In this document: piece by piece, positions 1 to 64,000 of the stretch | How the letters are laid out: each line of letters starts with the position of its first letter | Position numbering within the stretch: position 1 is the first letter of the stretch | Source: an uncultured delta proteobacterium | Lineage (GTDB): Bacteria > Desulfobacterota > RBG-13-43-22 | Direction: 5' to 3' | Length of the DNA stretch: 64,000 nucleotides | NCBI GenBank assembly: GCA_963711835.1 | Contig: CAVQFQ010000021.1 | Coordinates: 294,632-358,631, forward strand | The notes under the pieces: generated by a model | Seen by the model: only the letters and a program-made list of their open reading frames with translations | What the model was told of the DNA's origin: nothing | The model's database searches: none | Program-made: the position numbers and the translations under genes

Positions 1-2385
1 TTTAACCCCGCCGCCGCTCCCACAGCACTTGGCCAGAAGGCGGTTCAGCTTGAATTCTGTGAGTTCTACGCCGGGAAGCTGTTTCAAGAGCTGGCGCGGC
101 TCTTCGAAGATATTCATGTGTCGGCCCAGATCGCAGGGATCGTGATAGGCCACTTTCTGCCCGCCATTGCCTCCTTTCAAGGGAAGCCTGCCCTGGCTGA
201 TCAATTCATTGAGATAAGTGGTCACATGGTGGACCTTTATCCCTGAGCTGCCTCCGTAGGCCGGATACAGTTTGGCCAGGGTTCTAAAACAGCCCGGACA
301 ACTGGTGACGATTTCCTTTACCCCGAGCTCGGCAAATTTCTTGGTGTTGGCGCTGACGCAGGTCCTGAAATCATTTTCCAGACCGATCAGATAGCTCAAG
401 TAGCCGCAGCAGTCTTCTTCCTGGCCCAGTGTGGTATAGGAAATGCCCGCTTTGTCCAGAATGGTCATCAGGTTGGGGATCATGTTGATATCCTGATAGG
501 AGGCCACGCAGCCGGCAAAGAGAAGGACTTCGGCCCCTTTTTGTCCCTGTTTGAAACCTTCCGGAAAGACATCGGTCCGTTTTCCCCGGGGTTCCCCAAA
601 GGGATTGCCGTACTGGACGATGCTCCTGCTGCTGCTTTGAAACACCTCGGGCAAAAAGCCGCTTTCCACCAATCGTTTTCGAGCGGCCTGAACCACATCG
701 GAAACCTCGACCCGGGAAGGGCAGGTGTATTTGCAGTTCAAGCAGGTGGTGCACTGATAGAAACGCTCGGCCAACTCGGCTGAAGGCTGGAGGCGACCGC
801 TCATCAGGTTGAAGGCCAGCAGGACCCGGCCCCGGGCATTCATGGCTTCGAGATGACTTTGGGCATAGGTGGGGCAACCGGCCCGGCAAAAACCGCACTG
901 GATACAGGCCAGGATCTCATTGTCCACCTTGTCACCCAGGCTCCGGATGTCTTCCGGGGTTTCAAGAAGGTGGCGGAAGGCAAACTTGTCATAAATGTCT
1001 TCGATACTATCGGAAAAACCCATTTTCCCCGGATTCAGGATATTGTCCGGATCAAGGGTCTTCTTAATCTTTTCCATTACCTCGAGGGAAGCTCCCAGTT
1101 CTTCTTTGATGAAAGGGGACTTGGCCAGCCCCAAACCGTGCTCGGCGGTCAGGGTTCCTTTATACTTGAGTGTCAGCGCTACGAAATCCTTGGCAATCTT
1201 GCGCAGGGTCTCCCACTCCTCTTTTTTGCGGATGTCCATGAGAAGTACGGCATGGAGGTTGCCGTCCCCGATATGACCGAAGGTGGCAATCTGGGAATGG
1301 AATTTTTTCCCGATATCCTGGATTTCATGGATGACGTTTTTGATCTGGCTGATAGGCATGCCAAAATCTTCCACAATGGGGATCTGGCGGTATCCCGGTT
1401 TGACCCTCGAGAGGGAAGGCACCAGTCCCTGCCTGGCCGACCACATGACCAACCTTTTGGCCGGGTCATCGGACCATTCATTTCCCAGACCCCCAAATTC
1501 CTGGCAGATGGCATCGATTTGGGTGATATAATCCTGTACCGCCGCCTTATGCCCATCAATTTCTATAAAGAGGATGCACTTGACTTCCGGCGGAATCTCC
1601 AGGTTCATGGCCTTTTTGACCACTTCAATGGACATCTCATCCAGGATTTCACAGGAAGACAAGGGGATGCCTGAGGTCAAGATTTTCTCCACGGCATTTC
1701 CGGCTGATTCCACGGATGGGAAAGAAGCCTTAGCGAAGGCAATATAAGCCGGTTTGGGTAAAATCTTAAGTGTGGCGGAGGTAATGATTCCCAGGGTCCC
1801 TTCGGATGTGGAGAAGAGCCGGGTAAGGTCATAACCGGCGGAACTTTTCGGCGCCAGGGTTCCGGTTTTGATCACCTGGCCATCCGCCAGAACGACCTCC
1901 AATCCTTTGACGTAATCCCGGGTAGTGCCGTATTTGACCGCCCGGACCCCGCTGGCGTTGCAGGCGATCATGCCTCCAATGGTGCAGATAGGAGCGCTGC
2001 CCGGGTCAGGGGGGAAAAAGTGGGTTGGTTCAAGCCGAGCATTCAGGGCGTTGCAGACGATCCCCGGCTCAACAATGACGTAACCGTCGTTCTTATTGAT
2101 CTCCTTGATCTGGTTCATCCCGGAGAGGTCCAGCAGGATCCCGCCCTTGGCGGGCAGAACCGCACCGGTTACGCTGGTGCCGGCTCCCCGGGCCACCAGG
2201 GGAATTTTGTAGGCCGCCGCTATCTTGACTATGCCGACTACTTCTTCGGTAGTGTTAGCAAAAACAATTACATCCGGAATACCCTCGTGGACGGACATAT
2301 CCCGGGAAAAACTCATACAGTCTATGGTTCCGGTATGAACATTTCCTTCTCCAGCCACCTGTTTCAATTCATCGATATATCCCAT
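1..2385 (-). CDS. FAD-linked 2-hydroxyacid oxidoreductase (GlcD/Dld-like) fused to 4Fe-4S and CCG domains (GlcF/HdrD-like); runs off the window edge
   Basis: Absent from the ORF track because no stop lies in the window. Read by hand: ATG at 2385 after AAAAGGAG; FFPPDPGSAPICTIGGMIACNASG near 2000; Cys-rich ferredoxin motifs at 720-910; KCCGSGGGVK at 1-30; the checked segments share one frame. Confidence 0.88.
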   Translation of the reverse strand, partial: MGYIDELKQVAGEGNVHTGTIDCMSFSRDMSVHEGIPDVIVFANTTEEVVGIVKIAAAYKIPLVARGAGTSVTGAVLPAKGGILLDLSGMNQIKEINKNDGYVIVEPGIVCNALNARLEPTHFFPPDPGSAPICTIGGMIACNASGVRAVKYGTTRDYVKGLEVVLADGQVIKTGTLAPKSSAGYDLTRLFSTSEGTLGIITSATLKILPKPAYIAFAKASFPSVESAGNAVEKILTSGIPLSSCEILDEMSIEVVKKAMNLEIPPEVKCILFIEIDGHKAAVQDYITQIDAICQEFGGLGNEWSDDPAKRLVMWSARQGLVPSLSRVKPGYRQIPIVEDFGMPISQIKNVIHEIQDIGKKFHSQIATFGHIGDGNLHAVLLMDIRKKEEWETLRKIAKDFVALTLKYKGTLTAEHGLGLAKSPFIKEELGASLEVMEKIKKTLDPDNILNPGKMGFSDSIEDIYDKFAFRHLLETPEDIRSLGDKVDNEILACIQCGFCRAGCPTYAQSHLEAMNARGRVLLAFNLMSGRLQPSAELAERFYQCTTCLNCKYTCPSRVEVSDVVQAARKRLVESGFLPEVFQSSSRSIVQYGNPFGEPRGKRTDVFPEGFKQGQKGAEVLLFAGCVASYQDINMIPNLMTILDKAGISYTTLGQEEDCCGYLSYLIGLENDFRTCVSANTKKFAELGVKEIVTSCPGCFRTLAKLYPAYGGSSGIKVHHVTTYLNELISQGRLPLKGGNGGQKVAYHDPCDLGRHMNIFEEPRQLLKQLPGVELTEFKLNRLLAKCCGSGGGVK

Positions 2386-2559
2386 AATAAGACTCCTTTT
2401 GAATAGTGCGTTAAGACGCAAGGCGAAAAAACCAAGATGGATTGGGTTTACTGTTTGCTGGGTCTGTTTTCATCCTCGCTAATCTCCCGAGTTGAGAATA
2501 GGCTACCATTTTAGGCATCTCCCTTACCCTTTACGCCTTACGCCTTGCGACTGTCGTTG

Positions 2560-2991
2560 TTATTTATTAATTAAATCCTTGACCCGGGCTATTTCGGTTT
2601 CAATAAAAGGTTTGATATCCGAACCCGGCACCAGGTTTTGTTTTTCCCCTTCCGAATCTTCCGGAGCGATCTTACAGATCCAGCCCTTTTCGTAGGGCGA
2701 GGAATTAATCAATTCCGGTTCATCTTCCAGGGCTTCATTGACTGCGGTCACTTCGCCGGAAAACACGGCATAGATGCGGCCGACCCATTTCCCGGACTCC
2801 ATCGATCCAATCGGTTTGCCTTGCGTTACCTTTTGTCCTTTTTCCGGCATTTCCACATAACCGATGTCGCCGGCCAGCTTCTGGGCAAAGTCGGTGGTAC
2901 CCATGACGACCGTATCTCCCTCCAGCCGACCCCAAAAATGATTTTTATCATACCACAAATCATCCGGAAAAACGTAGCCTTCAATTTCCAT
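2560..2991 (-). CDS. gcvH: Glycine-cleavage-H-like lipoyl carrier protein (LbpA-like motif)
   Basis: WYDKNHFW...GTTDFAQKLAGDI...ESGKWVG (lipoyl-Lys)...PELINSSPYEKGWI. Confidence 0.9.
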   Translation of the reverse strand: MEIEGYVFPDDLWYDKNHFWGRLEGDTVVMGTTDFAQKLAGDIGYVEMPEKGQKVTQGKPIGSMESGKWVGRIYAVFSGEVTAVNEALEDEPELINSSPYEKGWICKIAPEDSEGEKQNLVPGSDIKPFIETEIARVKDLINK

Positions 2992-2993
2992 AC

Positions 2994-3875
2994 TCAGGCC
3001 TCCCTTTCAAATTGTTTTAGAAATTCCTTGTCTTTTACCCGGTTTAGTTTAAAGCCCAGGGCCTCGGGGCTGAAACCCATAGCCAGGCCCAGGAGCTGGG
3101 GATAGTAGAGCACCGGGACCTTCAGCTTCTGCTCCAGTTTTTTTTCAACCTTTTTTTGCTGCCCTTCGTACATAACGTTGCAGAAAGGGCAGATCAAAAC
3201 CAGACCATTTCCACCCAGGGTGTTAATCTCCGCCAATTTCTGCCCGGCCAGGGTATTGGCCAGCTCTTCCTTGGCCCCCAGGATGCTGCCCCCGCAGCAA
3301 TTCAGGAGTGTATCATAGAGCAAGGTCGTTGCTCCGGTAGCCTCAATCAGTTCCGATAAGGATCGGGGATTTTCCACCGGGTCGATCCCGCCGGTCGCCT
3401 CGGCCGGTTTGATGTAGTGGCAGCCGTAATGAGGTGCAAAACGAAATCCGGTCAGGGGCTGGGTCACTTTCGATTTGATTTTCTCAAGCCCGACTTCCTC
3501 ATAGAGGATACGAATAAAATGTTTGACCTGGATCGTTCCCTGGTAACTCAGTCCGATTTTCTGAAGCTCGCTGTTGACCCGGCTTCGCAGCTCCGGGTTG
3601 TGCGTCAGGAGGTGGTTGGCCTCGCTTAAGGAACCGCTGCAGGCGCTGCATAAGGTACAAATAGACAAGCCCTCTTTTTCAGCCAGAGCCATATTCCTGG
3701 CGGCAATGACCAGGGAATCCAGAACGCTCAGGGATTTTATGGGAAAGCCGCAGCACTGGAACGCTTCCAGGTCTACCAGCTCTATCCCGAACCCGGCAGC
3801 CACCAGACGAGCCGAAAGTTCGTAATTTAAATTACGGACCGGAACGGTACAGCCTAAAAAGAAAGCGTATTTCAT
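2994..3875 (-). CDS. hdrB: Heterodisulfide reductase subunit B
   Basis: Two CCG domains: FLGCT..QCCG..CSAC and HYGCH..NCCGG..CPFC; C-terminal YPQLLGLAMG. Confidence 0.95.
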   Translation of the reverse strand: MKYAFFLGCTVPVRNLNYELSARLVAAGFGIELVDLEAFQCCGFPIKSLSVLDSLVIAARNMALAEKEGLSICTLCSACSGSLSEANHLLTHNPELRSRVNSELQKIGLSYQGTIQVKHFIRILYEEVGLEKIKSKVTQPLTGFRFAPHYGCHYIKPAEATGGIDPVENPRSLSELIEATGATTLLYDTLLNCCGGSILGAKEELANTLAGQKLAEINTLGGNGLVLICPFCNVMYEGQQKKVEKKLEQKLKVPVLYYPQLLGLAMGFSPEALGFKLNRVKDKEFLKQFEREA

Positions 3876-3883
3876 TTTAGTTT

Positions 3884-4354
3884 CTAAGGAGTCAAGAGCT
3901 TTTTATAATCCCCAGGGTCGCTTTTTATTGTAGGCAGACCCAGTTCTTGACGCTTTTCATTTTCGAAGTCGCCGACTTCGTACATCCTGCCCTGCCGGCA
4001 GAGCAGATTCTGGGCCGCACCCATGCCCGCCGGGGCCAATCCCTTCCGAACCGCCATATTGCGCAGGGCAAAAATGACCTCGGTGAAATTAACCCCCTGG
4101 GGGCAGCTTTCCTGGCAGGTATAACAGGTCGAACAGTGCCAGAGGAATTCCTCCTTTAAAAGCGCCTCTTCCATCCCTAACAGGATCATGCGGATGATCT
4201 TCCGGGGATTGTATTCAGGTTCAATCTTTTCAATAGGGCACCTGGCCGAGCAGACCCCGCAAGCGTAACAGGTGCGGATATGCTCCCCGCCCAGTTCCTG
4301 AGCTACCCGGTGTTTAAAATCCGGATCCAATTTTTTCAGATCAATGCGTTCCAT
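3884..4354 (-). CDS. hdrC: Heterodisulfide reductase subunit C
   Basis: CYACGVCSARCP and CSTCYTCQESCP; adjacent to hdrB. Confidence 0.95.
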   Translation of the reverse strand: MERIDLKKLDPDFKHRVAQELGGEHIRTCYACGVCSARCPIEKIEPEYNPRKIIRMILLGMEEALLKEEFLWHCSTCYTCQESCPQGVNFTEVIFALRNMAVRKGLAPAGMGAAQNLLCRQGRMYEVGDFENEKRQELGLPTIKSDPGDYKKLLTP

Positions 4355-4419
4355 AGTTCAAAAAGATCAATGTTCTCCTGAAGGCCGGTTAAAGCCAGCC
4401 ACTGCGGTTACCTGCACTA

Positions 4420-6076
4420 TTAAAGCTCTCTTATTTGTTTCCTAAAATCCGTTAGTACGTCTTTCAAAACCCAAACCCTATTGCTGGAGAGGGTCTCGAA
4501 ACGCACCCTTTGGGGATCTATCCCCGCCTCCTCCAGATAATCTTGGGCCTCGGCGATACGCTCCCGGGCATAGGTATTCCCATGCCGGGAACGACAATTT
4601 TCTTCGGGACAGGCCAGAACCAGCACCCCGTCGGCACCAATGGATAGCGCCTTGAGGAGATGATCAGGATCTATCTTTCCTGCACAGGGCAAGCCAGATG
4701 AATTCCACCTGGCTATCAGCTATCAGCTTTGAGCTATGTGCTTCTTCCCAGGCCACCCCGGCCGACCGCCGGCAGCCGAAAACGATGAACTTGGGATCAC
4801 CGGCTGCCTCCTTTTCCCACAGGGCGCTTATGTCAGCCAGGCGGTTTTCCACTTCCGGATCGGAATAACCGGCGATCTGAATGGCATCCATAGGGCATTC
4901 CCCGGCGCAGATGCCGCAGCGCCGACAGGCCAGAGGATGGATAAAAACCCGATGGGTCCAGCCGATGGCCTGATGGGGGCAGAAACGCAGGCAGGTCAGA
5001 CAAACGGTGCAAAGCCCCTTATCAACCCATACCTCGCGGTCCATGGGTTCCAAGGGATGGCCCTGGAAAAACTGATGGACGGCCAGGGCCGCTCCCCGGC
5101 CTTCTTCGATAGCGGCTGAGGCCATCTGAGGACCCTTAGCCGCTCCGGCGGCAAAGATCCCGGTCCTTTGCAGCCCATAGGGCCAGAAGTGAACATTTCC
5201 CGGCTGCAGGTAACCGGAGCGGTCCAGTCCCAATTGCGCCGAGTGCGCCAGGGACTGCATTTCAGCGGGGAGGGTATGCCCGGAATCGATGACCAGCAGG
5301 TCCGGTGTTAATTCAAAGGGCTGTCCCAACAGAGGATCCCTGAATTGAAGGGTGACCTGATCCCCGTTTTGAACAAATTCCGGCCTTTCGTTGTCAAATT
5401 TAAAAAAAACTACCCCGGCATCTCGGCATTCCTGATAAAGCCTCTCCAGTCCCTCCTCGGCCACTTTAATGTTGCCGGAAAAAAAATAAACCTGAGCTTC
5501 CAACCTGTTCCGGATGGCTATCGCCGCTTCCAAAGCCTGGGCCATGTCGGCAACTCCCCCGGAGCCGGTCAGCCCGACCAGAAAGGCCGCATACGAATGG
5601 GATTTCAACGAAGCAACAACTCCGGGAGCGGCCGGGAGGGAACTTAATTCCTCAACGAGGCGATCAAGGCTTATGGTCTGCCTGGAAGAAGCCGGAAGGC
5701 AGGTAGAACATTTTTGTTCCGGAACCAACTCCGGCGCCAGGATAATCGCCCCAACGGATTCGTTCCATTCTTTTTGGATGGATGTTAATCGAACCTGGAA
5801 ATCCCCGGCAAAGCCATCAACCGCATTGACCCGGGTTTCGGGAAAAAAAGAAAACTGGCCATGGGCTCCCAGCCGTTCCGCCAAATTCCGGGCGTAATCC
5901 GGCAGCTCCCGATCTCCCGGGAGCAAGGAATTTACCTTCTCCATGTCCATCTCCGGACAAGCTAATAAAACCTCATACCCGAAATGGATCAACTGGGAGG
6001 CGGCTTCCAGGGCCGTCAGCCCTCCGCCGACGGTTAACACCCGGGGCCTTTTTTGAAATTCCTGGAGGGGAATCAC
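4420..6076 (-). CDS. HdrA-like flavoprotein with 2x4Fe-4S and a C-terminal MvhD domain (QmoB-like architecture); frameshift near 4690
   Basis: Probable GTG start at 6076 overlaps the upstream stop. Motifs VGGGLTAL, CTVCLTCLRFCP, CRRCGICAGECP and FGCRRS, continuing in ORF 4420..4692 as PCAGKID..GADGVLVLACPEENC. Confidence 0.8.
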
Positions 6077-7141
6077 GCCGGATCTCCCTCCTTTAAAAAT
6101 TGCAGTACCTCTTCGGCCGCCTGCTGGGCCTGAGAGACCGACCTGGCAATGCTTTTGGGACCGCAAACGGTCCCGGCCATGAAAACCCCTTGGGCAGACG
6201 CAAGCGAAAACGAGGACCCGTTCCGGCCTAAGAATCCATCGGCCGTCAATGGGAGATTGAATAGTTGACTTAAACCGATTAGGTCTGCTCCCGGCATTAA
6301 ACCGATCGAAAGGACCACCAGATCAAAGGCTTCTTTTTGACTCGGCCGGCCGTCATCCTGCTGATAGGTCAGGATGAGTCGATCGTTGTCTCCTCCTTGA
6401 ACATCTCCCGGGATGGCCCGGATAAATCGTAATTGCTGTCGGGCTTCTTCCAGAAACATGGAAAAATCTTTTCCAAAATTCTGAATGTCCATATAAAAGA
6501 TCAGTGATCTCCGTTTCCGGCTTTTTGTATTTGAGAAGTGTTGCCATACGCAAGGCATACCCGCAACATACCTGGGAGCAAAAGGGATGTCCCAGATGCA
6601 GATCGCGGCTGCCGACACACTGAATAAAAGCGATGGACTTGGGCGGGGTTTGATCGGATGGCTTGAGGATACTCCCGGTTTCTTTGAGCTGTCTTTCCAG
6701 GTCCAAACCGGTGACTACGTTGGGAAGGTTTCCATAACGATACTGAGGTTTGTCTTCTGCCCTGAAGGGGGTAAAACCGGTGGCCAGGACCAGGGCCTCG
6801 GCCCTGCCCTCCCCGGCCCCTCCAGGGCCGCTAAAGGTGTAGAGGAAATCCTTTTGCTCCTTTTTTATTTCCTTGAGTTCCGTTTCAAGGTGGATCTGTA
6901 TCCGAGGCGTCTCACCCGGTCCTGCCAAAGCCAGTGATCTGAGGGTATCATTTAGAAGGCAGGCCCCGCACTGCTGACAGGCTTTGGTGGCTTTACAACA
7001 AAAATTGCGGACCATCCCGCCTAAGATCGGAGATTTTTCAATCAGGTCAACGGAAATATTCAGGCGGTTCAAGGCCAGGGCCGCTGTCAGGCCGGCAATG
7101 CCGCCGCCGAGGATTAATACGTTGGGGTTACTTGAGGTCAA
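6073..7141 (-). CDS. hdrA: Short HdrA-like FAD/Fe-S protein; frameshift near 6500
   Basis: ILGGGIAG, YRYGNLPNVVTGLDLE, FIQCVGSR..CSQVCC, then FYMDIQNFGK and GVFMAGTVCGPKSI across ORFs 6353..7141 and 6073..6618. Confidence 0.85.
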
Positions 7142-8017
7142 AGCAGTTCCCCTATCCGTTCCTCCGCCCCTCTGAGCAGGAGGTGGATTCCCCGAAAACG
7201 GCCGTCTTCCCTGACCGCCCGGATTACTCCTGCCGCCATCTCCAGGGAACGAGAGAGCATCTTCTCCTCTTCCAAGGTCCTAAATTCGTCAAGAACAGCC
7301 GGGGGAACGACCAGGCCCGGCAGGCGTCCCTTTAGGGGGCCGGCAAAATCCTTGGGCTTGAAAAGGCGGATCGTGGCCAGCAGGGGTTTCCCCGGTTTCT
7401 GCAATGATGGACAGGAATTCCCCAATGCCTTCCAGATCGAAGAGAGGATGGGTAATGAAAAAATCAGCCCCGGCCGCTATCTTCTTATGGAACTTGAGGA
7501 CCTGGGGTCCCAGGGGATCTGTTTTTAAAGGCACCAAAGCCCCGGCCGTAAATTGGGGCAGCCTTCCTTCCAGAGGTTTTCCCATGAGATTCGTTCCGGC
7601 CTTGAATTGGGAAATAGCTTGCAATAGTTGAATGGAATCGAGATCGAAGACCGGCTTGGCCTGGGGGTGATCTCCCCAGGAGAGGTAATCGCCGGTAAGG
7701 GCCAGGATATTGGAAATACCCAGGACGGCGGCACCCAGGAGGTCGGACTGCAAGGCCAGACGATTTCGGTCCCGGCAGGTCAGGGTCATAATGGGTTCAA
7801 GCCCTTGATCCAGGAGGTATCGGCTGAAGGCCAGGGGCGACATATGCAGTTTGGCCTGATGGTTGTCCGGGACAACCGCCGCTTGAACTTTCCCCTTAAG
7901 AAAGGCGATTTTATCGTCCTTAAGGGAAGGATCCGCACTGTGGGGCGGGTCCAGTTCACAAAGAATGATAAAGCGGTCCGAGGCCAAGGTCTGGGAGAAA
8001 CTACTGGGTTCCGGCAT
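7138..8017 (-). CDS. metF: Methylenetetrahydrofolate reductase; frameshift near 7400
   Basis: EPIMTLTCRDRNRLALQSDLLGA, ALTGDY..GDHPQAKPVFDLDS, KKIAAGADFFIT. Confidence 0.9.
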
Positions 8018-8684
8018 GATACCTCCGCAGGTAGGCTCTATGGGTTACCTTCCCGGGCCGGGTCTGCCGGCTGTAGTCGGCCGGAGGAAGGATGCCCTGG
8101 ATATTTTCCAGTCTGTTTTCTTCTGCCAAACGGTCATAGATCATAACCCAGGCACAGGGCCGGTCCGGATCCACCTCGCATTTTCCGCCGGCCATGCCTC
8201 CGCAGGGACCGTTGTTGAGTCCTTTGGTGCACATCGTTCTGGGACAGATGCCGCCGGTCAATGACAGGACGCAATCCCCGCAGGCCCGGCAGCGCTCGGT
8301 CCACATACCGGCCGCTTCGGTCACACCGATAAAGGTGGTGTTTACACCGGCATAGACCGGTTTGTCGGGATAGGCTTCGGCTAAGAATTGGATGCCGGCT
8401 CCACAGGCTAGCGACAAGAGGGCGTCGTACTCTCCGACCTGTTGGCGAATCATTTCCAGAAATTCCCGGTCGCATTGCCGCTCCAGGGTTACTTCGGAAA
8501 TCTTCACTTCTTTCTTGTCGAGTCGAAAATTCATCCGCAGTTGGCTGGCCAGGAGACCCACTTCCTTCTTGCCGCCGGCCAGGCAGACGGCCACACAGGT
8601 CCCGCAGCCGACGACCAAAATGTTTTGGTAGGGGGCCAGGAATTTTTTGATCTCTTCAAAGGGTTTTCGTTGGGCAACGATCAT
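8001..8684 (-). CDS. metV: MetV (methylene-THF reductase Fe-S/Zn partner subunit)
   Basis: GCGTCVAVC, LERQCD, LACGAG, ERCRACGDC..GICPRTMCTKGLNNGPCGG..CEVD..CAW; adjacent to metF. Confidence 0.92.
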   Translation of the reverse strand: MIVAQRKPFEEIKKFLAPYQNILVVGCGTCVAVCLAGGKKEVGLLASQLRMNFRLDKKEVKISEVTLERQCDREFLEMIRQQVGEYDALLSLACGAGIQFLAEAYPDKPVYAGVNTTFIGVTEAAGMWTERCRACGDCVLSLTGGICPRTMCTKGLNNGPCGGMAGGKCEVDPDRPCAWVMIYDRLAEENRLENIQGILPPADYSRQTRPGKVTHRAYLRRYHAGTQ

Positions 8685-8796
8685 AAAAATCACCTATGAA
8701 TCCGAAATTCAAAGTTCAAAGTGCAAAATGCAAAATGATAAAATTCCGAAATAACCCTTTCCCTAATTTTGCACTTTGCATTTTTCATTTTACATT

Positions 8797-8932
8797 TTGA
8801 TGGACTCGTAAAAAGTCATCAAAGCCGTCACCCCGGCGAAAGCCGGGGTCCAGAAGTGCTTGAGTTTCCTGGATTCCGGCTTCCGCCGGAATGACTCAGG
8901 GTAGATGATTTTAACTTTTTACGAACTTGTCA
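8797..8932. mobile_element. MITE-like element carrying a REP-like hairpin doublet
   Basis: Imperfect terminal inverted repeats TGATGGACTCGTAAAAAGT / ACTTTTTACGAACTTGTCA; inner hairpins GTCACCCCGGCGAAAGCCGGGGTC and GGATTCCGGCTTCCGCCGGAATGAC. Confidence 0.7.
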
Positions 8933-8939
8933 TTTTGAA

Positions 8940-9362
8940 TTATAGTTTTTTTTCTCTTTTAAGCGGATTCGGCCCTAATTCCCTCGCCCGCCGGTCATTT
9001 CTGTCACGGCTCGGGCCCAGGCCGGGGCGTCGGAGGCACCGATGTGGAACATCTCCAGACGTTCCGGTTCCAGTCCGATTTCTGTTAAAAGCGTTTTCGT
9101 GTATTCCACCCGCTCTTTCGCTCTGAGATTTCCTTCCAGGAAATGGCAGTCGCCGATTTCTCAGCCGCCGACCAGGACGGCATCGGCACCTCCTTTCAAA
9201 GGCCTTTAAAATATGCGGATATCAATCTTGCCGGTGCAGAGGTACTTTGACGATTCGAACGTTATGCGGGTACTGGAGCCGCATGGAACCGGCCATGTCC
9301 GCCGCCATATAGGTGCAGTAGGTGCAGACCATGGCAATAATTTTGGGTTCGAAGGATTCCAT
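8940..9362 (-). CDS. mvhD: MvhD [2Fe-2S] subunit, selenocysteine-containing; several indels
   Basis: MESFEPKIIAMVCTYCTYMAADMAGSMRLQYP..CTGKID..GADAVLVGG-TGA(9163-9161)-EIGDCHFLEGNLRAKERV..IGLEPERLEMF. Confidence 0.88.
9127..9160 (-). promoter_or_regulatory. Putative bacterial SECIS element of mvhD
   Basis: Hairpin ATTTCCT-GGA-AGGAAAT begins 17 nt after the in-frame UGA, with G first in the apical loop. Confidence 0.7.
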
Positions 9363-9533
9363 TTTAACAAAACCCGTAAGGCGCAAGTCGTAAGGCGCGA
9401 GTCGTTAAAAGCAGCCGGCTTTGCCCTTTCCGATTTGACCCCTCCAAAAACGATTGTTTCAGTTATCCGTTTCCTCAACGACCTTTACCCCTTACCCCTT
9501 AGCGGTTACGCCTTGCGCCTTACGACTCACGCC

Positions 9534-12187
9534 CTAACACGCCTCCAGCAGGGCCACATACTGGTCGTCCTGGAAGTGGCCGACCTGGATGGCCCCCTGG
9601 GGGCAGGCACTGGCGCAATTCCCGCAGCCCCGGCAGGCGGCCGGATCGATCTGGGCAAAATGGCGCTCGTTGATGCGCGGGACATTGAAAGGACAGACCC
9701 GCAGACAGGTCAGGCAGGCCACGCACCAATCCTCGTTCACCTCGGCCACTGGCCCGCCCACATAGATCAGCTTCTGGGACAGGATGGTGGCTGCCCGGGC
9801 CGCCGCCCCCTTGGCCTGGGACAGGCTTTCTTCAATGGATTTCGGGCCATGTCCCAGGCCGCAGAGGAACATCCCGGCTCGTAGAAACGGTCGAAGCCCT
9901 TACCCTGGGCGCGCATATCGATAAAGAAGATCGTGGTGTCAATATCGGCCTCGTGTTCCTTGGTGATCATGGCCTGCTTGGTAGCGTACATACAGCAGAC
10001 ATAGGAACAGTAGTCGGCCGATTGCGCCGTCGCGCGAGCCCACGCACTGGATCCAGGCCATTCCGGCTTGGTTTCTTACCATCGGAAGAGCCGATGGATA
10101 TGGCCTTCGAAGGGTCCGGCAGCGGACAGTATGCGCTCATATTCGATACTGGTCACCACATTGGGGTAGCGCCCGTAGCCGTATTCCTCTTTCAACCGGG
10201 CGTCAAAGATCTCAAAGCCGGGGCAGGCCACCACCGCCCCCACTTCCAAGGTAAGGTCCTGGCCGGTCATGGTGTGATCGATGGCTTTGGCCAGACAGAC
10301 CTTGACGCACTGATAACATTCCGAACAGATCCCGCACTCAGCAGGCATCGTTCGGCCTCGGTCAGGGTGGTCTCTTCCTGGAACGCTGGGGCCACTTCCT
10401 TGAAGTTTCCTTCCCGGGCGGCCGGGGGAATCTTGGTGATGGACAGGCGGGCCTTCTTCAGGACCCCCTCCGTGGAGGGCTTTTCATAGGACCAGTCTTC
10501 TTCCCGCCCGGCTTTCAGGTCCACCCCCTTGAGGTACCGGCGGATGCTTTCGGCGGCCTTCTTGCCGCTTTCCACGGCTTCGACCACCGACTTGGGGCCG
10601 TAAAAAACATCGGGCCGCAAAATACTGCGGAATAGGGGTTTGAAGAGAGACCGGGTTGCCCGCAGCCCCCCTCGGGGGTTATGGGCGACAACCTGCTGGT
10701 GGCAAAGGAGAGATCGGCCGCCTGCCCGATAGCCACGATAACCGTATCCCCGGTGAGGGCGGTCAAATCCTTTTCATCATACTGTTGCTGCAGGGCCCCT
10801 TGGGCATCGAGACGGCCGTGCACCGTTTGAATTCGATCCCAACTTTACCGCCTTCCTGGAGAAACCGCTTCGGACCGAGACTGTTCACGATTTCGATCCC
10901 TTCTTCGAGGGCCTCTTCGATCGACAATCCCAGGCGGCATTTCTTCCCGCTTTCGAGGAGATCAGGGTGACCTGCCCGGCGCCGTAGCCGTTGACGCTGA
11001 AGGCCACATCGACGGCCACATTGCCGCCGCCGATGACCAGGACTTTTTTCACCCAGGGGGATCGGGTTCTTCAAGGCCTAGTTCTTGGAGAAATTCATCC
11101 CTCGATAATCCCTGGGCAGGTCCTCCCCTCCATGTTCAGGCCCCACTCTATGTGCAGGCCGGTGCCGCGACGAAACATGCCGCCGAAAGCCCTCGGCCTT
11201 CAGGATATCGAAGGAAATATCCTGACCGAAGGTCATCCTGGTCTTGATTCCCATACCGAGGGCCTCGATGGTCCGAATTTCGGAACGGAGGATGTCCCGG
11301 GCAGGTGGTACTGGCAATGCCCGACGGCCATCCATGCCCCGGCCACAGGAAGTTTCTTAGACCGTTACTGGATACCCTGGGCGAGGAAAGGTGACCCAGT
11401 CCGGCGGACCGGAGTCATTATGGCGATTTTTTGGCCTTCCGTTCCTTGATCTCCCGGAACTGTAGCTTTTCCGCCGGGCCAGGTCCTCATCGGCCAGAGC
11501 TGCAGGTACTGGATCTGCATAGTGGCTGGTCGAATTCTCCGGCGGATGCCCAGGGGGACGGCGACAGACCCGGCCGCAGATTCCGGGAAAAGGATGGGCC
11601 TCTTCGCAAGAGGGCCAGGGCCTCCCGGGTATTTCTTCTGGTTGATCAGGGCGAGGGACCCTGGACGCTGACGTGGGCCGGGCAGGTGGCCTTGCAGGGG
11701 GAGGTCCCCCGGGCGATCGATGGCAAAGGTGGAAGGCACGGCCTGGGGAAAGTGATGGTAAATGGCCTTGCGCCGGTTCATCCCCTGGTTAAAATCGGCC
11801 GGCACCTCAACGGGGCAGACCTTGATGCACTCCCCGCAACCCGTACAGGCCTCTTCCCGAATAAAGCGGGGTTCTTTATGGAACTTGGGAAATCATAAAG
11901 CGGCCGGTCTCCATAGATCCCCGTTACCCGGCTTTGGGTCAGAAGCTCTATATTGGGTTGCCGGATACCTCGATCAGTTTGGGTGAAATCAGGCAATTCT
12001 AGCAGTCGTTGGTGGGAAAAGTCTTGTCCAACTGGGCCATGCACCGCGCGCTGCCCCTCACGTTGCGGGTGCCCGCCAGATAGACCTTAAAACCGGCATT
12101 GGCCAGGTCCAGGGCCGACTGCATCCCGGAAATGCCGGACCCGACCACCAAAACGGCACCGATCTTATTTGAATTGGGTTGGCTCAT
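9534..12187 (-). CDS. hdrA: Large HdrA with an inserted NAD(P)H/GltD-like module (HdrL-type); heavily frameshifted, with an apparent internal deletion
   Basis: [122 protein letters not shown]. Confidence 0.8.
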
Positions 12188-12218
12188 GAGGAGACTACAG
12201 AACCCCGCTCAGAGGAAA

Positions 12219-12938
12219 TTATTTGCCCAGGTAAGCCTGGCGGACTTTTTCATCCGCCAGCAGTTCCCGGGCCGGCCCCTCCAGGGCGATGCTTCCGGTT
12301 TCCAGGACATAGCCGTACTTGGCGATCTGTAAGGCGGCCCGGGCATTCTGTTCCACCAAGAGTATCGTGGTGCCCTGATCATTGAGCTGGCGAATGACTT
12401 TGAAGATTTCCTGAACGACCAGGGGAGCAAGTCCCATGGAAGGTTCATCCAAAAGGAGGAGCTTGGGACGGGACATGAGGGCCCGGCCGATAGCCAGCAT
12501 CTGCTGTTCCCCGCCGCTCAGGGTCCCGGCCAGCTGTTTGGCCCTCTTACGCAGGATTGGAAAAACCCGGTAAATCCATTCCAGTTTTTCTTCAATTTCC
12601 CCTTTGAATTTCCGGTTGTGATATAAATAGGCCCCCAAGTGGAGATTATCCATCACCGATAAATGGGCGAAAATTTGACGTCCTTCCGGCACCTGAGAGA
12701 TTCCCTGGGAAACAATCTTGACCGGGGTAAATTTGGAAATATCCGTACCTTGATACCAGATGGCCCCCTCTTTCGAGGCCATCACTCCTGAAATGGCCTT
12801 AAGCAGGCTGCTCTTCCCGGCGCCGTTGGCCCCGATAATGGTCACAATACTTTCCGAGGCAATTTTCAACGACACGTTTTTCAAAACCTGTATGGAGCCA
12901 TAGTAAGCATTGAGACCGCGGAGATCAAGCATAGTCAA
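12219..12938 (-). CDS. livF: HAAT (branched-chain amino acid family) ABC ATPase
   Basis: GANGAGKS, VPEGRQIF, LSGGEQQM, LLLDEPSMGLAP. Confidence 0.95.
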   Translation of the reverse strand: MTMLDLRGLNAYYGSIQVLKNVSLKIASESIVTIIGANGAGKSSLLKAISGVMASKEGAIWYQGTDISKFTPVKIVSQGISQVPEGRQIFAHLSVMDNLHLGAYLYHNRKFKGEIEEKLEWIYRVFPILRKRAKQLAGTLSGGEQQMLAIGRALMSRPKLLLLDEPSMGLAPLVVQEIFKVIRQLNDQGTTILLVEQNARAALQIAKYGYVLETGSIALEGPARELLADEKVRQAYLGK

Positions 12939-13701
12939 TCTCCCCGCCCAAATAGGCTTCGATCACCCTGGGATCGTTCTGTATGACCGTCGGAGGCCCT
13001 TCGGCAATCTTCTGGCCGAAATTGATGGCCACGATCTCGTCCGAGACCTTCATGACCAGACTCATATCGTGTTCCACCAAAAGGACCGTGATCCCGCGGT
13101 CCCGGATGGCATAAATCAGGTCCGACATCTTTTGGGTTTCGGCTTCATTAAGCCCGGCAGCCGGCTCATCCAGAAGGATCAACCGGGGTTGGGTGGCCAA
13201 GGCCCGCAGGACTTCCAGGATCTTTTGCTCCCCCAGGGGGAGGCTGGTGGAGGGGTACCGGGCCTTGGAAAGAAGGCCCCCTAATTCCAGAATTTTTAAG
13301 GATTCCTCTTGAATCCGGGACTCTTCCCTCCTCATCGCCGGAAGTCGAAACCCCACTGAAACAAGACCGGAACGGGTTCGGGGATGGCGTCCGACCATGA
13401 CATTTTCAAGGGCGGTCATGTTCCCGAAAAGCTCCACGGTTTGGAAAGTGCGGGAAATCCCCAAAAAAGCGATGATATGAGGGCCCAGGCCGTTGATGGC
13501 TTTCCCCTGAAAGATAATACGGCCCGCGGAAAGGGAATGAACCCCGGTAATGAGATTAAAAAGGGTGGTTTTACCGGCCCCGTTGGGTCCGATAACCGAC
13601 TTTATCTGACCATCCTGAATATCGAAGGAGAGGTCTACAATAGCCATCAAACCGCCAAAGGCTTTTTTGATCGTATCAATTTTTAAGAGGGGCTCGGGCA
13701 A
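12925..13701 (-). CDS. livG: HAAT ABC ATPase
   Basis: GPNGAGKT, GISRTFQ, LLDEPAAGLN, VIEAYLG. Confidence 0.95.
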   Translation of the reverse strand: MPEPLLKIDTIKKAFGGLMAIVDLSFDIQDGQIKSVIGPNGAGKTTLFNLITGVHSLSAGRIIFQGKAINGLGPHIIAFLGISRTFQTVELFGNMTALENVMVGRHPRTRSGLVSVGFRLPAMRREESRIQEESLKILELGGLLSKARYPSTSLPLGEQKILEVLRALATQPRLILLDEPAAGLNEAETQKMSDLIYAIRDRGITVLLVEHDMSLVMKVSDEIVAINFGQKIAEGPPTVIQNDPRVIEAYLGGEIDYA

Positions 13702-13703
13702 GG

Positions 13704-14654
13704 TCAGGCCTTTCCTTGTCTAAAAATTTTTCGAAGCAGGATCGGGGTCCCTTCCAAAAAGCCCTGGGGCATGAAGAGTAAAATCGCCAGCAAAATAGCC
13801 CCGTAAACCAGGATGTCGTATTGCTCAAAAACCCTTAAATATTCAGGCAAAAAGGTCAGCAGGGTAGCCCCGAAAAGGGCTCCCCAGATATTTTGGATTC
13901 CCCCGATGACCCCCATCATGAGAAACATGATGGAGACCATTAAGCCGAAGTTGTTGGGGGCGATAAAGGAGACGAAATGGGCATAAAGGCTTCCGGCAAT
14001 CGAGGCATAAACCGCACTCAGGACAAAAATCTGGATCTTCAAGAAGGAGAGATTGACCCCCATGGCGCTGGCCGCCACCTCACTGCCGTGCATGGACCGT
14101 AAGGCCCGGCCTACCCGGGAATAAATGATATTCAGGGAAAACCAGAGCAGCAGAAGGGTGATCCCCCAGACCAGATAATAAAATCGAAAACTGGAGTTAA
14201 TCTGAAAGCCTCCGAAATGAACCGGCGGGATATTGGAAAGACCGGAAGGGCCTCCGGTGAGTTCCATCAACTCATTAAAAAGAATAAAGACAATCTCCCC
14301 GATACCCAGGGTGGCCACGGCCAAATAGTGTCCTTTGAGACGTAACGCCGGAATCCCGATAACAATAGCCACTAAAATGGAGAGGAAAACACCGCCCCCA
14401 AAGGCCGTAAAAATGGAAAACCCGAAATGAGTCGTCAGGACACCGGTGGAATAAGCGCCTATGCCATAGAAGGCGGCATGCCCTAAGGAGATCTGCCCGG
14501 CGTACCCCATCAGGAGGCTTAATCCGATCACGACCAGGCTGTTGATGCCCATAAACACCAGAACGCTCAGGTAGTAATCGCCTCGGATAAACAGGGGAAC
14601 GACGGCCACCAGGATGGCCAACCCCAGGAGTTTCAGGTGATTCGTTTTTCCCAT
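13704..14654 (-). CDS. livM: HAAT ABC permease
   Basis: GYAGQISLGHAAFYGIGAY, LRLKGHYLAVATL. Confidence 0.93.
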   Translation of the reverse strand: MGKTNHLKLLGLAILVAVVPLFIRGDYYLSVLVFMGINSLVVIGLSLLMGYAGQISLGHAAFYGIGAYSTGVLTTHFGFSIFTAFGGGVFLSILVAIVIGIPALRLKGHYLAVATLGIGEIVFILFNELMELTGGPSGLSNIPPVHFGGFQINSSFRFYYLVWGITLLLLWFSLNIIYSRVGRALRSMHGSEVAASAMGVNLSFLKIQIFVLSAVYASIAGSLYAHFVSFIAPNNFGLMVSIMFLMMGVIGGIQNIWGALFGATLLTFLPEYLRVFEQYDILVYGAILLAILLFMPQGFLEGTPILLRKIFRQGKA

Positions 14655-14664
14655 CCCGAACCCT

Positions 14665-15558
14665 TTAAAATTGTTTGACCTTCCCTACCTCGGCGCTGCC
14701 GAAGAGGCCGCTGGGCTTGATGAACAGGACCAGTATTAATATGACCAGGGCAATGGCGTCTTTGAACCCTGATGAAATAAAGCCGGCGGCAAACGATTCC
14801 ACTACCCCGATGATGAACCCGGCCACGACCGCCCCGGTTCCCATGCCCAATCCGCCTAAAACCGCCGCACAGAAACCTTTTAAGGCCAGCAGCGGACCCC
14901 GGTCATATTCCATCAAGGCAATAGGCGTGATGGAGGCCCCGGCTATGGCCCCCAGTGTGGCGCTCAGGGCAAAGGAAAGAAGCACCATATGAGAGACGTT
15001 GATTCCCACCAGACTGGCCGCCAATCGGTTCCCGGCACAGGCGCTCATGGCCTTGCCGGTAATGGTCCGGTTGAAAAAAAGGTTCATGAGGATAACGGTC
15101 ACCAAGGTCAGGCCCAGGACCCAGAATATCTGAGGCAAAATCGCGGCCCCGGCGATAATCAGGGGTTTCCCGGAGGAAAAAGAAGGCAGGCTGTAAGGAT
15201 CTTTCCCCCAGATGAACATGGCTATGCCCCTGAAAAAGATGGAGACCGCTACAGTGACGATAATAAGGGTGATGAGGGAAGCATTTTTAAGCGGGTTGAT
15301 GAAGGTCCTTTCATAAATTGCCCCTACCCCGGTTACGACCAGAAGGGTAATGAAAAAGGACAGGATCATGGGAATCTTCAGGGTAGCCGTTAATGAGACC
15401 ATGACCAGGCCCCCCAGCATGACAAATTCGCCCTGGGCCAGGTTGATGATCCCGGTGGCATTATAAATGATCGTGAACCCCAGCCCGACCATGGCATAGA
15501 TGCTGCCCAGGGTTAATCCTGTAACTAAATACTGTATGATTTGACTTTGGAGGTCCAT
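14665..15558 (-). CDS. livH: HAAT ABC permease
   Basis: GSIYAMVGLGFTII..INLAQGEFVMLG; hydrophobic throughout. Confidence 0.93.
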   Translation of the reverse strand: MDLQSQIIQYLVTGLTLGSIYAMVGLGFTIIYNATGIINLAQGEFVMLGGLVMVSLTATLKIPMILSFFITLLVVTGVGAIYERTFINPLKNASLITLIIVTVAVSIFFRGIAMFIWGKDPYSLPSFSSGKPLIIAGAAILPQIFWVLGLTLVTVILMNLFFNRTITGKAMSACAGNRLAASLVGINVSHMVLLSFALSATLGAIAGASITPIALMEYDRGPLLALKGFCAAVLGGLGMGTGAVVAGFIIGVVESFAAGFISSGFKDAIALVILILVLFIKPSGLFGSAEVGKVKQF

Positions 15559-15717
15559 GGCCTTATCGCTTTTTATCCCGGGGCAATCAAAACATTAAAG
15601 AATATTTTACTATTAAAGAAAGGGGATAGGGTTTAACTCGTTTGCCGTTCGGCCTTCGGCGTTCGGCGAATCGATTCTCCGAACGCCGAACACCGAACGG
15701 TTTTTAAGTTGGAAGCG

Positions 15718-16926
15718 CTATTTGGCAAATTCCCAGTCGCCTTTGACCACCTCGATCATCTCGAAGGCGGTCAGATCCAGACCGGTGTGGTCTGCCGGGG
15801 ACATGTTAAAGATTCCACCCGTTCCGGGCCACTTTTTGACACTATTTTCCAGATAATCACGTAGTTTGGCCTTGTCGGTTCCCACATGTTTAATGGCATC
15901 GGCCACCATCATCAGGGCATCATAGCCATGGCCTCCAAAGGTGGAGACATCGGCCTTGAAACGTTTTTCATATTCCGTAGCGTACTTGGAAAGAACGGCA
16001 TATTGGGGATGGTTCTTGGGCAATTTATCCCAGATCACCAGACGTCCTAAAGGAGACAGGACCCCCTCGGCCGCCCCACCGGCCAGTTCGATGTTCTTTT
16101 TACTACCAAAGCCATGACTCTGATAGAGGGGAATCCCCATGGCCAGGGCCTTCCAGTTTTTGGTAACGACCACCTGAACCGGTCCAACGGACCAGTTAAT
16201 AACCGCCTGGGCGCCGCTGGCTTTGATGCGGGTCAGTTGAGCGGTCATATCCGAGTCTTTGGGGCCGTAGACCTCATCGGCTAAGATGGTCATCCCATAT
16301 TTGGGGGCCAACCGCTTCAATTCCTTGCGGCCCGAGTCACCGAACCCGGCTGAGACGCTGATAATACCCACCTTGGTAATTCCCTTTTTCTTAAAGTAAT
16401 TGTAAATGGCTTCCACCGCTTGGGTATCGGCTTGGGGGGTTTTAAAAATCCAGGGGCGCTGAACCTTGGGGACCTCAAAGGCGGCTTTGGGGCTTTCCAC
16501 CATCCGTTTGTATTCCTCCGCCGGGGTGACGATCTGGAGGGCTGCTGCCATGGAAATCATGGGAATTTGAGCCTTCTCGCAGATGGGGGCCATGGCCATG
16601 GATTCGCCGGTGGTGGAGGAGCCAACTATAGCTACTACTTTGTCCCGCTCAATGAGTTTTTTAACGGCCAGAACGGCCTGGCTCTCTTCACTTTTGGAGT
16701 CTTCAATGATGATTTCTACGGGTTGACCTTTGATGCCCCCCTCCTTGGTAATCCATTCCTGGATCATCAACGCGGTATTTTTTTCCGGTTCGCCCAGGAA
16801 AGAGGCCGGGCCGGTAATAGAGGCGATAAAACCGATTTTAATGGGGTCGGCGGCCCGAAGGGGGCCGTTCAAGGTCAGACTTAACAGGATGGCTGCGAAG
16901 ATAACCAAACAAGTACCTTTTTTCAT
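15718..16926 (-). CDS. livK: HAAT-family substrate-binding protein (true ligand unknown)
   Basis: Signal peptide; IKIGFIASITGPASFLG; first gene of the liv operon. Confidence 0.88.
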   Translation of the reverse strand: MKKGTCLVIFAAILLSLTLNGPLRAADPIKIGFIASITGPASFLGEPEKNTALMIQEWITKEGGIKGQPVEIIIEDSKSEESQAVLAVKKLIERDKVVAIVGSSTTGESMAMAPICEKAQIPMISMAAALQIVTPAEEYKRMVESPKAAFEVPKVQRPWIFKTPQADTQAVEAIYNYFKKKGITKVGIISVSAGFGDSGRKELKRLAPKYGMTILADEVYGPKDSDMTAQLTRIKASGAQAVINWSVGPVQVVVTKNWKALAMGIPLYQSHGFGSKKNIELAGGAAEGVLSPLGRLVIWDKLPKNHPQYAVLSKYATEYEKRFKADVSTFGGHGYDALMMVADAIKHVGTDKAKLRDYLENSVKKWPGTGGIFNMSPADHTGLDLTAFEMIEVVKGDWEFAK

Positions 16927-17215
16927 GCGTTGTCCTCCTCTTTCTTTCTAATCAGGATAGGTTAAAAAGTTGCTTGGGATGGGTCCGTACCGGCTTGGGA
17001 TTTAAACAAAAAAGTTAGTTCACCCCCTTTCCGAAGGGCTCGGGCGTTCAAGCTTAGAAAAATTAGGATAGGATTTGTTAAGGTTCTGAAAAAAGGCTAA
17101 AATTATATAAATAGCTATATTATAACTTATTCGAAACCCTATCAAGCGCAAAATCATTTTTAGTAGCCTCCGGGATGTTTGTCAATCCTAATCGCTGCCG
17201 GACCGGACAAAAACC

Positions 17216-17263
17216 TTGACAGGAACAAAGTCCTTGGCTATAAGGTGAATGAGACATCATTCA
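17216..17263 (+). promoter_or_regulatory. Sigma70 promoter plus FadR(YsiA)-like operator
   Basis: TTGACA(17216)-17 bp-TATAAG(17239), followed by the palindrome TGAATGA-GACA-TCATTCA (17246-17263). Confidence 0.8.
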
Positions 17264-17285
17264 TACCGACATACCGAAAGCCGTT

Positions 17286-17957
17286 ATGAGAGACCTCCAT
17301 AAACGCGAAAAGATATTGCAGGCCGCCGTTAAGGTGTTTGCCCAAAAAGGTTTTTACCAGTCCAAAGTTTCTGAAATCGCCCGGGAAGCGGATGTGGCCG
17401 ACGGCACCATTTACCTCTATTTCCATAATAAAGACGACATCCTGATCAACCTCTTTGAAGAGGAGATGACCAAGATCTTGGAGGAAATGAAAGGCCGGAT
17501 GGCCAAGTGTTTGGATCCCCGAAAAAAAATCGAGCAGTTTGCCAGGACCCATTTGGGATTGGTTAAAAAGAAAAAAAATCTGGCCGAAGTGATCCAGGTG
17601 GAAACCCGTCAAAGCAGCAAGTTTATGAAAGAGTATGATAACCGCAAGTTTGCCCAATACTTGGATCTGATTTCTGACATTATTACCGAGGGACAGAGAA
17701 AGGGGGTGTTTCGTCGAGACATAAACCCGGGAATCGCCAAGCGGGCTATATTTGGGGCCCTGGATGAATTATCCAGGCTGTGGGTCTTATCCCCGCAGAA
17801 AAAATATTCCCTCGCCATGGCTGCCAAACAAATAAGCGCCTATTTTTTAATAGGAATGATTGAACCCGATTATCGAGCACGAAAAAAAAATGGTCCTGCC
17901 CCTTCAGAGGGTTCGACCAGAAAAGGAGGATACAGTGAATCTATTGGCCTTAATTAA
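17286..17957 (+). CDS. TetR-family regulator, FadR/YsiA-like
   Basis: ILQAAVKVFAQKGF..IAREADVADGTIYLYFHNKDDIL; upstream of etfBA. The C-terminal tail may be an indel artefact. Confidence 0.9.
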   Translation: MRDLHKREKILQAAVKVFAQKGFYQSKVSEIAREADVADGTIYLYFHNKDDILINLFEEEMTKILEEMKGRMAKCLDPRKKIEQFARTHLGLVKKKKNLAEVIQVETRQSSKFMKEYDNRKFAQYLDLISDIITEGQRKGVFRRDINPGIAKRAIFGALDELSRLWVLSPQKKYSLAMAAKQISAYFLIGMIEPDYRARKKNGPAPSEGSTRKGGYSESIGLN

Positions 17958-18729
17958 ACAAGTTCCGGACACGGAAACCCAGATTAAAATAGATGCTGGG
18001 GGAAAAGGAATTCAAACCACTGATATCAAGTGGGTGATGAATCCCTATGACGAATTCGGCGTCGAAGAAGCCCTCCGAATCAAAGAAAAAACCAGCGGGA
18101 AGGTGACCGTCATCGGCTTGGGCCCCCAGCGGGTGGTGGAATCGCTGCGAACGGCTTTGGCCATGGGCGCCGATGAAGCCATCCATATTGACGATCCCGC
18201 TGCCGAAGGCGGAGATGCCCTGGCTACGGCCCGGGTCTTGGCCGGGGCAATAAAAGAGGTCCCTTTTGATCTTATTTTCTGCGGTCAGCGGGCGGTGGAC
18301 GATGACAACGCCCAGGTAGGCGCCGCCCTGGCCGAACTGCTCCAGGTCCCCTTATTATCGGTCATCACCAAGGTGGAGATTTCGGAAGACAAGACCAAGG
18401 TCAAAGTCAATCGGCCGGTGGAAGGAGCCACCTGGGTCTTGGAAACATCCCTGCCGGCCCTCATCACCGCTCAAAAAGGATTAAATGAACCCCGCTACGC
18501 CTCCCTGCCGGGGATTATGAAGGCCAAGAAAAAACCCCTGACCGTCAAAAAATTGGCCGACCTGGGGTTGGCCCCGGATCAGGCCGGTGAAGCCGGTTCA
18601 AAAATAAAGACGCGCGTTCTTACGTCCCCGCCGGACCGCATACCCGGTAAGCTCGTGGAGGGCGAATCGGTCCAGGAAAAAGGGACCGTTCTGGTCAAGC
18701 TTTTGCGAGAAGAAGCCAAAATCATTTAA
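17935..18729 (+). CDS. etfB: Electron transfer flavoprotein beta subunit
   Basis: GTG start after AGGAGG; IKQVPDT, NPYDEFGVEEAL, NEPRYASLPGIMKAKKK. Confidence 0.95.
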   Translation: MNLLALIKQVPDTETQIKIDAGGKGIQTTDIKWVMNPYDEFGVEEALRIKEKTSGKVTVIGLGPQRVVESLRTALAMGADEAIHIDDPAAEGGDALATARVLAGAIKEVPFDLIFCGQRAVDDDNAQVGAALAELLQVPLLSVITKVEISEDKTKVKVNRPVEGATWVLETSLPALITAQKGLNEPRYASLPGIMKAKKKPLTVKKLADLGLAPDQAGEAGSKIKTRVLTSPPDRIPGKLVEGESVQEKGTVLVKLLREEAKII

Positions 18730-18746
18730 GACAAGGAGAACAGGTT

Positions 18747-19733
18747 ATGGCAAAAGGAATTTTGATTATTGCAGAACAAAGAGGGGGGGCCCTCCGTAAG
18801 ATATCTTTGGAGTTGGTCAGTGAAGGACGCCGCCTGGCCGATCAATCAGGGCAGCCATTGGCCGCGGTCATTGTGGGTCATCAAATTTCTGAGGAGGCCA
18901 AAAAATTGGTCCCCTACGGAGCCGAAACGGTTTTTATGGCCGATGCCCCGGAGTTGGCCGATTATACCCCGGAAGCCTATACGGCGGTCCTGAGTGATCT
19001 GATTAAAAGCCAGGATCCGGATATCGTCCTGGCCGGCTCCAGCCAACAAAGCAAGGAATTAGCGGCCCGTCTGGCAGCCCGTCTGGGAACCGGCTTGGCC
19101 ATGGACTGCGTGGCCTGGCGCCTGGAAGATGGTCTGCTGGTGGCCAAAAGACCGATTTATGCCGGGAAGGTCTATGCCGAGGTAGTATGTGAAACAGCCC
19201 GGCCTCAAATGGCAACCGGGAGGCCCAATGTCTTCTCGATTCTTGAGCCGGACCCCGGCCGGACGGCCGAAATGGTACCCCTTTCCGTCTCCCTGAAACC
19301 CGAAGATCTTCGCACCCGATTGGTGGAAACCCTGGCCGATCAGAGCGGCCGGGTGGACCTGACCGAGGCCACCTGTATCGTTTCCGGAGGCCGGGGTATG
19401 AAGGGGAGTGAAAACTTTACTATTTTGGAGGAATTGGCGGAGGTTATCGGAGCCAGTGTGGGGGCTTCCCGCTCGGCCGTGGATGCCGGCTGGCGTCCTC
19501 ATAGCGACCAGGTAGGACAGACCGGAAAGGTGGTCAACCCCAACCTGTATATAGCCTGCGGCATTTCCGGAGCCATCCAACATTTGGCCGGCATGGGATC
19601 CTCCAAGGTCATTGTGGCCGTCAATAAAGACCCCGATGCCCCGATTTTCCAGAAGGCCGACTATGGTATTGTCGGAGATCTTTTTGAGGTGGTCCCGATC
19701 TTGAAAGAAGAACTCAAAAAAATCCTATCCTGA
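18747..19733 (+). CDS. etfA: Electron transfer flavoprotein alpha subunit
   Basis: [37 protein letters not shown]. Confidence 0.96.
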
Positions 19734-19825
19734 TCCGGCCCCCAGGAAAAAATGGATTGCGGTTTTAGGCTGATCCCTTAGAGGGGTCCGCTGGTCCTGA
19801 TTTCATGGAACGTTGTACCTAAACA

Positions 19826-19856
19826 GGCCCTCTCTCCCAAAAAAGGAGAGAGGGCC
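19826..19856. repeat. 12-bp-stem hairpin (possible terminator or CCCTCTCCC-type repeat)
   Basis: GGCCCTCTCTCC-caaaaaa-GGAGAGAGGGCC; a similar hairpin lies at about 61800-61825. Confidence 0.5.
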
Positions 19857-19921
19857 GGGATCAGGCAACTGAGGGGTATCGTTCAAAAGTTGTGGCATTT
19901 TATTTCTGATACCCGTTGGAA

Positions 19922-20149
19922 GAGGACCGGGGGTCTTGATTTCAAGGTTGTCCAAAGGGTGATCCTTCCCGCCAATTCGGCCCGGATTTCTAAGGATGGT
20001 ATAGAGCCGGGCCTTCACCCAACCGGACAACCAGCTTTGGTGAAGGCCTGCTTAAGGTATTATCGTCACCCTTCCAGTCCCGCTAAAAGCGGGATTTCAA
20101 GGTGAGGAGTTTATGGTGGACAACCTTGAAATCAAGATCCCCGGTCCTC
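19922..20149. mobile_element. 228-bp fold-back element with 33-bp terminal inverted repeats (MITE or structured RNA)
   Basis: 19922-19954 and 20117-20149 are 32/33 complementary; internal inverted repeats GGCCTTCACC/GGTGAAGGCC and TCCCGCT-AAA-AGCGGGA. Confidence 0.65.
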
Positions 20150-20203
20150 CAGTCAGGCAATAATGCGCCAATGCCAAAAGTTTTAAACGATATTAAATAA
20201 GAT

Positions 20204-20986
20204 ATGGAGCGCTACGGATTGCCCGGGGAGGTCGGTTTCCGAACCGGAAAACGAGGGTTGATTAAAGGGCGTCCCACCCTGGTTCTGATTCATGGGGCCG
20301 GCGGCAGTGCCCAGATCTTTTTGCTCCAATTGCGGTTTTTGGACCGCAACCTCAATGTCCTGGCCCTGGAACTTCCAGGTCACGGCGGGTCCGACGGTCC
20401 CGGGAGACAAACTATCGCCGAATATGCCCAATGGGTTCACGAAACCCTGAACGGCCCTTATTTTGAGTCCTTTTTCCTGGGCGGCCACTCCATGGGCGGG
20501 GCTGTCAGCCTGGAAATGGGCTGGCGTTATCCCGAAAAAATCTCGGGGCTGATACTCATGGCTGCCGGGGCCAAGATGGAGGTTTCCCCTAATATCCTGA
20601 GGGGACTTGCAGAACACCCCCACGAAACTATCGTTAAAATCAACCAGTGGTGTTATCCCAAAGGCACCAACCCTCACATTGTCGAACTGGCCGCCCGGTT
20701 AATGGAGCAAACCCCGGCCCCCACTATCCTGAAGGATTTTGAGGCCTGCCATCGATTTAACCGCCTCGAAGAAATCCGGCAGATCCGCCGACCGACTCTC
20801 ATCCTGGTTGGGGATCAAGACGTCATGACCCCTCCGGATTATTCCCGTTACCTCTCTGAGCAGATACCTTCTTCATCATTAACCATAATTCCCGGGGCCG
20901 GGCATATGGTCATGCTGGATAAGCCCAAGGAAGTCAATCAGGCCGTTTGGGATTTTATCGCTGCCCAGTCTTCGACCGGCCGCTGA
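20204..20986 (+). CDS. Alpha/beta hydrolase
   Basis: LIHGAGG, LPGHGGS, GHSMGG nucleophile elbow, GDQDVMTP, AGHMVM. Confidence 0.92.
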   Translation: MERYGLPGEVGFRTGKRGLIKGRPTLVLIHGAGGSAQIFLLQLRFLDRNLNVLALELPGHGGSDGPGRQTIAEYAQWVHETLNGPYFESFFLGGHSMGGAVSLEMGWRYPEKISGLILMAAGAKMEVSPNILRGLAEHPHETIVKINQWCYPKGTNPHIVELAARLMEQTPAPTILKDFEACHRFNRLEEIRQIRRPTLILVGDQDVMTPPDYSRYLSEQIPSSSLTIIPGAGHMVMLDKPKEVNQAVWDFIAAQSSTGR

Positions 20987-21027
20987 AAAATAACGGATTG
21001 ACAAAAGGAAGGGGTTGGCGGGAAAGT

Positions 21028-22899
21028 TTAAATCTTTTCCAGACTGTTCCGTTTTACCTTCAGGCTCAGCTTGTCCCCGGGTCGGATGTGTTCCTTGGAG
21101 GACATCTTGTTCCAGGTGCGGATTTGATTCGGGGTCGTGTTGAATCGCTGGGCAATTTCAAAAAGGCTGTCCCCTCGCTTGACCGTGTAAAGAACCTGCT
21201 TAATCGGACTGCCGCCCTCCGTCTTTGACTTGCGCTGGGGGCGGATCACCCTGCCCTGATCGGAATGGCCGTTCTTTTCCTGCGGGGATTTGTCCACAAA
21301 CAGGTTCAGGGTGGTCCCGGCCAGGATTTTATCCCCGCTTTTCGGATTCCATTTTTTTAACAAGGGGATCCCCACATCAAATCGCTTGGCTATGGCGGCT
21401 AAGGTGTCTCCCTTTTCCACCTTGTAGCGAATTCGGCTTAAGGCCCCCTCTTTGTCTTTTCCCTTGCCTGACCAGGCTGGAGAATATTTTTGGGCGGTCG
21501 TTTTTAAGGAAGCCCGGTTGGGGGACCCCTTTTCCGATCCCTTCGGGCGAAGATCTTCCTCATCGGCATCCATGGAAAATGCGGCCGGGTGAAATCCCTT
21601 CTGCGGGATCAATAAAACCAGCCCGGGTTTAAGCGAACGGTGGCCGTTGAGGCGGTTGGTCCGGGCGATTAGTCCGGCCTGCACCCCATAGCGTCGGGCA
21701 ATGGCAGCCAGGCGCTCCCCCTTCCTGACTTTGTGCTCGGCATAAGTAATGACGGGTTTGGGTTTGGTCAGCTCCGCATATTGCTCCATGACTCGATCTT
21801 TCGTGCCGATCGGGATCCGCAGGGAATAACTGGAAACCCCGGGCGGGGTGACCCAACGTTTCAATTCCGGATTCAGGTCGACCAGGGTCTCCACATCCAC
21901 CCCACAGGCAGCGGCCACGGCTTTCAGTTCCACAGCTCCGGGCAGGTCCACCTCTTCATAGGAAAAAGGGGCTTGATAAGGAATATTAGTAAAGCCGTAT
22001 TTTTGAGGCTCCTTGGCGATCAAAGCCGCGGCAATCATCTTGGGTACGTATTGTTTGGTTTCGTCTTTGACATAGTGACAATGATCGGCGCTGATCTCCC
22101 AAAAATTTTGGGCATTGTAAAGGGCCAAGGCCCGGGTGATTTTACCTTCACCGGCATTGTAGCCCGCTGCAGCCAGATACCACGACCCGAATCGATTGAA
22201 GAGGTCGGAGAGGTGCTTGGCAGCCGCCTGAGTGGATTTAATGGGATCCTTTCGTTCATCCACCCAGCTCGTGGTTTTTAACCCGTAGCGGTTGCCGGTC
22301 TCCCGGATGAATTGCCAGATTCCCACCGCGTGGGCCCTGGAATAAGCCTTGGAGCTGAAGCCGCTTTCGATCATGGCCAGATAAATCAGGTCTTCCGGCA
22401 AGCCGTGCTCGTTTAAGATCTTTTTCATCATCGGGATATAGCGCGTCGAACGGGCCATCCAGAGGGAAAATCGTTTTCTCATATTGGACTGGAAATAGTT
22501 GATGAAATATTCCACCTGCTCATTAATGACAATGGGTAGGTCATAGGATACGGCACTTCCCGGATGAAGGGCTTTTTCGAGCTCCTTATATTCCAGAATT
22601 ATTTTTTCCCGTATTTCTTCTTGTGAAGGTCTGACGATCGGGGGCAGGTCGTCCGCTTGTTCTTCCAAATCATCAAGGGTTCGCGGAAGCGCTTTGGCCT
22701 CCGTTTGAGGAACGGGCCATGACGGGCCGGGGGACGATGTTAGGGAAGATCCGGTCTGCAGGGAGGAAACCAGCGGACTGGTTTTTACGGCATCAGCCGA
22801 AGCGGTTAAAGCAGACGCCCCTTGAGAAAGGGACAGAATAAACAGGGTTACCCAAAAAAGGTGCAATCGGTACGGTCCGTACTGATTGTTTTTATGCAT
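21028..22899 (-). CDS. mltD: Lytic transglycosylase with LysM domains
   Basis: LAMIESGF, AVGIWQFI, AGYNAGEG, ETKQYVPK; three clear LysM repeats. Confidence 0.93.
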   Translation of the reverse strand: MHKNNQYGPYRLHLFWVTLFILSLSQGASALTASADAVKTSPLVSSLQTGSSLTSSPGPSWPVPQTEAKALPRTLDDLEEQADDLPPIVRPSQEEIREKIILEYKELEKALHPGSAVSYDLPIVINEQVEYFINYFQSNMRKRFSLWMARSTRYIPMMKKILNEHGLPEDLIYLAMIESGFSSKAYSRAHAVGIWQFIRETGNRYGLKTTSWVDERKDPIKSTQAAAKHLSDLFNRFGSWYLAAAGYNAGEGKITRALALYNAQNFWEISADHCHYVKDETKQYVPKMIAAALIAKEPQKYGFTNIPYQAPFSYEEVDLPGAVELKAVAAACGVDVETLVDLNPELKRWVTPPGVSSYSLRIPIGTKDRVMEQYAELTKPKPVITYAEHKVRKGERLAAIARRYGVQAGLIARTNRLNGHRSLKPGLVLLIPQKGFHPAAFSMDADEEDLRPKGSEKGSPNRASLKTTAQKYSPAWSGKGKDKEGALSRIRYKVEKGDTLAAIAKRFDVGIPLLKKWNPKSGDKILAGTTLNLFVDKSPQEKNGHSDQGRVIRPQRKSKTEGGSPIKQVLYTVKRGDSLFEIAQRFNTTPNQIRTWNKMSSKEHIRPGDKLSLKVKRNSLEKI

Positions 22900-23173
22900 T
22901 ATTGGATCCTTTCGCTGCGTTTCAATCTCCGGCCCTGCTTCCTTTCCGTTCAGCCGTCAAACCCAGTGGGATATAATACCCTGGCTTATTACCATATCCT
23001 CAATAAAAAAGCAATCTTAAAAAAAGGCTTTCTCTTTCCGGCATGAAGGGGGAGAAGGTCGATTTAATGAAAGGTCGGGATTTGACGGAATCGTAAAAAG
23101 TCAAGACATTCCGAAAACAGGGTCTGGGGGTCCGATTGGAACCGACTTATGGCGAAACCCTCAGGGTCGGGTT

Positions 23174-23491
23174 TTAAAATTTCACTCCGGCCACGAGATT
23201 TTCTTTTTTGAGGGCATCGAAATTTCTCAGATCTTTGATGGCCTGCCCGATCTTATTCAGGTGCTCCAAAAATTCCGCACCGGCTTCCGCCATCCCCGGC
23301 AGGGAAGCGATTCGCTGGGCTAATGATTCGCCCCGGGCCAGGAGGGTCTTGACGTTTTCCTCCGGCACCTCAATCCCTTTTTGAAGTTGTTCGGTCGTCT
23401 GCCTTAAGCTGTTCAATATTTCGATGATTTCATCCTTAAGTTCTATGGCTATGCTCTGTCCGCTTTTAGTGCCCTCGTTTTCAGACATCAA
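23174..23491 (-). CDS. Hypothetical helical protein
   Basis: 105-aa ORF with an AGGGAG ribosome-binding site; no recognised motif. Confidence 0.6.
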   Translation of the reverse strand: MMSENEGTKSGQSIAIELKDEIIEILNSLRQTTEQLQKGIEVPEENVKTLLARGESLAQRIASLPGMAEAGAEFLEHLNKIGQAIKDLRNFDALKKENLVAGVKF

Positions 23492-23697
23492 AATCTCCCT
23501 GACCTAAGAATGAATTAGGATAAACCGCCGGGTCGGCAAATGAACCGTGGTTGCCGAATTTATTTACTTTCCCAGGCTTTGTCAAGGATTTTTCAGCTCT
23601 ACGGAGAATAACTTGACGCCCTCACCCAAAGCGGATAAAAAGGCTTTATTGGAAGGATTGTTATCCTTTTAGCCGGGAGAGAGGATCAAGGGTAGCG

Positions 23698-24141
23698 GTG
23701 AAGGACCATCAGGTCAGGCTGAATGGAATAGGTCCCCCCCTCTGGATAGGGATCAAGAAGGGACTGAGGTCTTCCCTGGGGATTATTAAGGTGATGTTTC
23801 CCGTGACCCTGGCGGTAACGGTCTTAAAATGTACCCCGGTTTTAGGCTGGCTGGCGGAAGGGTTTCGTCCCTTCATGGGCCTCATGGGTTTGAGGGGAGA
23901 AACTGCCCTGCCCTATATCTTGGGATCGGTCCTTAACCTCTATGTTGCTATAGGGGCCATGATCCCGTTAGGCCTGACCTCCAGGGAGATCACCATCCTG
24001 GCCACGGTGCTCCTCATATCCCATAGCCTGTTGGTGGAAACCGCCGTAATCAAAGGCATCGGGGCCCCTTGGTTTGGGCTGCTTCTCATGAGAGTGGGGG
24101 CCGGTTTTTTTATGGGCCTGGTGCTTTCCTGGGTTTTATGA
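23698..24141 (+). CDS. Nucleoside-recognition (Gate) domain membrane protein
   Basis: PFMGLMGLRGE..NLYVAIG..ISHSLLVET. Confidence 0.75.
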   Translation: MKDHQVRLNGIGPPLWIGIKKGLRSSLGIIKVMFPVTLAVTVLKCTPVLGWLAEGFRPFMGLMGLRGETALPYILGSVLNLYVAIGAMIPLGLTSREITILATVLLISHSLLVETAVIKGIGAPWFGLLLMRVGAGFFMGLVLSWVL

Positions 24142-24593
24142 CCGCTTCCCTGATTCAGGTCGAATTCCTCAAGGCCCTCTATGCCTTTCTCAAGGTCTCG
24201 GCCATGATCCTCCTGATCGTAACCCCGATCATCACGATCATGGAACTCCTGCGCTCCTTCCATCTCCTGGACCCCTTAGTGACCCCGCTCCACCGTCTTT
24301 TCGCCTGGATGCGGATCCGGAAAGAATCGGTGGCGGCCTTGTTTGTCGGCATTATTTTCGGCATCGCTTACGGCGGCGGGGTGCTCCTGGAAGAAAAACG
24401 ATCCGGGGCTTTAAACCGGCGCGATGCCTTGCTGGTCGGGGTCTTCCTGAGTCTGAGCCATGCCTTGATCGAAGATACCTTTCTTTTCGTGGCCGTCGGG
24501 GCCGACCTCTTGGTGGTTCTTTTTTCCAGGATCCTCTTAACCATTCTGGTACTCCTGTCCCTGCGGCTCTTTCTGCCGCCCGAAAGGAAATGA
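24138..24593 (+). CDS. Nucleoside-recognition (Gate) domain membrane protein
   Basis: ATGA overlap with the previous gene; GIIFGIAYGGGVL..SHALIEDTFLF. Confidence 0.75.
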   Translation: MTASLIQVEFLKALYAFLKVSAMILLIVTPIITIMELLRSFHLLDPLVTPLHRLFAWMRIRKESVAALFVGIIFGIAYGGGVLLEEKRSGALNRRDALLVGVFLSLSHALIEDTFLFVAVGADLLVVLFSRILLTILVLLSLRLFLPPERK

Positions 24594-24742
24594 GGGAATG
24601 GATTTTTATTGAATTTTCTCGAAGCTTGCACTAAATAACAAAGGGGACAATAGTACTTTAGCGTATTTTTTTCCTTAATTCAGGGCTCCGGTAAAGAAAA
24701 GAATAGAGGCTGGAGGGCAGGACCATTCACTTAGGAGAGCTC

Positions 24743-26302
24743 TTGATCAAGGCCTTGAAGGCCTATCCGGACAAGGAAGCCATCCGCTGCCACCAGGCGG
24801 TTTTTACCTACCGCCAGTTTGCGGAAAGGGTCTTCCGCTTGGCCCATTTTTTCCTGGATCAGGGGTTGGGTCAGGCAAGCCAGGCCGCCATTTTACAATA
24901 CAATGGCCATGTCTTTTTAGAAGCCTATTTTGCAGCCGCCCTGACCGGGGTGCGGCTGGTGCCCCTGAATTGCCGGCTCTCTTCAAAAGAAATCCAGTTT
25001 ATCTTGGAAGATTCGGAATCCGAACTGGTCATTGCCCATCCCGATTTTTCCCCCAAATTGTTGCCGAGCGGGGAACAAGCCCCAGCCGTTGCCCGAATCC
25101 TTTGGACCCCGGCAACAGCTTCCAACGCCCCTCCGGGTCTGGAATATGAATCCGCCTTAGCCGCTTCTTCCTCGGCCCCGCTCCTGCCCCTGGGTCCGGG
25201 CGGCGAGGCCGTCGCCCAGATTTACTACACCAGCGGCACCACCGGCCGGCCCAAAGGGGTCATGCTGACGCATAAAAACTGTTATCTCCATGCCCTGGGG
25301 ACCATCGCCGAGCTGCATTTGCAGGACAGCGATGTTTGGATCCACGTGGCCCCTCTTTTCCACCTGGCCGATGCCTGGGCCACCTGGGCCGTCACCTGGG
25401 TGGGCGGCACCCATGTACTCATCCGGGATTTTGATCCGAAATGGGTGCTCGAAACCATGGTCAGGGAGCGGGTGACCCTCTCCAATATGATCCCGACCAT
25501 GCTCAATATGCTCATTAATCATCCTGATTTTTCGTCCTACGCCTTTCCGGATCTCCGGGTGCTGTTAAGCGGCGGGGCCCCCATTGCCCCGGAAGTGGTC
25601 CGAAAGATCATGCAGGGGTTTGGGTGTGATTATATCCAGACCTACGGGATGACCGAAACAAGTCCCTACCTGACCCTCTCCCTGCTCAAGGATTCCTTAA
25701 AACAATTGCCTCCGGAAAAGCAATTTGAATTCAAAGCCAAAACCGGCCGGGAATTCATCGGCGTCTCCCTGAAGGTGGTCCGGGAGAATGGAGAGGAAGT
25801 CCGACCCGACGACCAGGAGGTGGGGGAAATCATTGTCAAAGGGGATACGGTCACTCCGGGGTATTGGAAATTGCCCCAGGAAACCCAAAAAGCCTTCCGG
25901 GAAGGATGGCTTTTCACCGGCGATTTGGCTGTCATCGACCCCCAAGGGTATGTTACCATTGTGGACCGCAAAAAGGATATGATCCTGACCGGTGGGGAAA
26001 ACGTCTATTCCACTGAAGTGGAAAATGTCCTTTATCAGCACCCCAACATCTTGGAGGCCGCCGTTTTCGGGATCCCGGATGAAAAATGGGGTGAGGCCGT
26101 CCAGGCCGCCGTGGTGCTGAAAGAAGGAGCCAAGACTTCGGCTGAGGAAATCATTCGCTTCTGCAAGGACAACCTGGCCCATTACAAGGCGCCCAAGGCC
26201 GTCACCTTTCTCGGCCAATTGCCCCGCACGGGTTCAGGAAAGATATTCAAAAAAGGGCTTCGGGATCCCTTCTGGCCGGATCAGGGGAAAAAGGTTCATT
26301 AA
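24743..26302 (+). CDS. Acyl-CoA synthetase (long-chain fatty acid-CoA ligase family)
   Basis: YTSGTTGRPKG, YGMTET, GWLFTGD, DRKKDMILTGGENV, LPRTGSGKI. Confidence 0.95.
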   Translation: MIKALKAYPDKEAIRCHQAVFTYRQFAERVFRLAHFFLDQGLGQASQAAILQYNGHVFLEAYFAAALTGVRLVPLNCRLSSKEIQFILEDSESELVIAHPDFSPKLLPSGEQAPAVARILWTPATASNAPPGLEYESALAASSSAPLLPLGPGGEAVAQIYYTSGTTGRPKGVMLTHKNCYLHALGTIAELHLQDSDVWIHVAPLFHLADAWATWAVTWVGGTHVLIRDFDPKWVLETMVRERVTLSNMIPTMLNMLINHPDFSSYAFPDLRVLLSGGAPIAPEVVRKIMQGFGCDYIQTYGMTETSPYLTLSLLKDSLKQLPPEKQFEFKAKTGREFIGVSLKVVRENGEEVRPDDQEVGEIIVKGDTVTPGYWKLPQETQKAFREGWLFTGDLAVIDPQGYVTIVDRKKDMILTGGENVYSTEVENVLYQHPNILEAAVFGIPDEKWGEAVQAAVVLKEGAKTSAEEIIRFCKDNLAHYKAPKAVTFLGQLPRTGSGKIFKKGLRDPFWPDQGKKVH

Positions 26303-26436
26303 ATTTAGGGCGGAAGGTTCAAGGCATACGGCCCAAGGTATAGGGTAACTCAAAAAGATAGGTAAGGGTGGAAAATAGGTGATCCTTGAACCTTGTACCC
26401 TGAACCGTGTACCAATAAATAGATGAGGAGGTAAGC

Positions 26437-27432
26437 ATGGACAAGAGATCAGAAGGTTTCATGAATCGGCGGGATTTTCTAAAGGTAACCGGAGCGCTGG
26501 GGATAGGAAGTTTGGTGTTGTCCCCCGGTCTGGTGACGGCCCAGACCAAAACCCGCCTTTCCATCGCCACCGGCGGGACGGGAGGGGTCTATTATCCCTA
26601 TGGAGGCGGCATGGCGGCCGTCTTATCCAAGCATTTGCCGGGGGTTGAAGCTACCGCTGAGGTCACCCCCGCTTCGGTGGATAACTGCAAGCTGGTAGCC
26701 GCCCAGAAAGCCGAACTGGCTTTTGTCATGGGAGACGTAGCCCATGATGCCTTTACCGGAACCGGAAAATTCAAGGAAAAACTACCGATTCGGAACCTGG
26801 CAGTCCTTTACTCCAATTTTATGCACGTGGTTACCCTGGATGGAAAAGGGATCAATACCGTGGCCGATCTAAAAGGGAAAAAGATTTCCACCGGCGCCCC
26901 GGGCTCGGGGACCGAGGTCAAGGCCCTGCGGGTCCTGGAGGCCTACGGCATCAATCCGGAGAAGGATATCACCCGGGACCGACTGGGGGCCAGCGAGTCG
27001 GCCGGCGCCTTGAAGGATCGCAAAATCGATGCCTACTTTTGGGACGGCGGCTTGCCGACTGCCTCTGTTCTGGATCTGGCGGCGACTCCGGGAATTAAGA
27101 TGAAACTGATCGGCCATGATGACGGGCGTTGCCAGGATGATAGCCAAATACGGTCCGGTCTATTTTAAGGGCAAGATTCCCAAGAATACCTATCCCGGGT
27201 TACCGTGGATACCCCGGTTGCTGCCGTGGCCAATCTCCTGATCTGCAATGAAAAGATGGATCCCACCCTGGCCTACAACATCCTCAAAACCTTTTTTGCC
27301 AACAAACCGGAACTCGTGGCCGTTCACCAGGAGGCCAAAAACCTCACCCTGGAGGATGCCGTGGATGGTTCTTCCATCCCCTTCCATCCCGGGGCGGTTA
27401 AGTTTTTTAAAGAAAAAGGGATGAAGATCTAA
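26437..27432 (+). CDS. TAXI-TRAP solute receptor with Tat signal; indels near 27125-27200
   Basis: NRRDFLK, IATGGTGGVYYPYGG, GAPGSGT, IPFHPGAVKFFKE. Confidence 0.9.
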
Positions 27433-27443
27433 GGGTATTTCTT

Positions 27444-27902
27444 TTGATAAAAGGGAAGGGGTCAAATAAGAGACTTTGGTTGGTTCTGGGAATCTGGTTC
27501 CTCCTGGCCCCTTCCCCGGCCCTGGCGGACCCTTATCTTGCGATTTTTAGATTGCCGTCCCAGGAGCCCCTTTGGCAGGGAAAAATTGCCCCCGGAGAAT
27601 CGTTTTCTCTGGTTCACCGGAACTCCATCTATGGGGTCCTGGTTTGGGAGGTCTTCCAGGCCGATGACCAGGGGGTTATCTGGCTGAAAGCCTTAAAAAC
27701 AGAAAGTCCGGCGGTCCTGGAGTATTACGGTCTGGAAGCCTCCACCTCCGACTGGATCCTGCTTACTCGAATGCTTGGGACCATCTTCATCCTCCCGACT
27801 TCGGCCGGTAACTTCCGGCTTAGTTTTAATCAGGAAACGGTTGCTCTTTCCCAATTAGCCCCGGAGGGAACGCCGCTCGAGATTCGGATTGTCCAGAAAT
27901 AA
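27444..27902 (+). CDS. TAXI-TRAP accessory protein (DUF1850-like)
   Basis: Lies between receptor and permease; FSLVHRNSIYGVLVWEVF. Confidence 0.65.
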   Translation: MIKGKGSNKRLWLVLGIWFLLAPSPALADPYLAIFRLPSQEPLWQGKIAPGESFSLVHRNSIYGVLVWEVFQADDQGVIWLKALKTESPAVLEYYGLEASTSDWILLTRMLGTIFILPTSAGNFRLSFNQETVALSQLAPEGTPLEIRIVQK

Positions 27903-27937
27903 TAAGAATTACGAGTCAGGCGAATATAGGAGATGCC

Positions 27938-29905
27938 ATGGAGGATGAAACCAACCGGAACCAGGAGCAACAAGGCCCGGTTATCAGCGAAGAAAGGCTC
28001 AAGGAAGCGGAGAAATACATTGAAGAAGAGGAAGGGGTAACCCGCCGGCTTTCAGGATCTCTGGATATCTTCATCACGGTTGTTGCCGTGATCATGTCGC
28101 TCTACCATCTGTACGCAGCCGTCGGCACCGTAACGACCCAAATTCTCCGCGGTGTCCATGTGGCCTTTGTCCTTTTCTTGGGTTTTTTAGTTTTCCCCCC
28201 CCTGAAAAAAGTTAAACATCGGATTGGTTGGTATGATGTGGGCCTGGCCTTGCTGGGTGTTTCCACCATCGTCTATATGCTGGTTGATTTTGAGGAGTTT
28301 ATCTACCGGGCCGTGACTCCTACCACCTGGGATATTCTCTTCGGAGTCCTTTTCATCCTGCTCATTTTAGAGGTAGCCCGGCGGGCCACGGGCTGGGTCA
28401 TGCCCATTATCTGCATCCTTTTCTTGATCTATGCCTATTTTGGTCCATCCCTGCCCCCTCCCTGGACGCATCGAGGCTACGATGTGGAACGGATCGTCGG
28501 CCATATGTACATGACCCTGGAAGGGATTTTCGGGGTACCGATTGACGTATCCTCCACTTTCATTATCCTGTTTACTATTTACGGAGCGTTTCTGGAACAT
28601 TCCGGGGCCGGAAAATTTTTTATCGACTTTTCCTTTGCAGCCATGGGCGGCAAGCCCACCGGAGCCGGAAGGACCGTCACCCTGGCCTCTTTCCTTCTGG
28701 GCGGTCCGTCCGGCAGCGGGGTGGCCACCACCGTTACCCTGGGCTCGGTGGCCTATCCGATGCTGGCCAAGGCCGGCTATGACAAGGAATCGGCCGGCGG
28801 TCTGCTCTCGGCCGGAGGCATCGGGGCCATTATATCCCCGCCGGTTTTGGGCGCCGCGGCTTTTTTGATCGCCGAGATCCTGAAAATATCCTATCTGGAT
28901 GTGATCCGCATGGCCGTCATGCCCACCCTGCTCTATTACCTTTCCATTTTTCTGATGGTGGAATTTGACGCCAAAAAATTCGGGGCTCAAGAAAGTCGCC
29001 TTCGATGAATCATTCAGTCTGGGGCGGCTGACCCGAATGTACTGGTATCACTTTACCTCCCTGATAGCCATTGTGCTCCTGATGATGGTCGGTTTTACCC
29101 CGATCCTGAGCGTCTTTTATGCCACACGTGATCGCTGTTGCGGTCAGCTTCTTCCGATCCGAAACGGCCCTGAAACCCAAAAAACTGATCATGGCCCTGC
29201 GGGGCGGGTCCATCGGGGTCTTAGGAGTGGCGGCTACCTGTGCCAGCGCCGGTATTATTGTGGGAGTAGTCACCCTGACCGGACTGGGCCTTAAGTTCAG
29301 TTCCATCGTCATTGATTATGCCGGAGGAAATCTTTTCCTGACCTGCGTTTTCACCGGCGTCCTGATGTGGATTATCGGGCTGGCTGTCCCGGTAACGGCC
29401 TCCTATATCATCGGAGCCGTCATCGCCGCTCCGGCCCTGATTATGCTTAAAGTACCGGATTATGCGGCCCACATGTTTATCTTTTACTATGCCGTTCTTT
29501 CTGAAGTTTCTCCCCCTACAGCCCTTTCCCCTTTTGCCGCAGCGGCCCTGACCGGCGGCAATCCCTACAAAACCACCATGATGGCCTGGAAATATACCCT
29601 GCCGGCCTTTATTGTGCCTTTTATGTTTACCCTCCATCCCGACGGGGTGGGCTTGCTTCTGGTCGGTTCCTGGCCTAACATACTCTGGAGCGCCTTTACG
29701 GCCATGATCGGGATCGCAGCCCTGGCCGGCGGGGTGGATGCCTGGTTTTTGAAAAGGGCCTCTCTTTTGGAACGAATACTGTTGATCGTAGGCCGGGCTG
29801 ATGCTGGTCTATTCCTCCTGGGTCTTCGATACCCTGGGCTTATGTTTGGTGGTCCTGGTTATTATTCTTCAAAAAGTAAGACCGGAAACCAATCCTTCGC
29901 CTTAA
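27938..29905 (+). CDS. TRAP fused 4TM/12TM permease; frameshifts near 29000, 29125 and 29795
   Basis: EGIFGVPIDVSSTFI, GPSGSGVATTV, SPPVLGAAAF, AHMFIFYYAVLSEVSPP. Confidence 0.9.
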
Positions 29906-29968
29906 TAATCGCACATTGACCGTGCCCTCCAATGTATTAGGGGTGTTTGAAAGTTAAGGATTGGGCCA

Positions 29969-31582
29969 ATGGCTGCCCCTGATCTGGATTTTCATAGTCA
30001 AACAGGAAAAGAGAATCACATGACCTCCAACCCGGTTAATCAAGCCCTGGAGAGCACAGCCGAAAAATCGGAAAAAGAGGCCTCGGAAGAAAAACGGACC
30101 CTGGAGGCCTTGCGGGAAATCGAAAAAAATTTCAGGACCCTGATGGATCAATCCCCCAATATGATCTTTATCAACCAAATGGGACGGGTTGTTTATGCCA
30201 ACCATAAATGCGAAGAATTAATGGGCTATACCCAGGAAGAATTTCTATCCCCCTCTTTTGATTTCCTGGCGCTCATCGCCCCGGAATCGATCCCCTCCAT
30301 TCGGTCCGGTTTTGAAAAACACAAAAGAGGGGAGGAGGTCGAGCCCTATGAATATAGTCTGCTCAGCAAGGCCGGGGATCGGATTGAAGCCATTATCACC
30401 ACCAAGTTAATTGATTTTCAAGGAAATCGGGCCATCCTGGGGATTGTCACCGATATCAGCGAGCGGAAGCAGATCGAGGAAGCCCTACGTGAAAGCAAGG
30501 AGCGCTATCGTTTGCTCTCGGAAAACTCCTGGGATATTGTCAGCCTCCACGATACCCAAATGCGGGTTTCTTATGTCTCCCCTTCGATCACCCGGCTTCT
30601 CGGCTACCCGGTGGAGGAGGTCCTGGGGAAGCCGGCCCTGGAGTTCATCCACCCGGAGGAGCATGCGGAAACAATCAGGAGGTTACAACAAGTCATCGAG
30701 GGCAGCCCGTTTACCTCCCTGGAAAATCGGATTCGCCGGAGAGACGGAACCTATATCTGGTTTGAAACGCTCACCACCCCTCTTCGGGATGCCCAGGGCG
30801 TCATTAAAACCTTTCAGGCCACTTCGCGCGACATCACCGAACGCAAGAGAATAGAAAAGGCCTTAAAGGAATCGGAAGAAAAACTGGATTTTTTATCCAA
30901 CCAGCTCATTAATGCCCAGGAACAGGAGCGAAACCGGGTGGCCATGGAATTGCACGATGAGCTGGGCCAGGCCCTGGTAGGGTTGAAATTCCAATTGAGC
31001 AATCTGCAGAAAAGACTGCGTAAGGATCAACGGGGGCTTAAGGAAGAGTTGGAACAGACCCTTCACTATTTGGATCAGGTTACCGAAAATGTGCGCCGCT
31101 TGTCCCGGGATTTGCGTCCCACCATATTGGAGCACTTTGGGATCGCGGCGGCCCTGCGCTGGCTGGTGGAGGAGTTTTCAAAATACTACCGGATTGAAAT
31201 CTCCAATCGAATAAAGGACCTCCCCGGCTTATTTTCCAAGGAGCAGGAAATCATTATCTACCGGATCGTGCAGGAGGCCCTGACCAATATCGGAAAGCAT
31301 GCCCGGGCCGGGTCCATCATCGTTGAAGCCAGGGAAGAGGCCGGCCGGATCCTTTTCATTGTGGAAGACGACGGTTGTGGATTTGACTTGCAGGAAATCA
31401 CAGCCCGGGAGGCTTCCAAAAGGGGGCTGGGGCTGGCGGCCATGGACCAACGCGCCCGAATGGCCGGGGGGACGCTGCAAATCCGGAGCCGCCAAGGTGC
31501 CGGAACCCGGATCACCTTTGCCCTCCCCATAGGAAAAGGCGGGGAGACCCCAGGGTCTTCAGTACAAGACGATTCCCCCTAA
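29969..31582 (+). CDS. Cytoplasmic PAS-PAS sensor histidine kinase (HisKA_3 type); alternative start at 30020
   Basis: QEQERNRVAMELHDELGQ, YRIVQEALTNIGKH, DDGCGF, GLGLAAM. Confidence 0.93.
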   Translation: MAAPDLDFHSQTGKENHMTSNPVNQALESTAEKSEKEASEEKRTLEALREIEKNFRTLMDQSPNMIFINQMGRVVYANHKCEELMGYTQEEFLSPSFDFLALIAPESIPSIRSGFEKHKRGEEVEPYEYSLLSKAGDRIEAIITTKLIDFQGNRAILGIVTDISERKQIEEALRESKERYRLLSENSWDIVSLHDTQMRVSYVSPSITRLLGYPVEEVLGKPALEFIHPEEHAETIRRLQQVIEGSPFTSLENRIRRRDGTYIWFETLTTPLRDAQGVIKTFQATSRDITERKRIEKALKESEEKLDFLSNQLINAQEQERNRVAMELHDELGQALVGLKFQLSNLQKRLRKDQRGLKEELEQTLHYLDQVTENVRRLSRDLRPTILEHFGIAAALRWLVEEFSKYYRIEISNRIKDLPGLFSKEQEIIIYRIVQEALTNIGKHARAGSIIVEAREEAGRILFIVEDDGCGFDLQEITAREASKRGLGLAAMDQRARMAGGTLQIRSRQGAGTRITFALPIGKGGETPGSSVQDDSP

Positions 31583-31749
31583 ACCTCGGAACTCTTTCCA
31601 TCGCCCTTTTAACTGCTTGACCTTTTGCGCCATAGTTTATTATATTTTCTTTATAAGTCGGGAAATTCACCTTTCTCAAAAACCGCGTCCGGCAGGAAAG
31701 CCCGACGATTCCCTTTCCCCAACCGGGTGAAAAAATAAGGAGGTCCTTT

Positions 31750-32280
31750 ATGAAATATTTTATTCCGATAGTCATCATGGTCGTAGCCGTTTTTCTCATG
31801 AATCCGGCGGCCCAGGCCTTGACCCTGGGCGAGACCCCTCCCAAGGTGGAGTTGAAGGAAAAATTGGGAGGGCGTCTGGATGGCAAACCCTGGAGCAGCG
31901 ACGAGTTGCAGGGAAAAGTCCATGTCCTTTTTTATGTCGATCCGGATGAAAAAGATACCAACAATCCCGCCAGCGAGGCCCTGAATAAAGAAAATTTCCC
32001 GACCGAAAAGTTTCAATCCTTCGGGATCATTAACTTAGCGGCTACCTGGATGCCTAATTTTCTCATCTCCTCCTCTCTGGAAGAGAAGCAGAAAAAATAT
32101 CCCAAAACCATTTATGTGCGAGATTATAAGAAGGTGCTGGTCAATGCCTGGAAGATCGCTGATGACAGCAGCAATGTCCTGGCCTTTGATAAAAAAGGGA
32201 ATCTGATCTTTCGCAAGGACGGCAAACTTAACCCGGAAGAGATCCAAAAACTGATCAAGGCCATTAAAGACAACCTGTAA
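31750..32280 (+). CDS. ytfJ: YtfJ-family exported protein
   Basis: Signal peptide; PWSSDELQGKVHVLFYVDPDEKD..IINLAATW. Confidence 0.75.
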   Translation: MKYFIPIVIMVVAVFLMNPAAQALTLGETPPKVELKEKLGGRLDGKPWSSDELQGKVHVLFYVDPDEKDTNNPASEALNKENFPTEKFQSFGIINLAATWMPNFLISSSLEEKQKKYPKTIYVRDYKKVLVNAWKIADDSSNVLAFDKKGNLIFRKDGKLNPEEIQKLIKAIKDNL

Positions 32281-32491
32281 GGCTTCCGCCTGGTCCCAGG
32301 GATTTGGGAAGAGAGTCCCGGAGTTTGAATTGGTGTCAAAGGCTTAAGAGGGAGACTGAAGGCTCTCCTCCCCATTCAGTATGGGAATTTATTTTTGTCC
32401 TTGGCTATCATTTGGTAGGGCGGGGATTGTTTTGATCGGGGGCATTTCTGCGGGGAAATGAAAGTGCTTTCCTCGAGGGCAACCGGTACCC

Positions 32492-32686
32492 TCAGTCTCT
32501 TAAAATAAGTCTATTTCCTTTCGTATAGGAAGGTCGCTTAGGAAAGGCCATACCGATAGCCAAGGCTATGGAATAGCCGCAAAGCAGAACCAGGGTAAAA
32601 TAAAAAGTACTTCCCTTTTGAGAGGCATAAACAGTAACAGGCAGAATAACGAGATATAAGCCCACTACATAGAACCACCTCATCAT
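32492..32686 (-). CDS. Small hypothetical membrane protein
   Basis: Two hydrophobic segments; GGAGAGG ribosome-binding site. Confidence 0.4.
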   Translation of the reverse strand: MMRWFYVVGLYLVILPVTVYASQKGSTFYFTLVLLCGYSIALAIGMAFPKRPSYTKGNRLILRD

Positions 32687-32768
32687 ATCCTCTCCCTCCT
32701 TGATCGAATGATTGAACTAACTTTTTCCGGCCAGCCTTGCTCCCCTCCACCTCTATCTCTATGGGAGT

Positions 32769-33023
32769 TTATGGCCTTGAAAGACCGGGAACATCCCAAT
32801 CAATATCCCCTGTCCTTACCGCGATGCCATAGGCCCGGCTGGCATGAATCAGGAAAACAGTATCGTTTTCCCTTTTGTTAAAGACCCAGTCGCGTTCCTT
32901 TAGCTGCCGATAAACCCCTTCCCGAATGCGTAACAATTTACCCGGAGTCAAGGCCTTTCTAAGAGCCTTTTCAGATCTTCGCCCCGCGGCTCCATAAGGG
33001 ATATTCACGGGTTGGTGAACCAT
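32769..33023 (-). CDS. Hypothetical protein
   Basis: 84-aa ORF with a strong AGGAGG ribosome-binding site. Confidence 0.5.
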   Translation of the reverse strand: MVHQPVNIPYGAAGRRSEKALRKALTPGKLLRIREGVYRQLKERDWVFNKRENDTVFLIHASRAYGIAVRTGDIDWDVPGLSRP

Positions 33024-33348
33024 CGGGCACCCCTCCTTTTCGCTTGGCTCAAAGGTGAGAATCGTAAGAACTGTTACGCAAATTTAATGCCATCAAGGAT
33101 TCGGACCCTGAACAGGTTGTTTTTGTTGGCTTATTGGATTTCAGGCTTACTTGGGGATCTGTTGAAAATGGAAGAAAATTTCCCTTTGTTCCTATTAAAA
33201 TTCCCTGTCATCCGTTATTTCTGAACAAAGGGAGTTTTCGACCCTGTTCACCGGACCGGAAGCGGTGTCAATCTCGATTTCCCACCTACCCTACCCAATA
33301 TCGAAAGATGTTTTTGATCGTGACGATCAGACCTCACTATTATAGAGT

Positions 33349-33400
33349 TGGCTCCCCGGGAGGGACTTGAATCCCGCTGCAAGCGGGATTAACAGCCACC
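33349..33400 (-). pseudogene. 3' partial tRNA-Asn copy with palindrome substitution
   Basis: GGTGGCTGTTAA-TCCCGCTTGCAGCGGGA-TTCAAGTCCCTCCCGGGGAGCCA. Confidence 0.9.
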
Positions 33401-33664
33401 TGGTTCAATAAGGATTCCTATATCTTTTAAGTATCGGCTAATCCCTCGTTTCTTGATGGTCCGTTCTAAAAGCATTGTCTCACTCCGCGTTTGACATTCT
33501 TTCTCCCAAATTAATCGCCACGGTCCTTTAAATCGCTTGGTGGTCTTCGTGTCATGGCAGGCAGGATCATTATGCTCTTTTATTCGAAGAAAGAGGTTAT
33601 TGGTCTGCCCGCAATAATACCGACCAGTCGTTTCGCTTCTAAGAATGTAAACACAAAAGGCCAA
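33389..33664 (-). CDS. Stand-alone GIY-YIG nuclease (91 aa)
   Basis: VYILRS..RYYCGQTNNL..RIKEHN..GPWRLI..LERTIK; catalytic Tyr/Arg/Glu pattern retained. Confidence 0.92.
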   Translation of the reverse strand: MAFCVYILRSETTGRYYCGQTNNLFLRIKEHNDPACHDTKTTKRFKGPWRLIWEKECQTRSETMLLERTIKKRGISRYLKDIGILIEPGGC

Positions 33665-33679
33665 AATTAAAACCCCAAT

Positions 33680-33713
33680 AAAAAAAGCCCATTCTCAAAA
33701 ATGGGCCTTTTTT
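33680..33713 (-). terminator. Rho-independent terminator after tRNA-Asn
   Basis: AGGCCCATT-TTTGAG-AATGGGCTT followed by a T tract; A/T tracts on both sides. Confidence 0.85.
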
Positions 33714-33719
33714 AAAATT

Positions 33720-33794
33720 TGGCTCCCCGGGAGGGACTCGAACCCCCGACCAAGTGGTTAACAGCCACCCGCTCTACCACTGAGCTACCGAGGA
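33720..33794 (-). tRNA. tRNA-Asn (GTT)
   Basis: TCCTCGGTAGCTCAGTGGTAGAGCGGGTGGCT-GTT-AACCACTTGGTCGGGGGTTCGAGTCCCTCCCGGGGAGCCA; 75-nt cloverleaf. Confidence 0.97.
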
Positions 33795-33841
33795 ATATCA
33801 AGCTGGTTACTTTTTATTATTTTACACTTAATTACTTGTTA

Positions 33842-33906
33842 AGGGACTCGAATCCCGCTGCAAGCGGGATTAACAGCCACCCGCTCTACCACTGAGCTAC
33901 CGAGGA
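33842..33906 (-). pseudogene. 5' partial tRNA-Asn copy with palindrome substitution
   Basis: TCCTCGGTAGCTCAGTGGTAGAGCGGGTGGCTGTTAA-TCCCGCTTGCAGCGGGA-TTCGAGTCCCT; lacks the 3' acceptor strand. Confidence 0.9.
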
Positions 33907-33989
33907 ATAACTTTCTTTAAAAGATGAAAGTTCAAAATGAGAAAGGCAAAATTAAGTTGTTCTGATATATAGCTCAACAACCTATTCCA

Positions 33990-34983
33990 AATCAAAGGTT
34001 GTTCCTCCTTGACTTCCTCTTTGGGTCCCTCTTTGCTTTCGGCTTCCGCCGTCATTCCTTCCAGTTTCAGCAGCCGTTCATATTCGGCATCCACCCGCTT
34101 TTGGATGGTCTGAATCAGGTCCGGGGTCAGGTGGCTGAAACGCCGCTGTTGTTTCAGGTATTCTTCCACCGGTTTGGGTTTGGTATTTTTCCGGACCAGA
34201 TATTTTCCCTCCATAACTTCGTACAATGGAAAAATATTGGTCTCCACCACCAGTCGGCTGACCTCAATGGCCAGATCCGTTCCATGCCGCCAGCCCGTCG
34301 GGCAGGGGGAATAAACATGGAGATAGGCCGGACCTTTAATCAGGGCCGCTTTCTTGGCCTTGTTCATCAGATCCAGGTAGTAGGCCGGGGAAGCGGTGGC
34401 CACATAAGGGATATTGTGGGCGGCTGCGATCAAAGGGAGATTTTTTTTCCAGGTGGTCTGCCCGGCGGTTATCTTCCCCGCTGGAGACGTGGTGGTCATA
34501 GCACCGAAAGGCGTCGAACTGGATCGCTGAATCCCGGTATTCATATAGGCTTCATTATCCAGACAGACATAAACAAAGTCATGGCCCCGTTCCAGTGCAC
34601 CGGAAAGAGACTGGAGGCCGATATCAGCGGTTCCGCCGTCTCCGGCAAAGGCCACCACCGTAATCTTTTTCTCGGGGATCCTTCCCTTGGCCATCAGGGT
34701 CTTGAGTCCTTCTTCCACCCCGGAGGCAACGGCAGCCGCATTTTCAAAGGCCACGTGAATCCAGGGTACCGCCCAGGCTGTTTGGGGATAGGGAGAGGAG
34801 ATGATTTCCATACAGCCGGTGGCACTGACGACTACCATCGGGGATCCAATGGCCTTGGCCACCATACGCAGGGCCAGCACTTCACCGCATCCCTGGCAGG
34901 CCCGATGTCCGAAAACCAAAGGGTTCTTCTTTGGGCAGGGTCTTGGGAGTAAATTTCTTAAAAACGTTTCAAGTCGTCAGCAA
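33990..34983 (-). CDS. porB: 2-oxoacid:ferredoxin oxidoreductase beta subunit; ends approximate because of indels
   Basis: GHRACQGCG, ATGCMEI, FENAAA, GDGGTADIG..DNEAYMNTG, SPCPTGW. Confidence 0.93.
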
Positions 34984-36167
34984 TCATTTTTCACGCACCC
35001 CAATCATTTCATAGCGCATTTCTTTTTTCTTCCGGGCATAGCGGTTGGCCTTCTCCACCATCTCGGTGAAAATTTCCAGGGTTAAATCCCGCCCTCCCAA
35101 ACCGGCTACAAACTCAGCCACATAAGGTCGATCGGTCTTTTCAAAGAGGGCGGACTTAATTTCCAGACCGACCGGTCCTCCCATGCCACCCGGGAGTCAA
35201 GGCCCGGTCGACCACGGCCAGCACCTTGGCGCCCGCGGATGGCTTGATAGAATTCCTTAAAGGGAAAGGGTCTCCAGAGCCGGATGTGGAGTAGACCCAC
35301 CCTTTCTGTCCCTTTTCTCTCGGGGCATCCACGGCCATCATGGCTGTTTCGGTAATACTGCCCATGGTCAGGAGCAAGGTCTCTGCCCCTTTGGTCCTAT
35401 AGGATTCAACGGGTTTATAGCTTCTGCCAAAGAGGATTCCCAAAATCCTTCCAGACTTCCGTTATGACTTTCTGGGAGCCGATCAAGGCCTCTTCCAGTT
35501 GCTTTTTGACTTCCGGGTAGACATCCGGGCTGCCGAAAGCCCCCAGAGAGACCGGGTGATCCGGATCCAGGCGAAGAGTCGGTTTAAATACCGGTAAAAA
35601 ACGGTCCACCTGTTCCTGATCCGGCATCTCCACCGGTTCAATCACATGGCTTAGAATAAAACCGTCCAGGTTTACCACCACCGGCAGCAAAACCCTGGAG
35701 TCTTCGGCGATCTTGAAGGCTTGGAGGGTCAGGTCCACGGCCTCCTGACCGTTGATGGCAAATAGCTGGACCCAGCCCGTATCCCGTTCGGCCATGATGT
35801 CGCTCAAATCGTTCCAGATATTGATGGGTGTTGACAGGGCACGGTTTACCACGGTCATAACCATAGGTAGACGGAGACCGGAAGCGATAAACATAATCTC
35901 ATGCATCAGGGCCAGACCCTGGGAACTGGTCGCCGTATAAGCCCTGGCCCCTACAGCCGCAGCCCCTACGGCGGCACTCAAGGCCGAGTGTTCCGATTCC
36001 ACCGGGATGAAGGCCGCCTTTAATTCTCCGTCGGCCACCAACTCCGAAAGGTGCTCCACAATATGGGTTTGGGGAGTGATGGGGTAGGCCGAGATCACAT
36101 CGACATTGGCCAATTTGACCGCTTCACTGACCGCAATGGAAACCTCCATGCCTCTTCGATGGGCCAT
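34984..36167 (-). CDS. porA: 2-oxoacid:ferredoxin oxidoreductase alpha subunit; several frameshifts
   Basis: AYPITPQTHIVE, VESEHSA, TATSSQGLALMHE, LWRPFP, AGLGGRD. Confidence 0.92.
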
Positions 36168-36169
36168 AG

Positions 36170-36466
36170 TTATTCTTCCTCCGCAATCATAATGATGGCG
36201 TCTTTGGGGCACTCCCGGGCACAGATACCGCACCCTTTACAATAATCGGGGTTCCAGTCGAAATAGCCATCCTCTCTATGGCCGTAAGCCATATCGGGAC
36301 AAAAAATCCAGCACATCCCGCACTTAATACATTTTTCTCGGTCGGTCACAGGTCGTATTTTAGAACGCCAGTCCCCGGTTTTGAAGGTCCTGGCATTTCC
36401 AGGCTCTAAAATAGCACAGCCCAGCGGTACTTCCTTCCAGGGGTGGAGAGCATCTACTTTCGCCAC
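36170..36466 (-). CDS. porD: 2-oxoacid:ferredoxin oxidoreductase delta subunit
   Basis: KTGDWRS, CIKCGMCWIFCPD, CKGCGICARECP. Confidence 0.95.
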   Translation of the reverse strand: MAKVDALHPWKEVPLGCAILEPGNARTFKTGDWRSKIRPVTDREKCIKCGMCWIFCPDMAYGHREDGYFDWNPDYCKGCGICARECPKDAIIMIAEEE

Positions 36467-36471
36467 GTTGA

Positions 36472-37020
36472 TTACTCCTTCAGTTCTGTCTCGTCAAAGG
36501 CCCGCTGCATGGACCTTTTGTTTCTTTCAGCAATTTTTCCAAAACGGCCGGCCAAAGGTTTGTCCATGGAATCCAGGCTGATAATTCCAGTGGCCCGAAT
36601 CAAGGCCCCCAACATGGTTGTATTGGTAATGGGCACCTTCATTTCTTCCATGGCGATTTTGGCCGCATCCACGACGGCCAGACGGCCTTTAAAGCCATAA
36701 TCTTTCCGGAGCTGCTCAAAGGATTTGGAGGTGTTGACGATAACTAACCCCTTGGGCTTCAGTCCGGCAGCGACATCGACAATATCCAGGAGGGTCGGGT
36801 CCAAAACGACCACGACATCGGGTTGATAGACCTTGGAGCGGATGCGGATCTGAGTCTCGCTGATCCGCAAAAAAGCCACCACCGGGGCCCCCCGTCGTTC
36901 AGGCCCGAAACTTGGGAAGGCTTGGGCATACTGCCCCTCATCGATTGCCGCCAGGGCCATCAGTTCGGCCGAGGTCACAGCCCCCTGTCCACCCCGACCA
37001 TGGAATCGGACTTCAATCAT
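36472..37020 (-). CDS. porC: 2-oxoacid:ferredoxin oxidoreductase gamma subunit
   Basis: EVRFHGRGGQGAVT, FGPERRGAPV, NTTMLGA. Confidence 0.95.
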   Translation of the reverse strand: MIEVRFHGRGGQGAVTSAELMALAAIDEGQYAQAFPSFGPERRGAPVVAFLRISETQIRIRSKVYQPDVVVVLDPTLLDIVDVAAGLKPKGLVIVNTSKSFEQLRKDYGFKGRLAVVDAAKIAMEEMKVPITNTTMLGALIRATGIISLDSMDKPLAGRFGKIAERNKRSMQRAFDETELKE

Positions 37021-37062
37021 GGTTAACTTTCCTTAACTAAGCTGTTTTATAAAAAAATTGGT

Positions 37063-37092
37063 TAAATAGCATACTTTTAAAAGTTTTGTCAA
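37063..37092 (-). promoter_or_regulatory. Putative sigma70 promoter of the por operon
   Basis: TTGACA-18 bp-TATTTA with a TGn extension; palindrome ACTTTTAAAAGT in the spacer. Confidence 0.5.
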
Positions 37093-37162
37093 GTGTTTTC
37101 AAGGGGGACTTTTAGCGGTCCGTTACCCTTGCCTCGCCGTCAGGGTGTCGGGTAGAGCGGTC

Positions 37163-37669
37163 CTAAGCCAGAAATTCCCGGCTATCGGCCACGATACTTT
37201 CGGTCGGCAGGGCAATCAGACCGGTCCGGGCGATTTCTTTGACTTTAAAAGGCCCCAAGGCCATCAGCAGGGTATTGATCCTTCTTTCGTTTCCGGAGAA
37301 CTCAATGGTAGCGGTCTGATCGGACATATCCACAATGGTCGCTCCAAAGGAATTGGCCACCTGGATAAATTCCACCCTTTTCTCAGCCGGCAGATACACG
37401 GTCATCAGAATCAATTCCCGGGTAATGGATTGGGAATATTTCAGGTCGATGACCCGAATGACATCAATCAGCTTCCGGAGCTGTTTGGTCACCTGTTCCA
37501 GGACCGCCTCATCCCCGGCCACCACCAGGGTAATCCGGGTAATATCGGACCGTTCCGTGACCCCGGCCACGATGCTTTCTATATTATAGGCCCTCCGGGC
37601 AAAGAGACCGGCCACATGGGAAAGGACCCCGGGGTGATTTCGCACTAAGACGGAAATAACCTGACGCAT
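37163..37669 (-). CDS. ilvN: Acetolactate synthase small subunit
   Basis: ISVLVRNHPGVLSHVAGLFARRAYNIES, KQLRKLIDV, EIARTG. Confidence 0.95.
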   Translation of the reverse strand: MRQVISVLVRNHPGVLSHVAGLFARRAYNIESIVAGVTERSDITRITLVVAGDEAVLEQVTKQLRKLIDVIRVIDLKYSQSITRELILMTVYLPAEKRVEFIQVANSFGATIVDMSDQTATIEFSGNERRINTLLMALGPFKVKEIARTGLIALPTESIVADSREFLA

Positions 37670-37671
37670 AA

Positions 37672-39345
37672 TCAGCACTCCTCAAAGAATTCGCAAATGC
37701 CTTTTCCGGCCGGCACCATGGGAAAAATATTTTCTTCCGGGGCAATATGAAAATCGATCAGATAAGGTTCCTGGTAAGACAAGGCCTCTTCTATGGCCGG
37801 CAGAACCTCTTCCGTAGAAAGGACCTTCTTCCCTTTGATGCCGTACCCTTCCGCCACCTTGACAAAATCGGGATTGAATTCAAGTCGGGTCTGGGAATAG
37901 CGTTTGCTGCAAAAGAATTCCTGCCATTGCCGGACCATCCCCAGAAAACCGTTGTTGAAGATGAAAATTTTTACCGGGAGGTTGTTGGCCCGGGCCGTAG
38001 CCAATTCCTGAATGTTCATCTGGAAACTGCCGTCCCCGGAAATGACCACCACGGTTTTGTCCGGGCAGCCCACCTGGGCGCCCAGGGCGGCCGGAAAGCC
38101 GAAGCCCATCGTCCCCAAGCCTCCGGAGGTAATAAAGCTTCGGGGTTTTTTGGCCTGGATATATTGGGCGGCCCACATCTGATGCTGGCCCACATCGGTA
38201 GCCACAATCAGGTCCCGGCCTTTGATGGCATTGACACATTCCAGAATATACTGAGGTTTGAGCCCCCCTTCTTTGGCATAACTCAAGGGATATTCTTTTT
38301 TCCACTGGGCGATCCGATCCAGCCACTTCTTTCGTTCCACGGTCTTGATCTTTCCTGTCAGTTGGCCGAGGACCGTTTTCAGATCACCCACAATGGGGAT
38401 ATCGACATTGACCCGCTTTCCGATTTCGGCCGGATCAATGTCCACATGGATAATTTTGGCCTGGGGGGCAAATTTCTTAACATCCCCGGCCACCCGGTCG
38501 TCAAAGCGGGCCCCTAAGGCCAGGACCAAGTCCGAGTAATAAATGGCATAATTGGCATAGCGGGTCCCATGCATCCCGAGCATACCGAGGGCCAGGGGGT
38601 CGTCCTCCGGGAAACTTCCTTTCCCCATCAGGGTGGTGGTGATCGGGATAACAGTGGTCCGGATAAATTGCTGCAGCTCTTCCGTGGCCCCTGAAGAAAT
38701 AACCCCTCCTCCCACATAGGCCACCGGTCTTTCAGCCTCCTTTATGGCCCGGAGGGCGGTCTCAATCTGCTTGGGATGGCCTTTGAAGGTCGGGTGATAG
38801 CTGGGGATGCGGACCTCTTTAACCGGTTTATATTTGGTCCGGACCTCCTGAATATCTTTGGGAATATCCACCAAAACCGGGCCGGGCCGGCCGGTCCGGG
38901 CGATATAGAAAGCTTCCTTCAAAACCCGGCCCAGATCATTCACATCCTTGACCAAGTAATTATATTTGGTAATAGGAATACTGATCCCGTAGATATCCGC
39001 TTCCTGAAAACTGTCATTGCCGATCAGGTGGGTGGCCACCTGCCCGGTGATGGCTATGAGGGGAACCGAGTCCATATAGGCATTCATAAGACCGGTCACT
39101 AGATTGGTCGCCCCGGGTCCGGAGGTGGCAATGCAGACCCCCACCTTCCCGGTGGCCCGGGCATAGCCGTCGGCGGCATGGGCGGCCCCCTGTTCATGAC
39201 GGGTCAGGATATGCCGCAGGGAACAATCATAGAGGGCATCATAGAGTGGGATGACGGATCCTCCCGGAAAACCGAAGAGGACATCCACCCCTTCTTCCTG
39301 CAAGACTTCAATAATGATCTCAGAACCCTTTTTCAAACCTGACAT
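37672..39345 (-). CDS. ilvB: Acetolactate synthase large subunit
   Basis: RHEQGAAHAADGYAR, TSGPGATN, DVGQHQMW, SGGLGTMG, GDGSFQM..NNGFLGMVRQWQ. Confidence 0.97.
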   Translation of the reverse strand: MSGLKKGSEIIIEVLQEEGVDVLFGFPGGSVIPLYDALYDCSLRHILTRHEQGAAHAADGYARATGKVGVCIATSGPGATNLVTGLMNAYMDSVPLIAITGQVATHLIGNDSFQEADIYGISIPITKYNYLVKDVNDLGRVLKEAFYIARTGRPGPVLVDIPKDIQEVRTKYKPVKEVRIPSYHPTFKGHPKQIETALRAIKEAERPVAYVGGGVISSGATEELQQFIRTTVIPITTTLMGKGSFPEDDPLALGMLGMHGTRYANYAIYYSDLVLALGARFDDRVAGDVKKFAPQAKIIHVDIDPAEIGKRVNVDIPIVGDLKTVLGQLTGKIKTVERKKWLDRIAQWKKEYPLSYAKEGGLKPQYILECVNAIKGRDLIVATDVGQHQMWAAQYIQAKKPRSFITSGGLGTMGFGFPAALGAQVGCPDKTVVVISGDGSFQMNIQELATARANNLPVKIFIFNNGFLGMVRQWQEFFCSKRYSQTRLEFNPDFVKVAEGYGIKGKKVLSTEEVLPAIEEALSYQEPYLIDFHIAPEENIFPMVPAGKGICEFFEEC

Positions 39346-39532
39346 AACGTTTTTTATCCTATTATAAAGTAAGCATTTTCTCTAAATCCAAAACTCGAAG
39401 CACGAAATCCGAAACAAGCACAAAGGTTCAAAATTTAAATGACCGAAACAAAACTTTTTGAATTTTGAGATTTGGTCATTTGAATTTGTTTCGAATTTCG
39501 AAATTCGAATTTCAAATTTAACGTCTTTTCCT

Positions 39533-40139
39533 TTAGGCTTCCCTCCTGACTTTCCAGGGCCATTCTGATGGTCCCCTGGTCCAAATATTTTAAGTCCCCC
39601 CCCAGGGGTACCCCATAAGCGATTCGGGTCAGACGAACCTCCGGTTTTTTGACCTTCACCTGTTCCACCAGGAAGGAAACCGTGGCCTCCCCTTCGCTGG
39701 AGGGGTTCATGGCCAGGATCACTTCCCTGATATTTTCTTTCTCCAACCGCAGCATGAGTTCCTTGATCCTCAAATCCTGAGGCCCGATGCCGTCGAGGGG
39801 AGACAGGGTCCCCTGCAGGACATGATACTTCCCCTTATACCCCCCGGCCTTTTCCAAAGCGATGAGATCCCCCGGCCCTTCCACGACACAAAGCGTTCCT
39901 GAATTTCGGGCCGGGTTTTGACAAACCTGACAGGGATCGGCTTCCGTTACATTAAAACAGACCGAGCAAAAACGGATTTTTTCCTTGAGCTCAATCAGGT
40001 TCCGGGCCAGTTCCATCACTTCCCCTTCCGGACGCCGGAGCAGGTGCAGGGCCAGCCGGGCCGCCGTCTTCTCGCCCACGCCCGGCAACCGGGAAAGGGA
40101 CACGATTAATTTGGCCAAAGGCCCAGGGTAAACGGCCAT
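39533..40139 (-). CDS. recR: Recombination protein RecR (true end probably ..ESRREA*, with one indel)
   Basis: LPGVGEKTAARLA, CSVC..CQVC zinc finger, LSPLDGIGP, EGEAT, RIAYGVPLGGDL. Confidence 0.95.
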
Positions 40140-40147
40140 AAGAGGCC

Positions 40148-40459
40148 TTAAAAAAGACCGGGGATTTTTAGGCCCCCCGTGACCTTGGCCATTTCACCGG
40201 AGACCATCTCCTGGGACTTTCGCAGGGCGTCATTGATGGCCGCCTGAATCAGATCCTGAAGCATCTCGACATCGTCCGGATTGACCACCTCCGGCTCTAT
40301 CTTGATCGAAAGGATTTCCTGGCGGCCGTTGGCCGTTACCGCCACCATACCTCCGCCGGAGGAAGCTTCCACGGTCTTGTTGGCCGCCTCTTCCTGGATT
40401 TGAGCCAATTGAGCCTGGATCTTTTTGGCTTGATTCATGATATTGCCTAAATTTTTCAT
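40148..40459 (-). CDS. ybaB: YbaB/EbfC nucleoid-associated protein
   Basis: [24 protein letters not shown]; adjacent to recR. Confidence 0.95.
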
Positions 40460-40614
40460 AATTGTTTCCTTAAGGACTACAAAATGGTTTGAAATTTAAA
40501 GGAATTTTACCTTGTTATTCAAATGTTGTAAAGTGCTCTTTTTAATTCGCCCCTAAACACCATCGAACAACTGCCCTTTTCATTTAATTTCCAATTTAAT
40601 TTTTAGGATCACTC

Positions 40615-40660
40615 TTGACAAAATGTAACAACTGATACATTATTTAAGTAACAATTGTTT
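40615..40660 (+). promoter_or_regulatory. chr promoter with candidate ChrB operator
   Basis: TTGACA at 40615; imperfect palindrome ATGTAACAACTGATACAT (40623-40640); second copy GTAACAATTGTT (40648-40659). Confidence 0.55.
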
Positions 40661-40671
40661 TGGAGTGCCCA

Positions 40672-41661
40672 ATGAACCCCAATGATTCTGAAAAGTGGTT
40701 GCTTTTTATACATCAACTTCCCCCTAAACCTAACGCCCTGAGGGTCAAAATCTGGCGGCGACTGCAACAGGTGGGAGCCGTGGCCATAAAGCCATCGGTC
40801 TATGCCCTGCCAATTTCCGAACAGTCGCGCGAGGATTTAAGCTGGATACTCAAGGAGATCGTCGAAGGTGGCGGGGATGGATCTATTTCGGAGGTGCGGT
40901 TTCTGGAGGGTTTGGACGATGAACAGGTGATAAACCTATTTCAAGCCGCCCGGAAGTCGGATTATGAAAAAATCCTCCAAGAGGCCAATCAATTGCTTAA
41001 AACCTGGTCTTCCGGGCAAATCGATCCCCAGGACCCGGCCATGAAAGGCCCTGCCCAGATGTCCAAACTTCAGCGCAGGTTGGACGAAGTCACGGCTATC
41101 GACTTTTTTCCAACCCCTGAACGAGAAACCGTGAGAATTCTTCTCAAGGACCTCGCAGCCCAGGGGTCCGGTGCCCTATCGGACGCTCCTGCCGAAGAAG
41201 AGACAGTCAACAAGCTGAAAGGAAAGACCTGGGTGACCCGGGGAAACATATTTGTGGATCGTATCGCCTGCGGGTGGTTGATCCGTCGCTTTATCGACAA
41301 CGAAGCGGTTTTCAAGTTTGTCCGCGGAACACCTGGCCTGAAGCCCGGTGAGCTACGATTCGACATGTTCCAAGGGGAATTCACCCACGAGGGAGACCGG
41401 TGCACTTTTGAGGTGATGATCAGGCGCTTGCAGCTCCGGGACCGGGCACTTGTACCCCTGGCGGAAATCGTCCACGACATCGACCTGAAAGAAAAAAAAT
41501 ACGGCCGAAGTGAAACCGACGGTTTCGGAGCCCTACTGACCGGCCTGGTGGCCTCTCATCCGGACGATGATCAACGCCTGGAGGAAGGTTGCCGGTTGTT
41601 TGATAACCTGTATGCCTATTTCCAAAGACGCAAAGGGGAGAACCCCTCCCTGAAGCAATAA
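40672..41661 (+). CDS. chrB: Chromate-responsive regulator ChrB
   Basis: WLLFIHQLPPKP..RVKIWRRLQ, IDFF, WVTR..VDRIACGWLIRRFID, FTHEGDRCTFE. Confidence 0.92.
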   Translation: MNPNDSEKWLLFIHQLPPKPNALRVKIWRRLQQVGAVAIKPSVYALPISEQSREDLSWILKEIVEGGGDGSISEVRFLEGLDDEQVINLFQAARKSDYEKILQEANQLLKTWSSGQIDPQDPAMKGPAQMSKLQRRLDEVTAIDFFPTPERETVRILLKDLAAQGSGALSDAPAEEETVNKLKGKTWVTRGNIFVDRIACGWLIRRFIDNEAVFKFVRGTPGLKPGELRFDMFQGEFTHEGDRCTFEVMIRRLQLRDRALVPLAEIVHDIDLKEKKYGRSETDGFGALLTGLVASHPDDDQRLEEGCRLFDNLYAYFQRRKGENPSLKQ

Positions 41662-41700
41662 ACCTTAAATAGGCAAACGTAACAAAAAAGGAGACTTGTT

Positions 41701-41988
41701 ATGCCGAGCATTGAAAAGCATGTCGAAATCAGCTTGCAGCGGACCGGTAAGCCCAATCGCGAGGTCCACGAATGGATTGATGATCCCCAACATAAAAACG
41801 AACGCCACGACATCACCCGCGTACTGGAATTCAGCCGGAAGTTCACGGACCAATACGGAGAGGAGGCAGCCAAAGAATATGTTCAGCATCTGGCTGATGA
41901 TTTAAACGGCAAGTTCAACCACCTGGTGGAGGACGTTCAAGCCTTGGTGAATCAGACTCTGACTTATTTCGGCGCAAAAAAGATTTAG
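41701..41988 (+). CDS. Hypothetical His/Asp-rich protein
   Basis: AGGAG ribosome-binding site; H7..VHEWID..ERHD..QHLADD. Confidence 0.75.
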   Translation: MPSIEKHVEISLQRTGKPNREVHEWIDDPQHKNERHDITRVLEFSRKFTDQYGEEAAKEYVQHLADDLNGKFNHLVEDVQALVNQTLTYFGAKKI

Positions 41989-42015
41989 GTTTGGCTTTTA
42001 AAAAGGAGACGAACA

Positions 42016-42454
42016 ATGCGATGGATAACCCGTTCCCATGTGCATGTCGACCGGGTAGCCTGCCCCTGGCTGATCACCCGCTTCATTGACTCGGATGCCG
42101 AATTCCTATTCGTGCCCAAGAGCAAGGTGATGGAAATCGCCGAAAAGGAAAGCGCAATCCCCTTCGATACGCCGGGGGCGAAACTGCATCACCGGGAGGA
42201 GCTATGCACCTTCGATGTGATCATCAAGGAGTATGAACTGACCGACAAGGCGCTGCAGCGTATGGCCAGGGTCATCAATGCCGCCGACACCGATCGGCTT
42301 GGACGCGGATCCCCTGGCGGCCGGTTTTGAGGCCATCGCCGTGGGCTATGGCCTGCGCTATCCGGACGACCTGGAAAATATCGAGCGGCAGTTCGAGGTC
42401 TATGACGCCCTCTACGCCTGGTGCCGTCTGGATGTGGCCGGGAGCAAATCATAA
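42016..42454 (+). CDS. Stand-alone ChrB C-terminal-domain protein (ChrF-like); frameshift near 42300
   Basis: MRWITRSHVHVDRVACPWLITRFID..CTFD..GFEAIAVG..VYDALYAWC. Confidence 0.85.
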
Positions 42455-42465
42455 AAGGAAAATCC

Positions 42466-43740
42466 ATGGCCGCCAATGAAACCATAACCAGCCGCACCTC
42501 CCGCCTTACAGATTTCCTGGCCCTACAGCGCAGCACCGTCGGTCTGCTGGGCATGGTGGTGCTGGTGGGCATGGGCGAACGGATGGCCGAGCGCTTTCTG
42601 CCCATCTACCTGATGGCCCTGGGGGGCGGCGCCCTGGCCATCGGACTGCTTCAGGCCATGGACAACCTCCTTTCGGCCCTGTACAGCTTTCCCGGCGGCT
42701 ACCTCGCCGACCGCATCGGGACCAAACGGTCTCTGCTGGTCTTTAACCTGGTGGCCATGGCCGGCTTCGCCCTGGTGATCGTGATCCCTTCCTGGCAGGC
42801 GGTCCTGGCCGGGGCGGTGCTCTTTATCTCCTGGTCGGCCATCTCGCTGCCGGCCACCATGAGCCTGATGTATCAGGTGCTGCCCCAGAACAAGCGCACC
42901 ATGGGGGTGACCATGCATTCGCTGGTGCGACGCATCCCCATGGCCCTGGGGCCCCTGGTCGGCGGGGTCTTTATCGGCGTCTGGGGCGAGCGGGACGGGG
43001 TTCGCCTGGCCTTCGGGGCGGCCCTGGTGCTGGCCGCGGTCGCTCTGGTGCTTCAGCAGCGCCTGATCGCGGACGATGCACCTGCAGCGAAACCCTCGGG
43101 GGAAACCTGTCATCTTTCGCCGGAAAAAAACCCGCTGAAACTGCTGCGGCTGATGAATCCGGCCATGAAGGGGCTTTTAGTCACCGACATCCTGATTCGT
43201 TTTTGCGAACAGATCCCCTATGCCTTCGTGGTGGTCTGGAGCATGAAGACCATCGCCGCACCGGTTTCGGCTCTACAGTTCGGTCTCCTGACGACTATCG
43301 AGATGGCCACGGCCGTGCTGGTCTATATCCCGGTGGCCTACCTGGCGGACCGAAGCACCAAGAAGCCCTTCGTCCTCATAACCTTTGTTTTTTTCACCCT
43401 CTTCCCCCTGGTACTTCTATACAGCCGCACCTTCGAATGGTTGCTGCTGGCCTTTGTCCTCCGGGGGTTAAAGGAATTTGGCGAACCCACCCGCAAATCC
43501 CTGATCATGGATCTGTCCCCCAAAAGCTGCCAGGCTGGCATGTTCGGGCTTTATTACCTGATCCGGGATGTGTTCGTTTCCTTTGCTGCCATAGGTGGTG
43601 CGTTTCTTTGGCAAGTTAGCCCGCAAACGAACTTCATCACCGCCTTTGCCTTCGGGATCATCGGCACCCTGGGTTTTGCGGTTTTCGGCCGGGATATTCC
43701 GGTGATGGAAAAAAGCAAAGAACCGCTGAGGCGGATATGA
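42466..43740 (+). CDS. MFS transporter
   Basis: GYLADRIGTKR MFS motif A; about 12 hydrophobic segments. Confidence 0.9.
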   Translation: MAANETITSRTSRLTDFLALQRSTVGLLGMVVLVGMGERMAERFLPIYLMALGGGALAIGLLQAMDNLLSALYSFPGGYLADRIGTKRSLLVFNLVAMAGFALVIVIPSWQAVLAGAVLFISWSAISLPATMSLMYQVLPQNKRTMGVTMHSLVRRIPMALGPLVGGVFIGVWGERDGVRLAFGAALVLAAVALVLQQRLIADDAPAAKPSGETCHLSPEKNPLKLLRLMNPAMKGLLVTDILIRFCEQIPYAFVVVWSMKTIAAPVSALQFGLLTTIEMATAVLVYIPVAYLADRSTKKPFVLITFVFFTLFPLVLLYSRTFEWLLLAFVLRGLKEFGEPTRKSLIMDLSPKSCQAGMFGLYYLIRDVFVSFAAIGGAFLWQVSPQTNFITAFAFGIIGTLGFAVFGRDIPVMEKSKEPLRRI

Positions 43741-43789
43741 GTTAGCGAATGGGAGACATCATCACCGTCGGCGTGAAAAACCAAGAAAA

Positions 43790-45112
43790 ATGTCATTAAC
43801 TAATAAGATAGAAACGACCCCCCATCCTTCTTTCTCGGAGGCCCTCAAATTCTGGTTGAAGCTGGGCTTTATCAGCTTCGGCGGGCCGACCGGGCAAATC
43901 GCCATTATGCACCAGGAGTTGGTGGAAAAAAGAAAATGGATTTCCAACACCCGGTTCCTCCAGGCCCTTAATTATTGTATGCTCCTGCCGGGTCCCGAGG
44001 CCAAACAGTTGGCCATTTATATCGGGTGGCTGCTTCATAAAATACCGGGAGGAGTGGTAGCGGGGAGTTTCTTTGTTCTCCCCTCCATCTTCATACTGTT
44101 TGGCCTCAGTCTGGTGTATGCATCCTATGGAAATATCCCCTGGATCACCGCCATCTTTAGCGGTCTTAAACCGGCCGTCATAGCCATTGTAGCCGCTGCC
44201 GTCATCAACATTGCCAAGAAGGCCTTAAAAAATGAGACCATGATAGCCCTGGCGGCTGTCGCCTTCATCGCGATTTTCTTCTTCAAGATCCCCTTCCCGG
44301 TCATCATCCTGGGCGCCGGCTTGATAGGGTTCTTAGGAGGGCTATACCTTCCCAAAAAATTCGACGTCATTAAGGAGAAGGACGGCGATTCGGAGGAGGC
44401 TTATGTCCAATACTGTGAAATAGACCTTCCCTGCCATATCGAACCCTCGATGAAACGGAATATTTTTCTAATTCTGGTTTTCCTGTTACTCTGGATTATC
44501 CCCATGGGAGGACTGATCTTAATTTCAAATCCTGTCTTTGTCACCGAAGGATTGTTCTTTACTAAGGCCGCTTTTTTGACCTTTGGCGGGGCCTACGCCG
44601 TCTTGGCTTATATCGCCCAGGCCGGTGTTGAACAATTTGCCTGGTTAACCGGCCCCCAGATGATCGACGGATTGGGGCTGGCCGAAACCACCCCCGGTCC
44701 TTTAATTATGGTCGTCCAGTTTATCGGCTTTATGGCCGGCTGGAATTATCCGGGGTCCTTGAATCCGGTACTGGCCGGACTCATCGGCTCCCTGATTGCC
44801 ACCTATTTTACCTTTCTGCCCTCTTTTTTATTTATCATGCTTGGAGGACCTTACCTTGAAAAATTCAGAGGAAACAAAAGATTCTCCGCCGTTCTCTCTG
44901 CCATAACGGCCTCGGTGGTGGGTGTTGTTTTGAACCTGGCGGTCTGGTTTGGAATACAAGTCTTATTTCCAGCTCCTCATGAAATCAACGGGTTTGGAAT
45001 AGTTGTGGGACTGGCCGCTTTTGTAGCCCTGCAATGGTTGAAAATCGGCATGATCCCGGTTATCCTAACTTCTGGAGGCCTGGGTCTAATTTGGAAATTA
45101 CATTTTTCTTAG
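43790..45112 (+). CDS. chrA: Chromate efflux transporter (long-chain CHR)
   Basis: LGFISFGGPTGQI, LLPGPEA, TFGGAYAVL, AETTPGP, TFLPSF. Confidence 0.96.
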   Translation: MSLTNKIETTPHPSFSEALKFWLKLGFISFGGPTGQIAIMHQELVEKRKWISNTRFLQALNYCMLLPGPEAKQLAIYIGWLLHKIPGGVVAGSFFVLPSIFILFGLSLVYASYGNIPWITAIFSGLKPAVIAIVAAAVINIAKKALKNETMIALAAVAFIAIFFFKIPFPVIILGAGLIGFLGGLYLPKKFDVIKEKDGDSEEAYVQYCEIDLPCHIEPSMKRNIFLILVFLLLWIIPMGGLILISNPVFVTEGLFFTKAAFLTFGGAYAVLAYIAQAGVEQFAWLTGPQMIDGLGLAETTPGPLIMVVQFIGFMAGWNYPGSLNPVLAGLIGSLIATYFTFLPSFLFIMLGGPYLEKFRGNKRFSAVLSAITASVVGVVLNLAVWFGIQVLFPAPHEINGFGIVVGLAAFVALQWLKIGMIPVILTSGGLGLIWKLHFS

Positions 45113-45124
45113 CTCGGCAAGGCC

Positions 45125-45598
45125 ATGGATCAAAAAAATAATTCTACTTTCGAATGGGCAAGATGCCAGGAAGCGAGAGCCGCTGGGAAAAAAACGGTTT
45201 TATTTATTTGCACCGGCAATGCCGTCCGCTCCCAGATGGCCGAAGCCCTGGTCAACCACACCCTCAAGGATAAATGGGCGGCCTTTTCCGCGGGATTCCT
45301 CCCTTCAGGTATCCATCCCCTGGTCAAAAAGGTCTTGCAGGAAATCGGGATTGACCTCTCCTCGCAAACCTCGAAGCATCTCGATTCCCTTCAGGGCTGC
45401 CAGTTTGACAGGGTGATCACCCTCTGCTCCGAAGCCGATGAATCCTGCACCTATTATCCCGGTCTGAGTAAGAAAGAGCATATTCCTTTTCAGGACCCTT
45501 CTTTATCCCTTCCCTTATTCTTCGGAGGGAAAACCCTTTTCAGGAAACTGAGGGATGAGATGAAAAAAATTTTAATCCCGCTACTGGAGAAAGATTGA
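45125..45598 (+). CDS. arsC: Arsenate reductase / low-molecular-weight phosphatase family
   Basis: VLFICTGNAVRSQMAE (CX5R), ITLCSEADESC, FQDP. Confidence 0.85.
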   Translation: MDQKNNSTFEWARCQEARAAGKKTVLFICTGNAVRSQMAEALVNHTLKDKWAAFSAGFLPSGIHPLVKKVLQEIGIDLSSQTSKHLDSLQGCQFDRVITLCSEADESCTYYPGLSKKEHIPFQDPSLSLPLFFGGKTLFRKLRDEMKKILIPLLEKD

Positions 45599-45599
45599 A

Positions 45600-48500
45600 A
45601 TGGGCAAATTCTTAAACCTCTTCTCCAAAGGAGAGACCTGCCAGCTCCTGGTCAATCTGGAAGGCCGGCATGTCAGCCGCTACCAATTTTTCAAATCGCT
45701 GCTGGAGCACAACCACGAGTCCCTGGCCCTGATGGCGGATCTGGAGCAGCTCTATTACAGCGGCCGGCCTTTCAGCCTGGCTGAGCTGCGGGAAAAAATC
45801 CAATCGCTCTCCCATGAGATTGAAAATCTCCTTACCGACTTCGATCGGCTCTCAGAAAAAAAATATGCCACTTTAAGCCCGGTATTTCTGGAAATTAGAG
45901 ATCAAATAACCCGGGAGCTGTATCCCACATCCGGTTTTTCCCACAAAGGATCTGGTCCTGCCCCTGGAAATGATTTCCATTGAGACAAGGGTCATGGTCG
46001 GGGCCAAGGCCGGGCACCTGGCGGCAATTAAGAACGACTTGGGCCTGCCGGTCCCCGAAGGATTTGCCGTCACGGCTGAGGCCTACGAACAGTTTATCCG
46101 GGAGAACCGCTTGGCCGGCCCCATCGAAGAGGCCTTATCCGCTTTGAAACCGGATGACCCGGAAGGAATGGAAAAAACCAGCCAAAGGATCAGGAACTGG
46201 ATCCTGGAGGCCCGGGTACCCCAGGCAATAGAGGAAGCCTTTCTGCAGGCCTATGGCGCACTGGAGCAGAAAACAGAGGGAGGAGTCCGTCTTTCCCTGC
46301 GCAGCAGCGCCATCGGCGAAGATACGGAAGCCAGTTTCGCCGGCCAATTTGAGACTGTCCTTAATGTGGCCCGGGAGAACCTGTTCGAAGCCTATCGGCA
46401 GGTGCTGGCCGCCAAATATTCACCCCGGGCCCTATCTTATCGTTATCAGCAGGGGTTTGACGATCGGATGACCCCCATGGCCGTGGCCGCTATCCGGATG
46501 ATCGATTCCCGGTCAAGCGGGGTGATGTATACCCGAGATCCCGGACAACCCGATGCCCAACAAATAAAAATAAGTGCCATCTGGGGGCTGGGAGAACATT
46601 TGGTTGACGGCAGCGGCTCTGCCGACCAATTTGTCGTCGATGCGCTGGAGATGAAAATAATAAGTAAAACAATTAGCCGGAAAGACCGGCGTCTAATCGG
46701 GTTGCCGGAAGGAGGGACCCGACTGGAGGTCATGCCCGACGCGGAAACAGAGACCGCCTCCTTATCCGACGACCAGGCCCTTCAGTTGGCCCAATACGGT
46801 TTGAAACTGGAGGCCTTTTTCGAAAGCCCTCAGGATATCGAATGGGCCCTGGATGAAAAGGGCCGCCTGTTTCTGCTCCAGTCCCGGCCCCTGAATATAC
46901 AGGAGACCAGATCTGAGCCCCTTGGAATAATAAGCGATTTCCCTGATCACCCGCTGCTCTTGAAAGGCGGCCTGAATGCCTCTTCGGGGACAGCCTTCGG
47001 TAAGGTTTTTCTGTTGGGAGCCGAAAAGGTCGGAGGCCCCATTCCCGAAGAGGCCATTCTGGTAGCTGCCACCGCCTCGCCCAACTATGCTCAATGGATG
47101 GGCCGAATCAAAGGCCTCATCACCGATATCGGCAGCACTACCAGCCACCTGGCCTCCGTGGCCCGGGAATTCAAGGTCCCGGCCCTATTCAATACCGGCC
47201 AGGCCACCCGGACCCTGAAAGAAGGAGCTGCCATAACCTTTTCCGCCGACCGGGCCCTTGTTTTTCAGGGCCGGGTGGAGGCTTTGCTGGACCCGCTTCA
47301 CAAAACAAAAAACCTTTTTATTGATCGGCCGGTCCACCGCCGCCTGCGCACTGTACTCGACCATATTGCACCCTTGAAGTTGACGGATCCCCGATCCCCC
47401 TCCTTCTCACCCCAGGGCTGTCAATCGTACCATGATCTGATCCGTTTTACCCATGAACTGGCTGTGAAAGAGATGTTCGGGCTGGCCGATGCGGCGGACC
47501 GCAAGGCCGTTTCGGTCAAACTGACCAGCAACATCCCCTTGGTCCTGTACCTGATGGACCTGGGAGAAGGTCTCAAAGAAGGTTTGTCCACCTGCGATCA
47601 AATTACCCCCGACCATTTTGCCTCCATCCCGATGAAGGCCCTTTGGAAGGGTTTTTCCCATCCCGGCATCACCTGGTCCGGCTCCATCAATTTTGATCTG
47701 GGAAAATTCATGACCTTGATGGCGATGGGGGCCACCTCGGAATTTGGTGAAACCCCCGGTGGGGACAGCTACGCCTTGCTGTCTAAGGACTATCTGAATT
47801 TCAGCGCCAAGTTCGGCTACCACTTTGCCACCGTGGATAGCCTCTGCGGTGAGAGCAGCAGCCAGAATTATATTGCCCTCCAGTTTTCCGGGGGGGCCGG
47901 CAATTTCGTCGGCCGCTCCTTGCGGATCTATTTTCTGGCCGAGGTCCTGAAAACATTAGGCTTCGACATTTCCATCAAAGCCGATCTCCTGGAAGCCGCC
48001 TTGACCGGCTATGACCGCCCGGCCATGGAAGAAAAGCTGGATCAACTGGGCCGGCTGCTGGCCTGCAGCCGCTTGCTGGATATGGCCTTATCCAACGAAG
48101 GGGATATTGAACGCCTGACGAAGATGTTTTTTAATGAGGAATATGACTTTCTTTCCGGCCCGCAGAAAGAGAAGCTGAAGGGTTTTTACATTCAGACCGG
48201 CGACTGGAAACAATCGCTTGAAGACGGTCTTTCCGTCTGCCTGCAGGATGGCTCCAAATCCGGATTCTGGATGTCTTCCGGTCTGGCCGGCATGGTGGGC
48301 AAGGTCATGGGCGCTTCCCTTCAGGAATTCCTGGACAATATCGAAGCCTACTTCTATTTCCCTCTGGCCATTGCCAAGAACCTGGAAATGGCCGAAGGCA
48401 CCATCTCGGTTCAGGTAAAAGCCATCAGAGGAAATATCGACCGTGCCGGCGGGCTGGCCTTTGGCCTGAAGAATGCCGGCAATTATTTCGTCTTCCGTCT

Positions 48501-48787
48501 CAATGCCCTGGAGGACAACGTCGCCCTTTTTGAATTCATCAACGGCAAAAGGGTCCAGCGGGTCAATGTCAGAAAGAAGATCGATTCCGATCGTTGGTAT
48601 CGACTTAAGGTGGAAATAAAGGGCGCGACTATCCGGGGCATTCTGGATGATGAACTGGTCTTGGAATATGAGGCCGCAGTCCAATTTACAAGGCCATGTG
48701 GGGCTCTGGACCAAGGCCGATTCGGTAACGGCCTTCCGGGATCTGACCGTTGAAACGGAAGATCAAAAACGGACTTTTGGATGTTGA
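45600..48787 (+). CDS. PEP-synthase/PPDK-like ATP-grasp plus phospho-His protein with a C-terminal beta-sandwich domain; frameshifts near 45930 and 48690
   Basis: VGAKAGHL, PVPEGFAVT, LRSSAIGED..SFAGQFET, PQDIEWA..LLQSRP, TSHLASVAREF, GHVGLWTKADSVT. Confidence 0.85.
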
Positions 48788-48805
48788 ATAGGAGCAAGGA
48801 CCATC

Positions 48806-49690
48806 CTACCGGATCACATAACGGTCTCCCGCCTGTTGAATCCTTCCCTTGGCCAACAGTCGTTCCAGGTGCTTGCCTATGAGAGCGCGCTCCCCGAATT
48901 CGAAAAAGGCCGCCGGTTCGCGGGGCTTTTGATAGATGATCCACTGGGATACGATCTCATCCAAAGTCCGGGGTTGAACCAGGTAGGCCAGCAGTTTCTG
49001 CTCCCGCTCCTCGATGATATTCAAGTAACGGTCCCAGTCCTCCCCCGGATCGGTTTCAAACAGGCCTGTTTCATGACCGGTGATCCAGGTGCGGGCCGGG
49101 ATCTGCCGGAGTTTGTTGACCGAGGTAATCGTGTCTTCAATGGAGGAATCGCGGTCGCCGTACCAGGGACCGAACTTTCCTAAATCATAGTCACCCAGAA
49201 AGAGAACCGCCGGTTCCTTGAAGAAGAAGGCCAGATGGCCGGGGGTATGACCCGGGGTGCTTATCACTTCGATGGTGACGGAATTGAAGGCCATCACCTC
49301 CCCGCCCTGGAAGGTCCGGGTTGCCGCCCGGGGACGAAAATGAAACTGATCGGTGAGTAACTGTCGCCAGGTTTCCCGGTATTCAGGGTTGTCCATCCCG
49401 TACCAGTCCATGAAAGTTTCGGAGCTGGCAAGAGGAGCTGTTTCGATATCAGGCACAACCAGCGGCAGGTCATCAAAAAGATCCAGGTGCATCAGGTGGT
49501 CTTCGTGCCAGTGGCTGAGCCAAACTTCCTTGACGCCGGGACCCTGGCGGAGCTGACTAAGACGCTCCCTATCCGAAGCGGGATCGATCAATATCCCTGG
49601 TCCCTCCAGGTAGACCGAATGACAAAAGGGATATTTTCCCCGATTTTCTCCCGGGATAAACCAAACCGGACCGAAATGTTTTTCTTCCAT
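48806..49690 (-). CDS. Metallo-beta-lactamase-fold hydrolase
   Basis: SHWHEDH, TPGHTPGH, GD, TGHE. Confidence 0.9.
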   Translation of the reverse strand: MEEKHFGPVWFIPGENRGKYPFCHSVYLEGPGILIDPASDRERLSQLRQGPGVKEVWLSHWHEDHLMHLDLFDDLPLVVPDIETAPLASSETFMDWYGMDNPEYRETWRQLLTDQFHFRPRAATRTFQGGEVMAFNSVTIEVISTPGHTPGHLAFFFKEPAVLFLGDYDLGKFGPWYGDRDSSIEDTITSVNKLRQIPARTWITGHETGLFETDPGEDWDRYLNIIEEREQKLLAYLVQPRTLDEIVSQWIIYQKPREPAAFFEFGERALIGKHLERLLAKGRIQQAGDRYVIR

Positions 49691-49842
49691 ATTACTTTAA
49701 CTATAATCCTTTATCTGTTGTTTTTACTTATTTTTTAACTATTAATTGTCTTTTATAAATTATCCCTGAACTCATCCCCCCACCTGCTGTGCATTGCCCA
49801 AGGGCAGGGATAAGTCGGGCTCCAAAACTAGTTGAGGTTACT

Positions 49843-49931
49843 GAATTCCGGCTGGAGTTTACCCCGCGGTTGACGCGGGGCCAGAAGGAATGACCGGGAA
49901 GAGCGCGCCTGGACTTGTTGCGAAATCATCA
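49843..49931. repeat. REP-like hairpin plus right end of a MITE related to 8797-8932
   Basis: GAATTCCGGC..CCCCGCG-GTTGA-CGCGGGG..GGAATGAC..GACTTGTTGCGAAATCATCA. Confidence 0.5.
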
Positions 49932-51626
49932 TTTGGTCTCTTTTGAAGTTTTGACATCCACGATCTCGGCCTGGAATATATCCTGGAACTCTTTTATCAG
50001 GGGGTTTTCCAGGGTTTCTTTGATTGATTTCCGTTTCTGAGGGGCCGATTCCGGCTTACTCTTCTGACCTTCTTTTCCCCGGCCCACAAAACGGATCTGG
50101 ATTTTTCGCTTAAAGAAGTCCTGGCAGATTTTTTCCAGCTTCTTTTTATTGCTGTTCCCTTCCAGCAGTTCCAGATGAAAGGCATTATCCTGAAAATCCC
50201 ATTCCAGGGTTTTAGGATCCGCCATCCTGGGTTCCCCATGGTTGAGATAGGTTGCCAAGGGCAGGTTTTGCTGGCGGACAAATTCAAGGAGGGCTTCCTT
50301 GGAGAATGATTCAGGGCCTGGCGCCGGGGGAGCCGAAGCCTGTGGAGGAAGCGTCACCTCCTTTTCCGGATCGGCCTCCTTGGGGACTGGGGCGACGGAG
50401 TAGGCAGGTTTTTTCTCCCGCAGGTTGGGAGCCGGTTCGGGGGAAAGGTTTTCCAGGGAGGAGATCTTTCCCGGAGCCCAGGATCCCTGCCGCTCCAATT
50501 GGTCCAGTTTCTGGAGAACGACTTCAATGGGCACCACCTCACGAAGACGAGCCAAACGCAATAAAATCATCTCCAAGGTCAAGCGGGGCTGAGCCGCCCG
50601 GCGCAGTTCGTTCTCGGATTGAATCAGGAAATGGAGGCCGTCCTGAAGGAGGTCCAGGGAAATGGAGGCCAGGGCCGGTTTGATTTCCCCGATTTCCTCT
50701 TGAGTCAGGTCCAGCAACGGCCCCTGGTCCTGTCCCATCTTGATCAAGAGCAGGTTTCTGAAATGCTCGATCAGGTCCTTCAAAAATTGCTTCAGATCAT
50801 ACCCGAATTCATAGACTTCACCAATCAACTCCAGAATCCGGTTTAACTGATTTTCCAGTAAGGCCCAGCCGATCTCAACGATAATCCTGCGGTCCACGAA
50901 TCCCAGGATTTCCTGGACCTGTTTCTCGGTAATTTCCTCGGAAGAAAAGGCCAGGATCTGATCCAGGAGGCTTAAGGCATCCCGAATGCTGCCTTCAGCC
51001 TGACGGGTAATCAGGCGCAGGGCCTGTTCTTCCACAAGGACCTTTTCATCGCCGGCCAATTTTTTAAGATGCCCCACGATCAAATCAGGAGAAATCCGCC
51101 GGAAGTTAAAGGATTGGCAGCGGGAATAAATGGTCAAAGGCACCTTGTTTAGTTCCGTAGTGGCAAAGATAAAAATGGCATGTCGGGGGGGCTCTTCCAG
51201 GGTTTTAAGCAGGGCGTTGAAGGCTTCCCCGGTCAGCATGTGGACTTCGTCCACGATATAGATTTTATAGCGGCCCTGGGCCGGCAGGTATTTGATGCTT
51301 TCCCGTAATTCCCGGACATCATCAATGCCCCGGTTGGAAGCCCCGTCAATCTCCTGAACGTCCAGACTGATACCCTGGGTAATCTCTCGGCAGGAAACGC
51401 AGGCGTTGCAGGGCCTCGGGATCGGCCCCTCGGCGCAGTTAAGGGCCTTGGCTAAAATGCGGGCTATGGAGGTTTTTCCCACCCCTCGGGGACCGCTGAA
51501 CAAATAGGCGTGGGCCACCCGGCCGGTTTGAATGGCATTTTGCAGGGTCTGGACAACATGATTCTGTCCCAGAACCTCTTCAAAAATCTGGGGGCGGCAT
51601 TTCCGGGCTAAAACAAGATAGGACAT
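49929..51626 (-). CDS. dnaX: DNA polymerase III gamma/tau subunit
   Basis: [52 protein letters not shown]. Confidence 0.97.
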
Positions 51627-51723
51627 AAAAACTACCGTTAGTGTAAGGTGTGAGGCGTTAAAGGTTAGACTAAGGTAAAGAGGATGTTATTATTGTCATG
51701 GCGCCCCATACCAGTGGGGTTCG

Positions 51724-51817
51724 TGGCGGAGAGAGAGGGATTCGAACCCTCGGTACACCTTTTGGGCGTACACACGATTTCCAGTCGTGCCCCTTCAGCC
51801 AGCTCGGGCATCTCTCC
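51724..51817 (-). tRNA. tRNA-Ser (GGA)
   Basis: GGAGAGATGCCCGAGCTGGCTGAAGGGGCACGACT-GGA-AATCGTG..long variable arm..GGTTCGAATCCCTCTCTCTCCGCCA. Confidence 0.96.
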
Positions 51818-51880
51818 GTGTCATAGCGCTTTGCCGTCAGCTAAAACCATCTTAATTTTTTTATTTTTGCTGAGATCAGA

Positions 51881-51970
51881 TATTAAGGGTCTCTAATAGT
51901 CTGGACATGAAATTGAGGAGCTTGCCTTAAATGGGACCGGGGGGTCCATATTATTTTGAGACCCTTAATA
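51881..51970. repeat. 90-bp inverted-repeat element
   Basis: TATTAAGGGTCTC / GAGACCCTTAATA perfect over 13 bp and imperfect to about 26 bp. Confidence 0.55.
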
Positions 51971-52153
51971 ACTTTTTAAAGCTATATCACAATTGAAAAA
52001 ATTCTTCCAGCGTCTTATTCGGGTTTGCCTCTTCCTGGTTCACTCCCGACTCGCTGCCCTCCAGGGATTTCCTTTCAGGCCAGGTGCGTTGTATTAACAC
52101 CCTTTTTTCAGGCAAGTCAAGTTCAATTATCGGTCAAAAAAGACCCGCTGCCT

Positions 52154-52789
52154 TTAGATCCATCTCAGGACAAACCCGAAGATAAGGATGGCCGCCAGAT
52201 CAAAGGCCAGAATGCCGCCCACGGTCATCGCTTTTCTCGGAACGCTTTCCATATCATGAACCCGGAAAGATACCAGGAAAAAGGGGAGATACCCGATCAG
52301 GAAAATGAGCCAGGGAGCACCCCGGTTCCACCAGGCATAATCCCAGGTCAAGGCGCCGACGGCATTTAAAAGGAATTCTACAAAGACGCAAAAGGCGGAG
52401 CCGATGACGGCCATGACCAGCCGGTTGGGCAGGCCAAGGATGCGGAGCCTCTTGTCGGCCGGGAGTATTTTGCTGAAGGTTATTCCGGCCACGGCAAACA
52501 TGAAACAGATTTCGATGTTGAGCCCGATCAGGATCAAATAAGCGGTCTTACCCGGGGCGCCCCAGACCGGGGCGGTGTTGCTGAAATGAAAGACCAGGCT
52601 GTTCCAGATCTCGTTGAACCAGTCCAGGCCCCAGAAAGCCAGACCGGCGAAGAAGAGATTCCAGTTTTTTCGCTCGATCTCGACGGCGTAAACATAGACC
52701 ACCAAAGCGAACAGCGGAATCACGTACCACTGAAACACACTCCCGTCCCTTAGAATCCGTGAAGCCTCCAGTGCAGCGGCAGTCGGCAT
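52154..52789 (-). CDS. Hypothetical integral membrane protein
   Basis: AAGGAG ribosome-binding site; about 6 TM segments; WGLDWFNEIWN, GLNIEI. Confidence 0.8.
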   Translation of the reverse strand: MPTAAALEASRILRDGSVFQWYVIPLFALVVYVYAVEIERKNWNLFFAGLAFWGLDWFNEIWNSLVFHFSNTAPVWGAPGKTAYLILIGLNIEICFMFAVAGITFSKILPADKRLRILGLPNRLVMAVIGSAFCVFVEFLLNAVGALTWDYAWWNRGAPWLIFLIGYLPFFLVSFRVHDMESVPRKAMTVGGILAFDLAAILIFGFVLRWI

Positions 52790-53021
52790 GATGCTCCTCC
52801 TTTTCGTTAAGGTTTACAGCAACCATCTTTTCCGGATGAGAGCTAATTATACAGAAACCATTTTATCTTGAAAGCCCTATTTGAAAAAATCCAGGACCAA
52901 GAGGGCCTATATCCCGATGGCGGAAAATGGACTTTCACTTGTTTTTCGCCTTGACCCGGGTGCAGTTCCATTTCATACTCCTTAAAAAGAAACCGTCTGT
53001 CCACCAATCAGGAGGTAAGTC

Positions 53022-53456
53022 ATGGAAGTTGAGGAGATCTGGAAACGTTTTCAGAAGCACATGGGCTACACGGATGAGGAGATGCGGATCTTCCGCTCCG
53101 ATCCGGAAAAAGTCAGGATGGTCACCGAGACGCCCGAGTTTGTCAAGTGCCGGGTGATCGCCGAGGTAATCGAGTCCCAAGGCTGCCACGCCGGGCATAA
53201 GGCCGGCGACAAATTCGTCATGACGGCCGGGGGCCAGCTTATTACCGAAGCCTGTCCCAAACGCATGTGCCTGTTCGCCCTGGGACCCGTGGCCGGTCTG
53301 CTCCCGGCCATCTACGAGCGGATAATCACCCGATCCGACCCCGGCTTTGAGCGCTCCAACATCGTCCAATGCACCGACGTGGGCCTGGATAAGGGGGGCT
53401 GGGGCAAAATTCTTATGAAGGTGTATGTGGTGCCCCCCGGCGACCATCTGGTCTGA
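53022..53456 (+). CDS. Cys-containing hypothetical protein (TIGR04076-like)
   Basis: AGGAGG ribosome-binding site; GCHAGHKAGDKF..MCLFAL..QCTD. Confidence 0.7.
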   Translation: MEVEEIWKRFQKHMGYTDEEMRIFRSDPEKVRMVTETPEFVKCRVIAEVIESQGCHAGHKAGDKFVMTAGGQLITEACPKRMCLFALGPVAGLLPAIYERIITRSDPGFERSNIVQCTDVGLDKGGWGKILMKVYVVPPGDHLV

Positions 53457-53676
53457 ATTGACGGGGAGAACCGGTGCCTATCCGACCGTTGACCGGTCGA
53501 CTGCTCATCCAAGGGGTTGGTTGCTTTGCCTTTTTAGGGGCCTTTTCGAGGGGACCAACTTTTTCCCTAAAACGGCCTTACCAGTGAACATAAATAGTCT
53601 TGGTTTAGTATTTTTTTAACTTTTTTGTCCTTTTAAGGTCTTATTTAAACAAGACACAAGACAAGGAGGAACTTTT

Positions 53677-54150
53677 ATGAAAAGGCCCATGAAGAATCTC
53701 GGGGTAGTGGCTTTAGGAGTAGTCATTCTTAGCTTACTCGTTTTTCAACTCCCGGCCTTGGCCGGTTTTCACGGACATGGACGGGCAGGCGGGACCATGA
53801 AAAAAATGATAGCCGCCCTTGACCTCTCGGAGGAGCAGAAGCTGCAAATCAAGGACCTTATAACGGCCAAACAGCCTGAAATCCAGCCCATAAGGAAGCA
53901 GTTAATCCTTGAACGCCGTGCCCTAAGAGATCTGATGCAATCGGATCCATTGGCCGAATCTGCCATCCGGGACCAGGCCGAGAGGGTCGCCACAGTCCAG
54001 ACGGAGATGGCGGTTCAGCGCGCCCGTGTTTACAATGAGGTGCGCCAGATTTTGACGCCGGAGCAAATACAAAAATTCCTGGAACTCCAGAAGGCCCGGG
54101 ACCTCAAGATCGACGGATTTCTGTCCCGTGTTTCCCCCCGGGCGCAATAA
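53677..54150 (+). CDS. Spy/CpxP-family periplasmic chaperone
   Basis: Signal peptide; LDLSEEQK and ILTPEQ (LTXXQ motifs). Confidence 0.88.
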   Translation: MKRPMKNLGVVALGVVILSLLVFQLPALAGFHGHGRAGGTMKKMIAALDLSEEQKLQIKDLITAKQPEIQPIRKQLILERRALRDLMQSDPLAESAIRDQAERVATVQTEMAVQRARVYNEVRQILTPEQIQKFLELQKARDLKIDGFLSRVSPRAQ

Positions 54151-54452
54151 GAAGGATTTAGCTTATTGAACCGTTTGACCGACCCTCCGGGTGAAAGCCT
54201 TATCCGGGACCATTAGACCGGGACTGATAAGGTCCTCTTCCGGCTGGGAACCAACAGACACCTCAAGCAGGTATTATAGGGGTCTGGGTTTTAGAGGCCG
54301 AAGAGATAGAAGGATGACGGGAGAATTCTAAGGGGTCTTCAGGGATGCAGTTTAGGTTATCCGGTCAACCAAGCTAAAGAAATCAAGGACATTTGGAGGA
54401 ACAATTTTATGTTCGGCCAGTTGCCTTTTCCAGGCTGGCCTGGAGAAAAAAA

Positions 54453-54983
54453 ATGAAAAAGCTCATTAGTTTGTTAGGTATCCTTTTTATGTTAACCCTA
54501 TTAATCCTGCCTGAACAGGTCGAGGCTATTCGTGGGCATGGAGGCTACGGTGGGCATGGACGGTCTGGTGGGTATCGTGGGCATGGGGGGTTCTTACCCG
54601 GACTGATTATCGGCGGTGTCTTAGGCTGGGGCTTGGGGCCGCGTTACTATTACCCTCCAGAATATTATTATCCACCTCCACCCTATTATTATCCACCTCC
54701 GCCAAATTATTATTATCCACCTCCAGCCGAAGGAAGTCAGGCGCCACCGTCGGCAAGCCAAGGGTCGGGTGGTCAGATGTTCGTCTACCCCCGCCAAGGT
54801 CAAAGTGAAGAGAAACAGGCCAAAGATTTTGACAAGTGTCACAACTGGGCTGTTGGTCAGACAGGCTTCGATCCGGCAAAACCACCCGTTGGCGCACCCG
54901 ATGCTCAGACCATCGAAAAGAGTGCGGACTATTTTCGGGCGATAAGTGCCTGCCTTGATGCCCACGGGTATACCGTAAGATAG
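54453..54983 (+). CDS. Exported protein with Gly/His-rich and YYYPPP repeats and a two-Cys C-terminal domain
   Basis: Signal peptide MKKLISLLG; YPRQGQSEEKQAKDFDKCHNWA..ACLDAHGYTVR. Confidence 0.8.
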   Translation: MKKLISLLGILFMLTLLILPEQVEAIRGHGGYGGHGRSGGYRGHGGFLPGLIIGGVLGWGLGPRYYYPPEYYYPPPPYYYPPPPNYYYPPPAEGSQAPPSASQGSGGQMFVYPRQGQSEEKQAKDFDKCHNWAVGQTGFDPAKPPVGAPDAQTIEKSADYFRAISACLDAHGYTVR

Positions 54984-55069
54984 CAGGAAATGGCCATACT
55001 GGGCTCGGTGGTTTTGCAATCACTACCACCGAGCTCAGGTGTTTAGTCTGATAGGTTCAAATAATCATC

Positions 55070-55197
55070 CCGCTCGCCCTCGGTGGAGCTTTCCCGGCCT
55101 TCGATGTCATCGGGGTGCATGCGGGCCATGTCATTTTTATTCCACGAATTCAAGAACGTCTTTGGTTCCATAAGTTCACTCAGAAGCTACGTCCTGT
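55070..55197 (-). repeat. Copy A of a repeated 5' gene fragment (MARMHP.DIEG..)
   Basis: Near-identical to 58476-58603. Confidence 0.85.
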
Positions 55198-55214
55198 GCT
55201 ACTGGAATGCCTGC

Positions 55215-57104
55215 TCAGGTCCTCTTGTCGAGTTCTTCCCACCGTAGATAGGCGGTCTCTATGGCCTGTTCCACCTGTCCCAGTTTGGTTTTAATCCGGT
55301 CCAGTTCCTCCTTCCCTTTTTTGTAAAACAGGGGATCGGACAGGGCCTCATAAAGCCCCTGCCGCTCCGTTTCCAGGGCGTTGATATGTTGGGGCAGTTC
55401 TTCCAACTCCCTTCTTTCCTTATAGCCCAGCTTCTGAAGGTCCAGGGTTTTGGGCCTTTCGATATTTTTTTCGTGAACTTTTCTCTTTGTCCGGGGGTGC
55501 TCCGCCGGCCGGGCTCTTTGAAGCAGCCAGTCGTCATATCCCCCGGCGTATTGAATGACCCGTCCGTTTTCTTCAAAGGCCATGGTACTGGTCACCACGT
55601 TGTTTAAGAAGGTCCGGTCATGGCTTACCAGCAGAAGGGTCCCTTGGTACTGGAAAAGAAGCTCCTCCAACAACTCCAGGGTTTCCATGTCCAGATCGTT
55701 GGTGGGTTCGTCCAGGACCAGGACATTGGCCGGCCGAGTAAAAAGTTTGGCCAGCATAAGGCGGTTTTTTTCCCCCCCGGAAAGAACCTTTACCGGGGTC
55801 CGGCTTTTTTCCGGTGAAAAGAGAAAGTCCTGAAGATAGCCTATGATGTGTCGTCTCTGCCCGTTCAGGATAACAAAGTCATTTCCCTCAGCTACGTTTT
55901 CCAGGACGGTTTTTTCTTCATCAAGCTGGATGCGGAGTTGGTCAAAATAGGCAATCTGGATGTGGGTGCCGTGACGAACTCGGCCTGTTCGGGGCGGGAT
56001 AATTTTTAAAAGGATGTTCAACAGGGTGGTCTTGCCCGCACCGTTCGGCCCGATGATCCCTACCTTGTCCCCCCGCAGGATGATGGTGGAAAAATCTCGG
56101 ACTACCGGGGTTTCTCCATAGGCAAAGGAAACGTTTTCCGCCTCGATAACCAATTTTCCGGTTCTTTCGGCCTCTTGAATCTGCAGTTTAACATTACCTT
56201 TTTTCTTGCGGCGGGCCTGAAAGGCCTCGCGCATCTTGATCAGGGCCGTGACCCTGCCTTCGTTCCTGGTTCTGCGGGCCTTGATGCCCTGTCTGATCCA
56301 GGCCTCTTCCTGAGAGAGTTTTTTATCGAATAAATCGTTTTGGTTTTCTTCGGCCGAAAGCACCTCCTGCCTTCGTTTTAAAAAGGTATCAAAATTACAG
56401 GCATAGGAAAAGGGACGTCCCCGATCCAGCTCCAAAATCCTGGTGGCCAGTTTTGTCAGAAAGGCGCGGTCATGGGTGACAAAAAGCAGGGTCTTGACAT
56501 AGCGGAGGATAAAGGTCTCCATCCAGAGGATGGATTCGATATCCAGATGGTTGGTCGGCTCATCCAACAGAAGTATGTCCGGTTCGGCAACCATGGCCCG
56601 GGCAAAGAGGGTGCGCCGTTTCATCCCGGCCGACAAATCGGCGAATTCTGCCTCCAAAGGAAGCTGGGCCCGGGACAAAACGGTTTCCACCTGTTTTACT
56701 GGAGTCCACCAATCCTTGGAATCCACAAGGTGCGGTTGCTCATCCTGCAGCCGGGAAGGACCGCGGCCTCCTCTGTCGCCTTTCGTCTTGATGCCTTTGC
56801 GGTAATCGAACAGGGACCGCCCCTTCGGACCGAGACCTCCGGCCACCACGTCGAAGATCGGTCCCTCAAAATCCCGGGAGACACTCTGGGACAGGTGGGC
56901 TACGGTGACGCCCTGCTGCCGCCAGACTTGACCGCTATCCGGCAGGATTTCTCCCTGTAAAAGTCTAAGCAATGTGGACTTCCCGGCTCCGTTACGACCA
57001 AGAAGACCGACCCGTTCCCCTTTTTCGAGCTGAAAGGTAATATTCTCCAGCAACGGGGGATTAGAAAACCCCCAGTATAAATCCCGGACTCCGATAAGGG
57101 CCAT
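55215..57104 (-). CDS. uup: ABC-F ATPase Uup
   Basis: Two ABC domains (GRNGAGKS, GPNGAGKT), linker WIRQGIKARRTRNEGRV, C-terminal coiled coil ..RWEEL. Confidence 0.94.
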   Translation of the reverse strand: MALIGVRDLYWGFSNPPLLENITFQLEKGERVGLLGRNGAGKSTLLRLLQGEILPDSGQVWRQQGVTVAHLSQSVSRDFEGPIFDVVAGGLGPKGRSLFDYRKGIKTKGDRGGRGPSRLQDEQPHLVDSKDWWTPVKQVETVLSRAQLPLEAEFADLSAGMKRRTLFARAMVAEPDILLLDEPTNHLDIESILWMETFILRYVKTLLFVTHDRAFLTKLATRILELDRGRPFSYACNFDTFLKRRQEVLSAEENQNDLFDKKLSQEEAWIRQGIKARRTRNEGRVTALIKMREAFQARRKKKGNVKLQIQEAERTGKLVIEAENVSFAYGETPVVRDFSTIILRGDKVGIIGPNGAGKTTLLNILLKIIPPRTGRVRHGTHIQIAYFDQLRIQLDEEKTVLENVAEGNDFVILNGQRRHIIGYLQDFLFSPEKSRTPVKVLSGGEKNRLMLAKLFTRPANVLVLDEPTNDLDMETLELLEELLFQYQGTLLLVSHDRTFLNNVVTSTMAFEENGRVIQYAGGYDDWLLQRARPAEHPRTKRKVHEKNIERPKTLDLQKLGYKERRELEELPQHINALETERQGLYEALSDPLFYKKGKEELDRIKTKLGQVEQAIETAYLRWEELDKRT

Positions 57105-57198
57105 GAAATGATCCTTGCTGTCAGGGAAGGGCCGCCAGCCATTCTTTATGGTTCTCTCCCCCGAATAAATTAACAGTTTGCTAAAAAACTAAATTTTC

Positions 57199-57337
57199 AC
57201 AGGTTGCTTAAAAATGCTTAGATTCAAGGCGTCCAAAATCCTGAGGAAGGAGGCGTACATAGAAGAACGCCGGACTGACGAAGGATGAGGACAATCCCGC
57301 GAGGCGCGGGAAAGATGAGCGTTTTTCAGCAGCCTGT
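57199..57337. mobile_element. MITE-like element containing an AATCCCGC palindrome
   Basis: Terminal inverted repeats ACAGGTTGCTTAAAAA / TTTTTCAGCAGCCTGT (14/16); TCCCGCG-AGG-CGCGGGA at 57295-57311. Confidence 0.7.
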
Positions 57338-57606
57338 TAAATCTTTTAATCTTAACCGCTAATGAAGAAACAAACAAGAGAGAAGGAAGACCTTGCGGAT
57401 ATATGAAATGGCTTACTGAATTCCGATTTGTGATCAGAAGCCCAAGAGTGTATATTCTTCCCGCCGTCTCCCGCGATTCATCACATGATACCAGGCGTCC
57501 GGATATTCTATTCTCAATGGTCGGGACATAACCAACCTTAAGCACAAATCATTCTTAAGAGTCAAGAACAGACAGACCCCTTTATCTCGGCTGTCTATTT
57601 ATTGAT

Positions 57607-58026
57607 CTAACCTTCTTTAATAAAATCCTGGGGAGTAATAATCCGGCAAGAAATTCCATTTTCTTTTAAGGATTCCGGAGAAATAATTAACAGGTCGTTA
57701 TCTCCGGTAATGAGGAAATCGGCGCCAACTTCCTTGCAAAGAGATAGATAATGGTCGTCCTTGGCATCCCTGGACAGGGCTACCGGGGTAGAGACAGAAA
57801 CCAGGATTGCCATCCCCATAAGTTCATGGAACTTTTCTCTGATGAAAGCCAATTGCCCTTCGGTAAGTTTTTTCGAAAGCTTATAAAGGACTCCCTCCAA
57901 CTCCCTCTTAATATCCGATGAAAAAAAAACCTCGTGTTTCCCCATGGCCCGGGCAACTGCCTCAAGGGGTTTTCCACCGAAGGCGGATGAGATTATGACA
58001 TTGGCATCAATAACGACCTTAGCCAT
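57607..58026 (-). CDS. PIN-domain toxin
   Basis: VVIDANVIIS..RDAKDDHYL..ADFLITGDNDLL. Confidence 0.9.
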   Translation of the reverse strand: MAKVVIDANVIISSAFGGKPLEAVARAMGKHEVFFSSDIKRELEGVLYKLSKKLTEGQLAFIREKFHELMGMAILVSVSTPVALSRDAKDDHYLSLCKEVGADFLITGDNDLLIISPESLKENGISCRIITPQDFIKEG

Positions 58027-58252
58027 AAATCTCTTTTCTGGCTAAATCTAACGCCCGAAGGGCTTCCTTTTCCGTTATTCCCGCCTCATTAAAAATTCTT
58101 CCGATTTCCAAAACCACTATTTCTGCAGATTTTTCAGGGACTGGCACAAGGCGGGCAATCGGTTTTTTCCGTTTCAAGATAACGATCTCGCTTCCCTCGT
58201 TTAGGTATTTGACCGCATCCTGTTTAAATTCCCGAACTCCGACAAATTTCAT
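58019..58252 (-). CDS. Phd/YefM antitoxin
   Basis: VGVREFK..EIVILKRKKPIARLVP; overlaps the toxin gene. Confidence 0.88.
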   Translation of the reverse strand: MKFVGVREFKQDAVKYLNEGSEIVILKRKKPIARLVPVPEKSAEIVVLEIGRIFNEAGITEKEALRALDLARKEIYG

Positions 58253-58288
58253 TTCTTCCCTCCTGGCAATGTTGCTACAAATATAGGA

Positions 58289-58317
58289 ACAATATAATTT
58301 CTTTTCCCTATTGTCAA
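58289..58317 (-). promoter_or_regulatory. Sigma70 promoter of the Phd-PIN operon
   Basis: TTGACA-17 bp-TATTGT. Confidence 0.6.
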
Positions 58318-58411
58318 GTCCTACATTTTAAATGTTTTTGATCGGAATAGGTTTGAGAGCCCATATCTGTAAAGGCAATGGTGAAAAATATTCCGACCCC
58401 AATCCAAGCTG

Positions 58412-58603
58412 GGGCATACCAGCCGATAAAATCCTGGTCCGGCCGGGCCGCTTCCCGGAGGAAACGAAAGACCTTCCGCACGCCCTCGGTGGCACTTTCC
58501 AGGCCTTCGATATCCTCGGGGTGCATGCGGGCCATGTTAATTTTATTCCACGAATTCAAGAACGTCTTTGGTTCCATAAGTTCACTCAGCAACTGCGTCC
58601 TGT
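58412..58603 (-). repeat. Copy B (longest) of the repeated 5' gene fragment
   Basis: Encodes MARMHPEDIEGLESATEGVRKVFRFLREAARPDQDFIGWY from the ATG at 58535. Confidence 0.85.
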
Positions 58604-58722
58604 CCGACGATTTCTTGGGGGTCTATATTTGAACTGATGGGGACTGTTAAAGGACTGGGGCCTTTTTCCCAGGAATAGCCTTTGAAGGGTCATAGCCTGT
58701 AAATAGGCCTGAATGAAAAAAA

Positions 58723-59082
58723 TTATCCAAAAGGGTTACGACTTATTCGAATGCGCCCGGGTTGCACTACAACAAAGCAACCGATTAAACGCTCTCCCTG
58801 TTCTTTGACCAATTGTACCAGATCCCTGGAAACTTGCTTCCGGGCTGATGTGGGAAACCTTAATAAAACTACCCCGACCGCTTTTTGTCCACGGGCATAG
58901 ACTAATTGACCGAAATCCTTATCTTCCGTTAAAAGGATTCTCTTTTGACGAACCGCCAATTTTAATACTTCCTGATCATCCGCCCGGGGAGAAATCTCCG
59001 CCACGGCGATCACCTCATGCCCCGCCGTTCTTAAAACGCGAACCATGGTAAAATCGCAACTTTCGTCGGCCAGAAATAGCAC
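58723..59082 (-). CDS. DUF5615 PIN-like toxin
   Basis: FLADES..GHEV..DQEVL..RILLTEDKDFG. Confidence 0.88.
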   Translation of the reverse strand: MLFLADESCDFTMVRVLRTAGHEVIAVAEISPRADDQEVLKLAVRQKRILLTEDKDFGQLVYARGQKAVGVVLLRFPTSARKQVSRDLVQLVKEQGERLIGCFVVVQPGRIRISRNPFG

Positions 59083-59085
59083 GAG

Positions 59086-59337
59086 TTATCCCCTGGCCGC
59101 CCTTTTGGGTTTTTCAATGAACACGATTTCTTCATGGGCCAACGTATCGGCGGCATAACGAATGGCGGTTTTAATATCCCCGGGCTTTAGCTTTGGGTAG
59201 GCCTCTAAGAGTTCCGATTCCTTGGCCCCTTCACTTAGCTTTCGGAGGATAAGTTCCAGGGTAATCCGGGTTCCACGAATGACCGGTTTGCCCATCATAA
59301 TTTTAGGATTGATTTCAATTCGGTCCGTAATGGTCAT
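59086..59337 (-). CDS. DUF433 antitoxin
   Basis: AGGAGG ribosome-binding site; RIEINPKIMMGKPVIRGTRI..YPKL..DIKTAIRYAA. Confidence 0.92.
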   Translation of the reverse strand: MTITDRIEINPKIMMGKPVIRGTRITLELILRKLSEGAKESELLEAYPKLKPGDIKTAIRYAADTLAHEEIVFIEKPKRAARG

Positions 59338-59400
59338 ACCAAACCTCCTACTGTTCTTATCTCGGTATTGTCGGGGACAGGGCATTATCGATCAGAAACT

Positions 59401-59626
59401 TCATGAAGCCTTTAATAAAGGCAGTTCCCGCTCCCGAACCGCTTCAGCGGCATATCGTAAGGCCTCCCGGATATCTGCCGCTTCCAGGTCTGGAAAGGCC
59501 TCCAGGATTTCCTCTTCCTTCATCCCGTCGGCCACCATCCCGACTACAGTAGCTATCGGGATTCGAAGTCCCCGCAGGCAAGGCTCCCGTTTGAAGCGGA
59601 TTGACCTTAATGCGATTAAACTCCAT
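59401..59626 (-). pseudogene. Second DUF433 antitoxin, frameshifted or with a small deletion, and without its own toxin
   Basis: MEFNRIKVNPLQ / EPCLRGLRIPIATVVGMVADGM..FPDLEAADIREALRYAA. Confidence 0.8.
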
Positions 59627-59702
59627 TCTGGGCCTCCAGTAATAAATCCAACTGATGAAACGAAGATTTTATATATATTACCTAAATATTGCAAAAGCTA
59701 AG

Positions 59703-59806
59703 GATGCTGTAGATCCGAGGCGTCAAGGGCGACGCTGTACTTGGGTACCGCGAGCCCTTGACAATCCCGCCACGGCGGGACGGCATCATCAACTTTCCCG
59801 CAGGGT
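59703..59806. repeat. Structured repeat (MITE-like) containing an AATCCCGC palindrome
   Basis: Nested inverted repeats GATGCTGT/ACGGCATC and GTCAAGGGC/GCCCTTGAC; TCCCGCC-AC-GGCGGGA at 59765-59780. Confidence 0.6.
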
Positions 59807-60103
59807 AAAAATTGGGAGGTTTTTTTAATGTGGTTAAAGTTCACATAGAGTGATTCCCCTGACCACTCTTAAATTCCCTTGTAACCCAGATGGTTATTGG
59901 TTAAACCTGCTTTCAGCCCAATTTTTATGCAATAGTTAGGTTTACTATATCATATGTTTCTCAACAAATCTATGTGATGGCCGGCCAGCAAGAAAATTCA
60001 TTTGACTGAGGATTATGCACCACTGCTGAAGTGGTCATGCCGAGGAACCGTGCAGTGGCCGTCGCAACCCTGGCCAGCGGTTGTCTTTGATTAAAAAGAC
60101 ATT

Positions 60104-60217
60104 CCCGCCTCCCGGAGGAAACGAAAGACCTTCCGCTCGCCCTCGGTGGGGCCTTCCAGGCTTTCGATATCCTCGGGGTGTATGCGGACCATGTCGATTT
60201 AATTCCACAGATTCAAG
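60104..60217 (-). repeat. Copy C of the repeated 5' gene fragment
   Basis: Encodes MVRIHPEDIESLEGPTEGERKVFRFLREAG. Confidence 0.85.
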
Positions 60218-60519
60218 GTCATTCCTGTCTCTAAGATCCCAGGTCCTCCCCACCAGGACCATAGCCGAGTACCCGTCCCTTCTGATCCAAAGACTGCAAT
60301 CAATCTCCATGATCGTCAACTAGATCGAGCTCATCATTGGAGAGTATATATTCCTATAGTGGTGGCAGTTGTTGCTGGCGTCTTCACCCTCTTTGGCATT
60401 TTTCTTAAGACTTGGCTTCAAGACCCATAACCAATCGCTCGACTAGATCGCGTGGAACCCGCGCGTCTGGTCGGCTTGCTGTTAAATGCAAGAGACTAAT
60501 CAAAACAGGGAGATGAAAT

Positions 60520-60584
60520 GTAGACCGGGACGTTGGTTCTAAGTTGCATTATTATCCGCCTCACGAATTGGCCTGTGTGGGGCC
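60520..60584. repeat. Direct repeat 1 flanking the RelE-HTH cassette
   Basis: CGTTGGTTCTAAGTT..ATTATTATCCGCCTCACGAATTGGCCTGTGTGGGGCC, repeated at 61712-61770. Confidence 0.85.
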
Positions 60585-60981
60585 AAGGCATCCTTGCCCC
60601 CCTCCCTCCCGCTACTCTCCCGTATTGCGGAGAGAATGATATCCGTGCCAGGCCTTGACATTTGACATAAACCCCGGTCACCTTCTGCGAGGGGACGGAA
60701 TCCGGGACCTTGTTGAATTCATTGACCTTCGTTTCTCATAGGGATTGAATTTCACTTTTCCCTAACCTTTTGGTGACCCCTACTAATCCAATTTTTTGCC
60801 CCAAGATAGCTATTTTTGGAACTGAAGATACCGGCCGGCAAGAAGGATCGCTCCAGGGCCTGGATCCCGGATCGAGTCTGGGATGACGTTATCACCCCCA
60901 CTGCTCCTGCGGCTGACCTAAGAAGGATTTCCCGCCGTGACAGGAAAAGGGGGATAAGCTCCCGGATCCTGGATCAAGCTG

Positions 60982-61329
60982 TTATGCCGATTTCATCCGA
61001 TAGGGTGTTCGCTTATCCGCCACTGAACGTTTCCTCCCCATCTCCATGGGTTCAATTTCAATCCGAATAGAGGCCCCTAATGCCTCCGCCACCCGACGAA
61101 TCATGCTCAAAGAGTGCCCTTCATAGGACGGGGATTCGAGTCGGCTGATCTGCTGTTGGGTGGTGCCTATCTTCCGGGCCAATTTTCTGGGAAAGCCCCG
61201 ATTGTTGGCGAAGCGCAGCTAACTGAAGGGCCACCTCCCAGGCCCGGCCGGCCTTTTAAACCGCTCGGCAAAATCCTGATCCTGCAACTGCTTTTCCAGA
61301 TAATTCTCAAAGTTGGTTTTTCTTTTCAT
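60982..61329 (-). CDS. XRE-family HTH antitoxin; frameshifted
   Basis: MKRKTNFENYLEKQLQDQDFAERF..LARKIGTTQQQISRLESPSYEGHSLSM. Confidence 0.8.
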
Positions 61330-61349
61330 GCTTGTTTCCAGCTTCCCAT

Positions 61350-61678
61350 TCATTTTTTCCTTTTTACAGCCACAATACTATCTCTTTCGGGACTCCCCAG
61401 CCCTTGTTTCGAATTCCGTGGATAAGAATTATTCGCCTGCCTCCAGCGAAGAAATAAATAATCCGGGTATTCAATTTGCCCACATGGCGAAGCTCGAACA
61501 TATCTTTGCCCAGCGGTTTGGATAACGGGGGCCGATGGCAATCCCGGTTTCGCAGTTTGGTTATCCCGGCCATCACCGAGGCAAAGTCATCCGGGTCCGA
61601 CACCTTGAGGGATTCCAGAAATTCCCGGACAGGACAGCCCCCCGAGATAGTTTCTAAAAATTCTATACTGAATTCCAT
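61350..61678 (-). CDS. RelE/ParE-superfamily (Gp49/HigB-like) toxin; C-terminal indel
   Basis: CPVREFLESL..PLSKPLGKDMFELR..RIIYFF..RIILIHGI. Confidence 0.85.
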
Positions 61679-61711
61679 GAAAGATCAATATCAATTTTGA
61701 TGTGGATATCC

Positions 61712-61770
61712 GTAGACCGTTGGTTCTAAGTTAATTATTATCCGCCTCACGAATTGGCCTGTGTGGGGCC
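61712..61770. repeat. Direct repeat 2 flanking the RelE-HTH cassette
   Basis: Matches 60520-60584; followed by a CCCTCTCCC..GGGAGAGGG hairpin. Confidence 0.85.
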
Positions 61771-61834
61771 CGGTCTCCTTGTCCCCCCTCACCCCCCCGC
61801 CCCTCTCCCACGGTGGGGAGAGGGAAAGAAGGGA

Positions 61835-62376
61835 TCATTTCCTGCCATATTTAGCCCTGGGCTCCCTGGCCAGAAAGCCGATCTTTTTTCGGGGCCGCTC
61901 GGGCGGGGCCATGAGCTGCCGGAGGGCCTCAAAAACTGCAACGATCTTTTCATCGTGATCATGGATGCGATCCTCCAATTCCTTTAGCTTGCTGGCCAGA
62001 GTTCGATGAGAAACCATTAATCGGCGAAGGCGAACGAATACCCGCATGATGGCGATGTTGACTTCAATGGCCCTTTCGCTGTTGAGAATACTGGACAACA
62101 TAGCTACTCCCTGCTCGGTAAAGGCAAAAGGAGGAGAAGTTGAATGTTTTAACGGACGAACCGGTCACAAATTGTGACCAGTTTCATCTTTTCGTCGCCA
62201 GTCAATTGAAACATAAAATCGGACGGAAAACGCTTTATATTTCTTCTTACTGCCTGATTTAATGCCTTTGTAGGTATACCGTATAATTCGGCCAGATCGG
62301 CATCGAGCATTACCTTTTGACTGCGAATTAAAAGTATTTTGTTTTCAATTACTTCTGTCGGGACAAGGCTATCCAT
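61835..62376 (-). CDS. ORF6N (KilA-N-like) DNA-binding protein; one indel near 62155
   Basis: ILLIRSQKVMLDADLAELYG..NQAVRRNIKRFPSDFMFQL..AFTEQGVAMLSSILNSERAIEVNIAIMRVF..KIGF. Confidence 0.9.
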
Positions 62377-62477
62377 GGTATTTTCCTCTTAGTCTCTTTT
62401 CAGTAGAGCGTTGGTGCAGGAGTTGCTTCTTTTTAGCAACCATTTCCGGCCTCAACAAAAACTCCAGGTCCTTGAAT

Positions 62478-62630
62478 CATTTCCTGCCATATTTTGCCCT
62501 GGGCTCCCTGGCCAGAAAGCCGATTTTCTTTCTGGCTGCTCTGGCTGGGCCATCAGGGTAAACGGGACCTTATTGGGTTCGTTGACTTGTGGCCTCTCCA
62601 CAGTCGAAAGCATAGCTACGGCTTGATCTA
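62478..62630 (-). pseudogene. 3' remnant of a second ORF6N gene
   Basis: 62477-62555 closely matches 61834-61912; DQAVAMLST echoes EQGVAMLSS. Confidence 0.75.
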
Positions 62631-62669
62631 CCGCAGCCCGCGGCCGGAGCGGCGGCCACCCTTTTGCAT

Positions 62670-63818
62670 CATATTCTATCTTAAATTCACCGGCCCATAA
62701 CTGTTCAATAAACTGGGGCCAGGGTATCACCTCAATATTTTTTGCCAGCCGGCGAGGCTGTTTTTCCAGGCAGACGATACAGCATTTTTTTACCGGTCCG
62801 TCTTCCAGAAGGGCTTGTAGCCCGCCGATATCGCCTTCGTGGACGCGGGAGGAGCCTTTAATTTCTATCGCCAGCTCCTTGTCCCCGAGGAGGAAGTCAA
62901 CCTCACGGCCGGTTGAAGTCCGCCAGAAAGTAATGGGCCAATCGGGATTTCGGTAGGCCTGATACGCTTTTAATTCCATCAAAATATAGTGTTCAAAAGC
63001 TTTGCCGAATTCCGGACTGCCGATTTTGGGTTGGCGTCTGGCCAGATAGTTGGCTACCCCCACGTCGAACAAATAAAACTTTTCGGTGGTGATCATTCGC
63101 CGGTTTTTCGATTTCTTCCAGGGCGGTATTCTGAATACCCAGATAGGTATCTTCCAGGATGTCGAAATAAGTCCGTATGACTTTATGAGAAACGCCTGTT
63201 TCTCTGGCGATGTTGACGTAATTGATGAGCTCGCTGGAAGTGATCGCCGGCCACCCGCATGAATTCACTGAAGGCCGGGATGTTTTGGGTGAGCGCTTCC
63301 GCGACCACCTCTTCTTTCAAATAATCGGCAGCATAAGAGCGTAAATCTTCAATCGGATCGGGTGAGAGGTAGTGGGGCGGGAGCAGCCCGGAAAACATAA
63401 CGCGTTCCAGGTTAAACCCGCTTACCTCCATATAGGACGAGAGGGGTCGGGTTCTACGCCAGGCTCGGCCTCCCAGGAGATTGGCATGTCCGCGCCGTAG
63501 TTTACGGGCACTGGAACCGGTCAATAAAAAAGAAAGGGTCGTGTTTTCAATCAGCCAGTGGACTTCATCCAGGAGGGCCGGGACTTTTTGGACTTCATCG
63601 ATAACCACCAGTCCCCGGTGATTCTGATAGCGTTCTCGGAGCAACGCCGGGCGGGAGATGTATTCCGCAAAAACATCGGTCTTCAGCAAATCAATAATCT
63701 CGGCCCCGACCAGGTGGTGGGTGATCCAATAGGTTTTGCCGACCTTGCGAGGGCCCCAAAGGAAAGCGGACTTCCCGGGGGGCAGGTTAAGCTCAAACAG
63801 TCTGTTTTTAATTTTCAT
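62670..63818 (-). CDS. AAA_14 ATPase with DUF4143 nuclease-like domain; frameshifted, 3' end approximate
   Basis: WGPRKVGKT, IDEVQKVP, LTGSSA..LLGGRA, KFYLFDVGV, GKAFEH, FWRTSTGREVDF..AIEIK. Confidence 0.88.
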
Positions 63819-64000
63819 AATAATAGAAATTTATCCGAATAATTTTACCTGGTCAAGAAAATTATCTACTCCACAGACTCAGACGGCACCAACGTTTCCA
63901 TATCCGCCTCCAGTCACATTTGCCTTGATAAAACTCGTTTCCGGCGAATTTTCCGACCAGTTCGGGCATGGGAATTGGGGACAGCTGACAGCTCAGAGCT

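Follow-up and report, generated by a model that had tools for sequence, protein, structure and literature searches.

Which disulfide is used by HdrABC complexes in organisms without CoM and CoB is an old question; no answer other than DsrC has been widely proposed, and DsrC is missing from many hosts. The locus described here, in a 64,000-nucleotide stretch of DNA from an uncultured delta proteobacterium of sulfate-reducer type (the window), raises this question because a gene for a GcvH-like protein lies directly behind hdrCB. The original prediction was that lipoamide bound to an LbpA-type carrier is the disulfide substrate of this HdrABC and shuttles electron pairs between Hdr and the neighbouring CCG-containing dehydrogenase. 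Overall, this interpretation is partly supported by the conserved adjacency, the failure to find gcvP and gcvT in the genome, the LbpA-like KWVG motif, and the company of lipoylation genes and of another CCG enzyme. Judging from sequence comparisons, we consider it rather probable that this HdrB subtype uses carrier-borne lipoamide as its thiol/disulfide substrate, which it probably shares with the CCG dehydrogenase.

The gene order on the minus strand, confirmed from the sequence, is hdrC-hdrB-(2 bp)-gcvH-like-glcD/CCG fusion (Table 1). The hdrB TGA occupies positions 2994–2996 and the ATG of the gcvH-like gene positions 2989–2991, which leaves 2 bp between the genes, in agreement with the start originally read at 2991. 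The AGGGAGG ribosome-binding-like site 7 nt ahead of this ATG, located in the end of hdrB, suggests that translation of hdrB and the carrier may be coupled. The final 66 aa of the GlcD-CCG fusion are encoded on this contig but outside the window. In an RNA library (X8), there are contigs that cross the glcD-gcvH-hdrB junctions; since contigs alone cannot show transcription, they were not counted as expression evidence. An AMP-binding enzyme linked to the locus was considered as a candidate for a role in lipoate activation.

Table 1. Features of the hdr locus (positions within the window).
Feature	Position	Strand	Remarks
GlcD-type FAD 2-hydroxyacid dehydrogenase + 2x[4Fe-4S] + double-CCG fusion	1..2421	-	873 aa
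Cys-less GcvH/LbpA-family carrier	2560..2991	-	143 aa; PF01597 E 3e-38; TIGR00527 121.9 bits, cut-off 115.85
HdrB, FLGCxVPVR subtype	2994..3875	-	293 aa; TIGR03288 264.5 bits, below cut-off 345
Shine-Dalgarno-like AGGGAGG	2999..3005	-	within hdrB 3' end; read from sequence
HdrC	3884..4354	-	156 aa; TIGR03290 E 4.5e-31, below cut-off
HdrA-like C-terminal half + MvhD fusion	4420..6076	-	one frameshift near 4697
HdrA-like N-terminal half	6073..7141	-	one frameshift near 6500
MetF	7138..8017	-	PF02219; one frameshift near 7390
MetV	8001..8693	-	PF12225 E 7.6e-36
MvhD, frameshifted	8993..9356	-	tblastn pieces in two frames
HdrA with GltD-like insert, several frameshifts	9537..12187	-	tblastn against two 1.5-kaa HdrA homologues; integrity uncertain

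The frameshifted upstream genes were considered as a pseudogene cluster, which is the less likely reading. The extra base near 4697 is missing in close-strain contigs of two runs and that near 7390 in a contig of run X8, and the long hdrA differs from close-strain contigs by indels at 10340 and 11607–11658. Because four indels are missing from the close-strain contigs and the frames are intact in relatives, assembly error is the more likely cause; the long hdrA is not cleared by this comparison.

The predicted lipoyl site of the carrier is Lys68 (codon 2788–2790), which aligns with the ESVK lysine of solved GcvH structures, and its context is indeed ESGKWVGR rather than the ESVKA of GcvH. The same lysine is kept in sister forms collected by profile, not by motif. 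The carrier (pI 4.48; C106 is its sole Cys) passes the GcvH cut-offs of TIGR00527 and PRK01202 (135.2/117), unlike the two LbpAs scanned, which fall below the GcvH equivalog cut-off. It is below the cut-offs of the GcvH-L and GcvH_rel_desulf profiles (TIGR03077, 47.3/144; NF045810, 45.7/150).

The family tree contains no GcvH-L rows, and its LbpA rows were assigned from motif, Cys pattern and host rather than against the published proteins. The label "LbpA-type" does not hold there as membership: the LbpA1+2 clade (support 100/99) leaves the carrier outside, nesting with core LbpA2 is rejected (p-AU 0.0006), and none of the 106 clade proteins has both terminal Cys, whereas 135 of the 147 other KW[VAI]G proteins collected have the pair. 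Neither does the carrier cluster with true GcvH, since the 17 canonical rows form one side of the tree at 100/97 without it; the test does not reject a topology in which its clade sides with GcvH (p-AU 0.27). The motif ES[GA]KW[VA]G, defined in this analysis and not taken from a paper, is present at the lipoyl-Lys as ESGKWVGR in the carrier and ESGKWVGP in LbpA. LbpA is essential for sulfur oxidation; sLpl(AB) modifies it, whereas E. coli Lpl(AB) does not, and it reportedly neither complements a gcvH mutant nor is active with GcvP/T/L. At the basic ligase-recognition surface (TPRK51–54, R63 and P76 of R. mucosus LbpA2), aligned via a Hyphomicrobium homologue, the carrier has GcvH-like EMPE, LbpA-like K59 and R72; the median pI of 4.56 lies between those of GcvH (4.05) and LbpA2 (4.94). 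By its position in the tree and its missing terminal Cys, the carrier is placed in a third, cysteine-less group apart from GcvH and LbpA.

As originally noted, HdrB keeps both CCG motifs. Its two complete CX31-39CCX33-36CXXC motifs (C9/41/42/76/79 and C152/193/194/229/232) supply all ten cluster cysteines, which are invariant across 54 aligned HdrBs and align with the Cys of methanogen HdrB 5odc_B. The subtype, with its N-terminal FLGCxVPVR, is a clade with support of 92/94 that extends over three phyla, and the carrier flanks it and at least four other HdrB lineages. In a tree that includes sHdrB2 but not sHdrB1, the window HdrB branches apart from sHdrB2; the locus has a single hdrCB and is not an sHdr cluster. 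The GlcD-CCG fusion has the Pfam domains FAD_binding_4, FAD-oxidase_C, Fer4 and CCG, and both of its CCG motifs are complete; its C-terminal half matches TfrB best (145 bits; GlcF 99, GlpC 86; all below cut-off). TfrB is a subunit of the CoM/CoB-dependent fumarate reductase; GlcF and GlpC are examples of quinone-linked enzymes that also contain CCG domains. A complex prediction for HdrB and the carrier (alignments A4 and A3) scored 0.02 against a mark of 0.32; with the controls not folded, it counts neither way.

The adjacency proved to be conserved in a survey covering 108 related loci, which represent four or more phyla (all counts exclude 80 listed rows, mostly more distant H-proteins, from a Moorella naiadis-seeded scan). 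Within 3 kb, hdrB was found at 73 of the carrier loci and at 0 of 38 canonical-gcvH loci, more than chance would give; the latter are a weak control because many hosts are aerobe-type taxa by record title; a within-phylum comparison was therefore added. A CCG-domain gene is present at 93 loci (61 of the 66 with a flank of at least 3 kb on both sides), and LipS genes at several. The window's relatives have the carrier behind hdrB, and Syntrophaceae and Bacillota have it ahead of hdrC, indicating that the link between the carrier and hdr outlasted rearrangement.

Among 301 sampled genomes of the window organism's phylum, all 34 with the HdrB subtype have the carrier or a sister form, compared with 54 of 301 overall and 11 of 43 with other HdrBs only (hand count); the 34 genomes represent 7 families, whose members are not independent, and both score cut-offs were set after the tables had been seen. 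The carrier and hdrB are non-adjacent in 13 of the 34, and the subtype is missing in 20 of the 54 carrier genomes. In the window's own family, six of ten relatives have both and four have neither. The cluster-type lipoate ligase co-occurs with the carrier across genomes (35 of 36 ligase genomes are among the 54), and dsrA is present in 29 of 33 subtype genomes.

In the organism's own genome (89% complete), gcvP and gcvT were found neither just outside the window nor anywhere else. Genome-wide searches also place no lpdA or lipoate ligase gene in the window, as originally stated; elsewhere, two lipB/lipA sets and two divergent LplA-like genes are encoded, as is lpdA, and a second gcvH, of canonical type, adjoins lpdA and lipBA. 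No close homologue of the cluster-type ligase was found there (best about 30% identity), and LipS1/S2 and comA were searched and not found; dsrAB and dsrC are present. The single PF03099 match, considered as a lipoate ligase, belongs to the BirA type, with an HTH at its N terminus, and was rejected. ES.K is absent from four GcvH-like proteins or domains of the genome, a Lys-less GcvH-related form stands ahead of hdrC in another genome (G030), and Lys-less relatives lie beside other redox clusters in these genomes.

Of the known systems, sHdr-LbpA (PMC6067878; Tanabe et al. 2023, PMC10332631; Kumpel et al. 2026, bioRxiv 10.64898/2026.10.01.755906) shares with the window a GcvH-fold carrier gene beside HdrB-type genes, KW[VA]G after the lipoyl-Lys and, often, its own ligase and LipS1/S2 genes; passages of Cao et al. 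(2018, PMC6067878) describe LbpA as essential for sHdr. The window-type carrier differs in lacking the N- and C-terminal Cys, in its place outside the LbpA1+2 clade, in its anaerobic hosts, in a surface that by alignment is a mosaic with basic R72, and in its partner, which is HdrCB with HdrA/MvhD and MetVF or Flx instead of sHdrC1B1A-H-C2B2. For Culexarchaeia, which have no CoM/CoB, an interaction of the GcvH lipoyl disulfide with HdrB has already been proposed (Kohtz et al. 2022, PMC9723716); in the relevant passages, GcvH sits in an Ehe hydrogenase/HdrA2B2C2 cluster, and the proposal is a short suggestion for one archaeal cluster, with no carrier clade, HdrB subtype or bacterial survey. Excerpts of PMC8674449, 10.1101/2023.11.21.568159, 10.64898/2026.04.10.717634 and PMC3949148 contain no mention of a lipoyl carrier for Hdr.

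With canonical GcvH, the carrier shares the Pfam family, length, aligned Lys, acidic pI and the TIGR00527 pass, but it has ESGKWVGR for ESVKAASD, a longer C-terminus and no gcvP neighbour in the 108 loci. Methanogen HdrABC-MvhD has the same ten HdrB ligands, and thiol:fumarate reductase TfrAB resembles the fused CCG module; given the role of TfrAB, one thiol pool could link two CCG enzymes. The window HdrB differs from its methanogen counterpart by two 2-residue deletions directly after the CCG motifs and by missing the TIGR03288 cut-off, and comA was not found in the genome. DsrC, proposed as a "bacterial heterodisulfide" for DsrK/HdrD-type CCG proteins, is likewise a small protein offering a redox-active sulfur pair to CCG sites; in the carrier, the dithiol would belong to a cofactor rather than to protein Cys, and the module persists where DsrC was not found.

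The occurrence of carrier relatives beside Hdr genes across several anaerobic phyla makes protein-bound lipoic acid the likely disulfide of this subgroup. Lys68 is likely lipoylated, and the holo-carrier would likely take the role of methanogen CoM-S-S-CoB at the neighbouring HdrB, where the dithiolane would be turned over at the non-cubane clusters; the GlcD-CCG fusion may be a second site for the same carrier. Standard potentials point to reduction of lipoamide by HdrABC-MvhD as the favoured direction. Dihydrolipoamide could then enable the TfrB-like fusion to reduce a 2-oxoacid to an (R)-2-hydroxyacid, to be passed on to the CoA ligase and dehydratase encoded downstream, or could alternatively feed methylene-THF reduction via MetVF, and LpdA, encoded elsewhere in the genome, could couple the lipoyl pool to NADH. 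Taking the usual value for CoM-S-S-CoB, lipoamide is about 150 mV more negative. At −290 mV, it leaves NADH a computed driving force of just 30 mV, and bifurcation onto ferredoxin would require a donor at the H2/formate level, not NADH. The proposed shuttle between HdrB and the dehydrogenase has partial backing: its two partners share 29 of the 108 loci, and oxidation of 2-hydroxyacids onto lipoamide is computed as about 19 kJ/mol uphill.

The original prediction also brought in the disulfide of MetFV-Hdr in Moorella. The window joins hdrCB, hdrA, mvhD and metVF, as does HdrCBA-MvhD-MetVF of Moorella/Sporomusa (described in part of PMC9430772), and five Moorella-family genomes have gcvH-hdrC-hdrB-hdrA-mvhD-lpl-lipS-lipS in one run. 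However, the metVF-linked hdrB of this family is a different gene from the carrier-linked one, metV has no carrier of the clade nearby, and in 15 of the 22 genomes with metV such a carrier is missing altogether, so the carrier does not settle the Moorella/Sporomusa problem. In the respective passages, free lipoate and dihydrolipoate gave no stimulation of Sporomusa MetVF-Hdr (PMC9430772), and C. ljungdahlii showed no DLDH/lipoamide coupling to MetFV (PMC8515935).

The same data bear on other readings. The carrier may be lipoylated and have a GlcF/HdrD/TfrB-type CCG enzyme as its dedicated partner; HdrB would then be a co-regulated neighbour acting on a different disulfide, either DsrC or an unknown one, or on no disulfide. 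A GlcF-type CCG gene is present at 50 of the 108 loci, sister subclades and two archaeal forms adjoin [4Fe-4S]-CCG genes without hdrB (in the subclades frequently along with glcD, ligase and lipS), and the organism itself has DsrC. We nevertheless regard this as unlikely, because the glcD+CCG pair is missing at 45 of 74 loci with hdrB, the carrier of Bacillota lies directly 5' of hdrC with no GlcF-type gene in the locus, and DsrC was found in only 1 of 23 chosen carrier genomes. An LbpA-like sulfur carrier, whose lipoyl arm takes or gives sulfane sulfur while Hdr reduces or oxidises persulfides in a simpler anaerobic counterpart of sHdr, would explain the common KWVG, the position on the LbpA side of the GcvH split and the DsrE-like genes ahead of the carrier in L122 (Moorella naiadis), L123, L161, L171, L421 and L426. 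It appears quite improbable given the missing terminal Cys, an HdrB that is not sHdrB2, the carbon and C1 enzymes that are the usual neighbours, and the lack of a match to one DsrE-like query in the own genome or in most loci.

A further possibility is an ordinary H-protein, serving glycine cleavage or a lipoyl relay and hitch-hiking with metVF via methylene-THF, as argued for clostridial Wood-Ljungdahl lpdA/gcvH. We give it little credence: gcvP is found at 0 and gcvT at 1 of the 108 loci, metFV at just 16, and the own genome, in which gcvP and gcvT were not found, has a canonical-type gcvH elsewhere, while the tree leaves the carrier outside GcvH. The TIGR00527 pass, acidic EMPE at the GcvH-type site, the low pI, gcvP elsewhere in 36 of 53 carrier genomes and the C. 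ljungdahlii result (passages of PMC8515935) speak in its favour. Very unlikely is an accessory or regulatory Hdr subunit that carries either no modification or a different one, comparable to the Lys-less relatives; the own-genome forms without ES.K, the form before hdrC in G030 and the failure to find the cluster-type ligase in the own genome agree with such a role, but Lys68 matches the lysine that bears the lipoyl group in solved GcvH and is retained by sister forms collected through a profile, and a lipoate ligase is adjacent at 17 of 108 loci, with LipS genes at several.

Returning to lipoamide as the substrate of HdrB, a broader and tentative extension is that this third branch of the H-protein family may be a general, diffusible "bacterial heterodisulfide" with its own maturation genes, wiring CCG enzymes (the HdrB subtype and TfrB/HdrD/GlcF-like modules) in sulfate reducers, syntrophs, Bacillota, Chloroflexota and some archaea, and that LbpA arose from its neighbourhood by gaining the Cys pair. 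The question of the HdrABC disulfide can now be tested directly, with a candidate substrate that is small and easy to express, an HdrB subtype that can be recognised, and Moorella naiadis, a cultured host whose carrier, Hdr and lipoylation genes stand in one cluster. If the proposal is true, lipoate would reach beyond oxidative catabolism and sulfur oxidation into anaerobic electron transfer, and energy models in which every such HdrABC bifurcates from NADH would change on account of lipoamide's low potential.

The table lists the minus-strand cluster that carries the putative lipoyl carrier, a GcvH/LbpA-family protein. The hdrB stop and the carrier ATG lie two bases apart, as originally noted, and by sequence reading an AGGGAGG site lies within the end of hdrB. 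HdrB does retain both CCG motifs, each complete; its ten cysteines show no variation across 54 aligned proteins and have counterparts in methanogen HdrB, which in the alignment has two extra residues right after each CCG. Lys68 of the carrier (ESGKWVGR) aligns to the lipoyl-Lys site in GcvH structures, and profile scores place the CCG half of the neighbouring GlcD-CCG fusion closer to TfrB than to GlcF or GlpC. The upstream genes are a split HdrA-like pair with MvhD, metF, metV, mvhD and a long hdrA. Several genes of this hdrA-like/metF/mvhD region contain frameshifts; close-strain contigs lack four of the indels (4697, 7390, 10340 and near 11610), which are thus probably assembly errors. The metV–mvhD intergenic region (8800–8900) holds a palindromic repeat that reaches a sediment-contig depth in the thousands, which indicates a widespread repeat element.

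Genes of the carrier cluster and its downstream continuation on the contig
Feature	Position	Strand	Source
hdrC	3884–4354	minus	profile search
hdrB	2994–3875	minus	profile search
GcvH-family gene (carrier), 143 aa	2560–2991	minus	profile search
GlcD-CCG fusion	next after carrier, extends beyond window	minus	profile search
2-hydroxyacyl-CoA dehydratase-like gene (best model HadB, under cut-off)	beyond window		
Activator of the dehydratase	beyond window		
Acyl-CoA ligase	beyond window		

A pattern search with ES[AG]KWVGP, which we take to be the LbpA motif, returned 120 stretches, including those of Hyphomicrobium, Ectothiorhodospira, Acidithiobacillus and Aquificaceae, mostly in proteins with Cys near residues 7 and 145. 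Both cysteines occur in 135 of 147 distinct KW[VAI]G proteins outside the window group (carrier relatives with ESGKWVGR), and in none of the 106 ESGKWVGR proteins. Cys near both termini is described as an LbpA feature by Kumpel et al. (2026, 10.64898/2026.10.01.755906). Canonical GcvH (100/97) and, on a long stem, LbpA1+2 (100/99) came out as one clade each in a tree built from 87 hand-picked rows over 142 columns. Outside these two clades, 24 of 25 window-group rows group together with weak support (91/42); their neighbours in the tree are archaeal and other forms that lack Cys. Union with core LbpA2 was rejected (p-AU 0.0006), and placement on the GcvH side was not (p-AU 0.27). The three ligase-recognition sites of the carrier form a mosaic of a GcvH-like EMPE, an LbpA-like K59 and R72, and the carrier scores above the GcvH equivalog cut-off, in contrast to two LbpAs. 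The "LbpA-type" assignment was not borne out: despite the LbpA-like motif, the missing cysteines, tree position, mosaic sites and equivalog score point to a third group rather than an LbpA.

We surveyed carrier loci in two scans: the first gave 80 loci (42 at 54–87% identity and 38 more distant canonical ones), and the second, with the clade alignment, the best 80 of 432 relatives. Dropping 10 duplicate contigs left 108 listed loci, by record title Thermodesulfobacteriota (39), Bacillota (23), Chloroflexota (13), WOR-3 (1) and loosely labelled (32). The adjacency to hdrB is conserved: hdrB lies within 3 kb of the carrier in 73 of the 108, a CCG gene is present in 93, glcD+CCG in 46, and hdrB and glcD+CCG together in 29; among loci flanked by 3 kb or more of sequence in each direction, the first two counts are 52/66 and 61/66. 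Lipoate ligase (17), metFV (16) and flx genes (25) are less frequent, gcvT occurs once and gcvP in none of the 108. Among the 38 canonical loci, 17 have gcvT, 10 have gcvP and none has a CCG gene. The carrier gene comes after hdrB in Desulfarculaceae and in relatives of the window, whereas in Syntrophaceae and Bacillota it stands ahead of hdrC. Carrier-adjacent HdrBs form a subtype (13 rows, 92/94) from three phyla, separate in the tree from sHdrB2 and the other HdrBs of the window's genome; the carrier also adjoins HdrBs from at least four other lineages. Two Cys-less forms from archaea (L192, L258) have glcD-like and CCG genes alongside.

Several loci show further arrangements. In seven Desulfobacterota loci (L315, L316, L317, L319, L320, L321, L339), lpdA-lipB-lipA recurs with gcvH-like, CCG protein, lipoate ligase and (lipS) genes, so that a single carrier and an HdrD/TfrB-like protein are surrounded by two lipoylation routes. 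At L337:2145–11735 (G249), a 2-oxoacid dehydrogenase-like set, lpdA-like gene last, lies directly upstream of subtype hdrC-hdrB-hdrA, where the carrier's place might be taken by the lipoyl domain of an E2. An acyl-CoA-ligase-type AMP-binding enzyme downstream of the window (L001:14425–16026, contig C21) has counterparts (at least 55% identity) near the carrier in 53/108 listed loci, divergently adjacent in Syntrophaceae-type ones; it may activate a 2-hydroxyacid or, speculatively, octanoate/lipoate.

Within the phylum (301 genomes), the clade profile at E 1e-40 matched 71 genomes and window HdrB at E 1e-55 matched 77. With score cut-offs chosen after inspection of the tables, 54 carrier genomes (at least 162 bits, including sister forms such as ESGKWLGKV and ETGKWLGKL) and 34 HdrB-subtype genomes of seven families (at least 284 bits, next score 262) were retained. 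By hand count, all 34 subtype genomes are among the 54, versus 11 of the 43 other HdrB matches. The carrier adjoins hdrB in 21 of the 34; for 11 of the 13 others, it stands beside glcD/CCG genes or ligase and LipS genes in nine and alone in two. Cluster-type ligase genomes fall among the 54 in 35 of 36 cases; lipA and dsrA are each found in 29/33 subtype genomes, and gcvP elsewhere in the genome in 36/53 carrier genomes. DsrC, the other proposed bacterial Hdr substrate, was found in 1 of 23 carrier genomes picked as likely non-sulfate-reducers (completeness given for only four).

The window's own assembly (3.9 Mb, completeness 89%, contamination 6.4%) has Desulfobacterota-type MAGs as nearest named relatives, and its dsrAB, dsrC and acetyl-CoA synthase indicate a sulfate-reducer-type anaerobe with the Wood–Ljungdahl pathway. 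The original prediction had allowed for gcvPT just outside the window; genome-wide searches of this 89% complete assembly found no gcvP, gcvT or comA. A second, canonical-type gcvH adjoins lpdA near a lipB-lipA fusion (C17:325400–334550; L016, L017), behind a 4Fe-4S gene and with a PhsA-like molybdopterin enzyme divergent. Elsewhere the genome encodes another lipA/lipB pair, along with two LplA-like genes that are divergent; searches found neither LipS1/S2 nor any close homologue of the carrier-flanking ligases of other genomes. Contigs C10, C17, C21 and C23 hold six metV-like genes and three hdrB; two hdrB copies lie within 5–9 kb of metV without a carrier, and no H-protein gene was found near the two further hdrB genes. 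A 2-oxoacid dehydrogenase E2-type lipoyl-domain protein is encoded at C5:44015 and may be native or belong to the 6% contamination. GcvH-like domains without the lipoyl-Lys motif occur at C19:30495, C21:100546, C17:316793, C17:689649 and L335:9791–13219, three such domains being in proteins of ~300 aa whose genes neighbour redox clusters or two-component genes; in another genome (G030), one directly precedes hdrC.

The original prediction also pointed to the MetFV-linked Hdr of Moorella, for which a role of the carrier is not supported. Among 23 genomes of the Moorella naiadis family, metV occurs in 22 and the clade carrier in 7, in none near metV; where an hdrB is listed ~6 kb from metV, it is a different gene with a lower score. 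The carrier thus accounts for a second Hdr in some of these genomes, not for the acetogenic one. In five, it comes first in gcvH-hdrC-hdrB-hdrA-mvhD-lpl-(flavoprotein)-lipS-lipS, which is the best genomic evidence for lipoylation of the carrier group for Hdr use. A second pairing is seen in three genomes (L427–L429; G340, G341, G339), with a canonical ESVKSASDV gcvH directly behind hdrCBA-mvhD-flxCBA; the equivalent cluster of G324 (L430) has no gcvH. In Sporomusa, neither free lipoate nor dihydrolipoate had an effect, and proteinogenic dithiols were left open (Kremp et al. 2022, PMC9430772); in C. ljungdahlii, MetFV was not found to be coupled to DLDH/lipoamide (PMC8515935).

Gene order, ligands, family position and linkage form the observed part of the case. 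On this basis, the carrier would be lipoylated, its lipoyl group turned over at HdrB, and the carrier shared by HdrB and the GlcD-CCG fusion. We estimated energies from the potentials given for lipoamide (−290 mV, PMC6067878) and methylene-THF (−200 mV, PMC8515935), together with standard values for pyruvate/lactate, NAD and H2. Electron transfer from 2-hydroxyacid to lipoamide costs +19 kJ/mol and the reverse yields an equal gain; dihydrolipoamide to methylene-THF gains 17 kJ/mol. From NADH, bifurcation onto lipoamide reaches only −350 mV; from H2 it reaches −538 mV. On these values we favour a reading in which Hdr reduces lipoamide while the fusion acts as a thiol:2-oxoacid reductase that would supply the dehydratase branch, much as Hdr and TfrAB are paired in methanogens. 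The direction of electron flow is the weakest step, since no more than 19 of the 108 listed loci have the dehydratase linked and the potential may be different when the lipoyl group is protein-bound.

The suggestion that a lipoyl disulfide on GcvH serves HdrB has already been made for Culexarchaeia (Kohtz et al. 2022, PMC9723716), and sHdr-LbpA offers an experimental precedent (PMC6067878, PMC10332631). The bacterial carrier group and HdrB subtype are seemingly undescribed in the open-access literature, where we found no account of either (subscription reviews on Hdr modules and lipoate were outside the scope); supplementary gene tables of Dahl-lab papers may list such loci. Taken together, the carrier–Hdr module is real, widespread and testable, and we think it somewhat probable that lipoamide on the carrier is the thiol/disulfide substrate of this HdrB subtype.

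Follow-up and report, generated by a model that had tools for sequence, protein, structure and literature searches.

A small GIY-YIG gene behind tRNA-Asn and a hairpin that replaces host DNA in an uncultured Desulfobacterota bacterium

The multiplication of short palindromic repeats in bacterial genomes is still poorly explained. A locus in an uncultured delta proteobacterium (Desulfobacterota, RBG-13-43-22; contig CAVQFQ010000021.1, positions 294,632 to 358,631) raises this question in a compact form: a gene for a predicted small GIY-YIG nuclease lies behind a tRNA-Asn gene, and both are bracketed by broken tRNA copies that carry the same hairpin. Which unit is mobile here, if any, and how did the hairpin enter the tRNA copies? 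The stretch analysed, referred to as the window, is 64,000 nucleotides long. An earlier note on this DNA had proposed a minimal selfish nuclease element with attL/attR-like ends. Its parts and coordinates on the minus strand proved exact:

33906-33842, minus strand: copy A, tRNA-Asn nt 1-37, the 17-nt hairpin core (replacing nt 38-52) and nt 53-63
33853-33869, minus strand: hairpin core in copy A, 17 nt; with host AA/TT a 21-nt stem-loop at 33851-33871
33841-33795, minus strand: spacer between copy A and the intact tRNA, 47 nt, AT-rich, strain-variable
33794-33720, minus strand: intact tRNA-Asn(GTT) (ARAGORN; Rfam 68 bits)
33678-33715 (stem 33706-33687), minus strand: terminator-like stem-loop between tRNA and nuclease gene, T-runs on both sides; the terminator scan listed the stem on the plus strand only
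33664-33389, minus strand: GIY-YIG ORF, 91 aa, single domain, TTG start, TAA stop (PF01541, E 3.7e-16)
33400-33349, minus strand: copy C, tRNA nt 26-37, the hairpin core and nt 53-75 with CCA
33372-33388, minus strand: hairpin core in copy C, identical to the core in copy A
33349-33719, minus strand: 371-bp unit (terminator, gene, copy C), bounded by a repeat of the tRNA 3' end

In both broken copies the same 15 tRNA bases are swapped for one 17-base core, as had been claimed, and folding gives this core a 9-pair stem on either strand. The TAA stop of the nuclease gene lies inside copy C, in its tRNA-derived arm. The 40-bp direct repeat that had been described (one mismatch, period 481, repeat family D3) links copies A and C; a second repeat of 23-24 bp with a period of 371, absent from the earlier note, connects the tRNA 3' end with copy C (family D1). 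The tRNA-Asn(GTT) of the locus is the sole tRNA-Asn among 48 tRNA calls in an assembly that is 89% complete. Excision of the 481 bp would remove it; the viable unit measures 371 bp. Rfam placed only the tRNA above threshold at the locus, the promoter scan found no promoter-like site on the coding strand of the nuclease gene, and no donor of the spacer was detected in the whole assembly, in which the best other match is 20 nt. No recombinase-like gene was found in the unit, whose sole ORF is the GIY-YIG gene, or among the four neighbours scanned (a TPP enzyme, YtfJ and two without a family), in agreement with the absence of an integrase or transposase noted before. The upstream porB-like TPP-enzyme ORF (33897-34919, minus strand) lacks the stop that its relatives have about 95 bases earlier, runs into copy A and terminates at a tRNA-derived TAG.

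An assembly artefact as the source of the triplicated tRNA was ruled out by contigs from other runs that cover the parts. Contig X7/17, which may originate from the source strain, matches 33693-33894 with 0 differences, X4/27 matches 33758-33899 with 1 difference, X6/16 matches 33777-33909 with 9 differences, all within the spacer, and X8/19 matches 33371-33667 with 9 differences; the whole unit is not spanned by any single contig of these runs. In contig X8/20 (142 nt) the hairpin immediately precedes the 5' part of the tRNA, at a depth of 29.5 vs 4.6 for the gene. This suggests that a close strain carries tandem A-spacer units, provided that both X8 contigs belong to one organism, and the single copy A of the window could therefore be a collapsed array. 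In the RNA run X6 both the gene and copy A are covered by contigs, which carry no expression or strand information. Joints of a 481-bp circle were not seen in the contigs of eight runs; contigs drop rare forms, so this is not evidence of absence. Elsewhere in the same genome (G000), two near-identical tRNA-Lys(CTT) genes are separated by 2.5 kb, and a similar small gene end precedes each of them (C22:21628-21703 and 24094-24169). Two near-identical tRNA-Pro loci with similar flanks are located on two contigs (C5:99159-99235 and C24:4628-4704) and possibly reflect a strain mixture (contamination 6.4%); two other ARAGORN calls of tRNA-Pro(GGG) look spurious.

The window protein matches PF01541 over residues 3-73 and possesses no other domain. 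The search returned 212 homologues, and Tyr6, Tyr17, Arg27, His31 and Glu67 are invariant in the 63 that were aligned. Among seven family orthologues pS is 0.55-1.03 vs a pN of 0.13-0.33, and 10 of 12 strain differences in the gene are synonymous, which indicates that it is under purifying selection. In the tree, from which SsnA itself is absent and for which the tool gave a long-branch warning, the protein clusters with tRNA-linked proteins (support 99/98), outside the 5-row clade (100/98) that contains the two NTS-flanked genes of the same genome; it is 34% identical to the product of one of these. These two Ssn-type genes, L001 (C17:662982-663200) and L003 (C17:344814-345035), are themselves bracketed by inverted NTS-like repeats with a similar stem. 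NCBIfam has no family for the window protein, the PDB sequence search gave only weak matches, to two UPF0213 proteins and Slx1 (E 0.011-0.4), and the Atlas search returned GIY-YIG clusters alone.

The window layout is not a one-off, it is the common form of a clade of ~90-residue GIY-YIG genes behind tRNA-Asn. Eighty metagenome loci reduced to 68 distinct ones, 47 of them with enough flank; a nearby intact tRNA, nearly always Asn, is present in 35 of the 47 and the hairpin in 43. Where an intact tRNA-Asn and enough flank allowed classification (36 loci), 15 show copy A, tRNA, gene and copy C as in the window, 14 are without A, 5 without a detected C and 2 without both. The expectation that homologues would be flanked by tRNA copies and palindromes was thus borne out. 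Copy A is often tandem (L076, L080, L082, L096, L180, L182), and so is the gene unit in some loci (L090, L129, L139, L186). In 15 loci without an intact tRNA upstream, inspection by eye placed a tRNA 3' end before the gene clearly in 11 and in degenerate form in 2. At the tRNA-Asn 3' end, other inserts were observed in L009 (G012:C205), L038 (G015:C515), L045, L069 and L093; they appear to have separated the nuclease unit from the intact tRNA, and a piece of the tRNA 3' end is what remains in front of the gene. Another small GIY-YIG type, unrelated to this one and accompanied by longer palindromes of its own, occurs behind tRNA-Asn in L018, L020, L022, L025, L026, L027 and L067, sometimes stacked with the clade of the window. 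Distant homologues in Bacteroidota adjoin tRNA-Pro, and one of them (L053) lies between a 5' copy and the intact gene. Among 17 loci of the own family, 5 are empty, 3 hold another GIY-YIG type alone, 3 hold this gene or a stump of it without A, 2 are window-like and 4 have copy A without this gene at the site. Loss of the 371-bp unit leaves an intact tRNA and restores the empty site of relatives, and both empty and tandem forms are seen.

The hairpin is spread over the genome. TCCCGC-loop-GCGGGA is present in 90 copies, 77 of them between a purine and a pyrimidine, vs 3-5 expected from an order-4 Markov model. Only 6 of the 77 lie in long ORFs, though these make up 76% of the genome, and 64 of the 77 have the asymmetric flanks G...T or the mirror A...C. 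Most hairpins lie in other repeat families, and filled and empty copies of the same sites can therefore be compared. For 54 of the 77 an unedited paralogue was available. With exact anchors, the commonest empty form begins with C and finishes with G in 44 of the 54 (10/16 junction classes; chance ~0.04 per site), and the rule is broken by the other 10 (6/16 classes); a looser first pass had given 11/24 classes. In the rule-obeying classes 5-43 host bases are replaced. The tRNA-Asn copies at 90 loci contain 151 hairpins, of which 63 were excluded as one flank was unmappable; among the remaining 88, 86 follow a purine before the initial C and a pyrimidine after the final G (14/16 junction classes), and these cases are non-independent, with few sites reused (nt 11-15, 25-34, 39-46, 38/39-52/53). 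Hence, the hairpin is not inserted: it substitutes for host DNA, and the replaced stretch as a rule has an initial C preceded by a purine and a final G followed by a pyrimidine. The same kind of edit is present in one of three 5S rRNA copies. These three copies lie behind one rRNA operon (G000:C17:264780-273340) at intervals of ~5.0 and 3.4 kb; protein genes separate them, the same trailer follows each, and the middle one is the edited copy; the region looks like gene blocks inserted with duplication of the 5S gene. GNA tri-loops, considered as a possible sign of a DNA mini-hairpin, make up 11 of 43 distinct tri-loops, only mildly more than the ~5 expected, and were set aside as an argument. 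By eye, the loci of distant nucleases (L051, L052, L054, L185, L187) have altered hairpin stems of the TCCAGC, TCCTGC and TCCGCC types. This hints that enzyme and hairpin vary together, and hairpin variants appear to change with the nuclease subclade.

Does the gene go together with the hairpin? It is present in 14 of 301 genomes of the phylum and in 7 of 21 of the family. At least 10 hairpins were counted in 12 of the 14 gene-positive genomes vs 24 of the 287 others, and outside the own family in 7 of 9 vs 20 of 282; Fisher p-values overstate both differences, because kin are not independent. The two gene-positive genomes with a single hairpin hold partial matches (G072, model positions 1-61; G099, positions 22-86 plus a stop). 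The 24 hairpin-rich genomes without a detected gene carry up to 84 copies, and since many assemblies break at the locus, gene-negative genomes may be missed genes. Within the own family the medians of 13.8 vs 3.5 hairpins per Mb do not differ significantly (p=0.056). The hairpin does not closely bracket any of the 12 Y1-transposase matches in the genome, and 2 of the 12 have one within ~1.5 kb.

The ends of the two tRNA copies give further indications. Copy A ends at tRNA nt 43-56 if its last hairpin occupies the D-arm site and at nt 63-64 if it occupies the anticodon site. This tracking is partly forced by the spacing of usable sites, and therefore a uniform junction was simulated as the null: copy A terminates 9-15 nt past the last hairpin in 26 of 35 loci vs a null mean of 13.9. 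The left arm of copy C is weakly peaked (28/47 vs 21.4 expected, p=0.03 by simulation). The loops of A and C are identical in 5 of 26 pairs (permutation mean 0.74, p=0.0004) and differ in 21. The earlier note had considered the palindrome a recognition end or a repair scar. A functional part for it is supported by the loop sharing and by the ends of copy A; a merely local scar is not, since the hairpin is a genome-wide replacement element. The 40-bp repeat is the part in which the two fragments overlap (a 12-nt arm, the hairpin and an 11-nt arm), and as a by-product of their origin it would resemble a target duplication more than an att core. The tRNA variant in copy A of L096 and L106 differs from that of the intact gene and copy C, and in L134 copies A and C have a common variant that is missing from the intact gene. 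In L181 (G164) the tRNA-Asn at the native promoter is full-length and edited; its hairpin is imperfect, and an intact copy lies next to it. Here a duplicate of promoter, leader and tRNA lies downstream, behind the nuclease gene, joined at a broken hairpin. We infer that these four loci are probably survivors of an overwritten working tRNA.

The locus seems to work most like Ssn with NTS. SsnA of Neisseria meningitidis binds single-stranded DNA at a hairpin and cleaves it a few bases upstream, its activity is abolished in the mutants Y6A, Y17A and E64A, and the Discussion of the same paper suspects, no more, that Ssn nucleases spread their hairpins (Chenal et al. 2025, PMC11893778). The window protein shares the single GIY-YIG domain of ~90-95 aa (91 aa here, in keeping with the ~95 aa of Ssn, cd10448), and its Y6, Y17 and E67 are equivalent to SsnA Y6, Y17 and E64. 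As described in the sections of PMC11893778 covered, a GC-rich hairpin with a CCCGC/GCGGG stem, repeated genome-wide outside genes, adjoins the gene in both cases, and a link to mobile elements has been proposed. In contrast, the window protein belongs to a clade separate from that of the two NTS-flanked genes in its genome. The published degenerate SRM motif has 0 matches in 32901-34400 and occurs in 1 of 68 clade loci, compared with 3 at L001, 2 at L003 and 48 genome-wide. Moreover, the window gene is tied to tRNA-Asn and its hairpin replaces host DNA by a junction rule, whereas the word 'tRNA' is absent from the main text of PMC11893778 and such a rule was not met with in the sections covered.

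A second likeness, by analogy, is to REP/BIME elements with IS200/IS605-related transposases, short extragenic GC-rich palindromes in dozens of copies whose spread is thought to be due to one small cognate enzyme acting on single-stranded hairpins (in part from PMC11893778, otherwise from general knowledge). Here the candidate enzyme is of the GIY-YIG and not the Y1 type, in line with the unbracketed Y1 matches, and the hairpin, whose flanks are not fixed, overwrites host DNA, tRNA and 5S copies included. In the parts of the two SegB reports covered (PMC2330249, PMC13096335), the nearest tRNA-linked GIY-YIG is SegB of T4-like phages, also encoded among tRNA genes, which spreads itself with tRNA genes and can drive tandem amplification of a tRNA segment. 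Like Seg-type homing genes, the window gene lies beside a tRNA gene and is present or absent between relatives. However, SegB cuts double-stranded DNA at a 27-bp site with a T-loop motif, and no hairpin partner is described for it in those parts, whereas a hairpin accompanies the window gene; in addition, the window protein is a bare 91-aa domain, its locus is chromosomal and the donor keeps an intact tRNA-Asn. No viral contig matched the edited-tRNA pattern (one pattern searched). Integrase-driven islands at tRNA 3' ends regenerate an intact tRNA and leave a displaced 3' fragment downstream of the insert. The locus differs from these: it lacks an integrase, its fragment carries the hairpin edit, a 5' fragment often occurs too and the unit measures only 371 bp. 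The covered part of Dunin-Horkawicz (2006, PMC1564403) mentions stand-alone Slx1-like domains and gives no tRNA-gene link. A published description of such a system was not found in a search limited to the openly accessible literature. Apparently, it is an undescribed variant of the hairpin-linked small GIY-YIG nucleases.

What could the nuclease do? We lean slightly towards a hairpin-guided single-strand nickase, with host repair copying the hairpin to new sites and moving the gene into empty tRNA-Asn loci. The putative nuclease would bind the hairpin in single-stranded DNA and nick nearby. Nicks between a purine and a following C on both strands would remove 5-43 bases, and the gap would be filled from a hairpin template. 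The 371-bp unit would enter or leave by recombination through the tRNA 3' arm, with the tRNA staying whole. When the hairpin overwrites the working tRNA, the survivors would be cells that gain a second intact copy: a break ~12 bases past the hairpin would be joined to incoming or sister DNA bearing leader and tRNA, yielding copy A plus spacer, with the 40-bp repeat as a by-product. This mechanism requires two cut positions, one flush with the hairpin and one ~12 nt off. Counting against it are the terminator-like stem between tRNA and gene, the lack of a promoter-like site on the coding strand, the missing spacer donor in the assembly, the 24 hairpin-rich genomes in which the gene was not detected, the hairpins that break the junction rule, the 21 A/C pairs with different loops and the two NTS-flanked Ssn-type genes of the same genome. 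It is tempting to go further, although we hold this to be doubtful, and to regard the 91-residue GIY-YIG as the engine of a minimal 'overwrite' element that would excise 5-43-base stretches bounded by two purine|C steps on opposite strands and have a fixed 16-19-base hairpin written there instead, anywhere in non-coding DNA, with tRNA-Asn as a permanent refuge that is rebuilt when overwritten.

Three other explanations have to be weighed against the hairpin-guided nickase. The one closest to the earlier note views copies A and C as attL/attR-like ends: spacer, working tRNA and nuclease would form a 481-bp element able to excise as a circle, and it would be kept because excision costs the cell its tRNA. 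The 40-bp repeat is real, the five A/C pairs with identical loops are in its favour, and L181 provides the one full-length edited tRNA-Asn found. Nevertheless, we regard it as very improbable. The empty family sites (5/17 loci) contain an intact tRNA, while a 481-bp excision would have yielded an edited one; copies A and C occur separately in relatives, with A lacking the gene and the gene lacking A both seen; and the neighbours scanned hold no recombinase-like gene. A full-length edited tRNA was found in 0 of 153 loci scanned and, by the weak test of a single strict pattern limited to the D-arm site, in 0 of 301 genomes, and the copy in L181 has an intact one beside it. The gene can also exit harmlessly via the 371-bp repeat, so addiction does not hold it. 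The earlier proposal thus keeps a selfish-looking cassette whose homologues lie behind tRNA-Asn with hairpins, and loses its att-type 481-bp unit and the retention by cost of excision.

The gene might also be a passenger: another enzyme, or replication slippage, would spread the hairpin, the 3' end of tRNA-Asn would be a general landing site and dead tRNA pieces nearby would collect hairpins. Such a view is consistent with the other GIY-YIG types (L018, L020, L022, L025-L027) and the islands (L009, L038) at the same site in relatives, with the 24 hairpin-rich genomes without a detected gene, with the lack of a close clade member in four family genomes checked (G005, G008, G010, G020), and with the NTS-flanked Ssn-type genes that have a related stem in the own genome. 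It is at odds with the hairpin beside the gene in 43 of 47 clade loci, the co-occurrence across the phylum, the hairpin variants that by eye appear to shift with the subclade and the Y1 genes without bracketing hairpins, and we consider it unlikely. A little less probable still is a domesticated Ssn-like nuclease, kept by the host to cut incoming hairpin-bearing single-stranded DNA and to tune gene transfer, with the tRNA scars as side effects. SsnA acts in this way in Neisseria (PMC11893778, in the parts covered), and the purifying selection on the gene would fit, but the same selection is expected of a homing gene. The patchy presence in family and phylum, the frequent truncation, tandem copies and fixed residence at one tRNA, and the harmful edits of tRNA and 5S genes all argue against a host function.

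Of the new results, the replacement rule offers the most useful handle. Because the same sites are available both filled and empty, the product and its junction rule are explicit and point to one 91-residue candidate enzyme, so that oligonucleotides suffice to test how such repeats multiply. The overwrite reading, if true, would describe a mobile DNA that works by replacement and differs from insertion sequences, REP/RAYT pairs and homing endonucleases. If the link between gene and hairpin holds, these proteins would represent a sister clade of single-strand nucleases that are guided by a hairpin but differ in specificity, and possibly a tool, and the link would account for the many broken copies of tRNA and 5S genes in these genomes.
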